A stretch of 64,000 bases of DNA, from NCBI GenBank assembly GCA_022797145.1, contig JAAWKA010000007.1, positions 1,589 through 65,588 on the forward strand, given 5' to 3'. Made by a program: the position numbers and the translations under genes. The notes beneath the pieces are model-generated. The model was given only the letters and a program-made list of their open reading frames with translations, ran no database searches and had not been told where the DNA came from. Within the stretch, counting starts at the first letter, position 1; every line of letters starts with the position of its first letter. This document shows, piece after piece, positions 1 through 64,000 of this stretch. Source of the DNA: Clostridia bacterium. Lineage in GTDB: Bacteria > Bacillota > Clostridia > TANB77 > CAG-508.

Positions 1-436
1 AATCAATTAATGTTCCCCCACCAAATTCATCATGATTTAGTTTCCCTGCATCTTCTTCTATATGTATTCTAGTTATTCCTATTTTCTTTTTTTCTTCCCC
101 TTCTTCTATTTCTATATACCCTTCTTTACATAGTGGTTCATCAAATTGTGATATTTGATAAGATTTTGGAAGATCTGGATAAAAATAGTTCTTTCTATCA
201 TTTTTACTGTTTTTTTCTATTTTACAATTTGTTGCAAGTCCTGCTTTTACTGCATACTCTATTACTTTTTCATTTAGTACTGGTAAAGTTCCTGGCATTG
301 CCATACATATAGGACAACAATTGGTATTAGGAACTGCACCAAACTCTGTAGGACATGAACAAAATATTTTTGTTTTAGTTGATAATTCTGCATGAACTTC
401 TAGTCCTATTACTGCTTCATAGTCTTGTTTTGCCAT
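1..436 (-). CDS. gatB: Asp/Glu-tRNA amidotransferase subunit B, N-terminal part (gene runs off the left edge)
   Basis: Not in the ORF track because it is truncated. Minus-strand translation from ATG 436-434 reads [25 protein letters not shown]..., the conserved GatB N-terminus. Lies directly downstream of gatC-gatA. Confidence 0.9.
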
Positions 437-456
437 TTTTCTCTTCCTTTCTTAAT

Positions 457-1917
457 TTATTTTATAAATTGCGGTCTATTTTCTCTAAAATCAGTATTTT
501 GTTCATATGTATATGCTGCTTTTAATATTATCTCTTCTTGAAAATTATTTCCTATTAATTGAAAACCTATTGGCATCCCTTCATTATTTAATCCACATGG
601 TATAGATATTGCTGGAAGTCCTGCTATATTCACAGATACTGTACATATATCTGCTAAATACATTTCTAGTGGATTCTCAGCTTTTGCTCCTATATCAAAC
701 GCTACATTTGGTGATGTTGGTGTTAATATTACATCAAACTTTTGGAAATTTTTTTCAAACTCTTTTTTTACTAATGTGCGAATTTGTTGTGCCTTTTTAT
801 AATATGCTTCATAGTATCCTGAACTTAATACATATGTTCCTAATATTATTCTTCTTTTTACCTCTTTTCCAAACCCTTGAGTTCTCGAATTTTTATACAA
901 TTCTTTTAAGTTTTTAAAATTCTTAGCCCTATATCCATATCTAATTCCATCAAATCTTCCTAAATTTGAACTTGCTTCTGCACAAGCTATTATGTAATAT
1001 GCTGCAAGTGAGTACTTAGCTACATTTAATGAACATTCTTCAATTATTGCTCCTAACTGTTCATACTTCTTTATTACTTTTTGTATACTTTGTCTTACTT
1101 CTTCATTTACTCCTTCTGCAAAATATTCTTTTGGTATACCTATTTTTAGTCCCTTTACATTATTTTTTAAACTTTCAGTATAATCCTTTTTTTCTAACTT
1201 TGCTGATGTTGTATCTTTTTGATCATATCCCGCTATTATATTTAATAATAATGCTGCATCTGTTACATCTTTAGTTAGAGTTCCGATTTGATCTAAAGAA
1301 GATGCAAATGCTACCAAACCATATCTAGATACTAATCCATATGTGGGTTTTAAACCTACTACTCCACAAAAAGCTGCTGGCTGACGTATAGAACCTCCTG
1401 TATCACTTCCCAATGCCCAAGGAACCATATATGCTGCTACTGCCGCTGCTGATCCTCCACTTGAACCTCCTGGTACTTTATTTAAGTTCCATGGATTTTT
1501 TGTCTTTTTAAAATATGAATATTCTGTTGAACTTCCCATTGCAAATTCATCCATGTTTAGCTTTCCAAGTGAAATCATATTTTGTTCTTTTATTTTTTTC
1601 ATTACAGTAGCATCATATGGAGATATAAAGTTTTCTAACATTTTTGATGCACAAGTTGTTTTTTCACCTTTTGTACATATATTATCTTTTATTCCTATTG
1701 GAATTCCTGCAAATTTTGAATTTGATTTTTCTATATTTTGTTCAAGTTTTTCTTGTTCTATTTGTGCTTCTTGTGTCCTAGATGTAACAAATGCTTGTAC
1801 ATCATTTTCTTTTTCTTCTATTCTCTTTATATATGATTGCATTATTTCTTTTCTTGTTATTTCCTTTTTTTCTAATTTGTCTAAAAGTTCATGAACAGTC
1901 AATTCATAAAGTTCCAT
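457..1917 (-). CDS. gatA: Glutamyl-tRNA(Gln) amidotransferase subunit A
   Basis: 486-aa ORF with amidase signature [13 protein letters not shown] and [12 protein letters not shown]; gatC-gatA-gatB order. Confidence 0.95.
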
Positions 1918-1928
1918 TATTTCCCTCC

Positions 1929-2219
1929 TTATTTTTTATCCATATTAGGTATTTTAAACATTCCTCTTTCTTTGTCTGGTGCATTTTGTAATAGTTCTTC
2001 TATATCATGTTGCTCATTTATCTCGTCTTTTCTAAATCTATTATAAATTTCATTTGTTGTAATTGTTTGTTGTAATTCTTCAACTTTTACATTGTTTATT
2101 ATATTTGCAAAATTTAAAATATTTTCTAAATTTTCTCTATATTCTTCTATTTGGTCTTCTTCCAAATTTAAGTTTGCTAAATTGGCAATATGTAAAACTT
2201 CTTCTTTTTTTACTTGCAT
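1929..2219 (-). CDS. gatC: Glutamyl-tRNA(Gln) amidotransferase subunit C
   Basis: 96-aa ORF, GatC-like N-terminus ([22 protein letters not shown]), immediately upstream of gatA. Confidence 0.9.
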
Positions 2220-2461
2220 TTGTATACCCCCTTACACCTTTTATAGTTTCTTATTATATATTCTTTTTACAAAAAATACAAGCATTATTTACACATAAAT
2301 AACACTTGCGTTCTACAACTGCAAGCTAATCAAGAAAATTTGCACATTCAGCTTTCCCATAGTTTAATTGTTCTAAAATATTTTTAAAAATGTCTTCACT
2401 TTCATTGATTTTTTATGTATACTATGTTATAATTTTATAAATAAATTTTTTGGGTGATTAT

Positions 2462-2668
2462 ATGCGTAATAATATTAAACGGCTCTTACAACGGCTTAAT
2501 GAAGTAGGTTTTGAAAATTTTGAAAATGAATTATCCTCTTCACCATATATTCAGGCTGATTTTAAGGTTGTAACAGCTCGAGTTAAAGAAATGCTAGAGG
2601 AAGAAAATCAAATTGAGGAACACATTAATTCTGGTAAATCTATTTTATTTTTTAAAATTAAGTTGTAA
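2462..2668 (+). CDS. Small hypothetical protein (68 aa from ATG 2462)
   Basis: ORF 2450-2668. The internal ATG at 2462 is preceded by a TTGATT-17nt-TATAAT promoter-like sequence near 2405-2433. Followed by a bidirectional hairpin. No recognisable family. Confidence 0.35.
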   Translation: MRNNIKRLLQRLNEVGFENFENELSSSPYIQADFKVVTARVKEMLEEENQIEEHINSGKSILFFKIKL

Positions 2669-2675
2669 TCATAAA

Positions 2676-2704
2676 ACAAGGACTTATAATTTATAAGTCC
2701 TTGT
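2676..2704. terminator. Bidirectional intrinsic terminator hairpin between convergent genes
   Basis: 14-nt perfect inverted repeat ACAAGGACTTATAA/TTATAAGTCCTTGT with T/A runs on both sides. Confidence 0.5.
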
Positions 2705-2711
2705 TCTTATT

Positions 2712-3506
2712 TTAATGTGTATGGTCCTCTTCCTCACTTGTTCCTAAACTACTTCCATAATTATTCATAATCCATTCTTGTGAATTAAATACATTTACCG
2801 TTTTTGGCATTCCATAATCTATTCCATATGTTTCTACTGTTATACTTGTTATTTTAGGAGGATTTACTGGTTTATCTACTCCTTCTTCTGCTGTAGTATC
2901 TCTTGTTACTACTTCTACATTTTCTATGTTATGTACTACTTCCATTCCTTCTATTACCTTGCCAAATGGTGTGTATAGTCCATTTAATGAAGGAGTATTT
3001 TTTGTCATGATAAAGAATTGAGAACCTGCTGAATTATAGCTTTCTTTTGTAAGTGTCCCACTTAGCTGTGTGTAATCTGACCTTGCCATTGATAATACTC
3101 CTTCTTCATGTCTTAATGTATTTTTATTAAAACCATTTGCTATAAATTCTCCTTCTATTGCATATAATTTTTCTTCTCCTCCTTCTGTTAAGTCACTTAA
3201 CATTGGAGAACCTGTACCATTTCCATTTTTGTCTCCTCCTTGTATCATAAAATTAGGTACTGTTCTATGGAAAGTTAATCCATTATAGAATTCCCTATTA
3301 GCAAGCATTATAAAATGTGCAACTGTGTTTGGAGCCATATCTGGATACAATTCTATTTTTATTGTACCAAAGTTTTCAACTTCTATTGTTGCAATTGGAT
3401 TTTTTACCACTTCAGTTGCTTTTTTGTAATATCCATAGCATAGAAATGCTATTAATATAATTACCAATACAATAGCCATTATTGTTATTATTTTTTTTGT
3501 TTTCAT
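2712..3506 (-). CDS. Cyclophilin-type peptidyl-prolyl cis-trans isomerase with N-terminal membrane anchor
   Basis: Motifs FHRTVPNFMIQGGD and GSQFFI; N-terminal hydrophobic helix. Confidence 0.9.
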   Translation of the reverse strand: MKTKKIITIMAIVLVIILIAFLCYGYYKKATEVVKNPIATIEVENFGTIKIELYPDMAPNTVAHFIMLANREFYNGLTFHRTVPNFMIQGGDKNGNGTGSPMLSDLTEGGEEKLYAIEGEFIANGFNKNTLRHEEGVLSMARSDYTQLSGTLTKESYNSAGSQFFIMTKNTPSLNGLYTPFGKVIEGMEVVHNIENVEVVTRDTTAEEGVDKPVNPPKITSITVETYGIDYGMPKTVNVFNSQEWIMNNYGSSLGTSEEEDHTH

Positions 3507-3594
3507 TTTTTATCTCACCTTATATATTATATTTAGATTTTTAACTCGGAAAACCTATAAACCTATATACTATATTAATATTATAAACTCTTTA

Positions 3595-4995
3595 TTATAT
3601 ATTAAATCTGAACTGATCTATTTCATAATTTTTGTTAATCTCTTCTTGTGTTAAAACCCTATTATAGATACGTATCTGATATATTTCACCTTTAAATGAA
3701 TTTTGTCCTGTGTAATTTCCATTAGAGTCTGCATAATCTCCTATAGCAAAATATAAATTTGATGTATTTGAAATTGTGTTTACATTATCTATTTTTCCTA
3801 TTTGCTTTCCATTTTTAAAATGTGTAAATTCTTTATTATTTAGATTTGTTGTAAGGGTTGCTACCAATAGTTCACTTTGGTTAAGTTCATTTTGAACATA
3901 AGCTCCATTTATTAAATTATCATTTAGACTATATTTATATAATTTATTATTCTGTATATACATTCCTAATCGTGGTTCTACTTCTTTACTAGATATCCAC
4001 CCTACAATTCCTCTTGTGTTTGAAATACTTTCTGATTTAAATACTACCTCTATTGTCATATTGTCTGAATTTTTAAGTGTTTGACAAATTCCAAAATCAT
4101 CTTGTCCATCAAATTTCAAGCCTTTACCTATCCAGCCACTATCTACTGTGTGATTAAAATTATTTAATATAATATCATTATTGTTGCCACTTAAATCTTC
4201 CCATATATTTGAGTTCATTATATGTCCATTTCTTGTATTTCCTTCACCGTCTAAATTTAAGATTATCCCTTCTTGTACATATATATATTTGTGTAAAACT
4301 TTACTATTCCCTGCTTTGTCTGTAAATTTTATGTCATATAATCCAGCTGTTCTTACTTCAAATTCATATCCTTCTTCTATTATCCAATTTGTTTGGTTAT
4401 GTAATTTATAGCTAACAGTTCCCTGTTTTACATTACTATTATAACTAATATCTACTATTCTAAATTTCCAAGAATTAGGTAATTTTTGTAGCTCTACATT
4501 AAAATTAGGTGATTTATTATTTTTTTCTACATATTCTATATTATTTACCCCATAACTTTGTATATCTGTTAATTTATAGTATTTCACTCCATCTATTTGT
4601 ATACCATTTACGCTAATTACTTCTCTTGTTTCAAAGTTAATAAGTAATTCTTGAGATATATTTTCTATATCAATTTTCTTTAAGTCTTCTTTTTGAAAAT
4701 ATCTAAATCCTTCTTTATTAGTTGCTTTTAATATTTCATTTAATTTTTCCTCTCCTAATATTGTTATATCTTTACCCAAATTTTTGTAATATTCTATGTC
4801 TTCTTTATTTAGTTTCATTTTTTCATATATTATATTTATTTTTGCTTGTACCATTTCAAGTTCAGATATAAATGCTGTTTTCTTAGAAGTTTTTAAGGCA
4901 TCTGTTCCGCTAGTTATTGTTATTCCTGCAAGTATTAATATTACTATTATTGTAATTATTAGAGTAAGTAATGTAATACCTTTTTGACTCTTCAA
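3595..4995 (-). CDS. LamG (concanavalin-like) domain protein with pilin-like N-terminal hydrophobic segment
   Basis: N-terminus MKSQKGITLLTLIITIIVILILAG resembles a prepilin leader plus helix but lacks Glu+5. The C-terminal region (GKGLKFDGQDD...GEIYQIRIYNRVLTQEEI) is LamG-like. Confidence 0.6.
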   Translation of the reverse strand: MKSQKGITLLTLIITIIVILILAGITITSGTDALKTSKKTAFISELEMVQAKINIIYEKMKLNKEDIEYYKNLGKDITILGEEKLNEILKATNKEGFRYFQKEDLKKIDIENISQELLINFETREVISVNGIQIDGVKYYKLTDIQSYGVNNIEYVEKNNKSPNFNVELQKLPNSWKFRIVDISYNSNVKQGTVSYKLHNQTNWIIEEGYEFEVRTAGLYDIKFTDKAGNSKVLHKYIYVQEGIILNLDGEGNTRNGHIMNSNIWEDLSGNNNDIILNNFNHTVDSGWIGKGLKFDGQDDFGICQTLKNSDNMTIEVVFKSESISNTRGIVGWISSKEVEPRLGMYIQNNKLYKYSLNDNLINGAYVQNELNQSELLVATLTTNLNNKEFTHFKNGKQIGKIDNVNTISNTSNLYFAIGDYADSNGNYTGQNSFKGEIYQIRIYNRVLTQEEINKNYEIDQFRFNI

Positions 4996-5024
4996 TTAAC
5001 TATACACCTCTTTTCTTTTGTATT

Positions 5025-6101
5025 TTATATCATTAAATTGTCAAATACAAACTGCTCCTGCATTCTTTTTAATGATTGTTTTATTGTTCTTGCACGTACT
5101 TCTCCAATTCCCTCTACCTCATCTAATTGTGGTATATCTGCTCCTAATATATGTTGAAAAGATTTGAATTTTTTTATTAAGTTTTCTACTATATTATTTG
5201 GCATTCTTGGTACTTTATTTAATATTCTATACCCCTTTGTAAATACACCTACTTCATCATAATTATCAAATAACTCATATCCTAAAATTTTAGCTATTAT
5301 TTGTGCATTCATCAAATCTTCATAATTTAAATTTATAATTTCTTGTAATACCTTCTCTGGAGTCCTTTTCTTTCCTGGTGCTATATAGTCTTTAATTATT
5401 AATAGCTCTTCTTCTTCTAAATCTCCAACTAATTCATCTAATTGCATTTGTACTAGTCTTCCTTCTTCTCCTAATTCATATATTTTTCTTTGCACTTCTT
5501 CAACTATTTTCATCACCATTTCAGCTCTTTGTATTGATGTTATAACATTGTCTAATGTTACAATATCATTAAATTCATATTCATTTAACATGCTTAACTT
5601 ACTATCAAAAACTTTTTTATACTTCTCAACTGTTTGTAATGCTTGGTTTGCTGTTGTTAGTACTTTAGAAGTATCTTCTATTACATATCTAAATTCTCCT
5701 TTAAAAACAGTAATAATATTTCTTCTTTGTGATATACTTATTACTAATTCTTTAGTTTGTTTTGCTGTACGCTCTGCAGTTCTGTGTCTTGTTCCTGTTT
5801 CTGTTGTTGCTATAGAGGCATTTGGAATTAATTGTGCATTTGCAAAAAGTATTGTTTTTAAATCTCCACTTAACACTATTGCACCATCCATTTTAGCTAG
5901 TTCATATAGTCTAGATGATGTATAATCTTCATTAATATTGAAACCACCGTCTACAATATCTAATACCTCTTTTGAGTCTCCAATTACAATTAATGCTCCT
6001 GTTTTTGCTTTTAATATATTTTCTAAACCTTGCCTTATTTGTGTTCCTGGAGCTATTAATTTTAATATATCTGTGGTATTAATCTCACGATTTAGTCTCA
6101 C
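5025..6101 (-). CDS. disA: DNA integrity scanning protein / diadenylate cyclase
   Basis: DAC-domain motifs DGAIVL and TGTRHRTAER; C-terminal HhH; adjacent to radA as in other Firmicutes. Confidence 0.95.
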   Translation of the reverse strand: MRLNREINTTDILKLIAPGTQIRQGLENILKAKTGALIVIGDSKEVLDIVDGGFNINEDYTSSRLYELAKMDGAIVLSGDLKTILFANAQLIPNASIATTETGTRHRTAERTAKQTKELVISISQRRNIITVFKGEFRYVIEDTSKVLTTANQALQTVEKYKKVFDSKLSMLNEYEFNDIVTLDNVITSIQRAEMVMKIVEEVQRKIYELGEEGRLVQMQLDELVGDLEEEELLIIKDYIAPGKKRTPEKVLQEIINLNYEDLMNAQIIAKILGYELFDNYDEVGVFTKGYRILNKVPRMPNNIVENLIKKFKSFQHILGADIPQLDEVEGIGEVRARTIKQSLKRMQEQFVFDNLMI

Positions 6102-6121
6102 CTTTTATCACATCTCTTTCC

Positions 6122-7486
6122 CTACTTTAATCCGATTCTCTTCATTGCTTCTATTATATTATTTACGCCTATTATATCTAATTTATATTTTTCTTTCAAT
6201 AGTTTTTTATTACTTTCTGGAATGATGCAACACTTAAACCCTAGTTTTTCTGCTTCTTTTATTCTTTTTTCAATTAGATTAATACTTCTTACTTCTCCTG
6301 TTAAGCCAACTTCGCCTATTGCTATTGTATCCTTTGGAATAGATATGTTTTTAAAACTTGATGCTGCTGCAAGTATAATTCCTAAGTCAATAGCTGGTTC
6401 ATTTAATTTTATTCCTCCAACAATATTAATATATACATCTTGATTTCCTAAAAGCATCCCTGCTTTTTTTTCTAATACGGCAATTAATAATGTAAGTCTA
6501 TTGTAGTCCATACCATTTGCTGTTCTTCTTGGTATTCCAAATACACTTGGACTTGTAAGTGCTTGTATTTCTATTAATAATGGTCTTGTCCCTTCCATTG
6601 TTGCAACAATTATTGAACCAGCTGGATTATCTTCCCTTTCTGAAATTAATATAGAAGATGGATTATCAATCTCTGACATTCCTTTATCTACCATTTCAAA
6701 CATTCCAATTTCATTTGTTGAACCAAATCTATTTTTTACACCTCTTAAAATTCTATAAGAAAAATATCTTTCTCCTTCTAAATATAAAACTGTATCCACC
6801 ATATGTTCTAAAACACGTGGCCCTGCTATATTTCCATCTTTTGTTACATGTCCTATGATGATTGTTGTTATGGAATTTTGTTTACATATTTTCATGATTT
6901 TTGATGTAATATCCCTTACTTGACTTACACTTCCTGGTGATGAAGTAATTTCATCTGAATACATTGTTTGAATTGAATCTATTATTACTAATTTAGGTTT
7001 TTCAGATATAATTGCTGTTTCAATTAATGATATATCTGTCTCACCTAAAAATAAAATATCATTATTACAAATCTTTAATCTATCTGCTCTTAACTTTATT
7101 TGCTCTGCTGATTCTTCTCCTGATACATATAAGACTTTCCCCTCTGCTTTTATTTTATCACATATTTGTAAGATTAGAGTTGATTTTCCTATGCCTGGTT
7201 CTCCTCCTAAGAGAACTAAAGAACCTTTTACAAGTCCTCCTCCAAGTACTCTATCTAATTCAGTAAAGCCTGTAAAAATTCTTGAAATATTACTTCCTTC
7301 TACTTTGTTTAAAGCCATAGGAATTACTTCTTTCTTCTTTTCATATTTATTTCCTGTACTACTAGATTTAACAAGTTTTTCTTCATAGAAACTATTCCAT
7401 TCGCTACATCCTGGACATTTCCCAAGCCATTTAGGTGACTCATATCCACAGCTACTACATACAAATATACTTTTATCCTTTGCCAT
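6122..7486 (-). CDS. radA: DNA repair protein RadA
   Basis: N-terminal zinc finger CSSCGYESPKWLGKCPGC, Walker A GEPGIGKST, Lon-like C-terminus. Confidence 0.95.
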   Translation of the reverse strand: MAKDKSIFVCSSCGYESPKWLGKCPGCSEWNSFYEEKLVKSSSTGNKYEKKKEVIPMALNKVEGSNISRIFTGFTELDRVLGGGLVKGSLVLLGGEPGIGKSTLILQICDKIKAEGKVLYVSGEESAEQIKLRADRLKICNNDILFLGETDISLIETAIISEKPKLVIIDSIQTMYSDEITSSPGSVSQVRDITSKIMKICKQNSITTIIIGHVTKDGNIAGPRVLEHMVDTVLYLEGERYFSYRILRGVKNRFGSTNEIGMFEMVDKGMSEIDNPSSILISEREDNPAGSIIVATMEGTRPLLIEIQALTSPSVFGIPRRTANGMDYNRLTLLIAVLEKKAGMLLGNQDVYINIVGGIKLNEPAIDLGIILAAASSFKNISIPKDTIAIGEVGLTGEVRSINLIEKRIKEAEKLGFKCCIIPESNKKLLKEKYKLDIIGVNNIIEAMKRIGLK

Positions 7487-7647
7487 TTTCTCTCCTTTTT
7501 TAATAAATATTTAATGAAAATATTTCATTAAATATTTATTAATTTACTTCTCTTTTTCATAATTATTATTGTATATTAAAATATATCATAAAAATTATTT
7601 TCATGATATATTTTTCATAAACTTTATTTACTTTGTTAGTTTAAAAG

Positions 7648-9387
7648 CTAATTAAACATTTGATTTAATAAAATAATAAACATTGCATGTGACCATCCTA
7701 ATCCAATTACCCAAGCTGGTTGCATTGTATTGTTATCTATTTGTTCTGCTAAAAAGCCATGTTGGCTTGCAGAGTTTATTACAAAATCTAAACACTCTTT
7801 TGCTTTTTCTTTATTATTTTGCTCCAAATGGTATAATCCCATCCATAATGTTGCAATTGGCCAAGGATTTCCATTCATATAATGGTCTTGTTCGAATCTT
7901 TGATATCCGCCTGTATAAGTCCTTAATGTTAAATCTATTTTCTCTATTGTATTTGTTATTCTTTTTTCTTTTGGCGTAAATATTTCAAATGGAGTTACTG
8001 CACCTAATATACTAATATCTATAGTTTTATCTTCTACTCCTCTTGTATAACTTTTTTTAGTTTCATCATACATATTTTGTATTATATATTCTTTTATCTT
8101 TAGTTGTTGTTTTTGTAATATCTCTTTTTGCTTTTGTATTGCTTGTTGTTTTAATTTTGCACTTGTATCTTGCTCTTGTTCAAAAATTTGATATGTTTTT
8201 ATCATGCATTCATATGCTGAAAATATGCTAGCTAATGAATATAAATGTATTCCTTCATGCATTTCCCATAAGTCATAGCTTTTTTGAATTTCTTCTTTTT
8301 TTTCTATGACTAATGTTATATATTTTTGTAAATACTTTATTGCCTTTTCCATCATTTTTAAGTTTTCTTTTAGAAACTTTATATTTTTTGTAAATTTGTA
8401 GTGTTCATAAATTCCATATATTACACTTGCTGTTTCATCTATTTGATATCCCCAACATGGTGCAAGTCTTGTATCTGTATAAAAACGTTGTTCCCACATT
8501 CCATTTTTACTTTGTGTATTTTGACAAAATTGTTTGTAAAATTTCTCTGTTTGTTCTTGCATTCCTAACATATCTAATGCTTTTGTTATAAATACTGCAT
8601 CTCTTGGCCAGCAGTATGCATATCTACCACATTTTTGTAAATTCTCATCTATCTCTATTGCTGCTCCAATTCCACCTGTTTGTTCATTGGTTAATAATGG
8701 ATATAATAATATTGTTCTTGTATAAATTTTTTTCACTTTTTTATTATATTGTGTTTCTTCTTTCAATTCTATTTTTGTATGTTCTTTTACATATCTTTCC
8801 CAATACTTCTGGGTCTGTTGGAGTTCTTTTTTTATATCTATTTGTGATATATTATTTAGTTGTTCTTCTATTTCATCTAATTTGTGTTTTGTATTGTTTT
8901 GATTTATATGAATCATTATTTCAATTGTTTTTGTTTCATTTGGTTTTAACTTACCTATTTCATAATTAATACTTGAATCATGTGACATTCCTATATAGTC
9001 TTTATCATTTATCTCTCCTGTATATATATTGTGCTTCGTATTGTTTATTTGATGTGTTGTTATTTTATGACTTTTTGACAATATTGTAAATGTATAATCA
9101 TGTGAATATTGCATTATTCCATTTTGTATTACCTTAGCTCCTATAAAATTATTGTCATTTGATAATAATTTTGAGTGTAATAAAAAATTTATGTCCAAAT
9201 CTATCTGGTTTTCATTTGTAAAAGTATATGTTTTTACTAAAACATTTTTATCTATTGGAACAAAGTCAGTTTGTAAAATTTTTAGATTAAAATATGTATT
9301 TTTTATTTGTGTATTTAATATATTTGTATTTTCTGTATAATATTGATTATATTGATTATTTATGTCATCATGTAACTTTATTAGCAT
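7648..9387 (-). CDS. Glycoside hydrolase family 15 (glucoamylase-like) protein; the 5' end appears frameshifted (see findings)
   Basis: 579-aa ORF with RYAYCWPRDAVF and LWEM-type motifs typical of GH15. A further N-terminal segment is readable in another frame up to ATG 9544. Confidence 0.7.
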   Translation of the reverse strand: MLIKLHDDINNQYNQYYTENTNILNTQIKNTYFNLKILQTDFVPIDKNVLVKTYTFTNENQIDLDINFLLHSKLLSNDNNFIGAKVIQNGIMQYSHDYTFTILSKSHKITTHQINNTKHNIYTGEINDKDYIGMSHDSSINYEIGKLKPNETKTIEIMIHINQNNTKHKLDEIEEQLNNISQIDIKKELQQTQKYWERYVKEHTKIELKEETQYNKKVKKIYTRTILLYPLLTNEQTGGIGAAIEIDENLQKCGRYAYCWPRDAVFITKALDMLGMQEQTEKFYKQFCQNTQSKNGMWEQRFYTDTRLAPCWGYQIDETASVIYGIYEHYKFTKNIKFLKENLKMMEKAIKYLQKYITLVIEKKEEIQKSYDLWEMHEGIHLYSLASIFSAYECMIKTYQIFEQEQDTSAKLKQQAIQKQKEILQKQQLKIKEYIIQNMYDETKKSYTRGVEDKTIDISILGAVTPFEIFTPKEKRITNTIEKIDLTLRTYTGGYQRFEQDHYMNGNPWPIATLWMGLYHLEQNNKEKAKECLDFVINSASQHGFLAEQIDNNTMQPAWVIGLGWSHAMFIILLNQMFN

Positions 9388-9546
9388 TGAGTCATTTATT
9401 TTTATACCTGTATATAGATAATCTATAAATTGTCTATAGTCTGGTGCTTGGTCAAATATCCTTAGAAGTTCTCCGTTTATTTGTATAACTTGCCCTTATT
9501 TTGTTATTACCAATTACAGCATCATTGAAATATTTATTATCCATAT

Positions 9547-11193
9547 TTACTCCTCTATTATTTTTACAATTTGCTTTTCTAACTCTTTTATTTTTTCATT
9601 TATTACTGCTACTTCCGCATCTTTTGCATGTTCTGATATTATATCTTCTTTAATTATTTGTTCCATATCTACTACTTCTTGTTTTAATTTTTGCATTCTT
9701 TCTAATACTTCTAGCCTTAATGGTTTATATCTTGTTGATAATTCTATTTTATTTGTAAGTTCTATTTTCTCATTTAATTCATAAGTTTGTCCAAAATCTG
9801 GTATTGTTACAGGTATTTGAGTATTTTCTATTATTTTTTGTTTCAATACATTTTGTGCTTCTTGTTCTCCATGTACTAAAAATATATGTTTTGGTTTTTT
9901 TATAAAAGAATAAATAAAGTTTAATAACCATTCTTGATCTGCATGTCCTGAATATCCCTCTATATATTCTATTCTTGCATTAACAGCTATTTCTTCTCCA
10001 AAAATTTTTACTTTTTTTTCACCTTCTACTAGTCTACTTCCAAGTGTTCCCGCTGCTTGATATCCTACAAATAATATTGTATTTTTTGGGTTCCATAAGT
10101 TATGTTTTAAATGATGCTTTATTCTTCCTACCTCACACATTCCACTTGCTGATATTATTATAGCTGGTTCATTACTCTCATTTAAAGCCTTTGATTCTTC
10201 TGCTGTTTTTGTAAATTGTAATCCTGCAAATTCTAATGGATTATCTCCTTTTTGCATTGCTTGTTTTACTTCTTCATCAAATAGATCTGCATTTTCTCTG
10301 AATATTTCTGTTGCTGATATTGCAAGTGGACTATCTACAAATACTGGTATACTCATTAGTTCTTTGTACTTTTTCTTAAAATCTTCATCTTCTCTTCTCT
10401 CTTTTAGTTTGTTTAATTCATATACTATTTCTTGTGTCCTTCCTACTGCAAATGACGGTATTACTACTGTTCCTCCATTTTCTATAGTTTGTGACACTAT
10501 ATCTAAAAATAATTCTGCTTTACTATCATTTCTCATATGTAATCTACTTCCATATGTTGATTCCATTACTAAATAATCTGCTGATTCTATCATTGTTGGT
10601 GATGATAGTAGTGGTATATCGTTATTTCCTAAATCTCCTGTAAATACTATTTTTTCTGTTTTGTTTTCCTGTGTTACCCATATTTCAATTATACTAGAAC
10701 CTAGCATATGTCCTGCGTCATTAAATCGTACTTTTATATTTTCATCTATTTCTATTATTTCATCATATTCTACTCTTTTGAATAACTCTAATGATTGTAT
10801 GGCCTCTTCTGCTGTGTATAATGCTTCTAATTCTTTTTTTGATTCTCTTTTTCTTTTTTTGTTTTTCCATTGAATTTCCATTTCTTGTATATGTCCACTA
10901 TCTGGTAACATAATTGTACATAAATCACAAGTTGCTTTTGTTGCTATAATTGGATTTTTATATCCTTCTTTATATAATTTTGGTATTCTTCCTGAATGAT
11001 CTATGTGCGCATGTGTTAGTAGCATGAAATCTATTTCATCTATATTAAATAAAAATGGGGCTTCATTTTCTTTTTCTTGTGTTGCTTTTCCTTGATACAT
11101 CCCACAATCTACTAAAAATTTCTTTCCTGCTGCTTCTACTAAAAAATTTGATCCTGTTACTGTTTTTGTAGCTCCTAAAAATGTTATTTTCAT
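9547..11193 (-). CDS. MBL-fold beta-CASP family ribonuclease
   Basis: HAHIDHSGRIP metallo-beta-lactamase motif plus a beta-CASP-like middle region; 548 aa. Confidence 0.8.
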   Translation of the reverse strand: MKITFLGATKTVTGSNFLVEAAGKKFLVDCGMYQGKATQEKENEAPFLFNIDEIDFMLLTHAHIDHSGRIPKLYKEGYKNPIIATKATCDLCTIMLPDSGHIQEMEIQWKNKKRKRESKKELEALYTAEEAIQSLELFKRVEYDEIIEIDENIKVRFNDAGHMLGSSIIEIWVTQENKTEKIVFTGDLGNNDIPLLSSPTMIESADYLVMESTYGSRLHMRNDSKAELFLDIVSQTIENGGTVVIPSFAVGRTQEIVYELNKLKERREDEDFKKKYKELMSIPVFVDSPLAISATEIFRENADLFDEEVKQAMQKGDNPLEFAGLQFTKTAEESKALNESNEPAIIISASGMCEVGRIKHHLKHNLWNPKNTILFVGYQAAGTLGSRLVEGEKKVKIFGEEIAVNARIEYIEGYSGHADQEWLLNFIYSFIKKPKHIFLVHGEQEAQNVLKQKIIENTQIPVTIPDFGQTYELNEKIELTNKIELSTRYKPLRLEVLERMQKLKQEVVDMEQIIKEDIISEHAKDAEVAVINEKIKELEKQIVKIIEE

Positions 11194-11217
11194 CTTTTGT
11201 TCCTCCTTTAGTTAAAT

Positions 11218-12792
11218 TTATATGAATAGTTTTGTCTTTTTGTTTGGTTTTATGCTTAAATCTTTTTTATCTACATTTTTTATTTCTATACTTTTTTCTA
11301 ATATATCAACATCATATATATTTAGTTTTAGTATTTGATTTTCTTGTATCAATTCTAATGTTATATTTTCCAAATTCATTATTTTAGTAGTTAATATATT
11401 CTCTATTATTTCTAAATTTTTTTCTTCTTCTAAAAAAACTTTGCTAATTACTTTTAATTCATATGCTCTTTTTAGCAAATTTTGTATTAATTCTAATTTC
11501 TCTTTTTGTAATTCTGGTTCATCTTTTACTTGCTTTTGTTTTTCTATATATAAATATTCATAATATCTATACATATATATGTGGTTTATTATAATATCTT
11601 TTTCTTTGGCTCTTTTTATATTTATAATAAAGCATTTTATAAATAATTTTTGTAAATTTATTAATTCTGTCTTCTTTTGTTCGTCTGTATCTTCTTTTTC
11701 TATATTTTTTAATAATTCTAGTTGTTTTTTTATTTGTTGTTTTACTTTTACATAATGATTAGGTTCTAATATTTGATTTTCTTCTTCCATTGAAAGTATT
11801 AATTTTTTTCTTTGCTTTGTTAATATTTCAGCTAAATGACTTAAACTAAATATTTTATTATATTCTGGAAGCTTTTTATTTCTTTTTATAAATTCTTCTT
11901 CTAATAATTTTTTGTCATTTTGTATAGAGTCTATTTCTCTTATTTTTTTTATTGTTTCTTTTTTACTTTTCCATACTTCCTCTAATAACTGTGCTTTATT
12001 TTCTAATCTTTGTAATTCTAATTCTAATACTTTTTTTTCTTCTAATAATCTTTGTTTTTCTTTTTGATTATTCTTACAACTTATTAATATAGAAAGTCTG
12101 TAAACTATATCTAGTATTTCTTCAGCATTTTGCTTCTCATAGAGATATTCTAATGTTTCTCTTACCATTTTTACATAATCTTTGATTTCATTTGTATGAA
12201 CCCAATCTTTTATAAATTTTATTCCAAGTAAATATATTAAGTTTTGATATATTAAATTTGTTTGAATATCTAGTATCTCATCTTCTACTGTATTCCAAGA
12301 CCAGCCATTAAAATCTCTTAATACTTCTGTATTATTAATATTCTCTCCTAAATTTAATAATTCTGATAGGCTAACTCTTATTAAATTATATTTTTCATCT
12401 AAATATACTTGTCTATCATCTATTTCATATATTGCATATAATAGTTTTTTTTCATTTGGGTAGACTATCTTTATTGTTCTTTCTATCTTTTCTATATGAT
12501 AGCTCTTGTTACTTTGTAATATATCCTTTCCTTCTTCTGTGTTTTCTTCTATTTGTTTTATATGTTTACATTTTTCTTTTATAATTTTTAAAATTTGTTC
12601 TATATAATCTTTTTTACTTTCTACTATTCTTTTTACATTTATATAATCTATATATCCTGCTTCTATCTTATATAACATGGAAAGAAGAAGATTTTTTATA
12701 TTGCTTGAAAAATCTTTTTCTTCTAAAATCATTTCTAATTCATTATTATAATCTTTGGCATTTAATTTTGATAAAATCTTCTCTTTTTCCAT
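11218..12792 (-). CDS. Hypothetical K/E-rich coiled-coil protein (524 aa)
   Basis: Long uninterrupted ORF in an operon-like position between ftsK and the beta-CASP RNase gene; no recognisable motif. Confidence 0.6.
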   Translation of the reverse strand: MEKEKILSKLNAKDYNNELEMILEEKDFSSNIKNLLLSMLYKIEAGYIDYINVKRIVESKKDYIEQILKIIKEKCKHIKQIEENTEEGKDILQSNKSYHIEKIERTIKIVYPNEKKLLYAIYEIDDRQVYLDEKYNLIRVSLSELLNLGENINNTEVLRDFNGWSWNTVEDEILDIQTNLIYQNLIYLLGIKFIKDWVHTNEIKDYVKMVRETLEYLYEKQNAEEILDIVYRLSILISCKNNQKEKQRLLEEKKVLELELQRLENKAQLLEEVWKSKKETIKKIREIDSIQNDKKLLEEEFIKRNKKLPEYNKIFSLSHLAEILTKQRKKLILSMEEENQILEPNHYVKVKQQIKKQLELLKNIEKEDTDEQKKTELINLQKLFIKCFIINIKRAKEKDIIINHIYMYRYYEYLYIEKQKQVKDEPELQKEKLELIQNLLKRAYELKVISKVFLEEEKNLEIIENILTTKIMNLENITLELIQENQILKLNIYDVDILEKSIEIKNVDKKDLSIKPNKKTKLFI

Positions 12793-12807
12793 AGATTCTC
12801 CTTCATT

Positions 12808-15366
12808 TTATTCTTCTACATTTTGAGTAATTTGAGCTTCTTGTTCTTGTGGTTTAGACATTTTTAATTCTGCCCATCTTTCTTTACTCATTAAAACTTG
12901 GCGTGGCTTACTTCCCTCATATCCTGATACAATTCCTCTACTCTCCATTTGGTCTATAATTCTTCCTGCTCTTGCATAGCCTACTTTAAATTTTCTTTGT
13001 ATAAATGAAGCTGAAGCTTGTCCTGTTTCAATAACAGTTTCTATAGCTTCCATTAGAAATGGATCTGTATCATCTTGTTCAGCTTCTTTTTCTAAATCAT
13101 GATCACTTTTATTGGCATTTTCTATTTTTTCTAAAATATCATCACTATATTGTGGTCCTGAATCTACTTTGACAAAATCTACTATTTTTTCTACTTCTTT
13201 ATCTGAAATAAACGCTCCCTGTAATCTAGTTGGTTTTGGTGCTCCTGATGGATAAAATAACATATCTCCTTTTCCCAACAATTTTTCTGCTCCTACCATG
13301 TCTAATATAGTTCTTGAATCTACTTGTGATGAAACTGCAAAGGCAATCCTTGAAGGTATATTAGCTTTTATAATACCTGTTATTACATCTACAGAAGGTC
13401 TTTGTGTTGCAATTACTAGATGCATTCCCGCTGCTCTTGCCATTTGAGCAAGTCTACATATTGCATCTTCTACATCCTTTGCTGCAACCATCATTAAGTC
13501 TGCTAATTCATCTATTATTATTACTATTTGAGGTAATTTTCCTCCTCCTTCTTCTTTTTCTATTGCTGCATTATATCCTTTAACATCTCTTACACCTTTT
13601 TGTGCAAATTTTTCATACCTTTCCACCATTTCTTGAACTGCCCAAGCCAACGCACCTGCTGCTTTTTTAGGATCTGTTACTACTGGTATTAGTAGGTGTG
13701 GTATTCCATTGTAAACAGATAGTTCTACTACTTTAGGATCTACCATTACTAGTTTTACTTCACTTGGTTTTGCTTTGTATATAATACTTGTGATTAGAGT
13801 GTTTATACATACACTTTTTCCAGATCCAGTTGAACCTGCTATTAAAACATGAGGCATTTTTCCTATATCTGCTACTACTTCTTTTCCTGCAACATCTTTT
13901 CCTAGAGCAAATGCTAGTTTTGATTCATACTCTGAAAAACTTTCTGTTTGTATAATATCTCTTAAGTGCACAATTTCATTTTCCTTATTTGGAACTTCTA
14001 TTCCTACTGCTTGTTTTCCTGGAATTGGTGCTTCTATTCTTATTGATTCTGCTGCTAAATTTAAGGCTATATCATCTGCTAAATTTGCTATTTTATTTAC
14101 ACGCACTCCCTCTGCTGGTTTTAATTCATATCTAGTAATAGACGGCCCAACAGATACATTCTCTACTTTTGCTGATACTCCAAAACTGTATAAGGTTTTT
14201 TGCAATTTTGTTGCATTATCTGCAATTGCTTTTTTTCCACCTTTTATTGTCCTTGCTTCTCCTGCACTTAATAGTTGGATTGGTGGAAATTCGTAATTTT
14301 CATCTTCTACTGTTATAGAATGTTCTAATGTTAATACTTCTTTTGTTTTGTCTACTTTTACTGGTTCTTCTGTTTTAAATAGGTTAGCTTCTAATTCGTC
14401 TGGTGAAGATTTAACAATTTCTTTTTTTTCTACTTCCTGAAAAATCGGTTCTGGTTGATTTGTTACTGGAATAATCTCATCATCAAACTTTGATATTGTT
14501 CTTGTTTTTATTGGTTTATTCATTCCTAAAGGTATTAAATCATCTTCGCTATGATCATATCTTTGTAAATCTGTTTGATTGTTTAAATTAATTTTTATTT
14601 GTTCTTCTGTATCATCATCTAATGGAATATCTATTGAACTCTTCTTATTTTTTCCTTTTATTTGTTTTTTATTATTTTTTTCGTAATATTTCTTTGGAAT
14701 TACTTTTTCTTCTTCTTCCTCTTCTTCTTCATAATATTCTTCTTCTTCTTTTTCTCTTTGTCGTTCTTGCATTTGTTCTATAGTTTGTGTAATAAATTTG
14801 GAAGGATGGATGTTTAGCATATTTACTAATACTATAATTCCTATTCCTAGTGATAAAATAACTGCTCCTGTTATTCCTAATAATTGTATACATGGAATTG
14901 CAATAATTACTCCTATTACTCCTCCACCTATATTTTTTTCTCCTAACTCATATGCTTGTGAGATTATTTTTCCAAAGTCTACACTTATATCTATATTTTC
15001 TGTCGAAATTTGATATATACACATAATACTTGCTATACATATCAAAAATATAGCGTACTTTATTAATTTAGGTGATAGTGTTTCTTTTTTTTCACATGCT
15101 AGGTTGATGGCTATTGCAAATGTCCCAATTGGTAGTATGTATTTCATCCATCCCATAATACCTCCAAGCATTGGACTTAGGTGTTTTCCTATATATCCTG
15201 AGTTCGTATATATTAATACTACTAGTAATATACTGATAATTATCATTCCTACTACTGCTAAATCTATATCTATATTTTTTTGTTTTCTTTTATTTATATT
15301 TTTTCTCTTGCTATTAGTATTCTTTTTTGCTCTTTTTCCTTGTGCCATTTTTCTACATCCTTTCAT
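12808..15366 (-). CDS. ftsK: DNA translocase FtsK/SpoIIIE
   Basis: N-terminal TM helices, acidic linker, Walker [11 protein letters not shown]-terminal gamma winged helix ([18 protein letters not shown]). Confidence 0.95.
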
Positions 15367-15451
15367 ATTACAATGATTTTTATACTTAAAAAATCAGAAA
15401 TCGGAAATCAACTCTATTGTTGAATTTCTTTTTTCCAATTTCTGACTTCCT

Positions 15452-15889
15452 CTATTTTAACTCTCTTCTATTATTTTGTATCGTTTTTAGGGCATCTTCT
15501 AAAACAACTTCTAATTTTTCTAAAAGATTATCTGCATAATCTTTTGTTCCTTTTGATATTTCTCTTGACATTTCATTTGCTGTTTCTATAATTTGTGCTT
15601 TTTGTTCATATGCCTTTCTTGTAATTTCATGTTCGTCTATCATAGATATAATCCTGTTTTCTGCTTCTTTTACTATATCATTTGCTTCTTTTTGTGCCTC
15701 TACTAAAATACGTTCTCTTTCTTCTCTAACCCATTTTGCTTGTTTTAATTCATCTGGAAGTTTTAATCTTATTTCTTTTATGATGTCTAAAAGTTCTTCT
15801 TTTTCCACTATACTTTTACCTGAAAAAGGTACTGTTCTACTATTTTCCAAAGTCTCTTCTAAAGTTTCTAATAGTGTAAATATTTCCAT
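15452..15889 (-). CDS. Conserved hypothetical coiled-coil protein (145 aa)
   Basis: ORF 4 nt downstream of rsmD on the same strand; helical E/K-rich sequence; family not recognised. Confidence 0.6.
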   Translation of the reverse strand: MEIFTLLETLEETLENSRTVPFSGKSIVEKEELLDIIKEIRLKLPDELKQAKWVREERERILVEAQKEANDIVKEAENRIISMIDEHEITRKAYEQKAQIIETANEMSREISKGTKDYADNLLEKLEVVLEDALKTIQNNRRELK

Positions 15890-15893
15890 TGTT

Positions 15894-16451
15894 TTACCCC
15901 TTTCGATTTAAGAATATAAGTTTAATTCTTCCATATTTTCTTAAATCATATACATTAACGTTTATTTTGTCTAAACTTTCTAATTCTCTTTTTTCATCAT
16001 CTGTTTCTATAATGATAATTCCTTTTTTTTCTAATAAGTCTAAATTAATTATTTTCTCTACTGCTTTTATGGCAATGTTTTTAGCATATGGTGGATCTAC
16101 AAATATAATATCAAATTTTTCTTTTTTGTAGAAATCTTCTAACGCCTTTATATAATCTTTTTTTATTATTATGCTATTCTCTATTAACTTCGTTTTTGTT
16201 AAGTTTTTATTTATTATTTCTGTAGCACTATAAGAATTATCACAAAATACTACTTTTTTAGCTCCTCTACTTAATGCTTCTATTCCTAATGCTCCACTAC
16301 CAGAAAATAAATCTAGTACACTTGCCTGTTTAATGTTTGTTTGTATTATATTAAATAATGCTTCTTTTACTCTATCTAAAGTAGGTCTTGTATCATTTCC
16401 TTCTAGACTATCTAATCTCATTCCTTTTGCGCTTCCACTTATAATTCTCAT
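15894..16451 (-). CDS. rsmD: 16S rRNA (guanine966-N2)-methyltransferase
   Basis: RIISGSAKGMRL N-terminus, SAM motif LDLFSGSGALGIEA, DPPY motif. Confidence 0.85.
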   Translation of the reverse strand: MRIISGSAKGMRLDSLEGNDTRPTLDRVKEALFNIIQTNIKQASVLDLFSGSGALGIEALSRGAKKVVFCDNSYSATEIINKNLTKTKLIENSIIIKKDYIKALEDFYKKEKFDIIFVDPPYAKNIAIKAVEKIINLDLLEKKGIIIIETDDEKRELESLDKINVNVYDLRKYGRIKLIFLNRKG

Positions 16452-16638
16452 ATTTTACCCCTTTTGATATATATATTTTATTAAATATTTTTAATAAGTC
16501 AATAGTAATAATAGAATTGTAACATACATTTAACAATTCTGTAATACTGCCCTTTTTCGCAATTTTTTGATATCTGGCTTTAAAAAATATGTGTCTAAAA
16601 TTAGATAAAATTGTTAAAAAAAACGCCCTATTAGGACG

Positions 16639-17088
16639 TTATTCTTTATTTATTTCTTTTAATATTTCTAACTGTGATATTAATAGTGATTCCATTTTTG
16701 CTTTATATATATCAAATTGTTGTTTTATATCTTCTAATTCTTTTCTTTTTAATATTATTTCTTGTTGTAATCCATCTGCTGATTGTCTTGCATTCATTTG
16801 TGCATCTGCTATTATTTGATCTGCTTGTTGCTTTGCTACTTTTTTTACTTCTTCTGCTGTTGATTGTGCCATCATTAGGGTACTTTGTAATGTATTTTCT
16901 ATTGATTTATAATGAACTAGATCTTCATCTAGTTGTTCTATTCTGGCTCTAAATTCTGTATTTTCTTTGTACATTTTTTCATATTCTGCTGTAACTAAAT
17001 CTAAAAATTCGTCTACTTCATCTACATTGTATCCATTCATCATTTGTTTTGAGAATTTTTTATTTTCTATCTCTAATGGTGTAAGCAT
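16639..17088 (-). CDS. divIVA: DivIVA-domain cell division protein
   Basis: MLTPLEIENKKFSKQMMNGYNVDEVDEFLD is the canonical DivIVA N-terminus; followed by an intrinsic terminator near 16600-16630. Confidence 0.9.
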   Translation of the reverse strand: MLTPLEIENKKFSKQMMNGYNVDEVDEFLDLVTAEYEKMYKENTEFRARIEQLDEDLVHYKSIENTLQSTLMMAQSTAEEVKKVAKQQADQIIADAQMNARQSADGLQQEIILKRKELEDIKQQFDIYKAKMESLLISQLEILKEINKE

Positions 17089-17119
17089 ATGTTAAATCCT
17101 CCTTGGCAATTTATAGTTT

Positions 17120-17596
17120 TTAATTATTTTTTAACCATGATACTGATAATCTATTTCTTATTTCTTCTCTTGCCATATCATTTGCTATTTCATAGTTTGT
17201 TGGCGCTATTAGAAAAATTGAGTTTGATATTTTTTGTATATGACCATCTAAAGCATGTACTGATCCACTTATAAAGTCTACTATTCTTCTTGCAACATCT
17301 TTATTTACATACTCTAAATTTATTATTACAGATTTTCTTTCTTTTAAATAATTACATATTTCTTCTGATTGTTCAAATGTAGTTGGTTGTGATATAACCA
17401 TTCGTATTTGTTGAATTTGTGGCATATTTACTACTTTACTTTTTTTACCAAATATCTTTCTTTCTTCTTCTATTTCATCTTCTTCTGGCTCTTCATATTC
17501 ATATCCATATGCTTTATCTTCTATTTCATCTTCTTCTGCCGCATTTGTATCCATTCCTAGAAAATCCCAAATTTTATTCATTACAGCTCCTGCCAT
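17120..17596 (-). CDS. sepF: Cell division protein SepF
   Basis: Acidic N-terminal region followed by a SepF core (VISQPTTFEQSEEICNYLKERKSVIINL). Confidence 0.9.
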   Translation of the reverse strand: MAGAVMNKIWDFLGMDTNAAEEDEIEDKAYGYEYEEPEEDEIEEERKIFGKKSKVVNMPQIQQIRMVISQPTTFEQSEEICNYLKERKSVIINLEYVNKDVARRIVDFISGSVHALDGHIQKISNSIFLIAPTNYEIANDMAREEIRNRLSVSWLKNN

Positions 17597-17723
17597 TATA
17601 CTACCCTCCCTATTTTCTTCTCCTTAGTATTAATATCTAATAGTATCTTACTTTTTCACCATATTGTCAATACATTTTATTGTTGTAATTTATTTTTAAT
17701 ATTATTGTAATATTATTGTAATA

Positions 17724-18995
17724 TTACGGTTTTATTAATATTTCATCATGTAACATCAAGGTTTGTAATTGCTTTATTTTGGCTTGATCATAACCTAAAG
17801 TTTTTAGTTCTTCTGTTTCATAATTTCTTATTATTGCATAGTCCTTATTTTGTTTTAAAACTTTGACTAATATTTTATCTATATAGTTCATCCTTTTTCT
17901 TTGTACATAATATAAATTTTCGCTTTCTATTCCTTCTGGTGCTTTTTCTATTATTAATGATGTATTGGGTACTTTTAATCCATTATGTCTCCACCATATT
18001 ATATCAAAACTTATTTTTCTATAACTTGATAAAAATTCTATTGCTTCTTCTATTTTAAAAATTATTAATCTTGAATTTTCTTCTTCTGAAATATATTCTA
18101 TTTTTGCATTTATCTCTTCTGCATTTGATAAATGTAAAGTTACTTTATCTCCTATTTTAGCATTTTTTGATTCTTCTGATGTTAAATTTGTTGCAATATA
18201 TGCTGCAAAGTTATCTATTATTTTTCCACTTTCTGTATTACTTGCTACTATTTCTCCTGTCTTGAGTTTTAAATCATCTAAGAATTTTTTATTTAGTGTT
18301 GAAAATGCATCTTTTGTCAATACATTTTCTAATCCATCTACTCTATAAGAAACAATTCCGCTTTCTGATGCTTTTATATATTCAGCTCCTGAGTTTAAAC
18401 TATTTTCATATGAGCTTCTTTCCATTATTAATTTTCTCATGTATGAACCAGCTGGGCTTAATTCACCTGCTATTTTTGCTTTTTTAGTCATTTGAGTATT
18501 TATATCTTTTTTTAGTTCTTCTAATTTTTTTATATCATTTATATTTTTAAATTCTTCTAATTTTTCATCAATTTGTTTTTCTAATAATTTTATATCACTT
18601 GAAAATAAGTCATTTTGATTTTCCATTGCTTCTTGTATTTTTATATCTAATTCTTGGATCTTTTTTACTAATGTTTCTTCGTTATTACTATAATATCTAA
18701 AGACTGGTTCGCCTTTTGATACTTTTTCTCCTTCTGATTTTATTTCCATCATTCCATTTTTATAATTGTTTCCTTGTATAACTGTTTCATTTCTTATTAT
18801 ATAGCCTACTACTGTTTCTTCTTGTGATAGTTTTCCATTTTCTATCATAAATGTATCTGTTGGATGTTTTATTAGCTGCACAATACTATAAGAAAAGCAT
18901 ATGACTATTATTAACATTATTATTAATACTAATCCTACTTTCTTTTTATTTGTTTTTGGAATTTTATTATCATTATTATTAACTTGTTTTCTCAA
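17724..18995 (-). CDS. HlyD-family-like membrane-anchored protein (barrel-sandwich plus coiled coil)
   Basis: N-terminal TM helix and long coiled coil flanked by beta-rich segments; overlaps the miaA stop by 4 nt. Family call is from overall architecture only. Confidence 0.5.
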   Translation of the reverse strand: MRKQVNNNDNKIPKTNKKKVGLVLIIMLIIVICFSYSIVQLIKHPTDTFMIENGKLSQEETVVGYIIRNETVIQGNNYKNGMMEIKSEGEKVSKGEPVFRYYSNNEETLVKKIQELDIKIQEAMENQNDLFSSDIKLLEKQIDEKLEEFKNINDIKKLEELKKDINTQMTKKAKIAGELSPAGSYMRKLIMERSSYENSLNSGAEYIKASESGIVSYRVDGLENVLTKDAFSTLNKKFLDDLKLKTGEIVASNTESGKIIDNFAAYIATNLTSEESKNAKIGDKVTLHLSNAEEINAKIEYISEEENSRLIIFKIEEAIEFLSSYRKISFDIIWWRHNGLKVPNTSLIIEKAPEGIESENLYYVQRKRMNYIDKILVKVLKQNKDYAIIRNYETEELKTLGYDQAKIKQLQTLMLHDEILIKP

Positions 18996-19909
18996 TTTAT
19001 TCCCTCCAAAATAATATTAATATTATTTTGTATACTCTTTTCCCCATCAAGCCATATAATTTGTTCGTTTCTTTTAAACCAAGTAAGCTGTCTTTTAGCA
19101 TATCTCCTGCTTTCTTGTTTTATTTTTTCTATTGCTTCTTCTTTTAATATTTTTTTGTCTAGATAATCTTTTATTTCTTTATATCCTAATGCCTGCATTG
19201 ATGTGGGATGTTCTTTGTATTTTTGCTTTACTTTTTTTACTTCTTGTATTAATCCATGTTCTATCATATTATCTACCCTATTGTTAATTTTTTGATATAA
19301 AATTTCTCTTTCTAAGTTTATGCCATACATGATATAGTTATATTCTACTTCTTTCTTCCTTGATTCTATTTCTTGCTGTGTTTTTGTTTTTCCTGTTTGT
19401 TTATATATTTCTATTATTCTTATAATTCTTTTTCTATCATTTTGACTTATTTTTTTAATTCCTATAGGGTCAATTTCTTTTGCTTTTTTATATAAGCTTT
19501 CTAAGTTTACTTTTGCAATTTCTTCAAGTTCTTTTCTGTAGTTTTCATCAAATTCTATTTCAGGATATTCTATTTCATATATCAGTGAGTCTATATATAA
19601 ACCTGTCCCTCCTACTATTATAGGTATTTTTCCTTTTTCTATTATTTCCTTTATTGCTTGTTTTGCTTGTTTTTTATATTGTGCTACACTATATCTTTGA
19701 TCTGGTGAAACAATATCTATCATATAATGTTTTATTCCTTGCATTTCTTCTTTGGTTGGTTTTGCACTTCCTATATCCATATCCTTATATATCTGCATGG
19801 AATCTGCTGATACTATCTCTCCATCTATTTGTTTGGCAAGTTCTATAGATAGGTTGGTTTTTCCTGAAGCTGTAGGTCCACATATTATAATAACCTTTTT
19901 CTTTTCCAT
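18992..19909 (-). CDS. miaA: tRNA dimethylallyltransferase
   Basis: P-loop GPTASGKT. Start placed at ATG 19909, preceded by GAGGAG; the track ORF extends to 19936. Confidence 0.95.
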   Translation of the reverse strand: MEKKKVIIICGPTASGKTNLSIELAKQIDGEIVSADSMQIYKDMDIGSAKPTKEEMQGIKHYMIDIVSPDQRYSVAQYKKQAKQAIKEIIEKGKIPIIVGGTGLYIDSLIYEIEYPEIEFDENYRKELEEIAKVNLESLYKKAKEIDPIGIKKISQNDRKRIIRIIEIYKQTGKTKTQQEIESRKKEVEYNYIMYGINLEREILYQKINNRVDNMIEHGLIQEVKKVKQKYKEHPTSMQALGYKEIKDYLDKKILKEEAIEKIKQESRRYAKRQLTWFKRNEQIIWLDGEKSIQNNINIILEGIN

Positions 19910-19919
19910 AATATCTCCT

Positions 19920-20345
19920 CTATATTTTATTTGCACTTTGTAATAATCCTATTTGAAAATTTTCTATATATCCTATCTCAAAAATTGCTATTAATATTGT
20001 TAGTATTATTGTTATTATTATTCTCTTAGTTAATATTTGAGGAGATAGTTTTTTTTCTTTATGTTTGTTTATTCCTGCTGCAAGATATGGTACTAGTATT
20101 ATCAGATTTATTGGAGAAAGTATTAGTATTGCTGTTGTCTTCGTTATTTTTAGGTATTCTTCGTTCTCTACTTGTATATTTTTTGTACTTATATTACATA
20201 TTGTTATTGTTATTATAAATATTATTATTGCTGATATTAGTGTAAATTTTATTTTTTCTATTTTCTCAAGATTATAGGTATTATGATATATAATTACTAT
20301 TCCTATTGTATATATTATAATTGATATTATGAAAATTGCTATCAT
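19920..20345 (-). CDS. Small integral membrane protein
   Basis: Four predicted hydrophobic helices. Start placed at ATG 20345 with AGGAGG upstream; the track ORF extends to 20372. Confidence 0.5.
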   Translation of the reverse strand: MIAIFIISIIIYTIGIVIIYHNTYNLEKIEKIKFTLISAIIIFIITITICNISTKNIQVENEEYLKITKTTAILILSPINLIILVPYLAAGINKHKEKKLSPQILTKRIIITIILTILIAIFEIGYIENFQIGLLQSANKI

Positions 20346-20355
20346 ATTTCCTCCT

Positions 20356-22812
20356 TTATTTTCTTCTTGCAAACTTTTTTTCTATATCTTCTTGATTCAT
20401 TTTTATGGCAGTTGGTCTTCCGTGTGGACATGTAAATGGATTTGGTAGTTCTAGTAAGTCTTCTATTAATTTTTCTACTTCTTCTTTATTTAAGCTCATA
20501 TTTGCCTTTACTGCTGCTTTGCATGCTACTGTTGCAATAAACTTTTCTTCTATTTCTTGCTTTGCTGTTCTTGCAACTGTATTTATTTCATCTAATGTTT
20601 CTAAAAATAACTCTTTTGTGTCTAGCTCTATACATATGTCTGGTACTCCTGTTAATTTTATTGTATTTTCTCCAAATTCTTCTAATAAAAATCCTGCTTT
20701 TTCAAACATTTCTATATTATCTTTTAATATATCTATTTCCTTATGAGTTAGAGTAATTACATCTGGTAGTAATAATATTTGTGAGTCTTTTTTTTCTTCT
20801 GAATAATAATTTTTCTTTACTTTCTCATACATTATTCTTTCATGTGCTGCATGTTGGTCTATAATATACATTTCTTTTTTTATTTCTATTATTATGTATG
20901 TATTAAATGCAATTCCGATAAATTTATATACTGGTTTATTGTATTCTTCTATTTCTTCAAATACAGATATATTATTATCTTTTATTAGTTCATATGCATC
21001 CATTTTTTGTTCTTCCTGCTTTTTCTTTTCTTCTACTGAAGCTGGTAATTTTCCAAATATTTTTTCATACATTCCAACAAATTCTTTATTATGTTCTATA
21101 TTGTGTTCTTCCATTTTGTCTAATTTTTCTATCATTTCATTTATTTGTTTGTCTGTAAGTTTGGTTTCTTGTTCTATTTTTTCATCTATATTTATATTAT
21201 TATCTTCTTTTATATCTTTTTCTTGTGTTTCAAATATTTGTGAATTTAATTCTGCTTTTAATTCTTGTTCCCCTTTTTGTATCTCTTGTTCAATTTTATT
21301 TTCTTGTCTTATTTTTATATTTTGATTATTATAATTTTCCTTTTTCTCCAATTCCAAGATTTGATTAGTTTGTACAGTATCTATATTAATAGTATCTTGT
21401 ACTATTTCAATTTTTTCATTATTTACTGTTCCTTCTTTTATATTATTAGTTTGTCTTATGATTTCATCAATATCTGTTTTTATATTACTATTTTCAGCTT
21501 CTTGTTTTAATCTTTGTTGCATTGCAAGAAGTTCTTTTACTACATCCATCTTTTTTGAGTTTGATGTATTATAATCAGATTGTTTTTGTATAGAAATTGT
21601 TTGTGTGTCTTGTATAGAATATGGTTTTATATTTTCTTTTTCATTATTTCTCTTGTTGTATATGTCCATAATCATATTGTTATTTGTTATATCATTTATG
21701 TTTGTTTCTTGTTTATCTGCATTTTTTACTATTTTTCTAAACAAATCTGTTATATTTGATTGTTGGTTTTGCCTTTTTTTTGATATTATCGTTGGTTCTT
21801 CTTGTTTTATATTTTCTACTAGCTCTGTTTTCAATACAGTTTCTTTTATTGCATGATATACAGCTTTAAATACTTTACTTTCTTCTTGGAATCTTACTTC
21901 TAATTTAGCAGGATGTACATTAACATCTACTTTGCTTGGTTCAATTTCTATATTTAAAACTGAAAATGCGTATTTACCAACTGGCAATAGTCCTTTAAAA
22001 CTATTTTCTATTGAGCTTGATAAGGTTTTATCTTTTACATATCTGCCATTTACAAAAAATATTTGATTTGCCCTATTTGATCTTGCTATTTCTGGTTTAC
22101 CTATTACTCCTTTTATATATATTTCTTCATATTTATAGTCTACTTCTAAAACACCTGCTGCTATATCTTTCCCATATATGGCATATATTACATCTTGAAT
22201 TTTTCCATTTCCTGAGGTCTGTATTATAGTTTTTCCTGTATTAATTAGTTTAAATGCAATATTGGGATTTACTAATGCAAGTCTTGTAATTATATCTTCA
22301 ATATAACCTGACTCTGTATAGTCTTTCTTTAGAAATTTATATCTAACTGGGGTATTGAAAAATAAATTTTGTACTGTAATTGTTGTTCCTACAGGACAGC
22401 CTATTTCTTCTATAGATTTTACATTTCCAGCTTCTACTATTATTTTATTTCCTATTTGTTGTTCTTCTGTTTTTGATATCATTTCTACATTTGAAATTGC
22501 TGAAATACTTGCTAATGCTTCTCCCCTAAAGCCCATAGATTTAACATTTTCCAAATCTTCCGCACTTCTAATTTTACTTGTAGCATGTCTTTCAAATGAA
22601 ATTTCTAAGTCGTCTTGTTTTATCCCTTTTCCATTATCACTAATACGAATATAAGAAATTCCTCCATTTTTTATTTCTATGTTTATAATATTTGCTCCTG
22701 CATCTATTGAGTTTTCTACCATTTCTTTTACTACAGATGCTGGTCTTTCTATTACTTCTCCTGCTGCTATTTTGTTAATTGTTAGTTCATCTAATAATAC
22801 AATATTACCCAT
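20356..22812 (-). CDS. mutL: DNA mismatch repair protein MutL with an expanded low-complexity linker
   Basis: N-terminal GHKL ATPase motifs (IAAGEVIERPASVVKE, DNGKGI), C-terminal dimerisation domain (QHAAHERI, CPHGRP), and a long N/K/E/Q-rich linker. Confidence 0.95.
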   Translation of the reverse strand: MGNIVLLDELTINKIAAGEVIERPASVVKEMVENSIDAGANIINIEIKNGGISYIRISDNGKGIKQDDLEISFERHATSKIRSAEDLENVKSMGFRGEALASISAISNVEMISKTEEQQIGNKIIVEAGNVKSIEEIGCPVGTTITVQNLFFNTPVRYKFLKKDYTESGYIEDIITRLALVNPNIAFKLINTGKTIIQTSGNGKIQDVIYAIYGKDIAAGVLEVDYKYEEIYIKGVIGKPEIARSNRANQIFFVNGRYVKDKTLSSSIENSFKGLLPVGKYAFSVLNIEIEPSKVDVNVHPAKLEVRFQEESKVFKAVYHAIKETVLKTELVENIKQEEPTIISKKRQNQQSNITDLFRKIVKNADKQETNINDITNNNMIMDIYNKRNNEKENIKPYSIQDTQTISIQKQSDYNTSNSKKMDVVKELLAMQQRLKQEAENSNIKTDIDEIIRQTNNIKEGTVNNEKIEIVQDTINIDTVQTNQILELEKKENYNNQNIKIRQENKIEQEIQKGEQELKAELNSQIFETQEKDIKEDNNINIDEKIEQETKLTDKQINEMIEKLDKMEEHNIEHNKEFVGMYEKIFGKLPASVEEKKKQEEQKMDAYELIKDNNISVFEEIEEYNKPVYKFIGIAFNTYIIIEIKKEMYIIDQHAAHERIMYEKVKKNYYSEEKKDSQILLLPDVITLTHKEIDILKDNIEMFEKAGFLLEEFGENTIKLTGVPDICIELDTKELFLETLDEINTVARTAKQEIEEKFIATVACKAAVKANMSLNKEEVEKLIEDLLELPNPFTCPHGRPTAIKMNQEDIEKKFARRK

Positions 22813-23018
22813 TTTTATTTTACCTCTTCTCTTTACTTTTGTATTTTCAAAAAAATTCTATCATAAAAAAATAAAAAAATCTACACTTTTTCTTTTACTT
22901 CTTTTTGAGTATGTTAAATCTTTATTTTTTGTTTTGTAACACTTCTTTGTTAGATTGAATAATATATACCATACTAAAGAACAAAAAACTTAGTTCTTTT
23001 ATAGGGAGGTTGCTTAAA

Positions 23019-23114
23019 ATGGGAAATTGTTGTAATAGTGAAATTTTGTGGTTCATTATCTTGTTCCTATTACTTTTCTGTAGCTGTGGCAACAGAAATT
23101 GCGGATGCAACTAG
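23019..23114 (+). CDS. Cys-rich tiny membrane protein, 31 aa (MGNCCNSEILWFIILFLLLFCSCGNRNCGCN)
   Basis: Below the ORF-track cutoff. SD AGGGAGG at 23004-23010, 8 nt before the ATG. Six Cys flank a hydrophobic helix. Resembles YjcZ/tiny-TM sporulation peptides from memory. Confidence 0.55.
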   Translation: MGNCCNSEILWFIILFLLLFCSCGNRNCGCN

Positions 23115-23170
23115 GTGAATTTTTGCCCTAACAGAAAAGTACATTTATATTTTGAAAGGGGGAAATGATA

Positions 23171-23293
23171 ATGCCAGAAAATAGAGGTTGCGGATGCGGA
23201 TGCGGTTTCGGTGGTGATAACTGTATTTGGATCATAGTTATAATTCTTTTAATTTGTTGTTGTGGTGGAAATAATTGTGGCGGATGTTGCTAA
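23171..23293 (+). CDS. Cys/Gly-rich tiny membrane protein, 40 aa (MPENRGCGCGCGFGGDNCIWIIVIILLICCCGGNNCGGCC)
   Basis: Below the ORF-track cutoff. SD AAAGGGGGA at 23155-23163. Alternative ATG at 23165. Ten Cys; same architecture as the upstream peptide. Hairpin at about 23345-23400 follows. Confidence 0.6.
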   Translation: MPENRGCGCGCGFGGDNCIWIIVIILLICCCGGNNCGGCC

Positions 23294-23400
23294 TTTTAGT
23301 GATGTTTGCTGTATAAAAAGCTAACTTTTTATCTATCACAATGAAAAGTTCCTTATATAAAATAAACATGATTGTTTAATTTATATAATAGGAACTTTTT

Positions 23401-23553
23401 CTACTTTTTTAACATTTTGTTTATTAAATATACTCTTATTATATTGAATATCTTAATAAATGATTTTGGAAATAGCTTTATAAATATTCTTTCTTTAAAT
23501 TCACATTGTTTTTGTATCTCATCTAGCAGTTCTTTTAAAATTTTTTTATCCAT
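23401..23553 (-). CDS. Possible 50-aa ORF (MDKKILKELLDEIQKQCEFKERIF...)
   Basis: Strong SD GGGGAGG 6 nt upstream of ATG 23553; no family recognised; could be a gene fragment. Confidence 0.3.
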   Translation of the reverse strand: MDKKILKELLDEIQKQCEFKERIFIKLFPKSFIKIFNIIRVYLINKMLKK

Positions 23554-23604
23554 ATTTACCTCCCCATTTGTCGTCATATGTCGTAAAAGCTCTGTCGAAA
23601 TTAG

Positions 23605-23633
23605 TTGACACTTTTAAGTACACGAGGTATAAT
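23605..23633 (+). promoter_or_regulatory. Perfect sigma-70/SigA consensus promoter (TTGACA-17nt-TATAAT) with dyad symmetry
   Basis: TTGACA 23605-23610, 17-nt spacer, TATAAT 23628-23633. The spacer contains AAGTACACGAG (23616-23626), whose partner half-site TCGTGTAC lies at 23654-23661. Confidence 0.55.
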
Positions 23634-23639
23634 AGATAT

Positions 23640-23717
23640 GCATAAGTATACTTTCGTGTACAATGTATCGGGTAGAGATTTTAGTTTCCAGACCAAGTAT
23701 CTCTATCCGATTTTTTT
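23640..23717 (+). ncRNA. Candidate ~80-nt orphan transcript (promoter to intrinsic terminator)
   Basis: Terminator stem CGGGTAGAGAT/ATCTCTATCCG (23669-23709) followed by T7 (23711-23717). No SD-led ORF. Function unknown. Confidence 0.3.
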
Positions 23718-24089
23718 GTATTCATATTGTATAACGTATCTTAAAAATATTCAAGGACTTTTTCTAATATTTTACTTGTTTTTTTTACCAAATTCGTTTT
23801 TTATTTCCAAAAAGTCCTTTATTCATCAGTATTTTTTTATTTTTTTTTGTAGAAAAATATTTTTTTTATATTTTATTTATTTCCATTATATGGTTTTTAA
23901 AAAGAACGTATGTTTTTAATTTTATAATGATATATATTAAATTATTATGTATAAATTAGTTTTTAAGACTTTTATTTCTAGAATTACTTACTGTTCTTTA
24001 CATATGTATTTCATCTAATATTTTATTGTTTGATTATAGCATGTTAAGTTGATGAATTATAGTGATTTTCAGGATAATTAATAAATATT

Positions 24090-24587
24090 TTATAGTTTTT
24101 GAATTTTGTCCATTGCTTTACTTATAGTTTTTTTTATGGTATCTGCTGATCTTGTCTGTTCAAATAGGCTAAAATATACTCTATTTCCTATGTCTTCATA
24201 GCTTCTTCCTTCTATATAATATGCTTTTATAATTTCTCTTTCTTTATATTTTAATCCTCTCAATCTTATATCTACTTCTTCTGTTTTATCTTTGAGTAAT
24301 AAGATTTCATTTTCTATATTTTTTATTCTTTCTTGTATTTCTTCTCTTTTGTTTTTTTCATTTATTAATGTGGCCATAACATTATCTGATATATTAGTTT
24401 TAACTTTTTTATTTCTATTTAATTCATGATTTTTCGTTATTTTTATTTCTATAATATTATCTTTTAGTGCCTCTTCTAATGTACATTTTTCTCTTTTTCT
24501 AATAAATAATTTTGATTTGTTTTCATTGTAGCTTCTTAACAATTTTACTAATTCTTCTTTTACCATATCTCTTACATCCTTTCCCAT
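24090..24587 (-). CDS. ArpU/RinA-like or sigma-70 region-4-like transcriptional activator (phage-type)
   Basis: C-terminal LKYKEREIIKAYYIEGRSYEDIGNRV...TIKKTISKAMDKI resembles a region-4 HTH; central coiled coil. Possible alternative start at 24566. Confidence 0.55.
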   Translation of the reverse strand: MGKDVRDMVKEELVKLLRSYNENKSKLFIRKREKCTLEEALKDNIIEIKITKNHELNRNKKVKTNISDNVMATLINEKNKREEIQERIKNIENEILLLKDKTEEVDIRLRGLKYKEREIIKAYYIEGRSYEDIGNRVYFSLFEQTRSADTIKKTISKAMDKIQKL

Positions 24588-24601
24588 TTTTTCATTTTTT
24601 A

Positions 24602-24656
24602 ATATATTATAACATCTATAGTGTCTTTATAAGACACTATAGATGTTATAATATAT
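24602..24656. promoter_or_regulatory. 55-bp perfect palindrome (26-bp arms, 3-bp centre) between divergent regulator genes; putative shared operator/promoter
   Basis: ATATATTATAACATCTATAGTGTCTT tat AAGACACTATAGATGTTATAATATAT. Each arm carries a TATAAT reading outward. Confidence 0.7.
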
Positions 24657-24760
24657 AGCAAAATATGTCAAGCTTTTTTAATTTTTTGTAATAATCGGCA
24701 AAAAACTTGCACTTTAACTTACTTTGTGTTATTATTAAGACACTTAAGGAGGTTGCTAAG

Positions 24761-25369
24761 ATGGATATGGGGCAAAGAATAAAAGAATTAAGAATAAAAA
24801 ATGGTTTAACTCAAGAAGAATTAGGTAAGTATATAGGTGTACAAAAATCTGCAATTAGAAAATATGAAAAAGGTGAAGTAAAAAATATTAAAAGCTCTTC
24901 TATTAAAATCCTTTCTAAAATATTTAATATATCTCCCTCATACTTAATGTGTATAGATGAGCCAAAGGAAAATTCTTCAAATACTTCTGTAATATCCATT
25001 CCATTTTTTAATAATTCTAATATAGATTCTACTTTTTTATTACAAGACCACTGTCAGGAAACTATTGAAATTAGTACAGATATAGCAATAAATGCAAAAG
25101 ATTTTTTTGCATTTAAAGTAATTGATGATAGTATGTCTCCAATTTTTATAGAAAATGATATAGTTATAGTAAAGAAGCAAAGTAATTTTGAACTAGATGA
25201 TTTCGTTGTTATTTTTATGAATAATAATATTCTTACTATTAGAAAAGTTATAAAAGCTAGTACTACATTACTTTTAAAACCTATAAATGATAAGTATACA
25301 TATAATGAAATAGGAACTATCTCTGGTAAAATAATTGGTATAGTAAAACAATTAAAAAGAGATTTTTAA
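24761..25369 (+). CDS. LexA/CI-like repressor (XRE HTH plus S24 peptidase domain)
   Basis: N-terminal MGQRIKELRIKNGLTQEELGKYIGVQKSAIRKYEKG HTH. C-terminal DDSMSP...NDIVIVKK with Ser/Lys dyad candidates. Start at ATG 24761 after AGGAGG. Confidence 0.85.
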   Translation: MDMGQRIKELRIKNGLTQEELGKYIGVQKSAIRKYEKGEVKNIKSSSIKILSKIFNISPSYLMCIDEPKENSSNTSVISIPFFNNSNIDSTFLLQDHCQETIEISTDIAINAKDFFAFKVIDDSMSPIFIENDIVIVKKQSNFELDDFVVIFMNNNILTIRKVIKASTTLLLKPINDKYTYNEIGTISGKIIGIVKQLKRDF

Positions 25370-25417
25370 CTAATACAGTAAAATATTAATATATTTTTTT
25401 AAATTTTAAAAATTATA

Positions 25418-25446
25418 TTGACATATATAATAAAAACATTTATAAT
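25418..25446 (+). promoter_or_regulatory. Consensus promoter for tRNA-Leu
   Basis: TTGACA 25418-25423, 17-nt spacer, TATAAT 25441-25446; about 30 nt upstream of the tRNA. Confidence 0.5.
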
Positions 25447-25476
25447 TACAAATGGCATAAATACTACCAATTAAAT

Positions 25477-25564
25477 GCAGATGTGGCGGAATTGGTAGAC
25501 GCACAGGACTTAAAATCCTGCGGTTGAATAAACCGTACCGGTTCGATTCCGGTCATCTGCACCA
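25477..25564 (+). tRNA. tRNA-Leu (anticodon UAA), encoded CCA
   Basis: 7-bp acceptor stem GCAGATG/CATCTGC, anticodon stem CAGGA/TCCTG with loop CTTAAAA, long variable arm, T-arm ACCGG-TTCGATT-CCGGT. Confidence 0.95.
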
Positions 25565-25634
25565 ACGACGTATCTGTTCGAACTTTTCTTAGCTGTTGAG
25601 GCTATGCCGATTACAGATAAGTTATAGGAATGTT

Positions 25635-25668
25635 ACAAAATCTTAATAATTTATTATTAAGATTTTGT
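25635..25668 (+). terminator. Hairpin terminator downstream of tRNA-Leu
   Basis: 16-nt perfect inverted repeat ACAAAATCTTAATAAT/ATTATTAAGATTTTGT. Confidence 0.5.
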
Positions 25669-25767
25669 TAATTTGTAAATTGAACAGACGATACAAATAT
25701 CATTCTGAAAAGGATGGTATTTTTTTATTGCAAAATTGCCATCCAAAAGGAAAGGATGGTGCTTGAA

Positions 25768-26037
25768 ATGAAGATAGTTAAGCAAGAACTAGAGTTTGAG
25801 GAATGTTTAAAACAACGACTTAAATTTATATGTGAGTTTTCTAAAGTTACTCCTATTTTTATCAATGGTAGCATTAGAAAATTAGAAAAAACTAATCTTA
25901 CATATATTGAGCCACATAGAGTGATTATTAAAAATATTACTTTTTTAGTTTTTAATTACTCTAATGATGTGTATATCTCTAACTTAACTAAAAAGATTAA
26001 GTTATCAGAGTTAGAAGAATATTTGAAAAACATATAA
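25768..26037 (+). CDS. Hypothetical protein (89 aa from ATG 25768)
   Basis: ORF 25714-26037; SD-like GGATGGTG 6 nt before ATG 25768; no family recognised. Confidence 0.45.
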   Translation: MKIVKQELEFEECLKQRLKFICEFSKVTPIFINGSIRKLEKTNLTYIEPHRVIIKNITFLVFNYSNDVYISNLTKKIKLSELEEYLKNI

Positions 26038-26245
26038 TTGTAAATATTTGACATTTCTCAAAATCGTAGTATAATATAATCAATAAAAAATTTATATTTG
26101 CTCGACAAGAGCTAGATATATGAGTACTTTGAAAAAATTATATTATATTGCATTATTATATTTTAGTTTATGATAAATGGATTTAAGAGATGTCAGTAGT
26201 ACTCGTGTACTTTGATGTCTCTTTTTGTTTTATAAGGAGGAGTGA

Positions 26246-28168
<1,923 letters not shown>

Positions 28169-28317
28169 TTGTTGCAACTATTACTTTATATATTATCTAT
28201 GTTGCAACAACAAATTAACGAGAACAAATTTGTATTTGCGATTAGCAAATATCAATTTTGTAGTGAGTTAATTTGATAAATTTTAGCTTTGCGAGATAAA
28301 ATTTATTGCCTCGCAGA

Positions 28318-28397
28318 GCCCCCATGTTATGATGGCACGTCATAACATATAGGGGGTTAGGACTTCTGTCAAGACGAAGTCCTATGCTACGAAGAAA
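28318..28397 (+). promoter_or_regulatory. Two-hairpin element, copy 1 (candidate oriT/RSA of the downstream relaxase)
   Basis: Hairpin 1 at 28319-28356 (CCCCC ATGTTATGA loop TCATAACAT ata GGGGG). Hairpin 2 at 28359-28383 (AGGACTTC loop GAAGTCCT). Tail ATGCTACGAAGAAA. Ends 18 nt before the mob start codon. Confidence 0.45.
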
Positions 28398-28415
28398 TTT
28401 CAAAGGAGGGATTCT

Positions 28416-29804
28416 ATGGAGCAAGAATTAGCATATTCTTTTCACTTGGGTAGTGATAAAAACAAAAGTAAATTAGCAAAGAAAGTTGCAAAAGAAAATG
28501 TATCTGGTACTACTTCTCTGTCTAATAATGCAATTCAAAATGCAAAAGATTTGTCAGATGTAAATAAGCATAATTTGAGAGATTATGATAATCAAACAGA
28601 ACTAATTAGAACAATATATGGGACAAATGATATTGTAAATGATGTAAAACAAGTATATTTAGATGAGTTTGAACAAGCTAGAATTGAATACAACAATAAG
28701 CAAACTAGAAATGATAGAAAAATAGATAATTACTTTACAAAAGTATGTGAATCTCAAAATGATATTGCTTGTGAAATTATAATAGAACTGGGAGATATGG
28801 ATTTTTGGAATGATAAAGACGAAAGATATAGACTTAAAATGGTTGATGTATATAATGAGCAAGTAAAAGACTTAATTAAAATTGTACCAGATTTTAAAAT
28901 AGCAAATGCAACAATACACTTTGACGAAACATCTCCCCATATGCACATTGTAGGTGTTCCAGTAACCTTAAATTGCACTAGAGGAATGAAAAAACAAGTA
29001 GGAAAAAGTAAATTATTTACAAAAGCAACACTTACTGAAATACAAGATAAAATGAGAAATGATTGTATTAAGTCATATAACAAATTTTATTAAGTTAATA
29101 CTAGGTTAAAGCAAAAGCAAAAAGGCAGAAATCAAGACATCAATGTTAATGAAATGAGCAATTACAGAGAAATCAAGAAACAACTAGCTAAAAAAGAACA
29201 AAAACTTGAAAAAGCTAATACTCAAACTAAAATACTTGATAATTCTAGTAATGATATAAACAAAATTTTAAATAGCCTAAAACCTACTAAACTAAACAAA
29301 AATAATATGGTTATTTCAAACGAGGATGTCCAGAGAATCAAAAGTTATACGGAAGATGTGAAAGATATAACCCAGACAGTTAGAAGTGTAAATGACTTAA
29401 ATATGGCGATTAAAGATTTTGAGCATTCTGCATTTGAAATAGAAAAGGAAAATCGTTCACTTAAATATGAAATAGAACTAAAAGATAATGAAATCGGCAA
29501 TCTTAAAAGTGAAATATCTACTAAAGATAAAATTATTGGCAACTTACAAACTGAAAAGGAAAAGATAAAACAGGAATTACAAAAATTTAAAAACTTCTGG
29601 CATAGCATTATGAGCTATTTTCACAAAAGAATTTGTTATAACAAAGATAATAACTATAAAATTGTTAGTGATGATTTATATAAAAATGGTATTTTTGACA
29701 GCAACGATAATGAAATTGCAAATAATATTGCTAGAAAAGTAACTATACCAGATGAAAACAAGCAAAGCAAAAATAAAAAGAAAGATAATGATACCAGATT
29801 TTAA
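28416..29804 (+). pseudogene. MobV/Pre-family relaxase (TnpZ-like) interrupted by one in-frame TAA at 29091-29093
   Basis: Motifs HNLRDY and HFDETSPHMHIVGVPV. ORFs 28416-29093 and 29154-29804 share a frame, and the 60 nt between them contain no other stop. Confidence 0.8.
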
Positions 29805-29821
29805 AAGGAGGAAAAAAAGTT

Positions 29822-30211
29822 ATGAATAATGAATTACCAAAAACAAAAATTGATGGAAGAACAGGTATTGAATATCATTTAGAGGGAGATTACTATATAC
29901 CAAACCTAGTAATGCCTAAACAAGAACGACTTATTTTAAATAAATATGGAAGAATGAGATTAAAATATTTGAAAGAACACAAAAACGCTGATTATACTAT
30001 AATGCTTATGAATGGAACATTAAATGCACATTTGAAAGAAATACAAGAAACGGCAGATAATAGAGTGCATCAGATTATTAGTGAGTTAAAATCTAAAAGT
30101 GATTTGACTGAAGATATGAAAAATACAAATATACTTTATTGGGTAGGTACTATGAACTCTATTAAGGCACAAGCTGAAGAAATTGTTTTTAGTGAATTGA
30201 TTTATGTGTAA
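29822..30211 (+). CDS. tnpV: TnpV-like transposon protein
   Basis: GDYYIPNL, YGRMRLKYLKEH and C-terminal AEEIVFSELIYV match my recollection of Tn4451 TnpV; a paralog lies at 48269-48631. Confidence 0.8.
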   Translation: MNNELPKTKIDGRTGIEYHLEGDYYIPNLVMPKQERLILNKYGRMRLKYLKEHKNADYTIMLMNGTLNAHLKEIQETADNRVHQIISELKSKSDLTEDMKNTNILYWVGTMNSIKAQAEEIVFSELIYV

Positions 30212-30236
30212 TAAAATATAATCACTCGATTTTAAT

Positions 30237-30288
30237 ATTGGGTGATTTTATTATGTGTGAAAATTGGGTGATTTTATTATGTGTGAAA
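30237..30288. repeat. Perfect 26-bp tandem direct repeat x2 (ATTGGGTGATTTTATTATGTGTGAAA)
   Basis: Units 30237-30262 and 30263-30288. Ends 3 nt upstream of the -35 (TTGTAA 30292-30297; TATAAT 30315-30320) of the endonuclease gene. Confidence 0.9.
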
Positions 30289-30350
30289 ATGTTGTAAATT
30301 GTTATATTGTTTGATATAATGCGAATAATGTTAATACAAGGAGAGATTTT

Positions 30351-32345
30351 ATGTTAGATGATATTAAATTTCAAAGTTATTGTTGGAGCTTAGGAACTAC
30401 TAGCTTTAGAGTAAAAGACTTAAACTTTAAAATAGAAAAGCAACTACAAATATTAGATGAATTATGGAACGAAAGTCCTAATGAACAATGGACTGGAAAT
30501 AATAAAATTCAAGAAGAATATTATAATAAAATGTTGTCTAAAGAGTTTATTACAGGAGAAGCAAATAATAAACCTAAAGATGCTAGACAAAAAACTTCTG
30601 GATTAGTTCAAATGGGTGTAATAGATGATAATAGGCACATAACAGAAATAGGAAACAAAATAATTGCTATAGTTGAAAGTGAAAATTTTAAAGATGATAA
30701 TATTTTTAATATAAATAAAGATAGTTATCTATATTTAAAACAATTATTAAAACTTCAAATAACTGATAATGGGATTAATGTAAAGCCATTTGCTGTATTA
30801 CTATATTTTTTAGCAGAATTACAATATTTATCAAAAGATGAATTTACTTATGTTCTTCCTTTAGCTACTAGCGGTGAATATATAGATTTAATGTTAGAAA
30901 ATATAAAAATGCTTAGAAATAGTCAAAAAACAATAGAGGATATTATTCAAAACAAGATGGAAAATATGTCTAATTATAAGGCTGCTATCCAATTTATAAA
31001 AGAAAACGGAATAAACAATATTGAAGAGTTTGCTATTATAGATATGGGAAGAAAAGGAACTAAATATGTAAAACCAATGTATGACTTCTTTGAAAAATTA
31101 TATGCAACATCACAAAGAACTTTTGATGAAGAAGCTTTAAATATAATAGTGGCATTTATAAAAGAACAAACAAAGAAAAATTCTAAAGTTGCAAAATATT
31201 GGAAAGAGTACTTTAAATATTCTACAAGAATATTAACAGAAGAATACCTAGAAGAGATAAAAAAAATACCTTTATTTAATTTTAAAGATAAAACAGAATA
31301 TGCTGTAGAATTTTTTAAGATAATGCATACTGCTAAATGGAAAGCTACATTAGAAGATTATGCAGATTTAAACAAAAGGTATATTTCATTATCTGATGTT
31401 GTCATTTTTGAAGATGATAGAATAGAATTAGATTTGTTTCCTAAGTATTTCTTTTTAAACATTTCTAAAGAAATAGTAAATACGGAAATTTTAAATAAAG
31501 ATAAATATGAAGAATTTATATCAAAGGATATTGAATTTAATAAAATATATAATTGCCTTGATATAAATGTTGATGATGTAATAATTCAAATTCAGACTGA
31601 TTATCCAAATAAATTAGTAAACAGAAATAGTATTAAAACATTTATCGAAGATGAAAAATTAAGAAGATTTAATGAATTGATTGATAATAAATTTAGTGAG
31701 AAGCAACTTATTGAATTATTTAAAAATATTGAAAATAATGATAGAAATGCAATTAATGACTATATTGATTGGAACTCTGATATACCAACAATATTTGAAT
31801 ATATTTTAGGTATTACATGGTATAGATTTAGTAGTAAAAGTGGTAATATATTAGAATATATGAAATTAAGTTTAGATGCCAATTTATTACCAAAAACTCA
31901 TGCGGCAGGAGGAACTGCTGATATAGTATATGAATATAATAAGACTGATACTTATCCAGAACATAAAGTCCTATTAGAAGCTACTTTGACAGAATCAACA
32001 TCACAAAGAAAAAATGAAATGGAACCTGTATCAAGGCATTTAATGAGAGAAATTCAAGAAAATGATAATGATAATACATACGCTGTTTTTGTGGCTAACA
32101 TATTACAAGAAGAAGTGTTGAGTGACTTTAGATCGAGAAAGAGTTATCAATTTAGAGGCAATAATTCTGTGAAAACTGGTTTGAAAATTATTTCTCTTTC
32201 CATTCAAGATATAATAAAGTTAATTAATTTAAAAGTACAATATTCAATGCTATTTGAGATATTTGAAAATGCTTATGAAGATACGGAAATCAACGATTTA
32301 GAGTGGTATGAAAAACTCATAAAAAATAAAGTTAATAATTTGTAA
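30351..32345 (+). CDS. Putative type IIS restriction (or nicking) endonuclease, AlwI/BstNBI/PleI/MlyI-like
   Basis: 664 aa adjacent to a tandem methyltransferase. N-terminal KDARQKTSGLVQMGVIDDNRHITEIG and C-terminal GGTADIVYEY...LLEATLT...EPVSRH resemble the RE_AlwI family as I remember it. Intrinsic terminator at 32345-32370. Confidence 0.6.
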   Translation: MLDDIKFQSYCWSLGTTSFRVKDLNFKIEKQLQILDELWNESPNEQWTGNNKIQEEYYNKMLSKEFITGEANNKPKDARQKTSGLVQMGVIDDNRHITEIGNKIIAIVESENFKDDNIFNINKDSYLYLKQLLKLQITDNGINVKPFAVLLYFLAELQYLSKDEFTYVLPLATSGEYIDLMLENIKMLRNSQKTIEDIIQNKMENMSNYKAAIQFIKENGINNIEEFAIIDMGRKGTKYVKPMYDFFEKLYATSQRTFDEEALNIIVAFIKEQTKKNSKVAKYWKEYFKYSTRILTEEYLEEIKKIPLFNFKDKTEYAVEFFKIMHTAKWKATLEDYADLNKRYISLSDVVIFEDDRIELDLFPKYFFLNISKEIVNTEILNKDKYEEFISKDIEFNKIYNCLDINVDDVIIQIQTDYPNKLVNRNSIKTFIEDEKLRRFNELIDNKFSEKQLIELFKNIENNDRNAINDYIDWNSDIPTIFEYILGITWYRFSSKSGNILEYMKLSLDANLLPKTHAAGGTADIVYEYNKTDTYPEHKVLLEATLTESTSQRKNEMEPVSRHLMREIQENDNDNTYAVFVANILQEEVLSDFRSRKSYQFRGNNSVKTGLKIISLSIQDIIKLINLKVQYSMLFEIFENAYEDTEINDLEWYEKLIKNKVNNL

Positions 32346-32419
32346 AAAAGAGTTGAAAAACTCTTTTTTTATTGTTATAATTTCAGTGTGCATAAGATGC
32401 CTTGAAAGGAAATGAAAAT

Positions 32420-34384
32420 ATGATAAAAAAACTAGAGATAAACAATAGAAGATTTTTAGGTAGTAAATATAAGTTACTAAATTTTATTGAAGATACTGTG
32501 AATGAGCATTGCGAAGATGTTAAATCTGTGATAGATGTATTTGCTGGAACAGGTGTAGTAGGCAGTTTGTTTTTAAAAAACGGAAAAGAAGTATATTTTA
32601 ATGATTATTTAAAATCAAATTGTTATAGTTATAAAGCATTTTATGAGCCTACGAAGGTTGATATAAAAAAGCTTGAAAAAATAATTAATAATTATAATGA
32701 TATGGAAATAGATGAAGAAAACTATTTTTCAGAAAATTTTAGTGATACATATTTTAGCCATAAGGATTGCAAAAAGATTGGTTTTATTAGAGATGATATT
32801 GAAAGTAAATTTAGCTATCAAAAAATTAATGAGCGAGAAAAAAGTATATTGATAGCAAGTCTTATATATTCAATGGACAAAGTGGCGAATACTGTTGGGC
32901 ATTATGATGCTTATAGGAAAATAAGTAATATAGAAGATAAGTTCTTTATGTATATGCTTGATGTTGCTGAAAAAGGCGAAAAAAGATCACATATTAGCAA
33001 CTTAGATGCAAATGAATTTATTAAAAGTGTAAAGGCTGATTTAGTATATATTGATCCACCCTATAACTCAAGACAATATTGTGATGCTTATCACTTACTA
33101 GAAAATATTGCTAGTTGGGACAAGCCAAAGGTATATGGGGTTGCAAAGAAAATGGATAGAACAAATTTGAAAAGTAAATATTGCACAAATAAAGCAATAG
33201 AAGCTTTTGAAGACTTAATAAAAAATTGTAACTGTAAATATATTTTGGTTTCTTATAATAATACAGGAGATAAGTCAAACAGTAGAAGTAATGCTAAAAT
33301 ATCTGATTTACAAATTAAGCAGATACTAGAAAAGAGAGGAAAAGTTCAAGTATTTGAAAAATCTTTTAATAATTTTACAACAGGAAGGAGTGTATCAATT
33401 AATCACAAGGAGAGATTATTTTTATGCGAAACAACAAAGGTTTGTGAAGACAGTCAAGTAAAATTAAAAGATAGCCATTATTTTGCAAAATCTCCTTTAA
33501 ATTATACAGGAGGAAAATACAAACTATTATCTCAATTTGCAAATTTATTTCCTAAAAAGATAGATACATTTGTTGATTTTTTTTGTGGTGGTGGCAATGT
33601 TGCAGTTAATAGTAACGCAAAAAAAATAATTGCAATAGATAAAGAAACTAATTTAATTAAAATATTAGAACTCTTTAAAAATTACGATTATATGGACATT
33701 GTTAATAAGATTGAGGCAATTATTGAAAAATATAATTTAAGTAATACCTACAAGAATGGATATGCATTTTATGGAGAAGATAGTTCATCAGGGCTTGGAA
33801 AATATAATAAACAATACTATTTAAATTTAAGAAATGATTATAACCATATGAAAGATTCAACTGAAAGAGATTTTATGTTTTTGACATTGGTAATTTATGC
33901 GTTTAATCATCAAATTAGATTTAATAGTAATGGTGAATATAATATGCCAGTTGGAAAGAGAGATTTTAACAGTTCAATCAGGAAAAATTTATTGGAATTT
34001 TGTAGAAAATTAGTTGTTAAAAATATTTCTTTTGTTAATACAGATTATAAAAAGTTTGAACTAAAATCTTTAAATAACAATGATTTTTGCTATTTTGACC
34101 CACCATATTATTTAGGGGATGCAAGTTATAATGAAAATGATGGTTGGAATGAGAATAAGGAGAAAGAATTATTAGAATATTTGAATGAAGTAAATAAAAA
34201 TGGTATAAAATTTGCACTTTCAAATGTTACAGAGCATAAGGGATTAAAAAATGAAATATTGATTAATTGGGCGATAGAAAATCAATATAACATACATAAT
34301 CTAAACTATAATTACAGCAATTCAAACTACCATTTGAAAGACAAAAGTCAAGTTACAAAAGAAGTATTGATAACGAATTATTAG
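32420..34384 (+). CDS. Two-domain (tandem) N6-adenine DNA methyltransferase
   Basis: Two complete D12/Dam-class modules. Module 1: FLGSKYKLL, DVFAGTGVVG, VYIDPPYNSRQY (M.FokI-half-like). Module 2: NYTGGKYKLL, DFFCGGGNVA, CYFDPPYYLGD (Dam-like). Confidence 0.9.
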   Translation: MIKKLEINNRRFLGSKYKLLNFIEDTVNEHCEDVKSVIDVFAGTGVVGSLFLKNGKEVYFNDYLKSNCYSYKAFYEPTKVDIKKLEKIINNYNDMEIDEENYFSENFSDTYFSHKDCKKIGFIRDDIESKFSYQKINEREKSILIASLIYSMDKVANTVGHYDAYRKISNIEDKFFMYMLDVAEKGEKRSHISNLDANEFIKSVKADLVYIDPPYNSRQYCDAYHLLENIASWDKPKVYGVAKKMDRTNLKSKYCTNKAIEAFEDLIKNCNCKYILVSYNNTGDKSNSRSNAKISDLQIKQILEKRGKVQVFEKSFNNFTTGRSVSINHKERLFLCETTKVCEDSQVKLKDSHYFAKSPLNYTGGKYKLLSQFANLFPKKIDTFVDFFCGGGNVAVNSNAKKIIAIDKETNLIKILELFKNYDYMDIVNKIEAIIEKYNLSNTYKNGYAFYGEDSSSGLGKYNKQYYLNLRNDYNHMKDSTERDFMFLTLVIYAFNHQIRFNSNGEYNMPVGKRDFNSSIRKNLLEFCRKLVVKNISFVNTDYKKFELKSLNNNDFCYFDPPYYLGDASYNENDGWNENKEKELLEYLNEVNKNGIKFALSNVTEHKGLKNEILINWAIENQYNIHNLNYNYSNSNYHLKDKSQVTKEVLITNY

Positions 34385-34394
34385 AGGTGAAAAC

Positions 34395-35048
34395 ATGGAA
34401 AAAATAATAGATTTAGATGATATAGAAACATATCCTAAACAAGTGTTAGAATATTTAAAAGATAATAAATTAACGGAATTTCCAAAACTTTCTACTTATT
34501 TCTTGGAATATATTAATACGTTGTATTGTAATTTTTATCATTATACTAGAATACCAGATAAACAATTTGTATTAAAAAATGGATTATTGCGACCAGCTAC
34601 AAGTGATTTATTAAAAGATTATTATATAAATATATTAGAAAACTTATATTATAAAGAGGAAAATATTAATTTTAGAAATCTTATATATAACTATAAATAT
34701 GAAACTAGCGGAAATTCAGTTCATGTTACTGCTCCTTTAATAAAAAGTAGAGAATTTAAATCAAAAGGTGTTTTTGATTTTATAAATTATTGGGGTGGTG
34801 AATTAATAAAAGATATAATAGAACCTATTATAGGGATTGAAAAATGGAAAAAAACTCACATTATAGGAGTGCCTTGTATAGTTAATATCAAAGTTAGTTT
34901 ACAAGAAATGTCAGAAACAGAGTTACAAAGAATAATATATATAATGCAGTGTAGATATAAAGAAAAGAGAAAAATTGGAATGGATTATACTTTTTATAGA
35001 GATATTGCACCAAATGAAATTATTGAAATATTTGATATAAAATACTAA
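34395..35048 (+). CDS. Hypothetical protein (217 aa), third gene of the R-M cargo operon
   Basis: ATG 10 nt after the methyltransferase stop; SD AGAGGTGA overlaps that stop. No family recognised. Motif FYHYTRIPDKQFVLKNGLL noted. Confidence 0.6.
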   Translation: MEKIIDLDDIETYPKQVLEYLKDNKLTEFPKLSTYFLEYINTLYCNFYHYTRIPDKQFVLKNGLLRPATSDLLKDYYINILENLYYKEENINFRNLIYNYKYETSGNSVHVTAPLIKSREFKSKGVFDFINYWGGELIKDIIEPIIGIEKWKKTHIIGVPCIVNIKVSLQEMSETELQRIIYIMQCRYKEKRKIGMDYTFYRDIAPNEIIEIFDIKY

Positions 35049-35168
35049 AAATTACTTGAAAGTTTATAAATTTTATGTTAAAGTAAAGACAATAAATTGA
35101 TTGATATTTGTAGCAATCGTTAAGGGTGTGAAAAAAGTTGTAGATATCTACGTTGTTCGCACCATTAG

Positions 35169-35205
35169 AACCTCAAGTGTTTCGGAAGATTGTACTTGAG
35201 GTTTT
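35169..35205 (+). terminator. Intrinsic terminator after the cargo operon
   Basis: CCTCAAGT...ACTTGAGG stem followed by TTTT. Confidence 0.5.
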
Positions 35206-35320
35206 AATTATAAAAAATTTTGTAGTTCTACAAAATTCACAATATTTTATTTTTATAAAATCTTTATTTAGTGGCTTAAATAAGGATTTTTTATTTTCTA
35301 ACATTTCTAACAATTTTTAT

Positions 35321-36553
35321 TTATAACTCCATTTCTTCATCTTCTTCGTCATCATCTTGACTAGGGTCAGTAAAGTTTAAACTATTACCAATTACTAAAG
35401 CAGAATTTTGTTTTGATTCTGTATCTACATGAGTATATATATTTGCTGTAGTATTATAACTAGAATGACCTAACCATATTTGAATATCTTTCATACTTAC
35501 TTTATTAGATAGTAATAAACTAGCACACGAGTGTCTTAAATCATGAAATCTAATGGACTTTAGGTTATTATTTTTTAGTATTTGATTAAACTTATGTGAA
35601 ACATAGTCAGGTTTTAGTATAGAGCCATCTGTATTTACACAAACATAACCATTTTCGTTTAAGTATGATTTTTTAAATACTTTCTTATTGTATTCTTGAT
35701 TTGCTTTTTCTTCTAAAAGTATTTCCTCAATTTCTGGAATTAAAGGCAATGTCCTATAACTTGATTGATTTTTAGTTTTATCTTCTGCAACAATTTGTAG
35801 CTTACCATCTACTTTTGTTTGTGAAATGGTATGTCTAATTATAACTGTTTTATTATCAAAATCAACTGCGTCCCATTTAATACCTAATGCTTCACTTCGC
35901 CTAAGTCCATAATATAAGGCTAAAAGAACAGGTAACTTAATAGGTGTGTCTTTTATTGCAACTAATAATTCATTCAATTGTGCTTTATTATAATAGGTTG
36001 CTATATATTGTTCCTTTTTAGGCTTGTCTATCTTGTCTGCTAGATTGGTTAGTATCAATTCACATTTTACTGCATATTGCAGGGCTTTTCTAATATTTGC
36101 ATGATAGCGAAGAATCGTATTGCCTTTTAAACCTAAATTATATAATTCTGTATAAAAATCTTGAATATGATAGGGTTTTAAATCTTTTAATGAAATATCT
36201 AATTTCTTAAAATAATTATATACTTTACCTTTTACAATTCTTTCATAACCTGCATAAGTAGTTTTTACAACTCTAGGTTTTATAATATCTAGCCAATTTA
36301 TCATAAAATCACAAAATTTTATATTAGCTTTATTATTTATATCTAACCCAGAAATAGTTGTTTTTTCATTTAGAGCTTTTTCATATTCATGTCTTATTTC
36401 TTCAACTTTTCTTTCTGCAAGTTTCTTATTGTTCTTAACTTTTAATTTAGTGGAAATCCACTTTCGCTGTATATTATTAAATTCATCTTTATAATATAAA
36501 ACAGCATAATAAATATTTTTCTTTTGCTGTAATGTAGCTGTTACTGTTATCAT
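35321..36553 (-). CDS. int: Tyrosine site-specific integrase (Tn916-Int-like architecture)
   Basis: RFHDLRHSCASLLL and LGHSSYNTTANIYTHV catalytic box motifs; N-terminal arm-binding-like region; acidic tail. Confidence 0.9.
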   Translation of the reverse strand: MITVTATLQQKKNIYYAVLYYKDEFNNIQRKWISTKLKVKNNKKLAERKVEEIRHEYEKALNEKTTISGLDINNKANIKFCDFMINWLDIIKPRVVKTTYAGYERIVKGKVYNYFKKLDISLKDLKPYHIQDFYTELYNLGLKGNTILRYHANIRKALQYAVKCELILTNLADKIDKPKKEQYIATYYNKAQLNELLVAIKDTPIKLPVLLALYYGLRRSEALGIKWDAVDFDNKTVIIRHTISQTKVDGKLQIVAEDKTKNQSSYRTLPLIPEIEEILLEEKANQEYNKKVFKKSYLNENGYVCVNTDGSILKPDYVSHKFNQILKNNNLKSIRFHDLRHSCASLLLSNKVSMKDIQIWLGHSSYNTTANIYTHVDTESKQNSALVIGNSLNFTDPSQDDDEEDEEMEL

Positions 36554-36591
36554 AAAATAACCTCCTTATTTTTGTGTGAATGTATTTATTT

Positions 36592-36798
36592 TCAATTTTG
36601 ACTTATTATGTATGAAATTATATTAGCTTTTGGAATTTTATATTGTCTGCCTATTTTCATAGCTTTTATTTTATTTTCCTTAATAAGCCTATAGGCTAGG
36701 GTTAAACTAATTCCACCTAACATATTTCGCATTTGTTCAATGTTTATAATATCTGGGTAATTTGTAAACATGATAGAATATTGTTCTTTTACATCCAT
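36592..36798 (-). CDS. xis: Excisionase-family DNA-binding protein
   Basis: 68 aa; IEQMRNMLGGISLTLAYRLIKENKIKAMKIGRQYKIPK matches the excisionase/MerR-like HTH_17 pattern; directly upstream of int. Confidence 0.75.
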   Translation of the reverse strand: MDVKEQYSIMFTNYPDIINIEQMRNMLGGISLTLAYRLIKENKIKAMKIGRQYKIPKANIISYIISQN

Positions 36799-36819
36799 TT
36801 TAATTGTACCTCCTTTTTG

Positions 36820-37035
36820 TTAATAAACTACTTTTGGAACATCTATTGAAACCGTTAATTTTCTGTCTATTTCAAATCTTTTCTTTTTAGCATTATACTT
36901 GTAAGCACTAGAATTAAATTTTCTAAAACTACGATCTGAAATGTCAAAATAATAAGATAGTTCTTCAGCATCTTGTTTCAGTTGGGCTTTAAGAGCTTCA
37001 TAACTATCTCTATTAGTTTTTTGTTTTAATTTCAT
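36820..37035 (-). CDS. Hypothetical protein (71 aa)
   Basis: 4-nt overlap with the upstream HTH gene suggests translational coupling; no family recognised. Confidence 0.45.
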   Translation of the reverse strand: MKLKQKTNRDSYEALKAQLKQDAEELSYYFDISDRSFRKFNSSAYKYNAKKKRFEIDRKLTVSIDVPKVVY

Positions 37036-37226
37036 GTATTCAATCTTTGTTCTTTATGCTTTTGTTTGTTTTGTTGTTTCCTTTGATTTTTTTCTTCATG
37101 ATACCTAAAATCTTTTTTTATTACTTTTGATACATAGGCATTGCTGACATTTAGTTCTAAAGCAATATCAACCGGTTTTAAATGTTCATTGTAAAATAAA
37201 TCAATGATTTTTTCTTTATTTGACAC
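37032..37226 (-). CDS. Small HTH DNA-binding protein (64 aa)
   Basis: GTG start. KPVDIALELNVSNAYVSKVIKK is HTH-like. First gene of the regulator-orf71-xis-int string. Confidence 0.55.
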   Translation of the reverse strand: MSNKEKIIDLFYNEHLKPVDIALELNVSNAYVSKVIKKDFRYHEEKNQRKQQNKQKHKEQRLNT

Positions 37227-37593
37227 TATAAAAGCACCTCCCTGTAACTGGTTAAATTTTTGCTAATAAATTTTAAGCATAGTAATCCAAATGAATACTT
37301 ATAACTAAATACTCATTTTTAAATTTATTTGTTAAAGGAATTATATTATCATAATTAGTAATAATCAATTCCCTTTTTTCTAAAAACTTAAAAATACTTA
37401 AAATAAATTATGAATAGATTCTAACAAGTGATGTTAAAAATTTCAATGAACAAATTTTGAAAGGATTTTGAAAAAATGAGTACAAGAAAATTGTAAAAGG
37501 TTACAAATTTCATTGTTTTTTATAGAATAATTAGATATAATAACAACTTCCTTTTCTTAAAGGAAATCTTTGAGAGAGGAGGTGCTATTTCGG

Positions 37594-37680
37594 ATGACCT
37601 CATTTGAATTAATCTGGCGTCTAATTGTGTTACTATTAAGTACATACGAAGACAAAAAGCCAGAAGACAAACAAGACTAG
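37594..37680 (+). CDS. Candidate type I toxin peptide, 28 aa (MTSFELIWRLIVLLLSTYEDKKPEDKQD)
   Basis: SD GGAGG 37578-37582. Promoter TTGTTT 37513-37518 / TATAAT 37536-37541. 5' UTR hairpin 37548-37565. Terminator 37691-37723. Hydrophobic core with a charged tail. Confidence 0.45.
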   Translation: MTSFELIWRLIVLLLSTYEDKKPEDKQD

Positions 37681-37727
37681 AAATAGTTGATAGAAGTGTA
37701 TTGCTACTGCACTTCTATTTTTTAGAC

Positions 37728-37802
37728 AAAAAAATAGAACTAAATGTTGCTACCCATTTAGTTCGTGCTATTCAAATGACCTCACATTGAATAACTTAAG
37801 TT
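37728..37802 (-). ncRNA. Candidate antisense (antitoxin) sRNA, ~75 nt, convergent to the peptide gene
   Basis: Promoter TTGACA (37837-37832), 17 nt, TATACT (37814-37809). Terminator hairpin 37764-37737 plus U-run. The 5' region is complementary to the peptide mRNA through the direct repeat 37582-37610 / 37765-37793. Confidence 0.4.
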
Positions 37803-37871
37803 AAATATAGTATACTACTTTTTTTATTATATGTCAAATGAAATTTTTGTATTCCTATAAACGGCAAAATA

Positions 37872-38045
37872 TCAATCTTCTTCTACATCTTTAAATAATT
37901 TATCTGTAAAAAATTCATTTAGTTCAATTCCAAGTAATTGTAATTTTTCTGCTAAATCTTGTTGAGATAAATTGGCTTTTAATCTTAATTCTTTTAAAAC
38001 AGAGCCAGATATATTTCTAAACTCATTGTATTTGTTAATTTTCAT
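37872..38045 (-). CDS. Mini XRE-type HTH protein (57 aa)
   Basis: Below the ORF-track cutoff. SD AAGGTGAG. LKELRLKANLSQQDLAEKLQLLGIEL is an HTH_3 pattern. Divergent from the 38220 gene. Confidence 0.45.
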   Translation of the reverse strand: MKINKYNEFRNISGSVLKELRLKANLSQQDLAEKLQLLGIELNEFFTDKLFKDVEED

Positions 38046-38219
38046 ATTCTCACCTTATTCGCTTTATTATAGATATTATTGTACTATTATTTTTTTATAT
38101 GCATATCTCTAATAAAGCAACAAAAGACCCCAAAATTGATTTATGCAAATAATTGTGTTATAATTAAATTACATTCAATGTTGAAGAATGAACAAATTTC
38201 TTTATAGGAAGAAAACAAT

Positions 38220-38681
38220 ATGGCAATTTCAGCAAGAGAGATAGTTTATTCAGTAAAGGGTATGTCCGACAGACCAGAGTTCTACTCAGGTCGGGGGGCT
38301 ACAATGAGCGATTTAGATGGTGATAGACTCTATGCTATTTACCAGAAAATCGCACAAGAACTTGGTACGAGGCAAGCTGATGCATTCGTTACCATGGTTG
38401 AAAAGCTCGAAACATTGTCAGCAACTAATTTTCTCAATGCACTCTATACTTTGGAACGCAATGACTGGAATTTAACAGAGGTTAATGAAAGTAAGATTGA
38501 TGTAGGTCCTGATGGAGCAGGGAGAAGGATGATTGCTTTTGCGACTGTCGCTGAAAGTTTATTTAACTGTGGCAGAGATGATACTGAATATATCAGATCA
38601 TCATTTCTTAGAAAAATAGGCTTTGAGAGAGGTCCGAGAGAACGAGAGAGAAAATATTGCTATGACGATGATGAGCGGTAG
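38220..38681 (+). CDS. Hypothetical protein (153 aa) in a patch of visibly higher GC
   Basis: Promoter TTGATT-17-TATAAT at 38136-38164; terminator GAGGGAAAC/GTTTCCCTC at 38691-38716. Codon usage is clearly less AT-biased than neighbouring genes. No family recognised. Confidence 0.6.
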   Translation: MAISAREIVYSVKGMSDRPEFYSGRGATMSDLDGDRLYAIYQKIAQELGTRQADAFVTMVEKLETLSATNFLNALYTLERNDWNLTEVNESKIDVGPDGAGRRMIAFATVAESLFNCGRDDTEYIRSSFLRKIGFERGPRERERKYCYDDDER

Positions 38682-38844
38682 GCACACACAGAGGGAAACT
38701 TTAAACGGTTTCCCTCGTTTGCTATAACTCATATTCTTCTTGCTGTTCTTCATATGCAATTTGTTTATCTGGATTCATAAAAGTATTAGTTTCTTGTTGA
38801 AAATCTCTTATAAGAGCATCTTCTTCACTAACTGCAAATCTTTT

Positions 38845-39888
38845 TCAAACCCAACTTATAAATTTTTTAATAGTTTTTTCAAATGTATTTATAATTTTAT
38901 TCAAATAGATATTTTCACTTAATAATTCATTATATTTTTTATCAAAATTTCTTTTTAGTTCAAATTCTTTATTATAAAAATCCTTTTCTAGTTTAATACA
39001 TTTATTTTCAAGATTTACTTTCTCTTGTAAAATTGATTGTCTTTCATTTTCTAATTTTTCAGCTTTATCAATAGCATTTATTTGTTTTTCTAGTTCTTGA
39101 TGTAATTTCTTATTGTCAGAGTATAGCATATCAATAATTTTGTCTTTTGGCTCTATAATTTCTTTTTGTATTCTTTCATCTCTTTTTACAGTAAGCTTTC
39201 CAAAATCTTTAATGCTAGGAACATTAGGTAGTTCTATTTTTATGTCTTTTAGTGTTTGTTTAGATTTTTCATAATTAGTAATTTCTTTATAATCTTTTAC
39301 AGATAGATGTTCTCTTGAGGATGATTTTCCTCTTTCTAAATCAAAACCATTTTCAGTTATATAAGAATAAAAGGCATTTTGTAATTGAATATAACTATCT
39401 TTATCTTTCCAAAATTCACTACAAGCAATTTTATCAATAGCATTTCCCTTTTTATCGGCAGTATGAACAACAGGAATAAAAACTAAATGTAAATGAGGAG
39501 TTTCTTCGTCTAAATGTACTTTAGCAGACAAAATATACTGTTCGCCTAAGTTTTTATATTCACAAACAAATTTGTATGCAGTTTCAAAATACCTTTTTGT
39601 TTCTTTTTCTCCAATAGATTCAAAAAATTCCTTATCAGATGTAATTATATATTCACATACTATATTACTAACAGTTTTGACTTGTCCTTTTAAATTATAT
39701 TTTTCTCTTATCTTATCAAATTCTTTCTCATAACTATATGTAGGTTCTTTAATCGAATAATTAAGATGTGATTTTGATTTATCTATATTTTTATTAGAAT
39801 AATTTTTATTTCTTCTTTCATTATGACAATATATTCCCTTTAAATTTTCTCTTTTATATTTTTCATTTCTTATAATGGCATAACTCAT
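38845..39888 (-). CDS. MobV/Pre-family relaxase (copy 2); probably truncated by a premature TGA
   Basis: HNERRN and VHLDEETPHLHLVFIPV motifs. 40 further sense codons follow the TGA in frame, down to TAG 38722-38724. Confidence 0.85.
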   Translation of the reverse strand: MSYAIIRNEKYKRENLKGIYCHNERRNKNYSNKNIDKSKSHLNYSIKEPTYSYEKEFDKIREKYNLKGQVKTVSNIVCEYIITSDKEFFESIGEKETKRYFETAYKFVCEYKNLGEQYILSAKVHLDEETPHLHLVFIPVVHTADKKGNAIDKIACSEFWKDKDSYIQLQNAFYSYITENGFDLERGKSSSREHLSVKDYKEITNYEKSKQTLKDIKIELPNVPSIKDFGKLTVKRDERIQKEIIEPKDKIIDMLYSDNKKLHQELEKQINAIDKAEKLENERQSILQEKVNLENKCIKLEKDFYNKEFELKRNFDKKYNELLSENIYLNKIINTFEKTIKKFISWV

Positions 39889-39966
39889 ATATTAAGACCT
39901 CCTTGTTTAACTTTATAAGAAAACACGAAATGCGATTTTGTACTTTTGGCTGTTTTGTGATTAGTG

Positions 39967-41468
39967 TGAGGTGAACCAAAAATATTGGACAAAAAAATAT
40001 TTTAGTATGGAGGTTCACCAGTATGTTTAAATATTCATTTGATTTTAAATTTAAAGCAGTAAAATATGTAGTGTATGGGAAGCATTCTTATAGAGAAGCT
40101 TCAAGAAAATTTAATGTCCATCAAGAACAGATAAGAGTATGGACTAATAGATATAGGATTTATGGTAAAAATGGACTTATACCAAAGCCAATTCAAAAGT
40201 ATGATGGCAAATTCAAAGTAGATGTGGTAGAATATATGTATGCTAACCCTTTATCTTTTGAAAAGATGGCTATTCATTTTGGATTGCCATCTTCTACAAA
40301 TGTTGTATTATGGAAGCAAATGTATGATGAGAAAGGCACTCGGGTATTTGCTTAATAATAGGAATATTGCAATTGATAGAGTAAGAATAAATCGTGTGAA
40401 AAAGAAGAAAAATAAACAAAATACTAATTCAAATACATCAATAAAATCTACTTCTAAGTCTTCTATAAAATCTGATAAAAGTAATGAAGAACTTTTAAAA
40501 GAAATAGAAGATTTAAGAATGGAGAATGATTACTTAAAAAAATTACAAGCATTAGTTCAAAAAAGAACAAGCCAGCAAAAAAAGAAAAAGCATTAGCCGT
40601 TTATGAATTGAGGCAAAAATATAAAATAACGGCTCTATTAAGAAAAGCAGAATTATCTAAAAGCACTTATTATGATATTATTAGTAAACTTTCAAAGCCA
40701 GACAAATATGAAGAAGTTAAAGAAGTTATAAAGCAAATATATCATTCAAATAAAGGAAGATACGGCTATCGTAGAGTTACATACGAGCTTTTAAATAGAG
40801 GCTATAAATTAAATAGAAAACCCGTTTATAAATTAATGAAAGAGTTAGAGTTACAATCATTTGTGAGAGTGAGAAGATATCGTTCCTATAAAGGCAATTA
40901 TGGGAAAGTAGCACCTAATATATTAAAGAGAGATTTTAAAGCAGATAAGCCAAATTCAAAATAGGTTATAGATGTTACTCAATTTAATGTATTAGATACA
41001 AAAATATATTTATCTCCCCTCGTAGACTTGTTTAATGGAGAGGTTGTAAGTTATAATATATCTGAAAGCCCAAACTTTCATCAAATAGAAGATATGCTAG
41101 ACAAAGCATTTATAAGAATTTCAGATAATACAAAGTTGATTCTTCATTCAGATCAAGGTTGGCAATATCAAATGGAGAAATATCAAAATCGTTTAGCAAA
41201 AAAAGGGATTATACAAAGCATGTCTAGAAAAGGAAATTGCTTAGACAATGCTTGTGCAGAAAACTTTTTTGGGTTATTAAAAACAGAGTTTTTCTATGAT
41301 AGGAAATTTGAAAGTATTACTCAATTTAAAAGAGAACTTATTGATTATATAAATTATTATAATAATGAGCGTATAAAATTAATGCTAAAAGGAAAAAGTC
41401 CAATTCAATATAGAATGGATTTTGAACAAGTAGCATAAAAAACTGTCCAACTTTCGTGGGTCACTTCA
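39967..41468 (+). mobile_element. IS3-family (IS150-group-like) insertion sequence, degenerate
   Basis: ~25-bp imperfect terminal inverted repeats TGAGGTGAACCAAAAATATTGGACA (39967-39991) and TGTCCAACTTTCGTGGGTCACTTCA (41444-41468), about 19/25 matching. orfA/orfB organisation with an A-AAA-AAG slippery heptamer at 40578-40584. Confidence 0.85.
40023..41438 (+). pseudogene. IS3-family transposase OrfAB with a frameshift in orfA and TGG-to-TAG in orfB
   Basis: The orfA HTH part (40023-40355) and leucine-zipper part (40240-40596) are in different frames. The orfB rve/DDE domain (HSDQGWQY, SRKGNCLDNA) is split by TAG at 40962-40964, where family members have W (KPNSK-W-V.DVT). Confidence 0.8.
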
Positions 41469-41861
41469 GGCGTTACTGCACCTAGAAATAAAGAACTTAT
41501 TAGAGTATTTAAAGGTGTTGATTTAATTAAAAATATCGGATCTGGAGTATTAAGAATATTAGATGCATATGATAAAAATTGTTTTAAATTTATGGAGCAC
41601 TTTTTGAGAGTTTCGTTTAGATATAAAGAAAATCCTTTTGAATATGACACTGATAATAAACAAAAAAATGATAAGATAAATGATAAAGAAAAGCAAATAT
41701 TATCTGTATTAATGAATAATCCTAATTATACAATACCAGAAATAAGTAAAATTACAAAAATTTCAACTGCGACTATTTCAAGGCATTTAAAACAATTACA
41801 AGATAAAAATATAATTGAGAGAGTAGGATCAAATAAGGTGGGGTATTGGAAAATTTTATAG
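41469..41861 (+). pseudogene. 3' fragment of an AlbA_2/HATPase_c_4-type putative DNA-binding ATPase gene, truncated by the IS
   Basis: The frame is open from the first base after the IS right end: GVTAPRNKELIRVFKGVDLIKNIGSGVLRILDAY...winged-helix tail. No 5' half is present on the other side of the IS. Confidence 0.6.
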
Positions 41862-41962
41862 TAATGAAACATATTGCTAGTAAGAAAAACAAAAATCAAA
41901 ATCATCTTAAAAATAGTAAATGCTATAACAAGTGATAATATAATAAAAAAAGGAAGAATAAT

Positions 41963-43168
41963 ATGAATAACAAGAAAAGTAAGATATGTAAAAGTGCCAA
42001 ATTATTAATGTCAAGTGATTTAATATATACTCTAACCTCTCTTTTTGTGAAAACTTTTTTAGTAGCATACTTTTTAAAAGTTACAAATGATAGTATTATA
42101 CAAATTTCAATATATTATATAATAATGTACACTTTGTCAGGAATTGGAAAAGTATTAATAGGAAAAGTAGTAAAAAGTAATCCTGAATACAGAACAAAAG
42201 TATTATCAATGGGAATTGTACTTAGAGCAGTATTTATTCTCTTTATTGTAATATTAAAAGAAAATATTGCCACATATTTTCCAATAGTAGCAATATTATA
42301 TGGTATATCAGAGGTATTCTATTGGACATCACATGAAGTATTATATATAGATGTTACAACTAACGAAAATAGAAAAGACTATATGTCTATAAAGACAATA
42401 TTAGGGAAAATTATAAATATAATTGCTCCAATTATTTTAGGAAGTTCAATAGAATTATATTCTTTTACAAAAATAGCTATATATATATTTATTTTATCTG
42501 TAATACAGATTATTATTTCATTACAAATTAAAACAGATAAAAATGAAACACTAATTACAAATAAATATAGTATAAAAACATTTTTAGAAAATTTAAATAA
42601 TAGTCAAAAAATAAAAATAAACAAATATACAAAATCTGCAATTGCATATGGTGTAATAGAAAGCTCAATGCAAACCTTAGTAGTCATTATTACAATTATG
42701 ACATTTAAAACATCATTTAATTTAGGAATATTAACAAGTGTGTTTTCTATATGTTCTATGATTGCAATGTATCTATATAAAAATTTTTACAATAGAAACA
42801 ATTCCAAATTTGTATTATATTTATGTTCAAGTTTAATTGTAATAGGTGTTATAGGACTAGTTTTTGATATAAACAAAATAACATTAGTCATTTATAATTT
42901 TGTATATACAATTTCAATTTGTATTTTAGGAGTAATTTATGATACTAAAAAAGGAGATTTAGTAAAAGAATGTAACATAGAAGAATGGAAAGTGGAATGG
43001 GTAAGTTATGTGGTTTTATTTATGCATTTAGGCAGAATTAGTGGATATATTCTAATGTTAATTACTGGACTTTTCAACAATATAATTGTATTTAAAATTT
43101 TGCTTATTTTAGTAACTTTATTTGCACCAATATGCACCAAATTAATGTATGGGGTAGAAAAAATATAA
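41963..43168 (+). CDS. MFS-like multi-pass membrane transporter (401 aa)
   Basis: About 10-12 hydrophobic segments. Substrate unknown. Family call is from topology only. Confidence 0.55.
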   Translation: MNNKKSKICKSAKLLMSSDLIYTLTSLFVKTFLVAYFLKVTNDSIIQISIYYIIMYTLSGIGKVLIGKVVKSNPEYRTKVLSMGIVLRAVFILFIVILKENIATYFPIVAILYGISEVFYWTSHEVLYIDVTTNENRKDYMSIKTILGKIINIIAPIILGSSIELYSFTKIAIYIFILSVIQIIISLQIKTDKNETLITNKYSIKTFLENLNNSQKIKINKYTKSAIAYGVIESSMQTLVVIITIMTFKTSFNLGILTSVFSICSMIAMYLYKNFYNRNNSKFVLYLCSSLIVIGVIGLVFDINKITLVIYNFVYTISICILGVIYDTKKGDLVKECNIEEWKVEWVSYVVLFMHLGRISGYILMLITGLFNNIIVFKILLILVTLFAPICTKLMYGVEKI

Positions 43169-43185
43169 AATCAAATAATAGTGCT

Positions 43186-43566
43186 ATGCGTTTTATTCCT
43201 TTTGATGTATTTGATAAAGAACAATTAATTGATATATTAGAAGAACAAGTAATTATTGCAAACAATAACCCTTTTGGTTCTCGTGATGATGAGCTCGTTC
43301 AGGAATTTGATGCTCTCAATGCTATACTGAATACCCAAGCGTCTGCCTATTACAAGGCGCAGGCAAAAGTATATGGCGACAAGGCTCGTGAAGCTTATAA
43401 GTTGTACAATACCGCTAATGCACACTATCGTCAGATGATAGCATTGGGATTGCCTACTGATAGAGCCGTGGATATGGTACAGCGTGCATTGAATGTGTAT
43501 CACAACTATGAGCATATGTGCAGTGAATTTTCTGCAAAAGCTCATCTTGTCATGCAGGTTTGTTAA
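43186..43566 (+). CDS. Hypothetical protein (127 aa from ATG 43186); C-terminal two thirds lie in a higher-GC patch
   Basis: ORF 43132-43566 with no clear SD. Composition switches near 43270. Terminator hairpin near 43608-43630. Confidence 0.4.
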   Translation: MRFIPFDVFDKEQLIDILEEQVIIANNNPFGSRDDELVQEFDALNAILNTQASAYYKAQAKVYGDKAREAYKLYNTANAHYRQMIALGLPTDRAVDMVQRALNVYHNYEHMCSEFSAKAHLVMQVC

Positions 43567-43663
43567 GATTGTTAGTTAACTGAACCTTAAAAAGATTTAT
43601 CTTTTTCTTCCATTGAAAAATGGAAGTTTTCTTTTATAATATACTTTTTTATAAGCAAAATTA

Positions 43664-43798
43664 GCCCCCATGTTATGATATTATGTCATAACATATAGGG
43701 GGTTAGGACTTATGGCAAATCCAAAGTCCTGTGCTACGAAGAAAATTTTAAGGATGTGTTTTATTAGAGCAAAAATTAGCATATTATTTTCACTTAGT
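43664..43798 (+). repeat. Two-hairpin element, copy 2, with a ~35-nt stub of a mob 5' end (orphan oriT-like site)
   Basis: Hairpin 1 at 43665-43702 and hairpin 2 at 43705-43730 have the same stems as copy 1 but different loops. Segment 43765-43797 matches the first 35 nt of the 28416 mob gene at about 29/35, with the ATG mutated. Confidence 0.6.
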
Positions 43799-43872
43799 AT
43801 GTCAATCATTTTTTTAAATGTCCCAAAAATGATTGACAAAACTTTTAAACCAATCTGCAATTTTCATTTTTA

Positions 43873-44400
43873 TTATTTTCCTTTAATTATTTTTTCTAAA
43901 GTATCTTTTAAAATTTCTTCCCTATTTTTTGATGTATCAATGTATGTTATTCCATATTTTGGACATTCCTTTTTTAACATTTCATTAGCATTATACCAAT
44001 CATTTGCATGCTTTGTTAAATATGCTCTTGACAATCCATATGTCCAACTTTCTTCTATATCATACTTTATACATTGGTTTACCATATCTTCCACAGTATA
44101 AATTTCCTAAACCTAAACATACTACATTTGTATTACTAAAATCTACCATTTCATTTACTATTTTTGGATGTAATTGTCCACTCTCTAAAATATAACCATA
44201 TCCGTTTTTATCTTTTTTTGTTAGTGAATTATATAATTCTAATAATGTCCTTTGAAAATATTCTGCACGTTCTTCAACATTTGAAAATATTCTGCACGTT
44301 CTTCAACATTCATTTTAGAGAGTTTATTACAAAATTCAGTCTTTAAATTCTCTAAAAATTCGTATTATTCATTAGTTAGTTCAATTCTATATATTTTTTC
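43873..44400 (-). pseudogene. Degraded gene downstream of relaxase 3 (unknown family)
   Basis: Only the last 73 codons are intact (43873-44094). Upstream reading requires bypassing an in-frame TAA, a 29-bp tandem duplication and one more frameshift. Confidence 0.5.
44252..44309. repeat. Perfect 29-bp tandem duplication (TTGAAAATATTCTGCACGTTCTTCAACAT x2)
   Basis: Units 44252-44280 and 44281-44309 are identical. The length is not a multiple of 3, so it frameshifts the minus-strand reading frame. Confidence 0.95.
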
Positions 44401-44401
44401 A

Positions 44402-45972
<1,571 letters not shown>

Positions 45973-46470
45973 CTCTTTTTGTTTCTGTATAAATAGAGAG
46001 GGCAAAAATTTATATACAACAAAAAGACCATAAGCGATATACCAATACTCTATTTACCTACTTGAATACAATTTTAATAAGCTCAAACAAAATTTGAGTT
46101 TTAACTATGTACTCATTTTTTTAGTGTGTATGTAAATAGAATATTGAACTTTGCACTCATGGCTTTCTAATTACTTATAAATACTGGACAAGTTTACTAT
46201 TATTATTTTAAAATTTTCACACTTTCTAATAACCAGCTCGCAATCCTATATGCGACTCGTTTTCGCCTGGCATCTGAGGAATGTAAAATTCCAAAGAAGA
46301 CATCAATATTCTTGTATTCCTAATTAGAATACAGATAATTTATACCACGATTTTTGAAAAAAGTCAAATTTTATTTGGCAAAAATGTTGAGAAAACAACA
46401 ATTTTATGGTATAAATATGTCAATATGCTAAAGAAAAAGTTAAAAAAGATAATATTAACAAGAAAACTAG

Positions 46471-47148
46471 GTGATTATAATAAAAAGATTAAATATATTT
46501 ATAGATGAAAGTGGAGACTTTGGCTTTGTAAAAGGAAGTTCAGACTTATATGCTGTTTCATTTACATTACACGAAAGTTCTAATTCAATAGAAAATGAAC
46601 TAAAATATTTAAACAGAAAATTAGATGAACTTAATTATGATGGAATGATACATTTAGCATATTTAGTTGCTAAAAGAGGAGATTATTCACACTTTGATTT
46701 AGAAAGAAGAAAAAGTATATTTTGGGCTATATTCTATTTTTCAAATAGAGTTAAAGTTAAGATAAGAACTGTAATCATAGATAAAAAATATATCAACAAG
46801 AAAATGCAACTTAATATGGCATTGGCAAGAGAGATAGGACAATTTATAAATAATAATAAAGCATATTTTGATACATTTGATAAAATTGTTATCTATTATG
46901 ACAATGGGCAAGAAACATTAGCAACGATACTAGATACTTTATTTGCTACTAATCCAAAAGTAGAAAGAAGAATAGAATTTGACCATACTAAAAAACGATT
47001 ATTTCAAGTTTCAGATATGTTAACAGTAATCGATAAGCTAGACTACAAAAGAAAAAATAATATTACATTTACAAAAGCTGAAAAGTATTTCTTTAATGGT
47101 AAAGATTTTAGACATATCATAAACTTATTAAAAAATAAAAGAATTTAA
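46471..47148 (+). CDS. DUF3800-family protein
   Basis: N-terminal NIFIDESGDFG and C-terminal LFQVSDML motifs are typical of DUF3800. GTG start with a weak SD. Confidence 0.7.
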   Translation: MIIIKRLNIFIDESGDFGFVKGSSDLYAVSFTLHESSNSIENELKYLNRKLDELNYDGMIHLAYLVAKRGDYSHFDLERRKSIFWAIFYFSNRVKVKIRTVIIDKKYINKKMQLNMALAREIGQFINNNKAYFDTFDKIVIYYDNGQETLATILDTLFATNPKVERRIEFDHTKKRLFQVSDMLTVIDKLDYKRKNNITFTKAEKYFFNGKDFRHIINLLKNKRI

Positions 47149-47179
47149 TAATAAAAAAGATTATAAGGAGTGTGTAAAA

Positions 47180-48064
47180 ATGATAGATTTACATTTGCAT
47201 ACAAATCATTCAGATGGAACTGATTCAGTGGAAGAATTATTAGAAAATGCAGAACAACAAAAACTTGAAATGATTTCAATTACTGATCATGATTCTGTAG
47301 GTGCATATTTTGAATTGGAAAAACATCCAGAAGTTAGGAGAAAATTTAGTGGAGAGATTATAATTGGCTAAGAAATAAAGACAATTTTTGATGATGTTAA
47401 TATAGAAATTTTAGCTTATGGCATCGATTATAAAAATATAAACATAAAAAAAGAAGACAAAATGCAAGTTCAAAATGATATTTTAAAGCATTTTATAAAT
47501 GTTGCTAAAAGTCTTGGAATTAAAGTAGATGAGAATATAAAAGTAGATATAGCAGATCCTAATAGAATATATGCATGTTGGGTATTTTGTGATGATATAA
47601 TAAAGTATAAAGAAAATGAACAAATATTAAAAGATTTAGGGCAAGTAAATAGAATTACTTTTTATAGAGAACATGAAGGAAATAAGAATAGTCCTTTTTA
47701 TTACAATACTTCAAAATATTATGATGATTGTCAAACCTTAATAGATAAAATACATAAGGCAGGAGGATTAGCCTTTTTAGCACATGGGTTAATATATTCA
47801 TTTGATAATAACAGACATGCTATAGAAAAAATATTGCAAACAACAAGTATTGATGGGCTAGAGTGTATATATCCATTATTTAATGAGGAAGAAAAAGAAT
47901 TTATGATGAATTTATGTAAAAAATATAATAAATTTATGTCAGGAGGTTCTGATTATCATGCAAAAAATAAACCTACAACTTTTATGGGAACTGGTATAAA
48001 TAATAATATAATTGTAAAAAAAGATTTAGTGAAAAATTGGATAAATACAGTAAGTAAAATTTAG
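47180..48064 (+). pseudogene. PHP-domain phosphoesterase interrupted by one in-frame TAA at 47369-47371
   Basis: IDLHLHTNHSDG, ITDHD and GGSDYH motifs. ORFs 47180-47371 and 47462-48064 share a frame, and the region between them is open. Confidence 0.75.
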
Positions 48065-48076
48065 AAAACATTATAA

Positions 48077-48101
48077 AAAGCCATTCGTTTGAATGGCTTT
48101 T
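48077..48101 (+). terminator. Intrinsic terminator after the PHP gene
   Basis: AAAGCCATTC gttt GAATGGCTTT followed by T. Confidence 0.6.
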
Positions 48102-48268
48102 GCTAATTCTTGGAATTAGCTCGGGTCAGGTCCTATTTGAGTTAAACTCTTTCAGACCTAGTAGAATATCTATCTACAATACATAGTATTCCTTAATTTA
48201 TTTAATTATACACTAAAAATTTGAAAAAGTATAGCATTTTTTCAAAAAAACTTACAAAAGTTGTAAAA

Positions 48269-48631
48269 CTAAATGTAGATTAGTTCTTTTATTATAATTT
48301 CTTCAACTGAATATTTATAATTATTCATAAGACCTAGCCATTTTAAAGGGTCAGTATTTTTTAAGTTTTCATCAATAGGATTTTTCTCTAGCATTTGTGC
48401 CATAAGTATTTCAAATCTTCTTTTAGCTTGTTTGTCAGTTTCTACAATATGCTTTCTTAAGGTCTTATTCATAAACATTATTATATATTCAGCCTTTTTG
48501 TGATTTTTTAAATATTCTAATCTTAAATGCCCATACTTTCCAATAATATAATCATTTTCGTAATCTTCTTTCTCTAAATATAAGTCAGGAACAAAAAAAT
48601 CTCCTTCTTTGTGATAAGTTATCTCTACCAT
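48269..48631 (-). CDS. tnpV: TnpV-like transposon protein (second copy)
   Basis: GDFFVPDL, YGHLRLEYLKNH and C-terminal EEIIIKELIYI; paralog of 29822-30211. Confidence 0.8.
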   Translation of the reverse strand: MVEITYHKEGDFFVPDLYLEKEDYENDYIIGKYGHLRLEYLKNHKKAEYIIMFMNKTLRKHIVETDKQAKRRFEILMAQMLEKNPIDENLKNTDPLKWLGLMNNYKYSVEEIIIKELIYI

Positions 48632-48739
48632 AATAAAATCCTCCTAAATTCAATTCTACTACTTTTTATAACTATATTTTATATCGTTTAGCTATCTATA
48701 AATACAATTTTTATAAAGTGTACTTAATTTAATCTTACT

Positions 48740-48795
48740 GGGTTAGAAGTTATGACAAGGTCAAAGTCCTATGCTACGAAGAAATTGCTAAAGGA
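48740..48795 (+). repeat. Two-hairpin element, copy 3 (decayed remnant: hairpin 1 missing, hairpin 2 arm mutated)
   Basis: GGGTTAGaAGTTatgacaaggtcAAAGTCCTATGCTACGAAGAAATT aligns with copy 1 from GGGGGTTAGG to the tail. Confidence 0.4.
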
Positions 48796-49106
48796 GAAAC
48801 AAGTTGTGAATAATAAAACTAAAAAATGAATTTAGTAGAAATTAACAAACCTACGAAATTGATAAAAAATAACTATCTAGTAATTGTAAACTTAGATAGT
48901 TTTTATAATACATCAGATGAAGTATATAATTAAAAAGTGAAATTGCTATATATCACATACTCAAAATTCCTTTTTAATTTTTATAATTAATACAACTCTA
49001 ATTTTATTTTGTTTACTTCCAATAAATTCCTATTTTATAAAATCAAATAAATATAAGTATAAAACATATCAGTGTTTTATACTTATACTTTTTTCTTTTT
49101 CGTAAC

Positions 49107-49183
49107 TGGTAGCGAAGGAGGGAGTCGAACCCACGACCTAGCGGGTATGAACCGCTCGCTCTAGCCAACTGAGCTACTTCGCC
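49107..49183 (-). tRNA. tRNA-Met (anticodon CAU, elongator-like), encoded CCA
   Basis: The reverse complement folds as a cloverleaf: acceptor GGCGAAG/CTTCGCT, anticodon stem AGCGG/CCGCT with loop TTCATAC, T-loop TTCGACT. One T-stem mismatch. Hairpin terminator near 49055-49085. Confidence 0.9.
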
Positions 49184-49274
49184 ATATCTTTTGGACTGTA
49201 TTATTATAATAGTATATCCCTCATTTGTCAATATAAACTAAGAAAATAATTTTATCAAATTATTTTCTTAGTTT

Positions 49275-49619
49275 TTATCTTTCATCTATACCTTTCTCCT
49301 CCAGTTGTTGATCCTCTATTTTAGATAATCTATTTACAGATGCTCTTTTAATTTTAGGTGATTTATTTTCTTTTGAGTCTTCTTTTATTCTTTGAACATA
49401 ATCTTTTATTTTTTCATTTTTATTTTCATAAATACTTTCTAATTTTTTTATTCTTACTAAATCTTGCTCATTTATTATATCTTTTAAACCTTTTTCTATG
49501 TCTTTATCATTTACTGTATTAATTTCTGCATGATCACTTCCTGTTATACTTGTTAAAAACATTACTATTCCTTTAGCAACTTCCCCCACTTTACTTAGTT
49601 GTTGAGCTGGATTTTTCAT
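49275..49619 (-). CDS. Hypothetical protein (114 aa)
   Basis: SD AGGAGGGAAA upstream of the ATG; charged helical sequence; no family recognised. Confidence 0.5.
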   Translation of the reverse strand: MKNPAQQLSKVGEVAKGIVMFLTSITGSDHAEINTVNDKDIEKGLKDIINEQDLVRIKKLESIYENKNEKIKDYVQRIKEDSKENKSPKIKRASVNRLSKIEDQQLEEKGIDER

Positions 49620-49756
49620 TTTTCCCTCCTAAATTATCAAAAATTTAACATATTTTATTTTTTTATATATTTATATTAACATAAATAAGAAAAATAAGCA
49701 ATGCTTTTTACTTATTTTTCTTTAAAACTTATTATTTACTGTATTATTTTATATAT

Positions 49757-50893
49757 CTAATTCATATAATCTTTCAGTTTTTTACTTCTACTTGGATGTC
49801 TTAACTTTCTTAAAGCTTTTGCTTCTATTTGTCTTATCCTTTCACGTGTTACTGCAAATTCTCTTCCTACTTCTTCCAATGTTCTTGCTTTTCCATCTTC
49901 TAAACCAAATCTTAGCTTTAATACTTTGGCTTCTCTAGGTGTTAAAGTTCCCATTACTTCTTCTAATTGCTCTTTTAACAATGTATATGCTGCTGAATCA
50001 TGTGGAGCTGGTGAATCATTATCTTGTAAAAAATCTCCTAAATGACTATCTTCTTCTTCCCCTATAGGTGTTTCTAATGATACTGGATCTTGTGCTATCT
50101 TTTGAATTTCTATTACTTTCTCTAGTGGCATTTCTAATTCTTCTGCAATTTCTTCTGGAGTTGGTTCCCTTCCTAATCTTTGTAGCAAGTGTCTTGAAGT
50201 CCTTATTAATTTATTTATAGTCTCTACCATGTGTACTGGTATTCTTATAGTTCTCGCTTGATCTGCTATTGCTCTTGTAATTGCTTGTCTTATCCACCAA
50301 GTCGCATATGTGCTAAATTTAAATCCTTTTTTATAATCAAATTTCTCTACTGCTTTTATTAATCCCATATTTCCTTCTTGTATTAAATCTAAAAATAGCA
50401 TTCCTCTTCCCACATACTTTTTTGCAATACTAACCACTAATCTTAAATTTGACTCTGCTAATTTTTGTTTAGCTTCTTCATCATCTTCTAATACTTTTTT
50501 TGCAAGCTCTAATTCTTCTTCATAATTCAGTAGTGATATCCTTCCAATCTCCCTTAAATACATTCTTACTGGATCATCTGTATTTACTCCTTCTAAGTTT
50601 GTTAAATTAATATCCTCTACTTTTACATCTTCTACTTCTTGCAAATCTTCCACATCTGGTTCTTCAGAATCTAAATCTTCTTTTAGTATATCTACATTCA
50701 ATTCTTCAAATGCATCAAACACCTTTTCTATTTGTTCTGCATTTGCATCTTCCAATTCTGTTGCAATATCAGCATAAGTAATCTTTCCCTGCTGTTTTGC
50801 TTTTTCTAATATATTTTTTACTTTCTGATTTTTTATTTCTTCTTGTTGTTCTTCTATTCCAATATCTTTTTTTATTTGTTTCTCTTCTTGCAC
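49757..50893 (-). CDS. rpoD: RNA polymerase primary sigma factor
   Basis: Regions 1.2-4 recognisable ([34 protein letters not shown]). GTG start. Directly downstream of dnaG. Confidence 0.95.
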
Positions 50894-50904
50894 CTAATTC
50901 CCTC

Positions 50905-52695
50905 CTATTTCATTTTTACTAGTTCTATTATTATTTCATTAAGTCTTTTTTCTAATTGTCTTGATGTTTCTTGTGGTATTTCTTTATTTTCTAATTGCTT
51001 TATTATACAATCTCTTTCCTCTAGTAACTTTTCTTTTTGGTATATATTTATTAAATCCTGTATTGCCTTTTTATTATCTGAAATTTCAAAATCATATGCC
51101 ATAATATAAGTTATATGATTTACCAAATTTTCTTCATGAAATAAATCTAAAATATTATTATTACTATTTCCCTTTTCAAAATGTTCATACAGCTTTTTAA
51201 TTATTACTTTATTTTTTTCTGACTTAATATCTTCTGTTAGTATCTTTTTACTTAATAATTCATATGCATTTATTTCTGAGTTTATTAAAAGTGCTATAAT
51301 CATATTTTCTCTTTTTTGCAGTGCTTCTGTTATTTTTTGTTTATCTAAAGTTTCATTTTTTTTCTTTGGTATTATCGTTTTTTGTAAAGATTTTATTCCC
51401 TCACTATCTTTATACATTATTTTATTTACTTGTGCATATATAGCTTCTTTTGATATTTTATATTCTGTTGCAATTTTATCTATATAGATTTCTTTTTCTA
51501 TATTATTATCTACTTTTGAAAGTATTTTAGCTATTTCATTTAAAAATTTTATTTTATCACTTGCTGTTTCTATTTTTATTGTATTTTTAAGTAATTTTAC
51601 TTTAAATTCTACCAGTGATATTGCTGCTTCTACTCTTTTTAAAAACCTCCCACTTCCATACTTTACTACATATTCATCTGGATCTTTAGCTTCTCCTTCT
51701 AATTGTAATATTCTAATATCACATCCTAAATTCTTCAGTATCTCCATTCCTCTTACAGTTGCTGCCTGTCCTGCTCCATCTGAATCGTATCCTATAATTA
51801 TTTGTGAAGCACAATTTCTTAATAAACGTCCTTGTGCCTCTGTAAGGGCTGTTCCTAGTGAAGCTACAACATTAGTTATCCCTCTTTGATATAATGATAT
51901 TGCATCCATATATCCTTCTACTATAATAATTTTATCGCTTCGACTTTTTTTTGCAATATTTAATCCAAATAAATTTCTTCCCTTTTTATATACTATATTT
52001 TCTGGTGAATTTATATATTTGGGCTTTGTATCATCCAATACTCTACCTCCAAATGCTATTACTCGATCTTGTATGTCTTTTATTGGAAACATAAGACGTT
52101 TTTTAAATTTGTCATAAAACTGTCCTTTTGCTGATTTTCCTATTAAACTTGAGGCTAATATTTCTTCATCTGAAAATCCTTGTTTTTTTAATTCCTTATA
52201 CAATTCATCATAGTTTGTAGAAAATCCTATTGTAAAAGTTTTTAATGTATTGTTGTCTAATTTTCTTTTTTTCACATATTCTTGTGCTAACTTTGCATCT
52301 TGTTTATACAAGTTTTCATGAAATATTTGCGCTGCTATTTTATTTATTTTATATACTCTTTCTTTTAGCCTCATACTCTTATCTTCTTGCTCGTTATCTA
52401 TTGTTGGTAACTTTATTGCTACTTTTTCTGCAAGTAACTCTATTGTTTGTCTAAAATCTAAATTCTCTATTTTGCTTATAAAATGTATTACATTTCCACC
52501 TACTCCACAACCAAAACAATGAAAAATTTGTTTATCTGGTGACACAGAAAAAGAAGGTGATTTCTCTTTATGGAATGGACATAATCCAAAAAAATTTCTA
52601 CCACTTCTTTTTAATACTACATATTGTGAAATTGTATCTACTATATCGTTACTGCTTCTTATTTCATCAATTAACTCTTCACTATATCGTACCAT
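50905..52695 (-). CDS. dnaG: DNA primase
   Basis: Zinc finger CPFHKEKSPSFSV...FHCFGCG; TOPRIM EGYMD and DSDGAG motifs. Confidence 0.95.
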   Translation of the reverse strand: MVRYSEELIDEIRSSNDIVDTISQYVVLKRSGRNFFGLCPFHKEKSPSFSVSPDKQIFHCFGCGVGGNVIHFISKIENLDFRQTIELLAEKVAIKLPTIDNEQEDKSMRLKERVYKINKIAAQIFHENLYKQDAKLAQEYVKKRKLDNNTLKTFTIGFSTNYDELYKELKKQGFSDEEILASSLIGKSAKGQFYDKFKKRLMFPIKDIQDRVIAFGGRVLDDTKPKYINSPENIVYKKGRNLFGLNIAKKSRSDKIIIVEGYMDAISLYQRGITNVVASLGTALTEAQGRLLRNCASQIIIGYDSDGAGQAATVRGMEILKNLGCDIRILQLEGEAKDPDEYVVKYGSGRFLKRVEAAISLVEFKVKLLKNTIKIETASDKIKFLNEIAKILSKVDNNIEKEIYIDKIATEYKISKEAIYAQVNKIMYKDSEGIKSLQKTIIPKKKNETLDKQKITEALQKRENMIIALLINSEINAYELLSKKILTEDIKSEKNKVIIKKLYEHFEKGNSNNNILDLFHEENLVNHITYIMAYDFEISDNKKAIQDLINIYQKEKLLEERDCIIKQLENKEIPQETSRQLEKRLNEIIIELVKMK

Positions 52696-52846
52696 TTTTA
52701 GTTACCTTTCTTCGTTATATTATACTATTCGACAGATATTTATTAAATCCTTCTCACTTCACATAATTCATTGTCATTATTTGATATTTTAAAATAATAT
52801 AAAATTTCCCTCCATGTACTAGGACGGAAATTTTCATATTTTATTA

Positions 52847-53416
52847 TTAATTTTCTGATGTTCCTGTTTCTTCAAAAGGAATAAATTTATTTACTATATT
52901 TTTTACTGGTTCTATATTATCAATCTCAAATTCTTTAAAAGATGCATTTATTTTATTCTCTATTAGTCCTTCTATTTCATCTGGTGATGAATTTTCTACA
53001 AGCACTAATTCACTTACTAATATTTGTTTTGCATTTGATAACATCTTTTTTTCTCCTGTAGATAATCCTTTTTCTTTTTGCTTAAAAGACAGATTCCTTA
53101 CTACATCTGCAATTTCATAAATATCTCCACTTTTCATTTTGTCCATATTATCTCTATATCTTTTATTCCAATTCATTGACATTTCTGTTTTTTCTTCTTC
53201 TAGTAATTCAAAAACCTTATTTGCTGAATTTTTATCTATTATATTTCTTACACCTATTTCTTCTGCCTTATTTGTTGGCACCATTACTTTTACTTCTCCT
53301 GGCATTTTTAGTATGTAATATGATTGCTTTTCTCCTAATATACTTTTTTCCTCTATTGCATCTATTATCCCTGCCCCATGCATTGGGTATACTATATGGT
53401 CTCCTATATTAAACAT
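52847..53416 (-). CDS. CarD-family transcriptional regulator
   Basis: MFNIGDHIVYPMHGAGIIDAIEEK...YYILKMP matches the CarD_CdnL_TRCF N-domain. Start set at ATG 53416 after GGAAGGAG; the track ORF extends to 53497. Confidence 0.85.
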   Translation of the reverse strand: MFNIGDHIVYPMHGAGIIDAIEEKSILGEKQSYYILKMPGEVKVMVPTNKAEEIGVRNIIDKNSANKVFELLEEEKTEMSMNWNKRYRDNMDKMKSGDIYEIADVVRNLSFKQKEKGLSTGEKKMLSNAKQILVSELVLVENSSPDEIEGLIENKINASFKEFEIDNIEPVKNIVNKFIPFEETGTSEN

Positions 53417-53632
53417 GTATAATCTCCTTCCTGAAAACACTAAATTTAATTTATAAAATATATTTTTATTGGTTATTAAAAATGTGACAGCAGTCACTTA
53501 AGAAAAGCTATAAAGTTCGATAAAAACTTTTCTCTAAAATAAAATATAAGCATTTACTTTTATTTTTTAACCATATTTATTATACAACAAAAAATACCAA
53601 AAGTCAAAAACTTTTGGTATTTTTTTCTTATA

Positions 53633-54094
53633 TTATTTATTAGTTGAACCAAATCCACCTGTTCTTTCTCCTTGTGCTTCATCATTATCTACTATTAAGT
53701 ATTTTTGAAAGATTCCCTGCCCTATAGCTTCTCCTTTTTTTATTTGAACATCTTCTTCTTTTATATTATAAAATGCAAACATTATATGTCCATCATTATC
53801 TAAATTTTCATAATAATCTTTATCTATTACTCCTACACTATTTGCTAAAATTAATCCCTTTTTCTTTGGATTTGAACTTCTATTATATAATAATAATACT
53901 TCATCTTCTTTCATATAGGCTTTTAATCCCGTTTTGACAAGTGTTGGATTCATACCTTTTTTAAAACTTGGTATTATAACATCTTCTGCTGCTTCCATAT
54001 CATATCCTGCTGAATATTTTGTCTTTCTTATAGGTAAATTTATTCCTTTTTCTTCAAAACCTTTTGCTACTTCAAAACCTCTTAATTTTTCCAT
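53633..54094 (-). CDS. dut: dUTP diphosphatase
   Basis: SAGYDM, GVIDKDY and C-terminal RTGGFGST motifs. Confidence 0.9.
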   Translation of the reverse strand: MEKLRGFEVAKGFEEKGINLPIRKTKYSAGYDMEAAEDVIIPSFKKGMNPTLVKTGLKAYMKEDEVLLLYNRSSNPKKKGLILANSVGVIDKDYYENLDNDGHIMFAFYNIKEEDVQIKKGEAIGQGIFQKYLIVDNDEAQGERTGGFGSTNK

Positions 54095-54152
54095 CTCTTT
54101 CTCCTTATTTTTGTTTTTTTGTTATTCTATTATATTCATCCCTTTTTGTCAA

Positions 54153-54566
54153 TTATTTCTTAATGTTTACCCCTACTATTCCTCCTATCATTCCAGAAAT
54201 TATAGAAAAAATTATCATTATTAATGAATATATATTTATACTAAATCCTGTCTCAATGCTACTTGAACATATATATATTATCCCTATATATACTAGCCCC
54301 ACTATTCCTCCATTTAATATTCCATTCTTTTTTATATGTATCATACTAATTGAAGTACCTAGTAATATACTAATTGTAGTTACTATTATTATAACTGGGC
54401 CTATTGTTTGTTCTTGTATATTTGTATATGTTAATAATACTGAAAATATGAATAATAATACTAACGTAAATAAAAATGAAATTATAATTCCTTTAAATAT
54501 TGTTATTACACTATTCCCTTGTTCTTTATTCGTGTTTTCTTTCATATTTTTCATATTTACCTCCAT
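54153..54566 (-). CDS. Small multi-pass membrane protein (TIGR04086/YrzE-like by recollection)
   Basis: Four hydrophobic helices, same strand as neighbours. Preferred over the overlapping plus-strand ORF 54064-54675. Confidence 0.6.
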   Translation of the reverse strand: MEVNMKNMKENTNKEQGNSVITIFKGIIISFLFTLVLLFIFSVLLTYTNIQEQTIGPVIIIVTTISILLGTSISMIHIKKNGILNGGIVGLVYIGIIYICSSSIETGFSINIYSLIMIIFSIISGMIGGIVGVNIKK

Positions 54567-54671
54567 ATTATATTCTTTTATTAAATATATATGGAACTTA
54601 GTCTTTTTTAGAACATATTTTTATTTAAAAAATAAAACAAGGCATACCCTGTTTTATTTTTTAATATTATA

Positions 54672-56048
54672 TTAATTTGTTGCAACATCTGTTGGTTTTT
54701 TCTTTCCTGTTCTTTTATATAACTCTTCTATATATTGTTCAATATTAATTACCTTATTGTTATTTTCCATATAGTATGTTTCTACTCCAGCATCTGTTAT
54801 AGAATATGCACTATCAAGAGCATATGGTATTATTTGATTTCCTTCATAATCATAAATTGCATATCTATTTATTTTATCAAAAGTCTTTCCTACTACTATT
54901 GCTTTATAACTTGGAATTATTAATAAGTTATTTACAACTTTTCCTGTTATATTTCCTTGATTTGAATAATTATATCCCATTATATCTATCTCTGTATCTA
55001 CTAACAACTTACCCGTTTTATCAAATAATCCCCATTTTTTATTTCTATATACTGGTATTATATTATCTAATAATAGATATTTATTTTTTATATTATTATT
55101 TTGAAATTTTACTGTATCTACTCCTATTTGATCATATTCTAAATGTATTACTATATTTCCTGTATTGCCTAATACTCCATATTTTTTATTACTTTGCACT
55201 AAGTATAATCCTGTTTGTTTATCCAACATTTCTATTTCATCATATAACAAATTTATTTTTGTTCTGCCATCTTCTGTAACAATTCCCACTTTATTTGTAG
55301 TATCCATAACATAAAATTCTCTAGCATTTTCATTAAATTGCATATTTTTATATTTTGGACTTATAATTTCTTTATTATCATTTGTTATTACTCCATATAG
55401 TGCATTAGGATGTTTTACTACAAACATTCCATATAAAATTGCTTTTTGATTTTCAAATGTTAATTCAGATATTTTCTCATATCCTTGTTTTGACATAGCT
55501 GTTTCATAATATGTTATTAAATATGGTAATGTAAATATCTGTATATTTTTCTCCTTATTATATGTGAATGTAACATTAAATCCTATCTTTACTCCTTCTG
55601 GTGAACAATATAGCTTTCCATTTCTACTTATTACTGGATCTTCTATTGTATAGTCTTCATAATCCCTTGTTTGATCTGGTACTACTTTAGATATTTTATT
55701 TGAATTTAGAAAAAATGAAGCAGTTTCACTATTGCAATCCACATAACCTTTATTTACATCTTCTGAATATAACTTATATTCACCATTATGATATTTATAT
55801 CCTAAATATTCTGCTATATCTTTTATAGATATGTATATTTTACCTGTTTCTTCTATTATTATAGTATCTTTAGGTAAATTTACTACCTTTCCATCTATAT
55901 ATATTCTAAATGCAGTTTGTTGTATATATATTATTCCCCCCACTATTATTATAATTATTACAGATATTATTGCTATTAATATAAGTAATATTTTAGGTAT
56001 ATTATTTCTTTTTTCTGATACTTCATTGCCTAAACCACTTAAGTTCAT
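54672..56048 (-). CDS. Membrane-anchored WG-repeat (KWG) protein
   Basis: N-terminal TM helix. Repeated KYGVLGNTGNIVI and KWGLFDKTGKLLV units. Confidence 0.6.
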   Translation of the reverse strand: MNLSGLGNEVSEKRNNIPKILLILIAIISVIIIIIVGGIIYIQQTAFRIYIDGKVVNLPKDTIIIEETGKIYISIKDIAEYLGYKYHNGEYKLYSEDVNKGYVDCNSETASFFLNSNKISKVVPDQTRDYEDYTIEDPVISRNGKLYCSPEGVKIGFNVTFTYNKEKNIQIFTLPYLITYYETAMSKQGYEKISELTFENQKAILYGMFVVKHPNALYGVITNDNKEIISPKYKNMQFNENAREFYVMDTTNKVGIVTEDGRTKINLLYDEIEMLDKQTGLYLVQSNKKYGVLGNTGNIVIHLEYDQIGVDTVKFQNNNIKNKYLLLDNIIPVYRNKKWGLFDKTGKLLVDTEIDIMGYNYSNQGNITGKVVNNLLIIPSYKAIVVGKTFDKINRYAIYDYEGNQIIPYALDSAYSITDAGVETYYMENNNKVINIEQYIEELYKRTGKKKPTDVATN

Positions 56049-56063
56049 GCCTTTCCTCCTTTA

Positions 56064-57212
<1,149 letters not shown>

Positions 57213-58235
57213 TTAATTAATAAACATTGCATCTCCAAAGCTAAAAAATCTATATTTCTGTTTTATAGCCTGCTTATATGCATCTATTATATACTCTCTT
57301 CCTGCTAATGCTGATACTAACATTAATAATGTTGATTCTGGTAAATGAAAGTTTGTTATTAGTCCATCTATACATTTAAATTTATATCCTGGATATATAA
57401 ATATTTTTGTATCTGCTTGAGTTTGTTTTACTCTTCCGTTTTCATCTGCTATTGTTTCTAATACCCTACAAGATGTAGTTCCAACTGCAATTACTCTATT
57501 TCCATTTTGTTTGGCTTTATTTATTTTGTCTACATCCTCTTTTTTTATGTAAAAATGTTCTGAATGCATCTCATGTTCTTCTACTTTATTTACTTTAACT
57601 GGTCTAAATGTTCCAATTCCAACATGTAGTGTAACATTTGCAATTTCTATACCTTTTTTTTCTACTTTATTTATTAACTCTTTTGTAAAATGTAATCCTG
57701 CTGTTGGTGCTGCTGCTGATCCTTCATTTTTTGCATATACTGTTTGATATCTATCTTTTTTTTCTAGCTCCTCATGTATATATGGTGGTAATGGCATTAA
57801 TCCAATTTTATCTAATATTTCATTAAATATCCCTCTATAGTAAAACTTAACTTTTCTAGTTCCTCCTTGCATTACTTCTAATACTTCTGCTTCTAACAAT
57901 CCATTTCCAAATATTACTCTACTACCAATATGTAATTTATTTCCTGGTCTTACTATAGTCTCCCAAATATCTCTCTCTATGTTTTTTAGTAGTAAAAATT
58001 CAACTTTTGCACCTGTTTGCTTTTTTCCATAGATCCTTGCTGGTATTACTTTTGTGTTATTTCTTACTAAGACATCTCCTGGATTTAAATAATCTATTAT
58101 ATCTTTAAATAATTTATGTTCTATAGTATTCTTATTTTTATTTAAAATCATTAATCTTGACTCATCTCTTTTTTCCAATGGTACCTGTGCTATTAATTCT
58201 TCTGGTAATTCGTAATTAAATTCTGAAACTTCCAC
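57213..58235 (-). CDS. queA: S-adenosylmethionine:tRNA ribosyltransferase-isomerase
   Basis: [13 protein letters not shown]-terminus, PPYI and GTTS motifs. GTG start overlaps the upstream stop by 1 nt. Confidence 0.95.
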
Positions 58236-59620
58236 TATATTATATTTTCCTCCTTTTGTATTGTTGCTATGTTTATATTTTGTATTGCTTTACTTATTAT
58301 ATTTTTTAATTCTTCTATGAAATTTTGTGGTTCTTTAAATTCTTCTATTTTGTATGTTATTTTAAAATCTTCCTTATGAGCTGGTTTATATCTATATATA
58401 TCACTATGAATACCGATTTTGTCTCCTTCTTGTGTTTTTATATCACAATTCATATAATCTTGATACCATTTTTTTAATCCAATTAATCTTTCTTCTTTAT
58501 ATCCATATTTTTCATAATCATGTAGTTGTGGAATATTATATCCATATTCTTTTGAATTTCTTTCTAATGTATGCAAAAATTCGTGTATAAAAACTTCCTC
58601 TGGAAATGCATTTATTCTAGTATCATATTTATATATATAACTTTTATCACTATTTGGCATACGTATATTTGAAAATCCAAGCCCCTGATATTCCATACCT
58701 CCAAGTCCAATCCAATTATTTACTTGTATATCATTTTTATGATTATCATCACCTAATCTTACTATTACAAATATATGATCATAGTCTTTTTTTTCCAAAT
58801 ATGCTTGTATTAAACTTTTTACGTTTTGTGGTGCTACATAATATCCATTTTGTATATCATATGAAAGTGATGTAAGAGGTGATTTCACTGCTATTAAATC
58901 ATATTCTGCTGTCATTTTATTTTTAGTTAATTCTTTACATGTATTTATAAATCTATCCATATTATTTTTTATATCTGTTATATCTGTTTGTGACATATTT
59001 AATTTTACTTCTTTTTTTGTATTATTTGTTTCTACTACAACCTCTGTATTTTCAATAATAAATCCTACAAATTTCCAATGCGTTTTATTTTCTTTGGTCC
59101 CTTTTTCTATTGAAAAATCTGAAAACCAAGCTGTTCCTGTACAGCTATCATCATAACTTCCTAATCTAAATCCAATACTAATACTTGTCCTATTTTTAGA
59201 ATTAAATAAAAATTCTAACTCTTGCCATTCATTTGTTCCTACTATACTTTTTGATTTTTCCATTGTATCTGCAATACATATATTTGCACCTGCATTTGAT
59301 GCTTCCTTTAAAGTCTTTATATTTTCTGTTTTTACCATACAAGTTACTTTATATGGCGTATTTTTTTCCACCTCTATTGTTTTATAGAACATAGCATCAT
59401 TATTCTTTTCTGAAATTATTTTATAACTATTTGCTTCTGAAAATTTAACTTCTTCATCTCTTTTAAATTCAGAGACTTCTGGAATATATTCAGCTTTTAT
59501 AAAATCATTAAAGTTCTCTTTTCTACATATATTATATAATTTTATAATAGCATAAATTATAACTATTATAATTAAAATATACATTATTTTACCTAAAATT
59601 TTTCCTGTTTGATTGTTCAA
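58235..59620 (-). CDS. Membrane-anchored putative zinc metallopeptidase (HExxH) with beta-sandwich N-domain
   Basis: N-terminal TM helix. HEFLH motif within [12 protein letters not shown]. Family not otherwise recognised. Confidence 0.5.
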
Positions 59621-59766
59621 GATATTTCCCCCATAATATTCTTATTAATAATTCTTTACTATTATACTAAAATAAATTTTATTTAACAATCTGTTTAATG
59701 AAATTTATATCTATATATTAAAAATAGAGAAGTTTTACTTAAATCAAGACTCCTCTATTTTTTGTT

Positions 59767-60120
59767 TTAATTTACATCTATATTATCTATTAATTCTTTA
59801 CATTCTCTCCAATTAGATACTTTTATACATTCATAATCCTTTTGCAATTTTTCTAAAATTTGCATTGTTTTATCACTTGAATCCAAATCTGCTACTATTA
59901 TATCTTTTATATTATCTTCTTTTCCATATAAAAATCTAAATAGTATTGTTCTTATAAATCCTTCTATTTTATTTTCTTGATTTTTTACAGCTATTATCAT
60001 ATAAATTCCGTCTGTTTTTAAATTAGTATATGAAAATATGTACATTGTTGTTTTTATTATCTCAAATAGTCCATATAATGCTAGAGTCCATATGGTAGCA
60101 TTTAGTATAAAATTCCACAT
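59767..60120 (-). CDS. Hypothetical membrane-anchored protein (117 aa)
   Basis: N-terminal hydrophobic helix. ORF with SD-like AAGGAGG upstream. Confidence 0.45.
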   Translation of the reverse strand: MWNFILNATIWTLALYGLFEIIKTTMYIFSYTNLKTDGIYMIIAVKNQENKIEGFIRTILFRFLYGKEDNIKDIIVADLDSSDKTMQILEKLQKDYECIKVSNWRECKELIDNIDVN

Positions 60121-60294
60121 TTTACTACCTCCTTTGAATTATAATATGAGTTTTTAGCATATTTTGTTCTTCATTTTTTTATTTTATATTTTATTTATAT
60201 TCTTTTTTATTTTTGTATTGCCTTCTATATTTTCTTATGTTATTATTATTTATGGATATATTAATATCCATTATCACTTAAAAAGGAGGTTTTT

Positions 60295-62529
60295 ATGGAA
60301 TTTAAACAATGGGATGGTTTTAAAAAAGGTGAATGGCAAAAAGAAATTGATGTTAGGGGATTTATTCAAGAAAATTATACACCTTATGAAGGAGATGCTA
60401 ATTTTCTTGCTGAAGCTACTGAAAATACAAATAAATTATGGGAAGAAGTTTTAAAACTTTATGAAAAAGAAAGAGCAAATGGTGGAGTTCTAGATGCTGA
60501 TACTGTTACTCCTTCTGCTGTTAATGCTTATAATGCAGGTTATATAAAAAAGGAATTAGAACAAATTGTAGGATTACAAACTGATGCTCCTTTAAAAAGA
60601 GCAATTATGCCAAATGGTGGTATTAAGATTGTTGAAAAATCTTGTGAAGCTTATGGTTTAAAAGTTGATGAAGAAACAGATAGAATTTTTAATAATTTTA
60701 GAAAAACTCATAATGATGGAGTATTTAGTGTTTATACATCTGACATAAGAGCTGCTAGAAGTTCTCATCTAATAACAGGTCTTCCTGATGGATATGGACG
60801 TGGAAGAATTATTGGTGATTATAGACGTGTTGCATTATATGGTGTAGATGTGTTAATAGAAAAGAAAAATGATGACTTAGAAATTCTTAATGTAGACGAA
60901 TTTACTGAAAAAGTAATACAAGAAAGAGAAGAAATCTCTGAACAAATTAAAGCTTTAGAAGATTTGAAAAAAATGGCTGCAAAATATGGTTTTGATATTT
61001 CAAAACCTGCTAGTAATGCAAAAGAAGCTGTGCAATGGACTTACTTTGCATATCTTGGTGCAATAAAAGATCAAAATGGTGCTGCTATGAGTATTGGTAG
61101 AGTTTCTACCTTTTTAGATATTTATTTTGAAAGAGACTTAAATAATGGTATTCTTACAGAAACAGAAGCTCAAGAAATTATGGATCATTTTGTTATGAAA
61201 TTACGTTTAGTAAGATTTTTAAGAACTCCTGAATATAATGAATTATTTAGTGGTGACCCTGTTTGGGTAACAGAATCTATAGGTGGTATGGGAGTTGATG
61301 GTAGAACTTTAGTTACAAAGAACTCTTTTAGAATGTTGCATACTTTAGTAACTTTAGGTCCTGCACCAGAACCAAACTTGACTGTTTTATGGTCAAAAAA
61401 TCTTCCTGAAGGTTTTAAAAGATTTACTTCTTATTTATCTATTAAAACTTCATCTATTCAATATGAAAATGATGATTTAATGAGAATTACTTTAGGAGAT
61501 GATTATGGTATTGCTTGTTGTGTTTCTCCTATGAAAATTGGAAAACAAATGCAATTCTTTGGTGCTAGAGCAAACCTTGCAAAAGCTTTATTATATGCTA
61601 TTAATGGTGGAGTTGATGAAAATTCTAAAAAGCAAATTACCCCAAGATTTGAGCCAATTACTTCAGAATATTTGGATTATGAAGAAGTCATGAAAAAATT
61701 TGATACTATGATGGATTATTTAGCAAAGATTTATATAAAAGCACTAAATGCAATCCATTATATGCATGATAAATATTCATATGAAGCTATAGAAATGGCT
61801 TTACATGATAGAAATATTTTAAGAACAATGGCTTGTGGAATTGCAGGAATTTCTGTTGTTGCTGATTCTTTATCTGCTATTAAATATTCTAAAGTTAAAG
61901 TTATTCGTGATGAAAATGGTATAGCTATAGATTATAAAGCTGAAGGAGATTTCCCTAAATATGGTAATGATGATGATAGAGTAGATGAAATTGCTGTTTC
62001 TATTGTAAAAACCTTTATGAAAAAATTACAAAAACATCATACTTATAGAGGTTCAAAACATACTTTATCTATACTTACTATCACTTCAAATGTTGTTTAT
62101 GGTAAAGCAACTGGTAATACTCCAGATGGAAGAAGGGCTGGTGAACCTTTTGGTCCAGGAGCTAATCCATTACATGGAAGAGATACTAATGGTTCTCTTG
62201 CTGTATTAAACACTATTGCTAAACTTCCATTTGATTATTGTGAAGATGGTATTTCTTATACTTTTGCTATATCACCTGCTGCTCTTGGAAAAGATACTGA
62301 TCTTCAAATTAGCAATTTAGTAAATATGTTAGATGGATATTTTATTCAAACTGGTCATCATATAAATGTTAATGTATTTGATAGAGCTTTATTAGAAGAT
62401 GCTATGGAACATCCAGAAAAATATCCTCAATTAACTATTCGTGTTTCTGGGTATGCAGTTCACTTTAGTAAATTAACACGTGAACAACAATTAGATGTTA
62501 TTAATAGAACTATTCAATCTAGAATTTAA
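60295..62529 (+). CDS. pflB: Formate C-acetyltransferase (pyruvate formate-lyase)
   Basis: 744 aa. Active-site CCVSP. C-terminal glycyl-radical motif RVSGYAVHF. Terminator hairpin at 62581-62612. Confidence 0.97.
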
Positions 62530-62644
62530 TATAATAACTAGATATACTATAAAATGAAGTAGCAATAACAATTAAAAATAAAAATTCCACCTGCTACAAA
62601 AGGTGGAATTTTTATTTAAAACTATTAAAAAGGAAAAAATATAT

Positions 62645-63380
62645 ATGAATAACTTTGATAAAAATACAATGGCACATATTCATTCTATTGAAACTTTTGG
62701 TACAGTTGATGGTCCTGGTATACGTTTTATTGTTTTTATGCAAGGATGTCACTTAAAATGTAAATATTGCCATAATAGAGATACTTGGGATATAAATGGT
62801 GGAAATATTATTTCAATAGATACTTTAGTTAAACAAATAGATAAATATAAAAATTATTTTTTTTCTTCAAATGGTGGTGTTACCATTTCTGGTGGAGAAC
62901 CTTTATTACAAACTAAATTCTTAATTAATTTGTTTACTAAACTGAAATCTAATGGTATTCATTTAGCAATCGATACTTCTGGTTTAGTTTCTTTAACTGA
63001 TGATATAAAAAGATTAATTGAACTTACTGATTTATTTTTATTAGATATAAAGCATATTGATCCTAATAAATGTAAAGAATTAGTAGGTTTCTCAAATGAA
63101 CATGAGTTAGAATTTGCTAGATACTTAAGTAAAGTTAATAAAAAAATTTGGATAAGACAAGTTATTATCCCTCGGATATACAGATGATGAAAAAGACCTT
63201 CTAAAATTAAGAAATTTTGTTTCTTCATTAAAAACTGTAGAAAAAGTTGAACTTTTGTCTTACCATGATATGGGAAAATTTAAATGGGATAATTTATGTA
63301 TTGATTATCCATTATTAAAAACCCGTCCTGCTAATGAAACGGATATTACAAGAGCAAAAAAGATATTAGGAATTGGATAG
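62645..63380 (+). pseudogene. pflA: Pyruvate formate-lyase activating enzyme with an apparent +1 frameshift near 63173
   Basis: Radical-SAM CHLKCKYCHN. The frame ends IIPRIYR-stop at 63187. The next frame from 63174 reads GYTDDEKDLLKL...ELLSYHDMGKFKWD...ILGIG-stop, the normal PflA C-terminus. Confidence 0.85.
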
Positions 63381-63404
63381 TTCTTTTAATATCTTTTTTT
63401 ATAA

Positions 63405-64000
63405 TTATATATCAGTTTTAATCATATCTTTTATCTTATCTATATTTTCCATTACACAATTGTACCCATATTTATAGCAACTATCTAGTTTTTTAGTATC
63501 TAGCAATCCAACTTTATCTGTATATACATTTAATACTAAATCACTCATTTCTAAGCTTTCTTCTGATATTTTGCTTCCCATTATGTCTATTGTTTTCATT
63601 ACAATATCCATAATATTACTTTCCTCATCTATTTGATCTGCATTGAATTTTACTGCAATAACTTTATCTGCTCCCTGTTTTTTAACTTCATTTACTGGAA
63701 TATTATCTAATGTTCCCCCATCCATAAATGCATGACTTTCAAATTCACATGGCATAAATACTGCTGGAAAACTGCTACTTGCTCTAACTGCTTTTCCAAC
63801 AGTTATGTTTGTAATATATTGTTTTTTATCTGTCGCTTTTTCTGGTATTTTATTTGTAATTATATATTCTTTTGAATCTATAATATCTACAGTTGGTATG
63901 ACTATAGGCATTTCTATTTGCTCTATTTTTCTTATTCCCTTTTTATATGCAATTTGATTATAAATAGTTTCTAAACTCTTTCCAGATTTTAATCCTTTAA
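63405..64000 (-). CDS. Patatin-like phospholipase, C-terminal part (gene continues beyond the right edge)
   Basis: AVRASSSFPAVF and DGG (FMDGGTLDNIP) motifs. The frame stays open upstream of the track Met at 63911 to the window end. Confidence 0.8.
   Translation of the reverse strand, partial: KGLKSGKSLETIYNQIAYKKGIRKIEQIEMPIVIPTVDIIDSKEYIITNKIPEKATDKKQYITNITVGKAVRASSSFPAVFMPCEFESHAFMDGGTLDNIPVNEVKKQGADKVIAVKFNADQIDEESNIMDIVMKTIDIMGSKISEESLEMSDLVLNVYTDKVGLLDTKKLDSCYKYGYNCVMENIDKIKDMIKTDI

Follow-up and report, generated by a model that had tools for sequence, protein, structure and literature searches.

Among ADP-ribosyltransferase (ART) enzymes, HX[S/T] together with H-H-h (a second His and a hydrophobic residue) is the signature of Tpt1/CC0527, and H-H-D is that of the anti-CRISPR ART AcrIF11 (PMC8120803). 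We describe here gene X, which lies behind the methyltransferase of a mobile, AlwI-like Type IIS restriction-modification (R-M) cassette in a 64,000-nucleotide stretch of Clostridia DNA (hereafter, the window), and compare its position, its relatives and its predicted fold with those of the described systems.

Gene X and the element that carries it

Gene X can be read directly from the sequence as an intact ORF on the plus strand with an ATG start and 217 codons, encoding a protein of 217 aa (34395..35048). Its Shine-Dalgarno sequence, AGAGGTG (34383..34389, +), lies 5 nt upstream of the ATG and shares bases with the stop codon of the preceding methyltransferase gene, M (TAG, 34382-34384), leaving a gap of 10 nt between the M stop and the X start. 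These features stand as the first-pass annotation had given them, and the terminator that it placed at 35169-35205 was recovered by RNA folding of 35040-35240 as an intrinsic-terminator-like hairpin at ~35164..35208 (+), followed by a T/A-rich tail (z = -4.45, with 0/200 shuffles equally stable). This hairpin would end the M-X transcription unit, and its long loop explains why a simple terminator scan misses it. Between X and the following integrase gene, the spacer at 35125-35237 folds into three stable hairpins in series, with an overall z of -4.45.

Between R, the restriction endonuclease gene, and M lies a near-consensus sigma-70-type extended -10 promoter (TTGAAA-17-TGnTATAAT, 32353..32381, +), which was identified by consensus match and is the probable source of the M-X transcript. 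As it lies just upstream of M, M and X can make their own transcription unit without the R promoter. One metatranscriptome contig from mouse gut (run X26) crosses the M/X junction (34330-34506), and a second mouse-gut metatranscriptome contig (run X25) lies within X (34422-34589). The junction contig fits co-transcription, with DNA carry-over in the libraries also possible as its origin. Thus, the earlier suggestion that X is co-transcribed with M, and perhaps with R, keeps its first part as probable, while the R promoter is not needed for it. The contig from run X26 (depth 3.3) is one A short in the A6 run of X codons 2-3 (34398-34403); homopolymer runs may be sites at which X is readily switched off, or such missing bases may be sequencing errors.

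M (32402..34384, +) encodes a tandem D12-class N6-adenine DNA methyltransferase of the Type IIS AlwI-like kind; its 660 aa comprise two fused methyltransferase domains, an architecture that Type IIS systems are expected to have. R (30351..32345, +) encodes an AlwI-family restriction endonuclease. The mobilizable-element backbone upstream (26249..30211, +) comprises, all on the plus strand, the genes for a large serine recombinase (26249-28168), for a Mob_Pre relaxase, divided between two ORFs, and for TnpV (29822-30211). The order MobA-MobB-TnpV-R-M recurs in sister loci. Of the two relaxase-region ORFs, the first (28416-29093) encodes a 225-aa Mob_Pre protein and the second (29154-29804) a 216-aa coiled-coil protein, and this looks like a true two-gene layout rather than a recent frameshift because a sister locus (L040 665-2062) has an equal two-ORF arrangement, at 62% and 41% identity.

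Three Mob_Pre genes are present in the window (28416-29093, 38845-39888 and 44402-45700). A repeat of ~90 nt that contains a palindrome (AGCCCCCATGTTATGA...TCATAACATATAGGGGG) is complete at 28317-28404, just 5′ of a Mob_Pre relaxase gene, and at 43663-43751, and a third copy at 48764-48791 consists only of its 28-nt right-hand part; the repeat may be an oriT or a recombination site. Two tandem copies of a 26-nt direct repeat (AATATTGGGTGATTTTATTATGTGTG, 30234-30285) separate the tnpV terminator from the promoter-like site of R and may serve R as an operator or regulatory element, and an exact 29-nt tandem duplication, TTTGAAAATATTCTGCACGTTCTTCAACA x2, lies at 44251-44308, just downstream of the third Mob_Pre gene.

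A variable slot after the methyltransferase

A scan for M homologs with one genome per species yielded 21 loci, and the stretch after M was readable in 18 of them. M identity in these sister loci was 60-90%, mostly 80-90%, R was present at 83-84% identity in 13/21, and several loci carried the MobA-MobB-TnpV backbone upstream. Intact X followed M in none of the 18 readable sister cassettes. DNA homology to the window extends in most sister loci just as far as the M stop codon (34381-34393), and it continues past that codon only in an X remnant (L034) and in L026 and L027 (to ~34421-34423). Another gene on the same strand begins 12-40 nt after M in 12 sister loci, and all 12 of these slot genes match known or candidate defense models in PADLOC, of eight kinds: AAA_13/PDC-S06 (L026, L027, L032, L036 and L037), an OLD-family/GajA-like (Gabija-like) nuclease (L028), a Ser/Thr kinase of the PD-T4-6/Stk2 type (L029), Dodola DolA and DolB (L035), T5orf172/PDC-S57 (L038 and L044), GmrSD/HEC-06 (L039) and DUF4268/PDC-S11 (L043). 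Five sister loci have no close third gene.

The variety of defense genes found after M indicates that the place of X is a hypervariable defense slot, and the tight spacing to M therefore belongs to the slot and not to X. By the positional test used for defense islands, X occupies the position that known or candidate defense genes hold in 12 sister cassettes. A layout of R, M and a third gene, which on first reading had seemed unusual, is the norm in the AlwI-like cassette family, with a third gene that varies by lineage. Whatever the role of X, at least nine gene contents alternate in the exchange slot right after M of this mobile AlwI-like cassette; such slots are practical hunting grounds for new defense genes in poorly studied gut anaerobes, and tight translational coupling here does not mean functional membership in the R-M system. 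A literature search found nothing specific on this element type with defense slots.

Two sister cassettes hold a decayed X behind an intact M, and in one of them (L048) R is intact as well. The cassette in L048 is the same one, 98.4% identical to that of the window, with 7 nucleotide differences in R and 29 in M, the latter including 10 amino-acid changes. X in L048 has a mutated Shine-Dalgarno sequence (GAGGTG to GAGCTG), a nonsense mutation at L60 (codon 60, TTA to TAA), two 1-nt deletions, one of them in an A run (A7, ~34860), and eight substitutions, six of which are non-synonymous. The other decayed copy (L034), in a mouse-gut MAG, directly follows M; its ATG has become ATA, the part corresponding to window 34422-34536 is deleted, and the part corresponding to 34537-34655 is kept at 83% identity before unrelated sequence begins. 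These remnants after M indicate that the linkage of X with R-M is older than the present strain, and the intact R-M pair beside a dead X indicates that X is dispensable and that R-M is not compromised by its loss. Such decay is what one would expect if X were an accessory gene that is costly to keep and selection on it fluctuated. The view of X as accessory cargo, one of those put forward in the first-pass annotation, is thus borne out by the variability of the slot and by the decayed copies.

The borders of the element were also inspected. The tRNA-Leu(TAA) gene at 25477-25564 lies just left of the serine-recombinase element, and a tyrosine integrase gene with an HTH_17 excisionase-like gene (35321-37226, opposite strand) comes directly after the slot. 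A sister locus (L032 7249-8472) also has a minus-strand integrase right after the slot gene, only 24% identical to the window integrase. Just 3′ of X, the segment 35072..35153 (+; from contig pieces, weak) has a second copy, differing at 4 of 82 nt, on another contig from the isolate run of this organism, and sequence like the 3′ flank of the tRNA-Leu gene comes after that copy. The segment probably belongs to the conserved backbone of the element or to an end of it, in which case X would lie at the distal edge of the cargo; it may represent an element end or att region. An apparent joint in run X5 (30210->35091), considered as an empty sister element, has a flank of only 22 nt and was not accepted as proof, and a search for a conserved right-end sequence common to the window and the sister loci found none. 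Some sister elements carry ~2.4 kb extra between tnpV and R (L026 480-2929), and a second variable position upstream of the R-M pair may exist in these.

Relatives, motifs and predicted fold of the X protein

No family had been recognized for X on first reading, and none emerged from Pfam, NCBIfam, PADLOC or PHROGs, nor did the literature yield a described family matching it. A word-indexed search of 5.8 billion protein clusters returned X itself and one relative, P0002, which is the closest one (53% identity over the full length, aligned without a frameshift). An exhaustive phmmer search of 1.84 billion representatives returned nine proteins at E <= 1e-3 in all, and a profile search added one further member, for a family total of ~10 relatives with lengths of 217-253 aa. 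GTDB species representatives contained no X relative, PLSDB plasmids and GenBank phages gave no DNA or protein match to X, and neither JGI metagenome contigs nor IMG/VR viral contigs contained a relative when searched with the X and P0002 alignment and with four distant members as queries. X is the founding member of a very rare protein family that corresponds to no described family and has fewer than 12 known relatives. The exact protein is encoded on 13 contigs, all of which share the window's own context and come from mouse-gut samples. The dN/dS between X and P0002 is ~0.27, with dS near saturation, so the X ORF is under purifying selection; X is a genuine gene.

None of the seven relatives with a readable neighborhood lies beside an R-M pair, and the idea that homologs would always accompany AlwI-like R-M pairs did not survive this survey; the family, at ~10 members, is too small for statistical neighborhood enrichment. 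The contexts of the relatives are variable or defense-like. In four of these seven other contexts, the X-family gene comes second in a tightly coupled pair, behind first members that are mutually unrelated: P0002 directly adjoins a 66-aa HTH_26 (Xre-type) gene, P0010 overlaps the end of a 69-aa cold-shock-like (CSD-like) ORF by 4 nt, P0007 (Balneola sp.) lies behind a 105-aa membrane ORF within an integrase-bounded island that holds HigB/HigA-like and other toxin-antitoxin (TA) genes, and P0006 follows a 138-aa ORF, two genes downstream of a DUF3800 gene. P0009 comes after a 358-aa gene of no known kind and a SUKH immunity gene, and P0003, which adjoins a PDC-S02 (DUF1016) gene, and P0008 are solitary.

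Two of these loci can be related to the window. A stretch of 28 nt from within the tRNA-Leu(TAA) gene of the window is repeated exactly ~150 nt after the P0002 stop (L002 1116-1143), suggesting that P0002 too is probably at the end of an element integrated at tRNA-Leu(TAA), and X and P0002 may both lie at the far end of such elements. The P0006 locus (L022 6516-8720) contains the DUF3800 gene, whose protein is 95% identical to that encoded at 46471-47148 in the window, then the 138-aa ORF and then P0006, which is 27% identical to X. The corresponding place after DUF3800 in the window holds an unrelated 200-aa ORF (47462-48064), which was compared with X as a possible paralog and is not one. 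The locations of X and P0006 suggest that two distant X-family genes circulate in variable regions of related gut Clostridia.

Nearly invariant positions in the family are H49 in Y-H-x-[TS]-[RK], G63 in G-[LI], G134-G135-E136, G158 in I-G-x-P (I157-G158-x-P160) and I209. The triplet [VI]-[HWY]-[FV] at 109-111 is conserved (V109-H110-V111 in X), and further conserved positions form the pattern D197...D203-I-x-P206-x-x-I209. D197 (DYTFY), at the canonical acid position, is acidic in ~6/8 members and may be compared with E-Y-I-V-Y of PARP1. E136 of the invariant GGE is at a predicted helix N-terminus and not on the strand where the ART catalytic Glu normally sits. A Pfam scan found no HTH or other DNA-binding signature in X.

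The AlphaFold (AF2) model of X built on an 11-sequence alignment is confident, with a pLDDT of 87.8 and a pTM of 0.84, and the single-sequence model is uninformative (pLDDT 34). In a Foldseek search of the PDB, 12 of the 13 best matches were ART-fold proteins, all sub-threshold (E 0.12-4.7, TM 0.25-0.31), with Tpt1/KptA of two archaea at the top (E 0.12-1, prob 0.4-0.72, TM 0.25-0.31), along with pertussis toxin S1 and the Rhs toxin TreTu, and CARDS toxin lower. The best BFVD match was an uncharacterized siphovirus protein (E 2.9e-5, TM 0.6), and weaker ones were phage proteins annotated as PARP catalytic domain, DarT (prob 0.57) and RNA 2′-phosphotransferase; no protein of known fold in the PDB or BFVD matched at E < 0.01.

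Sequence comparisons gave similar names. Against PDB sequences, the family profile ranked PARP16 (E 0.19) ahead of all other chains and also matched Tpt1 (E 1.2), in each case at the H-x-[ST]...G-L motif, and Pfam PARP matches one family member at that same motif. With hhalign, X 45-68 aligns to KptA 101-124, YHYT...NGL on YHGT...QGL (P 0.011-0.044, for E. coli KptA and a Tpt1 profile of four sequences built from PDB alignments), and a profile of the C-terminal half found no ART protein in the PDB. An alignment by eye, for which there is no statistical support, makes KptA VHLS, GSPVILTVKAQEM and ...VAVEFLEW collinear with SVHVTA, GVPCIVNIKVSLQEM and ...IAPNEIIEIF of X. The likeness of the H-x-T...G-L segment to ART-fold enzymes, which the first-pass annotation had offered as a weak pattern match, has thereby gained modest support from PARP16, Tpt1, Pfam PARP and Foldseek, all of it sub-threshold, and the structural search that it had proposed is dominated in the PDB by ART-fold proteins, none of them significant. 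We lean toward an ART-like fold for X, which probably encodes an NAD-using (ADP-ribosyltransferase-like) enzyme.

It is unlikely that X is not of the ART fold at all and is instead a structural, regulatory or other small protein with a fortuitous motif resemblance. Such a reading can point to the sub-threshold nature of every ART similarity, to TM values to Tpt1 of 0.25-0.31, to a C-terminal half without an ART match, and to a good model that was built on 11 sequences when the single-sequence one was uninformative. However, independent searches agree, as the structural ones return five ART families in the PDB and four named ART-like phage proteins in BFVD and the sequence ones PARP16, Tpt1 and Pfam PARP, and the invariant H49, G63, GGE and G158 resemble an active site more than a scaffold.

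Interpretation and comparison with known systems

The reading that we prefer, and to which we give about an even chance, is that X is an independent accessory defense cargo in the variable slot of an R-M cassette and encodes a divergent NAD+-using ART-like enzyme. The mobile AlwI-like Type IIS R-M cassette has its hypervariable slot at the 3′ end, and X, as the occupant of that slot, would be expressed by read-through and translational coupling from M, yet would stay functionally outside the R-M system. Its fold would be like the NAD+-binding lobe of Tpt1/KptA and other ADP-ribosyltransferases, with a proposed active site made of H49-x-T51, H110 as the second aromatic/His and the invariant G-G-E136, and possibly an H-H-D arrangement with D197. 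When a phage or other invader is present, X would use NAD+ to ADP-ribosylate nucleic acid or protein, or would consume NAD+, and would act as a second line of defense behind restriction, possibly an abortive one. We infer both the enzymatic activity and the defense role, the latter from guilt by position only, because no PADLOC model matches X. Against the preferred reading stand the sub-threshold ART similarities, the C-terminal half with no ART match, the placement of E136 at a helix start and the variability of the acid at position 197.

Tentatively, and with more doubt than confidence, X could further be taken as a new family of stand-alone ART-like immune effectors, a plug-in gene behind the Type IIS M of gut Clostridia. 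Such an effector would combine a Tpt1-type NAD lobe with the GGE motif and would have no dedicated reversing enzyme or antitoxin, and the target of its ADP-ribosylation would be phage or host nucleic acid or protein. That no ARH, NADAR or other ADP-ribose-reversing partner was found near X, and that the window contains no obvious antitoxin, counts against the preferred reading. Should X prove to be an active ART-like defense enzyme, it would represent a new, unusually rare branch of NAD+/ADP-ribose bacterial immunity, and, as it has no macrodomain partner, one would have to ask how the cell escapes damage by its own enzyme.

X might also be an ART-like toxin, comparable to DarT or ParT, of a TA or addiction module that stabilizes the mobile element and is not anti-phage; ART-fold RES/ParT toxins have Xre-type antitoxins as partners. 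This reading overlaps abortive defense in mechanism, and we consider it improbable. The placement of X-family genes as downstream members of coupled pairs in 4/7 contexts, behind the 66-aa HTH_26, 69-aa CSD-like, 105-aa membrane and 138-aa ORFs, agrees with it, and repeated pseudogenization fits a costly gene. However, those upstream partners are mutually unrelated, the upstream gene in the window encodes a 660-aa methyltransferase, no small partner ORF flanks X in the window on either side, P0003 and P0008 are solitary, and no known ART antitoxin domain (macrodomain, DUF2384) was seen.

Quite improbable is a role for X as an anti-defense or establishment factor, for example an ART that, like AcrIF11, would act on an immune protein of the host once transfer has taken place and modify it. 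The possible triad of H49, H110 and D197 would fit the H-H-D of AcrIF11 (PMC8120803), the only significant structural match is an uncharacterized phage protein, with phage ART-like proteins among the weaker ones, and X is carried on a mobilizable transposon, but the slot in sister elements holds defense and not anti-defense genes, X sits at the distal end of the cargo behind a constitutive-looking M promoter rather than in the leading region, and IMG/VR viral contigs and GenBank phages contain no sequence relatives.

The claim that the R-M system includes X as an integral third component (a controller, a factor for specificity or activation, or an R- or M-dependent effector), raised by its 10-nt spacing, by a Shine-Dalgarno sequence overlapping the M stop, by an RNA contig across the junction and by remnants directly after M in two more lineages that make the linkage older than the strain, is largely refuted and has very little probability left, as the 18 readable sister cassettes function without intact X, most with another gene there, two cassettes hold dead copies, one of them a multiply inactivated X beside intact R and M (L048), the readable relatives are not beside an R-M pair, and X has no HTH or DNA-binding signature.

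X shares a set of motifs with Tpt1/KptA, in which they follow in the same order. The [FY]-H-x-T of X with G-L ~10 residues on corresponds to YHGT...QGL of KptA, V-H-[VL]-[ST] to VHLS, and G-x-P-h-I-h-x-h-K...QEM to GSPVILTVKAQEM, and the C-terminal strand pair of X, ending in h-[AP]-x-x-[FI]-[IL]-E-h, has a KptA counterpart. The H-H-h signature of Tpt1/KptA can be read in X as H49-Y-T51 and V109-H110-V111, with H, W or Y at the middle position across the family. In contrast, the N-terminal winged-helix RNA lobe of Tpt1/KptA, with its R-H dyad, is not in X, which has 44 residues before H-x-T, and only the KptA C lobe (91-165) aligns to X in hhalign, with nothing for KptA 1-90. The R-H-R-R tetrad is likewise not in X, where R66 (GLLRP) is not conserved (GIHVPS, GLKVLE, GLITGG and GLLLLD in relatives). 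As both the N-terminal RNA lobe and the tetrad are missing, X is not a Tpt1 orthologue. Two long helical insertions at ~68-105 and ~114-157 and the family-specific invariant GGE are found in X but not in Tpt1/KptA, and the contexts differ as well, with RNA repair or NAD metabolism for Tpt1/KptA and mobile defense cargo for X.

DarT, the ssDNA thymidine ADP-ribosyltransferase of the DarTG defense/TA system, is like X a small (~210-230 aa) single-domain ART-like protein of defense or mobile contexts, and the H-x-T...G-L opening fits it. However, the DarT Pfam family matches neither X nor its 10 relatives, even at E <= 10, and whereas DarT has the macrodomain partner DarG, no macrodomain gene lies beside X or beside any homolog; X is therefore not a DarT. 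AcrIF11, an anti-CRISPR mono-ADP-ribosyltransferase, is a small divergent ART with H-H-D replacing H-Y-E (PMC8120803), and X could present H49-H110-D197 in a similar way; no sequence or structural match between X and AcrIF11 was obtained, and AcrIF11 acts in counter-defense, whereas the context of X argues for defense. R-M accessory components, such as a C protein or a specificity or activating subunit, would be expected to co-occur with R and M in a conserved manner, which X does not.

The PDC-S families, PD-T4-6, the OLD/Gabija-like nuclease and GmrSD share the slot, the strand and the post-M spacing of X; X differs from these slot genes in matching no PADLOC model and in being far rarer, with ~10 relatives in 1.84 billion representatives. 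ART-fold defense or conflict effectors next to R-M systems are already known, and it is the X protein family itself that is new.

Follow-up and report, generated by a model that had tools for sequence, protein, structure and literature searches.

Organization of the Locus

The window, by which we mean the whole 64-kb stretch of DNA analyzed here, contains two small convergent genes between an Xre-type repressor gene and a p64-p71-xis-int operon: one for a peptide of 28 amino acids and the other, on the opposite strand, for a predicted small RNA (sRNA) (Table 1). A preliminary description of this DNA had listed the ORF, its Shine-Dalgarno (SD) sequence, a promoter and a terminator for each unit, and a direct repeat, and all these features were found where it had placed them.

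Table 1. Features of the peptide/sRNA locus, with positions counted from the first nucleotide of the window.
Feature	Position	Strand	Basis
mRNA promoter, -35 TTGTTT, 17-nt spacer, -10 TATAAT	37513-37541	+	Read from sequence; conserved in the family
5' UTR, predicted anti-SD stem, UUCCUUUUC (5' end) paired with the SD region GAGAGGAGG	37548-37582	+	Minimum free energy fold of the mRNA and family consensus
Shine-Dalgarno sequence GGAGG	37578-37582	+	Read from sequence; conserved in the family
mRNA copy of the direct repeat, GTGCTATT / ATGACCTCA / TTGAAT, from the last SD base through codon 6	37582-37609	+	Read from sequence; covaries with the sRNA copy
Peptide gene, 28 aa, MTSFELIWRLIVLLLSTYEDKKPEDKQD	37594-37680	+	ORF read from sequence; coding signature across the family
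mRNA intrinsic terminator, loop TTGCTAC at 37701-37707	37689-37723	+	Fold: 12-bp stem, 7-nt loop, T-run
sRNA intrinsic terminator, stems 37737-37746 / 37755-37764, then U-run	37764-37727	-	Terminator scan
sRNA copy of the direct repeat, GTGCTATT / ATGACCTCA / TTGAAT (as read on the + strand)	37765-37792	-	Read from sequence; covaries with the mRNA copy
Predicted sRNA, about 75 nt, 5' recognition domain followed by terminator hairpin	about 37802-37728	-	Ends placed from promoter and terminator
sRNA promoter TTGACA-17-TATACT	37837-37809	-	Consensus promoter scan; 11 of 12 positions match

The mRNA promoter was not listed by the consensus scan, falling below its threshold because the -35 hexamer TTGTTT agrees with the consensus at only 3 of 6 positions. 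In 46 unique loci of the family the pattern TTGT(T/A)N-17-TATAAT precedes the conserved 5' UTR by a constant distance, and a weak -35 combined with a good -10 is a family-wide pattern. Transcription would start near 37548 and give a peptide mRNA with a predicted length of roughly 180 nt. The SD sequence lies 11 nt upstream of the ATG, and two relatives carry AGAGG in its place. A TTG-extended version of the ORF, coding for 36 amino acids, was called as a gene nowhere in a search of called genes. On the mRNA side, the terminator was missing from the terminator scan because, under the stem definition of the scan, its loop exceeds the 8-nt limit.

A hairpin at 37548-37565 had been described in the 5' UTR. 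This hairpin is present, but the conserved and more stable fold is a different one, in which UUCCUUUUC pairs with the SD region GAGAGGAGG. In the family consensus of the 5' UTR, AUCCUUUUC..AAAGGAAAUCUUUGxGAAAGGAGG, each consensus pair is formed in 84-97% of the sequences, and the stem shows little covariation because the sequence is nearly invariant. According to this fold, the stem should leave the free mRNA poorly translatable.

The sRNA promoter was the top-scoring promoter site in the 2.3 kb scanned. Its pattern retrieves 101 metagenome stretches, and the same promoter was also found in loci that had been retrieved via the peptide alone. The mRNA and the sRNA are probably both transcribed. 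Each has its own terminator hairpin followed by its own U-run, the 3' ends lying a few nt apart, and the transcripts do not overlap. No Rfam 15 family matched the sRNA of the window or those of 13 related loci, only chance-level matches being obtained at gathering and permissive thresholds.

A Family of Short Amphipathic Peptides

Relatives of the peptide were reached via the neighboring HTH gene, DNA patterns, a longer member of the family and a profile search. The family comprises at least 732 protein clusters at 90% identity; at 50% identity there are 139 clusters, nearly all of them stand-alone proteins under about 160 aa and mostly of 29-90 aa. Its genes are seldom reported by gene callers since most have only 27-44 codons. 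Residues L6 and L10 are invariant and W8 is found in 38 of 39 members, while entropy over the three codon positions is 0.94/0.48/1.15, third positions varying most. By this comparison of sequences, the ORF is clearly coding and under purifying selection.

When single peptides and the family were compared with Pfam, NCBIfam, PHROGs, PADLOC and PDB, no meaningful match emerged and no similarity to a known toxin family was found in any of the five, and neither the locus (blastn) nor the peptide (tblastn) had a match among annotated plasmids and phages. The Pfam family Fst_toxin matched none of 30 members, even at E<=10. These results upheld the suggestion that the peptide belongs to a new family and not to Fst: no member has a Pfam match, and the Fst signature is absent, the tryptophan being located at residue 8, N-terminal to the hydrophobic stretch, with no PXXXG motif. 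The N-terminus (MTSY-D/E-L..) presumably resembles that of the Bacillus toxins TxpA and BsrG. Kinship with TxpA/BsrG was considered and dropped, the general Pfam and NCBIfam scans having given no toxin family.

The hydrophobic core attributed to the window peptide turned out not to be a property of the family. In the window peptide a 14-residue hydrophobic stretch is broken by E5 and R9, and its best 19-residue Kyte-Doolittle hydropathy is 1.06. One subfamily reaches 1.7, and most relatives, with an amphipathic acidic N-terminal helix, stay under 0.6; the maxima of nearly all members lie under the transmembrane range. All members are amphipathic, with hydrophobic moments of 0.4-0.54, and the net charge is mostly negative. 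AlphaFold predicts one single helix, and one face of the helix is the most strongly conserved. In our reading, the peptide is an amphipathic N-terminal helix followed by an acidic, disordered tail. One locus (L096) has the RNA scaffold of the family with an unrelated, classically hydrophobic peptide. A literature search with the peptide motifs returned only the lactoferrampin peptide DLIWKLL.., a membrane-active amphipathic helix, which was not taken as evidence.

Two Sites of Complementarity Between the mRNA and the sRNA

One copy of the direct repeat spans the start codon of the peptide gene, and the other would be transcribed from the opposite strand, which makes the sRNA antisense to the initiation region of the mRNA. 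The repeat in the window has a Smith-Waterman score of 31, compared to 17.7 ± 2.6 in dinucleotide shuffles (31 being reached in 2 of 2000), and the top score anywhere else in the window is 26. The predicted mRNA/sRNA duplex has an energy of -38.9 kcal/mol against -27.0 ± 3.6 kcal/mol with shuffled sRNAs, only 1 in 1000 of which was as good.

The preliminary description had deduced from the repeat that the sRNA is complementary to the start region, and covariation between loci supported this deduction. The repeat is conserved in homologous loci in the sense that its letters vary by locus and yet the mRNA and sRNA copies match. Thus, the locus L008, with promoters and 5' UTR as in the window and a different peptide, has GAACA-N3-ATGAATAATGCT in both copies; in L109, ATGACCTCA is changed to ATGACATCA in both; L012 has a third version, and dozens of further versions occur in other loci. 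Across 39 unique modules, the mean energy is -28.5 kcal/mol for cognate duplexes and -13.8 kcal/mol for non-cognate ones, and 38 of the 39 pair best with their cognate sRNA; when specificity classes were sought by single-linkage clustering on duplex energies, nearly all modules were chained into one group. That the sRNA would cover the translation initiation region of the peptide mRNA is therefore strongly supported by the comparison of loci.

A further direct repeat, absent from the preliminary description, was found in the two terminator loops: TTGCTAC is present at 37701-37707 and at 37747-37753. Since this + strand sequence lies inside the loop of the sRNA terminator (37747-37754), the sRNA loop is complementary to that of the mRNA terminator. 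The loops fall into about a dozen distinct sequences. The two loops of a locus have 6-8 nt in common in 20 of 26 unique loop pairs, whereas pairs drawn from different loop classes have at most 5 nt in common (mean 2.75). This covarying loop repeat predicts a kissing contact between the two terminator hairpins.

Distribution of the Module and Uneven Loss of Its Two Genes

The peptide gene and the convergent sRNA recur together in over 100 loci of gut Clostridia. They were found in integrative mobilizable elements (IMEs) of the int/xis/Mob_Pre type, in Tn4451-like (serine-recombinase) elements, on one IMG/VR contig and in intergenic regions of core chromosomes, for instance between peptidase M16 genes and yqeY-rpsU-prs, or between a methyltransferase gene and fabG/fabF. 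These core-chromosome modules between housekeeping genes are conserved across many samples. The tie to an integrase-bearing element that had been proposed from the window is thus not specific, close relatives lying among housekeeping genes and on unrelated mobile elements. Judged by these surroundings, the module is autonomous and self-contained. A search for att repeats of the IME gave nothing convincing.

The two genes are not lost alike. Orphan sRNAs made up 19-20 of 91 sRNA-anchored loci, several of which still have traces of the ORF or the mRNA terminator, this search being biased towards finding sRNAs by its anchor, the sRNA promoter. Further loci have a stop codon at W8, a frameshift or a weakened SD sequence. 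With other anchors the sRNA was kept throughout: in 6 of 6 loci anchored on the 5' UTR, in all three distinct module variants reached via P0040, P0120 and P0149 (27 checkable places), and in the one P0144 locus that was read. An intact peptide gene without the sRNA was never seen among the loci examined. An sRNA that outlives the peptide gene is the pattern expected if the peptide is harmful, an argument from asymmetric decay that draws on few independent lineages, and it suggests that the peptide may inhibit growth when free of repression.

Proposed Mechanism and Alternative Interpretations

Taken as a whole, the locus probably constitutes a self-contained, par-like module of the type I toxin-antitoxin kind, a reading to which we give a probability of about 0.6. 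As we propose it, two convergent promoters would give a peptide mRNA of roughly 180 nt and an sRNA of roughly 75 nt, the sRNA promoter being much the stronger. The free mRNA would bury its SD sequence by pairing it with its own 5' end in a stem. Through 7 complementary nt, the terminator loops of the two RNAs would form a kissing contact, and the 5' domain of the sRNA would pair over about 27 nt, from just after the SD sequence across the start codon and up to codon 6. Both contacts together should block ribosome binding, and the duplex would probably be marked for RNase cleavage. If the element were lost and the sRNA decayed faster than the mRNA, the peptide would escape repression and inhibit growth, an effect that would stabilize the IME carrying the module here. 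In this scheme we infer the relative half-lives of the two RNAs, the toxicity of the peptide and its target. The peptide family is not that of a typical type I toxin, given its low hydropathy, mostly negative charge and amphipathic character, and these are points against a toxin, as are the prediction of only one helix and the lack of similarity to known toxin families.

It is possible, with clearly lower probability, that the RNA pair is real and that the peptide is a non-toxic regulatory small protein, cytosolic or at the membrane surface, whose synthesis the sRNA keeps low or conditional. Such a role would suit the amphipathic, acidic character and lack of a transmembrane segment of most members, the long soluble-type helix predicted by AlphaFold with its one strongly conserved face, and the stable residence of some members between housekeeping genes across many samples. 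Against it, repression is layered in a way typical of toxic genes (anti-SD stem, near-consensus sRNA promoter, weak mRNA -35); the peptide gene was repeatedly lost or inactivated with the sRNA kept, and no instance of the reverse was observed; the module is enriched on mobile elements; and in L096 the same RNA scaffold serves a classically hydrophobic unrelated peptide.

A part for the RNA pair in an excision/transfer switch of the IME, controlling the p64-p71-xis-int operon, is very unlikely and largely refuted by context. The module promoter is divergent from the xis/int operon, and in the window and in its P0040-carrying relatives the module always lies between the HTH gene and that operon; however, complete modules also occur where no integrase, xis or Mob gene is nearby and in serine-recombinase elements, and the only match to the variable sRNA 5' domain is its own mRNA, by the repeat scores given above. 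Finally, promoter-like hexamers are common (16 found for 12.8 expected) because the window has about 26% G+C, and a few shuffles do reach the repeat score, but a chance arrangement in AT-rich intergenic DNA around a spurious ORF is refuted by more than 100 conserved loci, covariation at both RNA contact sites and purifying selection on the ORF.

Most, but not all, known type I toxins are small hydrophobic membrane proteins, and it is largely through homology to a handful of such toxins that type I families have come to light. The present family is unseen by Pfam, NCBIfam, PHROGs, PADLOC, Rfam and PDB, yet common in human-gut Clostridia. More tentatively than the toxin-antitoxin-type module itself, our observations may be read jointly as a very widespread, hitherto undescribed par-like superfamily of gut Clostridia that combines an effector helix that does not span the membrane, programmable RNA recognition at two sites and immunity by orphan sRNAs. 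If this were true, the effector, a short helix of amphipathic and acidic character, would act on a membrane surface or a cytosolic target; the loops and the start-codon repeat would be independent sites, diversified into many mutually orthogonal specificities; and orphan sRNAs would be a chromosomal anti-addiction immunity against incoming elements with a matching peptide gene. If validated, the system would represent a new toxin or small-protein family of atypical, non-transmembrane chemistry and a candidate for IME stabilization and anti-addiction in the gut microbiome. Its sRNA/mRNA pairs, a naturally orthogonal series with two covarying contact sites, could then show how kissing-loop and linear pairing evolve together, and could serve synthetic regulation in Clostridia as parts.

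Comparison With Known Type I Systems

The trait generic to type I systems, a dedicated antisense RNA for a small ORF, is represented here by specific complementarity that covaries both in the initiation region and in the terminator loops, from which repression would follow. The par locus of pAD1 from Enterococcus faecalis (Fst, RNA I/RNA II) was used as the comparison mechanism (Weaver 2020, PMC7472228). The layout that the preliminary description had likened to par, with convergent non-overlapping genes, a repeat across the start codon and back-to-back terminators, was borne out by the comparative data. In common with par, the promoters converge, with the sRNA encoded 3' of the peptide (here in over 100 loci), direct repeats in the DNA bracket the start codon and place the sRNA over the initiation region, a 5' stem of the mRNA sequesters the SD sequence (here in a predicted fold), and a second contact is made at the terminator loops (here predicted) (PMC7472228). 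Also common to both are a small peptide with a charged, largely acidic C-terminal tail, and loci on mobile elements as well as on core chromosomes. In par, one bidirectional terminator serves both RNAs, which consequently overlap at their 3' ends, whereas the module described here has two terminators and no overlap, and the complementarity of its loops comes from a separate covarying repeat of 6-8 nt and not from a shared terminator. The signature of Fst/Ldr peptides consists of a transmembrane helix, a conserved W, a charged C-terminus and a P/D/S/T-XXX-G motif (PMC7472228, PMC2887945); the peptide of the module differs in having its W at position 8, no conserved transmembrane segment and no PXXXG. 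Judged on sequence, the logic of the module is par-like, but it is not a member of the Fst family.

In SprA1/SprA1AS of Staphylococcus aureus, repression is exerted by an sRNA domain on the ribosome-binding and start region, outside the 3' overlap (T1TAdb, PMC8594479). The position of the sRNA gene 3' of the toxin gene and the pairing at the start region are common to both systems; the 3' ends overlap in SprA1/SprA1AS and do not in the module, and PepA1 is a membrane-spanning peptide of the Fst family (PMC7472228) whereas that of the module is amphipathic and acidic. Type I modules of Clostridioides difficile, such as CD0977.1-RCd11, are located on prophages and near CRISPR arrays, and a role in the maintenance of the mobile elements that carry them has been proposed (PMC6563280; PMC7699646). 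They share with the present module Clostridia as hosts, a small protein with an antisense RNA, and carriage on mobile elements. Their toxins, transmembrane proteins of 34-59 aa whose C-termini are charged (PMC6563280), show no sequence similarity to the family described here, and it is to the latter that the par-type direct-repeat layout belongs.

Anatomy of the module and predicted RNA pairing

The sequence between 37300 and 38100 was read, and all the elements listed in the preliminary description, which had proposed a par/Fst-style type I toxin-antitoxin locus, were present (Table). The minus-strand TTGACA-17-TATACT sequence was the top promoter-like site in a scan of 2.3 kb, and the sRNA terminator was one of two found by terminator scan (0.6 expected); with promoter and terminator on the same strand, the sRNA would be about 75 nt long. 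The direct repeat consists of three blocks, GTGCTATT, ATGACCTCA and TTGAAT, with short mismatched spacers between them. Since its units are transcribed in opposite directions, the 5' domain of the sRNA is antisense to the mRNA from the last base of the SD to codon 6. The predicted sRNA start coincides with a perfect palindrome, whose CTTAAG core is kept in most modules, even in those with a different recognition domain, and which might act as operator or processing signal or form a 5' stem.

Features of the module and of its surroundings (window positions)
Feature	Position	Strand	Basis or remark
Restriction-modification pair	30351-35048	+	Pfam from contig L001
Overlapping 64-aa and 71-aa ORFs	36820-37226	-
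mRNA promoter-like TTGTTT-17-TATAAT	37513-37541	+	sequence read
Purine-rich SD GAGAGAGGAGG	ends 37582	+	sequence read
Direct repeat, mRNA copy	37582-37609		+ strand sequence
28-codon ORF MTSFELIWRLIVLLLSTYEDKKPEDKQD	ATG 37594, stop 37678-37680	+	sequence read
DLIWKL/DLIWRL motif	37606-37626		residues 5-11
mRNA terminator, hairpin and T-run	37689-37723	+	sequence read
Terminator-loop repeat TTGCTAC	37701-37707 and 37747-37753
sRNA terminator, then U-run	37764-37737	-	terminator scan
Direct repeat, sRNA copy	37765-37792		+ strand sequence
Palindrome TAACTTAAGTTA	37792-37803		predicted sRNA start
sRNA promoter TTGACA-17-TATACT	37837-37809	-	11/12 positions match
57-aa HTH ORF	37872-38045	-
IS3-type transposase pieces	40023-41438	+	Pfam from L004 and L006

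The direct repeat reached a Smith-Waterman score of 31, against 17.7 +/- 2.6 for dinucleotide shuffles (2 of 2000 reached 31) and at most 26 for the top repeat elsewhere in the 64-kb window. The proposed duplex also held up against shuffled sequence: RNAduplex gave -38.9 kcal/mol for the mRNA/sRNA pair and -27.0 +/- 3.6 for shuffled sRNAs, one in 1000 of these being as good. When both RNAs were cofolded, about 27 nt were paired over the start codon. In the predicted fold of the mRNA, its 5' end UUCCUUUUC is paired with the SD, which in this model is a classical translational lock. The 5' UTR is near-invariant among otherwise diverged modules (AUCCUUUUC..AAAGGAAAUCUUUGxGAAAGGAGG), and in the consensus fold, where the 5' end pairs with the SD, 84-97% of the sequences are paired at each consensus pair; because the sequence barely varies, this anti-SD fold has little covariation support and stays a prediction. 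The mRNA promoter combines a weak -35 (TTGTTT or TTGTAA) with a good -10 and the sRNA promoter is near consensus, an asymmetry also present in loci found via the peptide alone.

Related loci and covariation of two RNA-RNA contacts

The module locus was absent from annotated plasmids and phages in a database search, and Rfam had no match for the mRNA or the sRNA. Look-up of the neighbouring 57-aa HTH protein led to ten contigs, most of them identical copies of the integrative mobilizable element (IME) of the window. One of the ten, L008, shares both promoters with the window and has a 5' UTR of 98% identity, yet its peptide is another one, of 43 aa (MNNAELVWRLVELLLQKEKD...), and its repeat, GAACA-N3-ATGAATAATGCT, differs from that of the window in the mRNA and sRNA copies alike. 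Scanning 185,579 species genomes with the 5' UTR yielded six MAGs, all assigned to uncultured Clostridium or Clostridia; among them are L012 and L014, which represent a third specificity type, and L015, with a stop codon at W8. Scanning metagenomes with the sRNA promoter yielded 101 stretches, many from human-gut metagenome records, and in 91 there was enough upstream sequence to judge the peptide gene. An intact family peptide gene and a matching repeat occurred together in 67 of these 91.

Thirty-nine unique initiation-region/sRNA pairs were then compared with non-cognate pairs from dissimilar modules. Cognate duplexes averaged -28.5 kcal/mol and dissimilar-module pairs -13.8, and the cognate sRNA was the best partner in 38 of the 39 modules. 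Compensatory changes, each in both repeat copies, distinguish the window (ATGACCTCA) from L109 (ATGACATCA, a synonymous Thr codon change on the mRNA side) and L066 (TATATG) from L032 (TACATG). A second contact had been missed in the preliminary description: a DNA repeat of 6-8 nt recurs in the apical loops of both separate terminator hairpins, which makes the RNA loops complementary. Loop sequences elsewhere include CTGTCGC, TCATCAC, TGACCAAC, TGCAAC, TCGCTAC, TCGCAAT, CTACCAC, TGATCA, TCCCTA and GCGCTATC, among others. At least 6 nt were common to both loops in 20 of 26 unique loop pairs, and at least three of the failing pairs (L047, L055, L068) failed because inserted sequence made the script choose the wrong hairpin; loops of different classes had at most 5 nt in common (mean 2.75). 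A specific two-site interaction, through the start-codon repeat and the terminator loops, is thereby supported as firmly as sequence analysis can establish it. Regulation of the peptide mRNA by the sRNA is strongly supported, and is extended by this second contact.

The peptide family

Coding-sequence conservation argues that the peptide ORF is real. All of the 39 unique coding sequences have L6 and L10, and 38 have W8; positions 7, 11, 14 and 15 remain hydrophobic, and the codon-position entropy (0.94/0.48/1.15) has the pattern of a translated gene. Peptide lengths fall into two groups, 27-31 and 42-44 aa. A family profile retrieved 732 clusters at 90% identity among 5.8 billion proteins, the best 120 of which carried no Pfam domain and no name besides "hypothetical protein". 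An exhaustive HMM search gave 139 clusters at 50% identity, nearly all stand-alone and under about 160 aa (mostly 29-90 aa), and no match to the family peptides was found in NCBIfam, PHROGs, PADLOC, Pfam or PDB.

The hydrophobic character first ascribed to the peptide was not borne out as a property of the family, the maximal Kyte-Doolittle 19-residue window being 1.06 in the window peptide and below 0.6 in most relatives. Net charge in the family is usually -2 to -5, and the hydrophobic moment of residues 4-17 is 0.4-0.54 (0.11 for Fst). AlphaFold predicted one helix, with a pLDDT of 91 across the first 20 residues. By these properties, what the family conserves is an amphipathic N-terminal helix, with a variable acidic tail behind it. 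The DLIWKL/DLIWRL motif coincides with the N-terminal helix of bovine lactoferrampin (DLIWKLL...), an antimicrobial peptide that was the sole literature match for the motif and serves as an analogy only.

Loss of the peptide gene

The sRNA gene outlives many independent losses of the peptide gene. L015 (1..8000, MAG CAOKGO010000009.1), which carries the same module variant as the window, has codon 8 changed from TGG to TAG; its peptide tail has also lost sequence in frame, and in the first repeat block the sRNA copy has A in place of G. The sRNA is also kept where the peptide gene has a frameshift and a deletion (L044), where the SD has changed from GGAGG to AGAGG (L038, L040), where the ORF is 5'-truncated (L045, L100), and in the L056 group, in which deletions spare only half of the mRNA terminator. 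At locus L096 the RNA scaffold of the module carries an unrelated, classically hydrophobic 22-aa peptide, MKKYIKLIAEIIILLILKEFDD; the truncated ORF of L045, whose sRNA is intact, is of this type, and both loci keep the sRNA promoter, the anti-SD logic, the start-codon direct repeat and the back-to-back terminators.

Among the 91 sRNA-anchored stretches, 19-20 had orphan sRNAs and a few others damaged peptide genes. Orphan sRNA loci from metagenomes were L056, L073, L095, L049, L033, L043, L048, L099, L100 and L081. Some orphans adjoin a membrane-protein gene, and all that is left there of the peptide gene is one half of its mRNA terminator or the ORF's 3' end. The L033/L043 orphan sRNA matches the recognition sequence of a chromosomal module of the P0149 peptide type, and orphan sRNAs may provide anti-addiction immunity. 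The reverse, a peptide gene lacking its sRNA, was not seen in the six loci anchored on the 5' UTR (cognate sRNA in 6/6), in the three module variants distinguished among 27 checkable places that were reached through family peptides P0040, P0120 and P0149, or in the one P0144 locus read. This asymmetric loss and the hydrophobic L096 peptide on the same scaffold, although drawn from a modest number of lineages, favour a harmful product, and a toxin or addiction role of the module is plausible.

Genomic surroundings

The window module lies inside an IME with the minus-strand order Mob_Pre relaxase, remnant HTH gene, sRNA gene, p64/p71, Xis (HTH_17) and tyrosine integrase, the peptide gene facing the sRNA gene on the plus strand. 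Related IMEs carry close relatives in the same slot. The preliminary description had tied the module to the integrase-bearing element; this specificity did not hold, as complete modules were also found on elements with a large serine recombinase, TnpV, Mob_Pre and RepA_N, on one IMG/VR contig and at plainly chromosomal sites, between two peptidase M16 genes and yqeY-rpsU-prs-nrdGD and between a methyltransferase gene and fabG/fabF. The module is therefore autonomous, and the same occurrences largely rule it out as part of the IME's excision switch.

The 57-aa HTH ORF adjoining the sRNA gene resembles a deletion chimera. Its N-terminal match is an 82-aa Xre-type HTH protein of related IMEs, that of its C-terminus a different HTH protein of 78 aa, and the 111-aa gene that lies between these two in L119 is missing from the window. 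The overlapping 64-aa and 71-aa ORFs jointly match one ORF of 135 aa in L119 and other related IMEs, so in the element of the window this gene, which lies upstream of xis/int, may have been split. A restriction-modification pair directly adjoins the integrase end (AlwI-family endonuclease, 664 aa; a 660-aa protein with two D12-class methyltransferase domains; then a 217-aa ORF), its Pfam assignments taken from the identical contig L001. Past the relaxase lie several pieces of an IS3-type transposase (HTH_Tnp_1/HTH_28, HTH_21, rve) and, after them, genes for a MarR-type regulator and an MFS transporter. The att repeats of the IME were looked for and not found.

Comparison with known systems

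In loci of the par type (Fst, RNA I/RNA II of pAD1), the defining features are promoters that converge on one bidirectional terminator, shared by both RNAs, at whose loops contact between the RNAs begins; direct repeats, DRa and DRb, by which the initiation site is masked; sequestration of the SD in a 5' stem; and a peptide that combines a transmembrane helix and a PXXXG motif with a conserved W ahead of the charged tail (Weaver 2020, PMC7472228; Fozo 2010, PMC2887945). The par layout first proposed stood in part: convergent promoters, direct repeats over the start codon, a predicted SD-sequestering 5' stem and the loop-first logic are reproduced, whereas two separate hairpins replace the shared terminator. 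The peptide lacks the par signature and Pfam membership, in agreement with the earlier suggestion of a new family distinct from Fst, and there is no Rfam membership either. The module thus works like par but falls outside the Fst/RNAII family. T1TAdb has 24 families and Rfam 13 antitoxin RNA families (PMC8594479), none of which matched the module, and the type I systems of C. difficile have unrelated transmembrane toxins (PMC6563280). The module family is a large, unannotated, par-like one: its peptides and sRNAs form families of their own, its two terminators have predicted kissing loops, and its effector is atypical.
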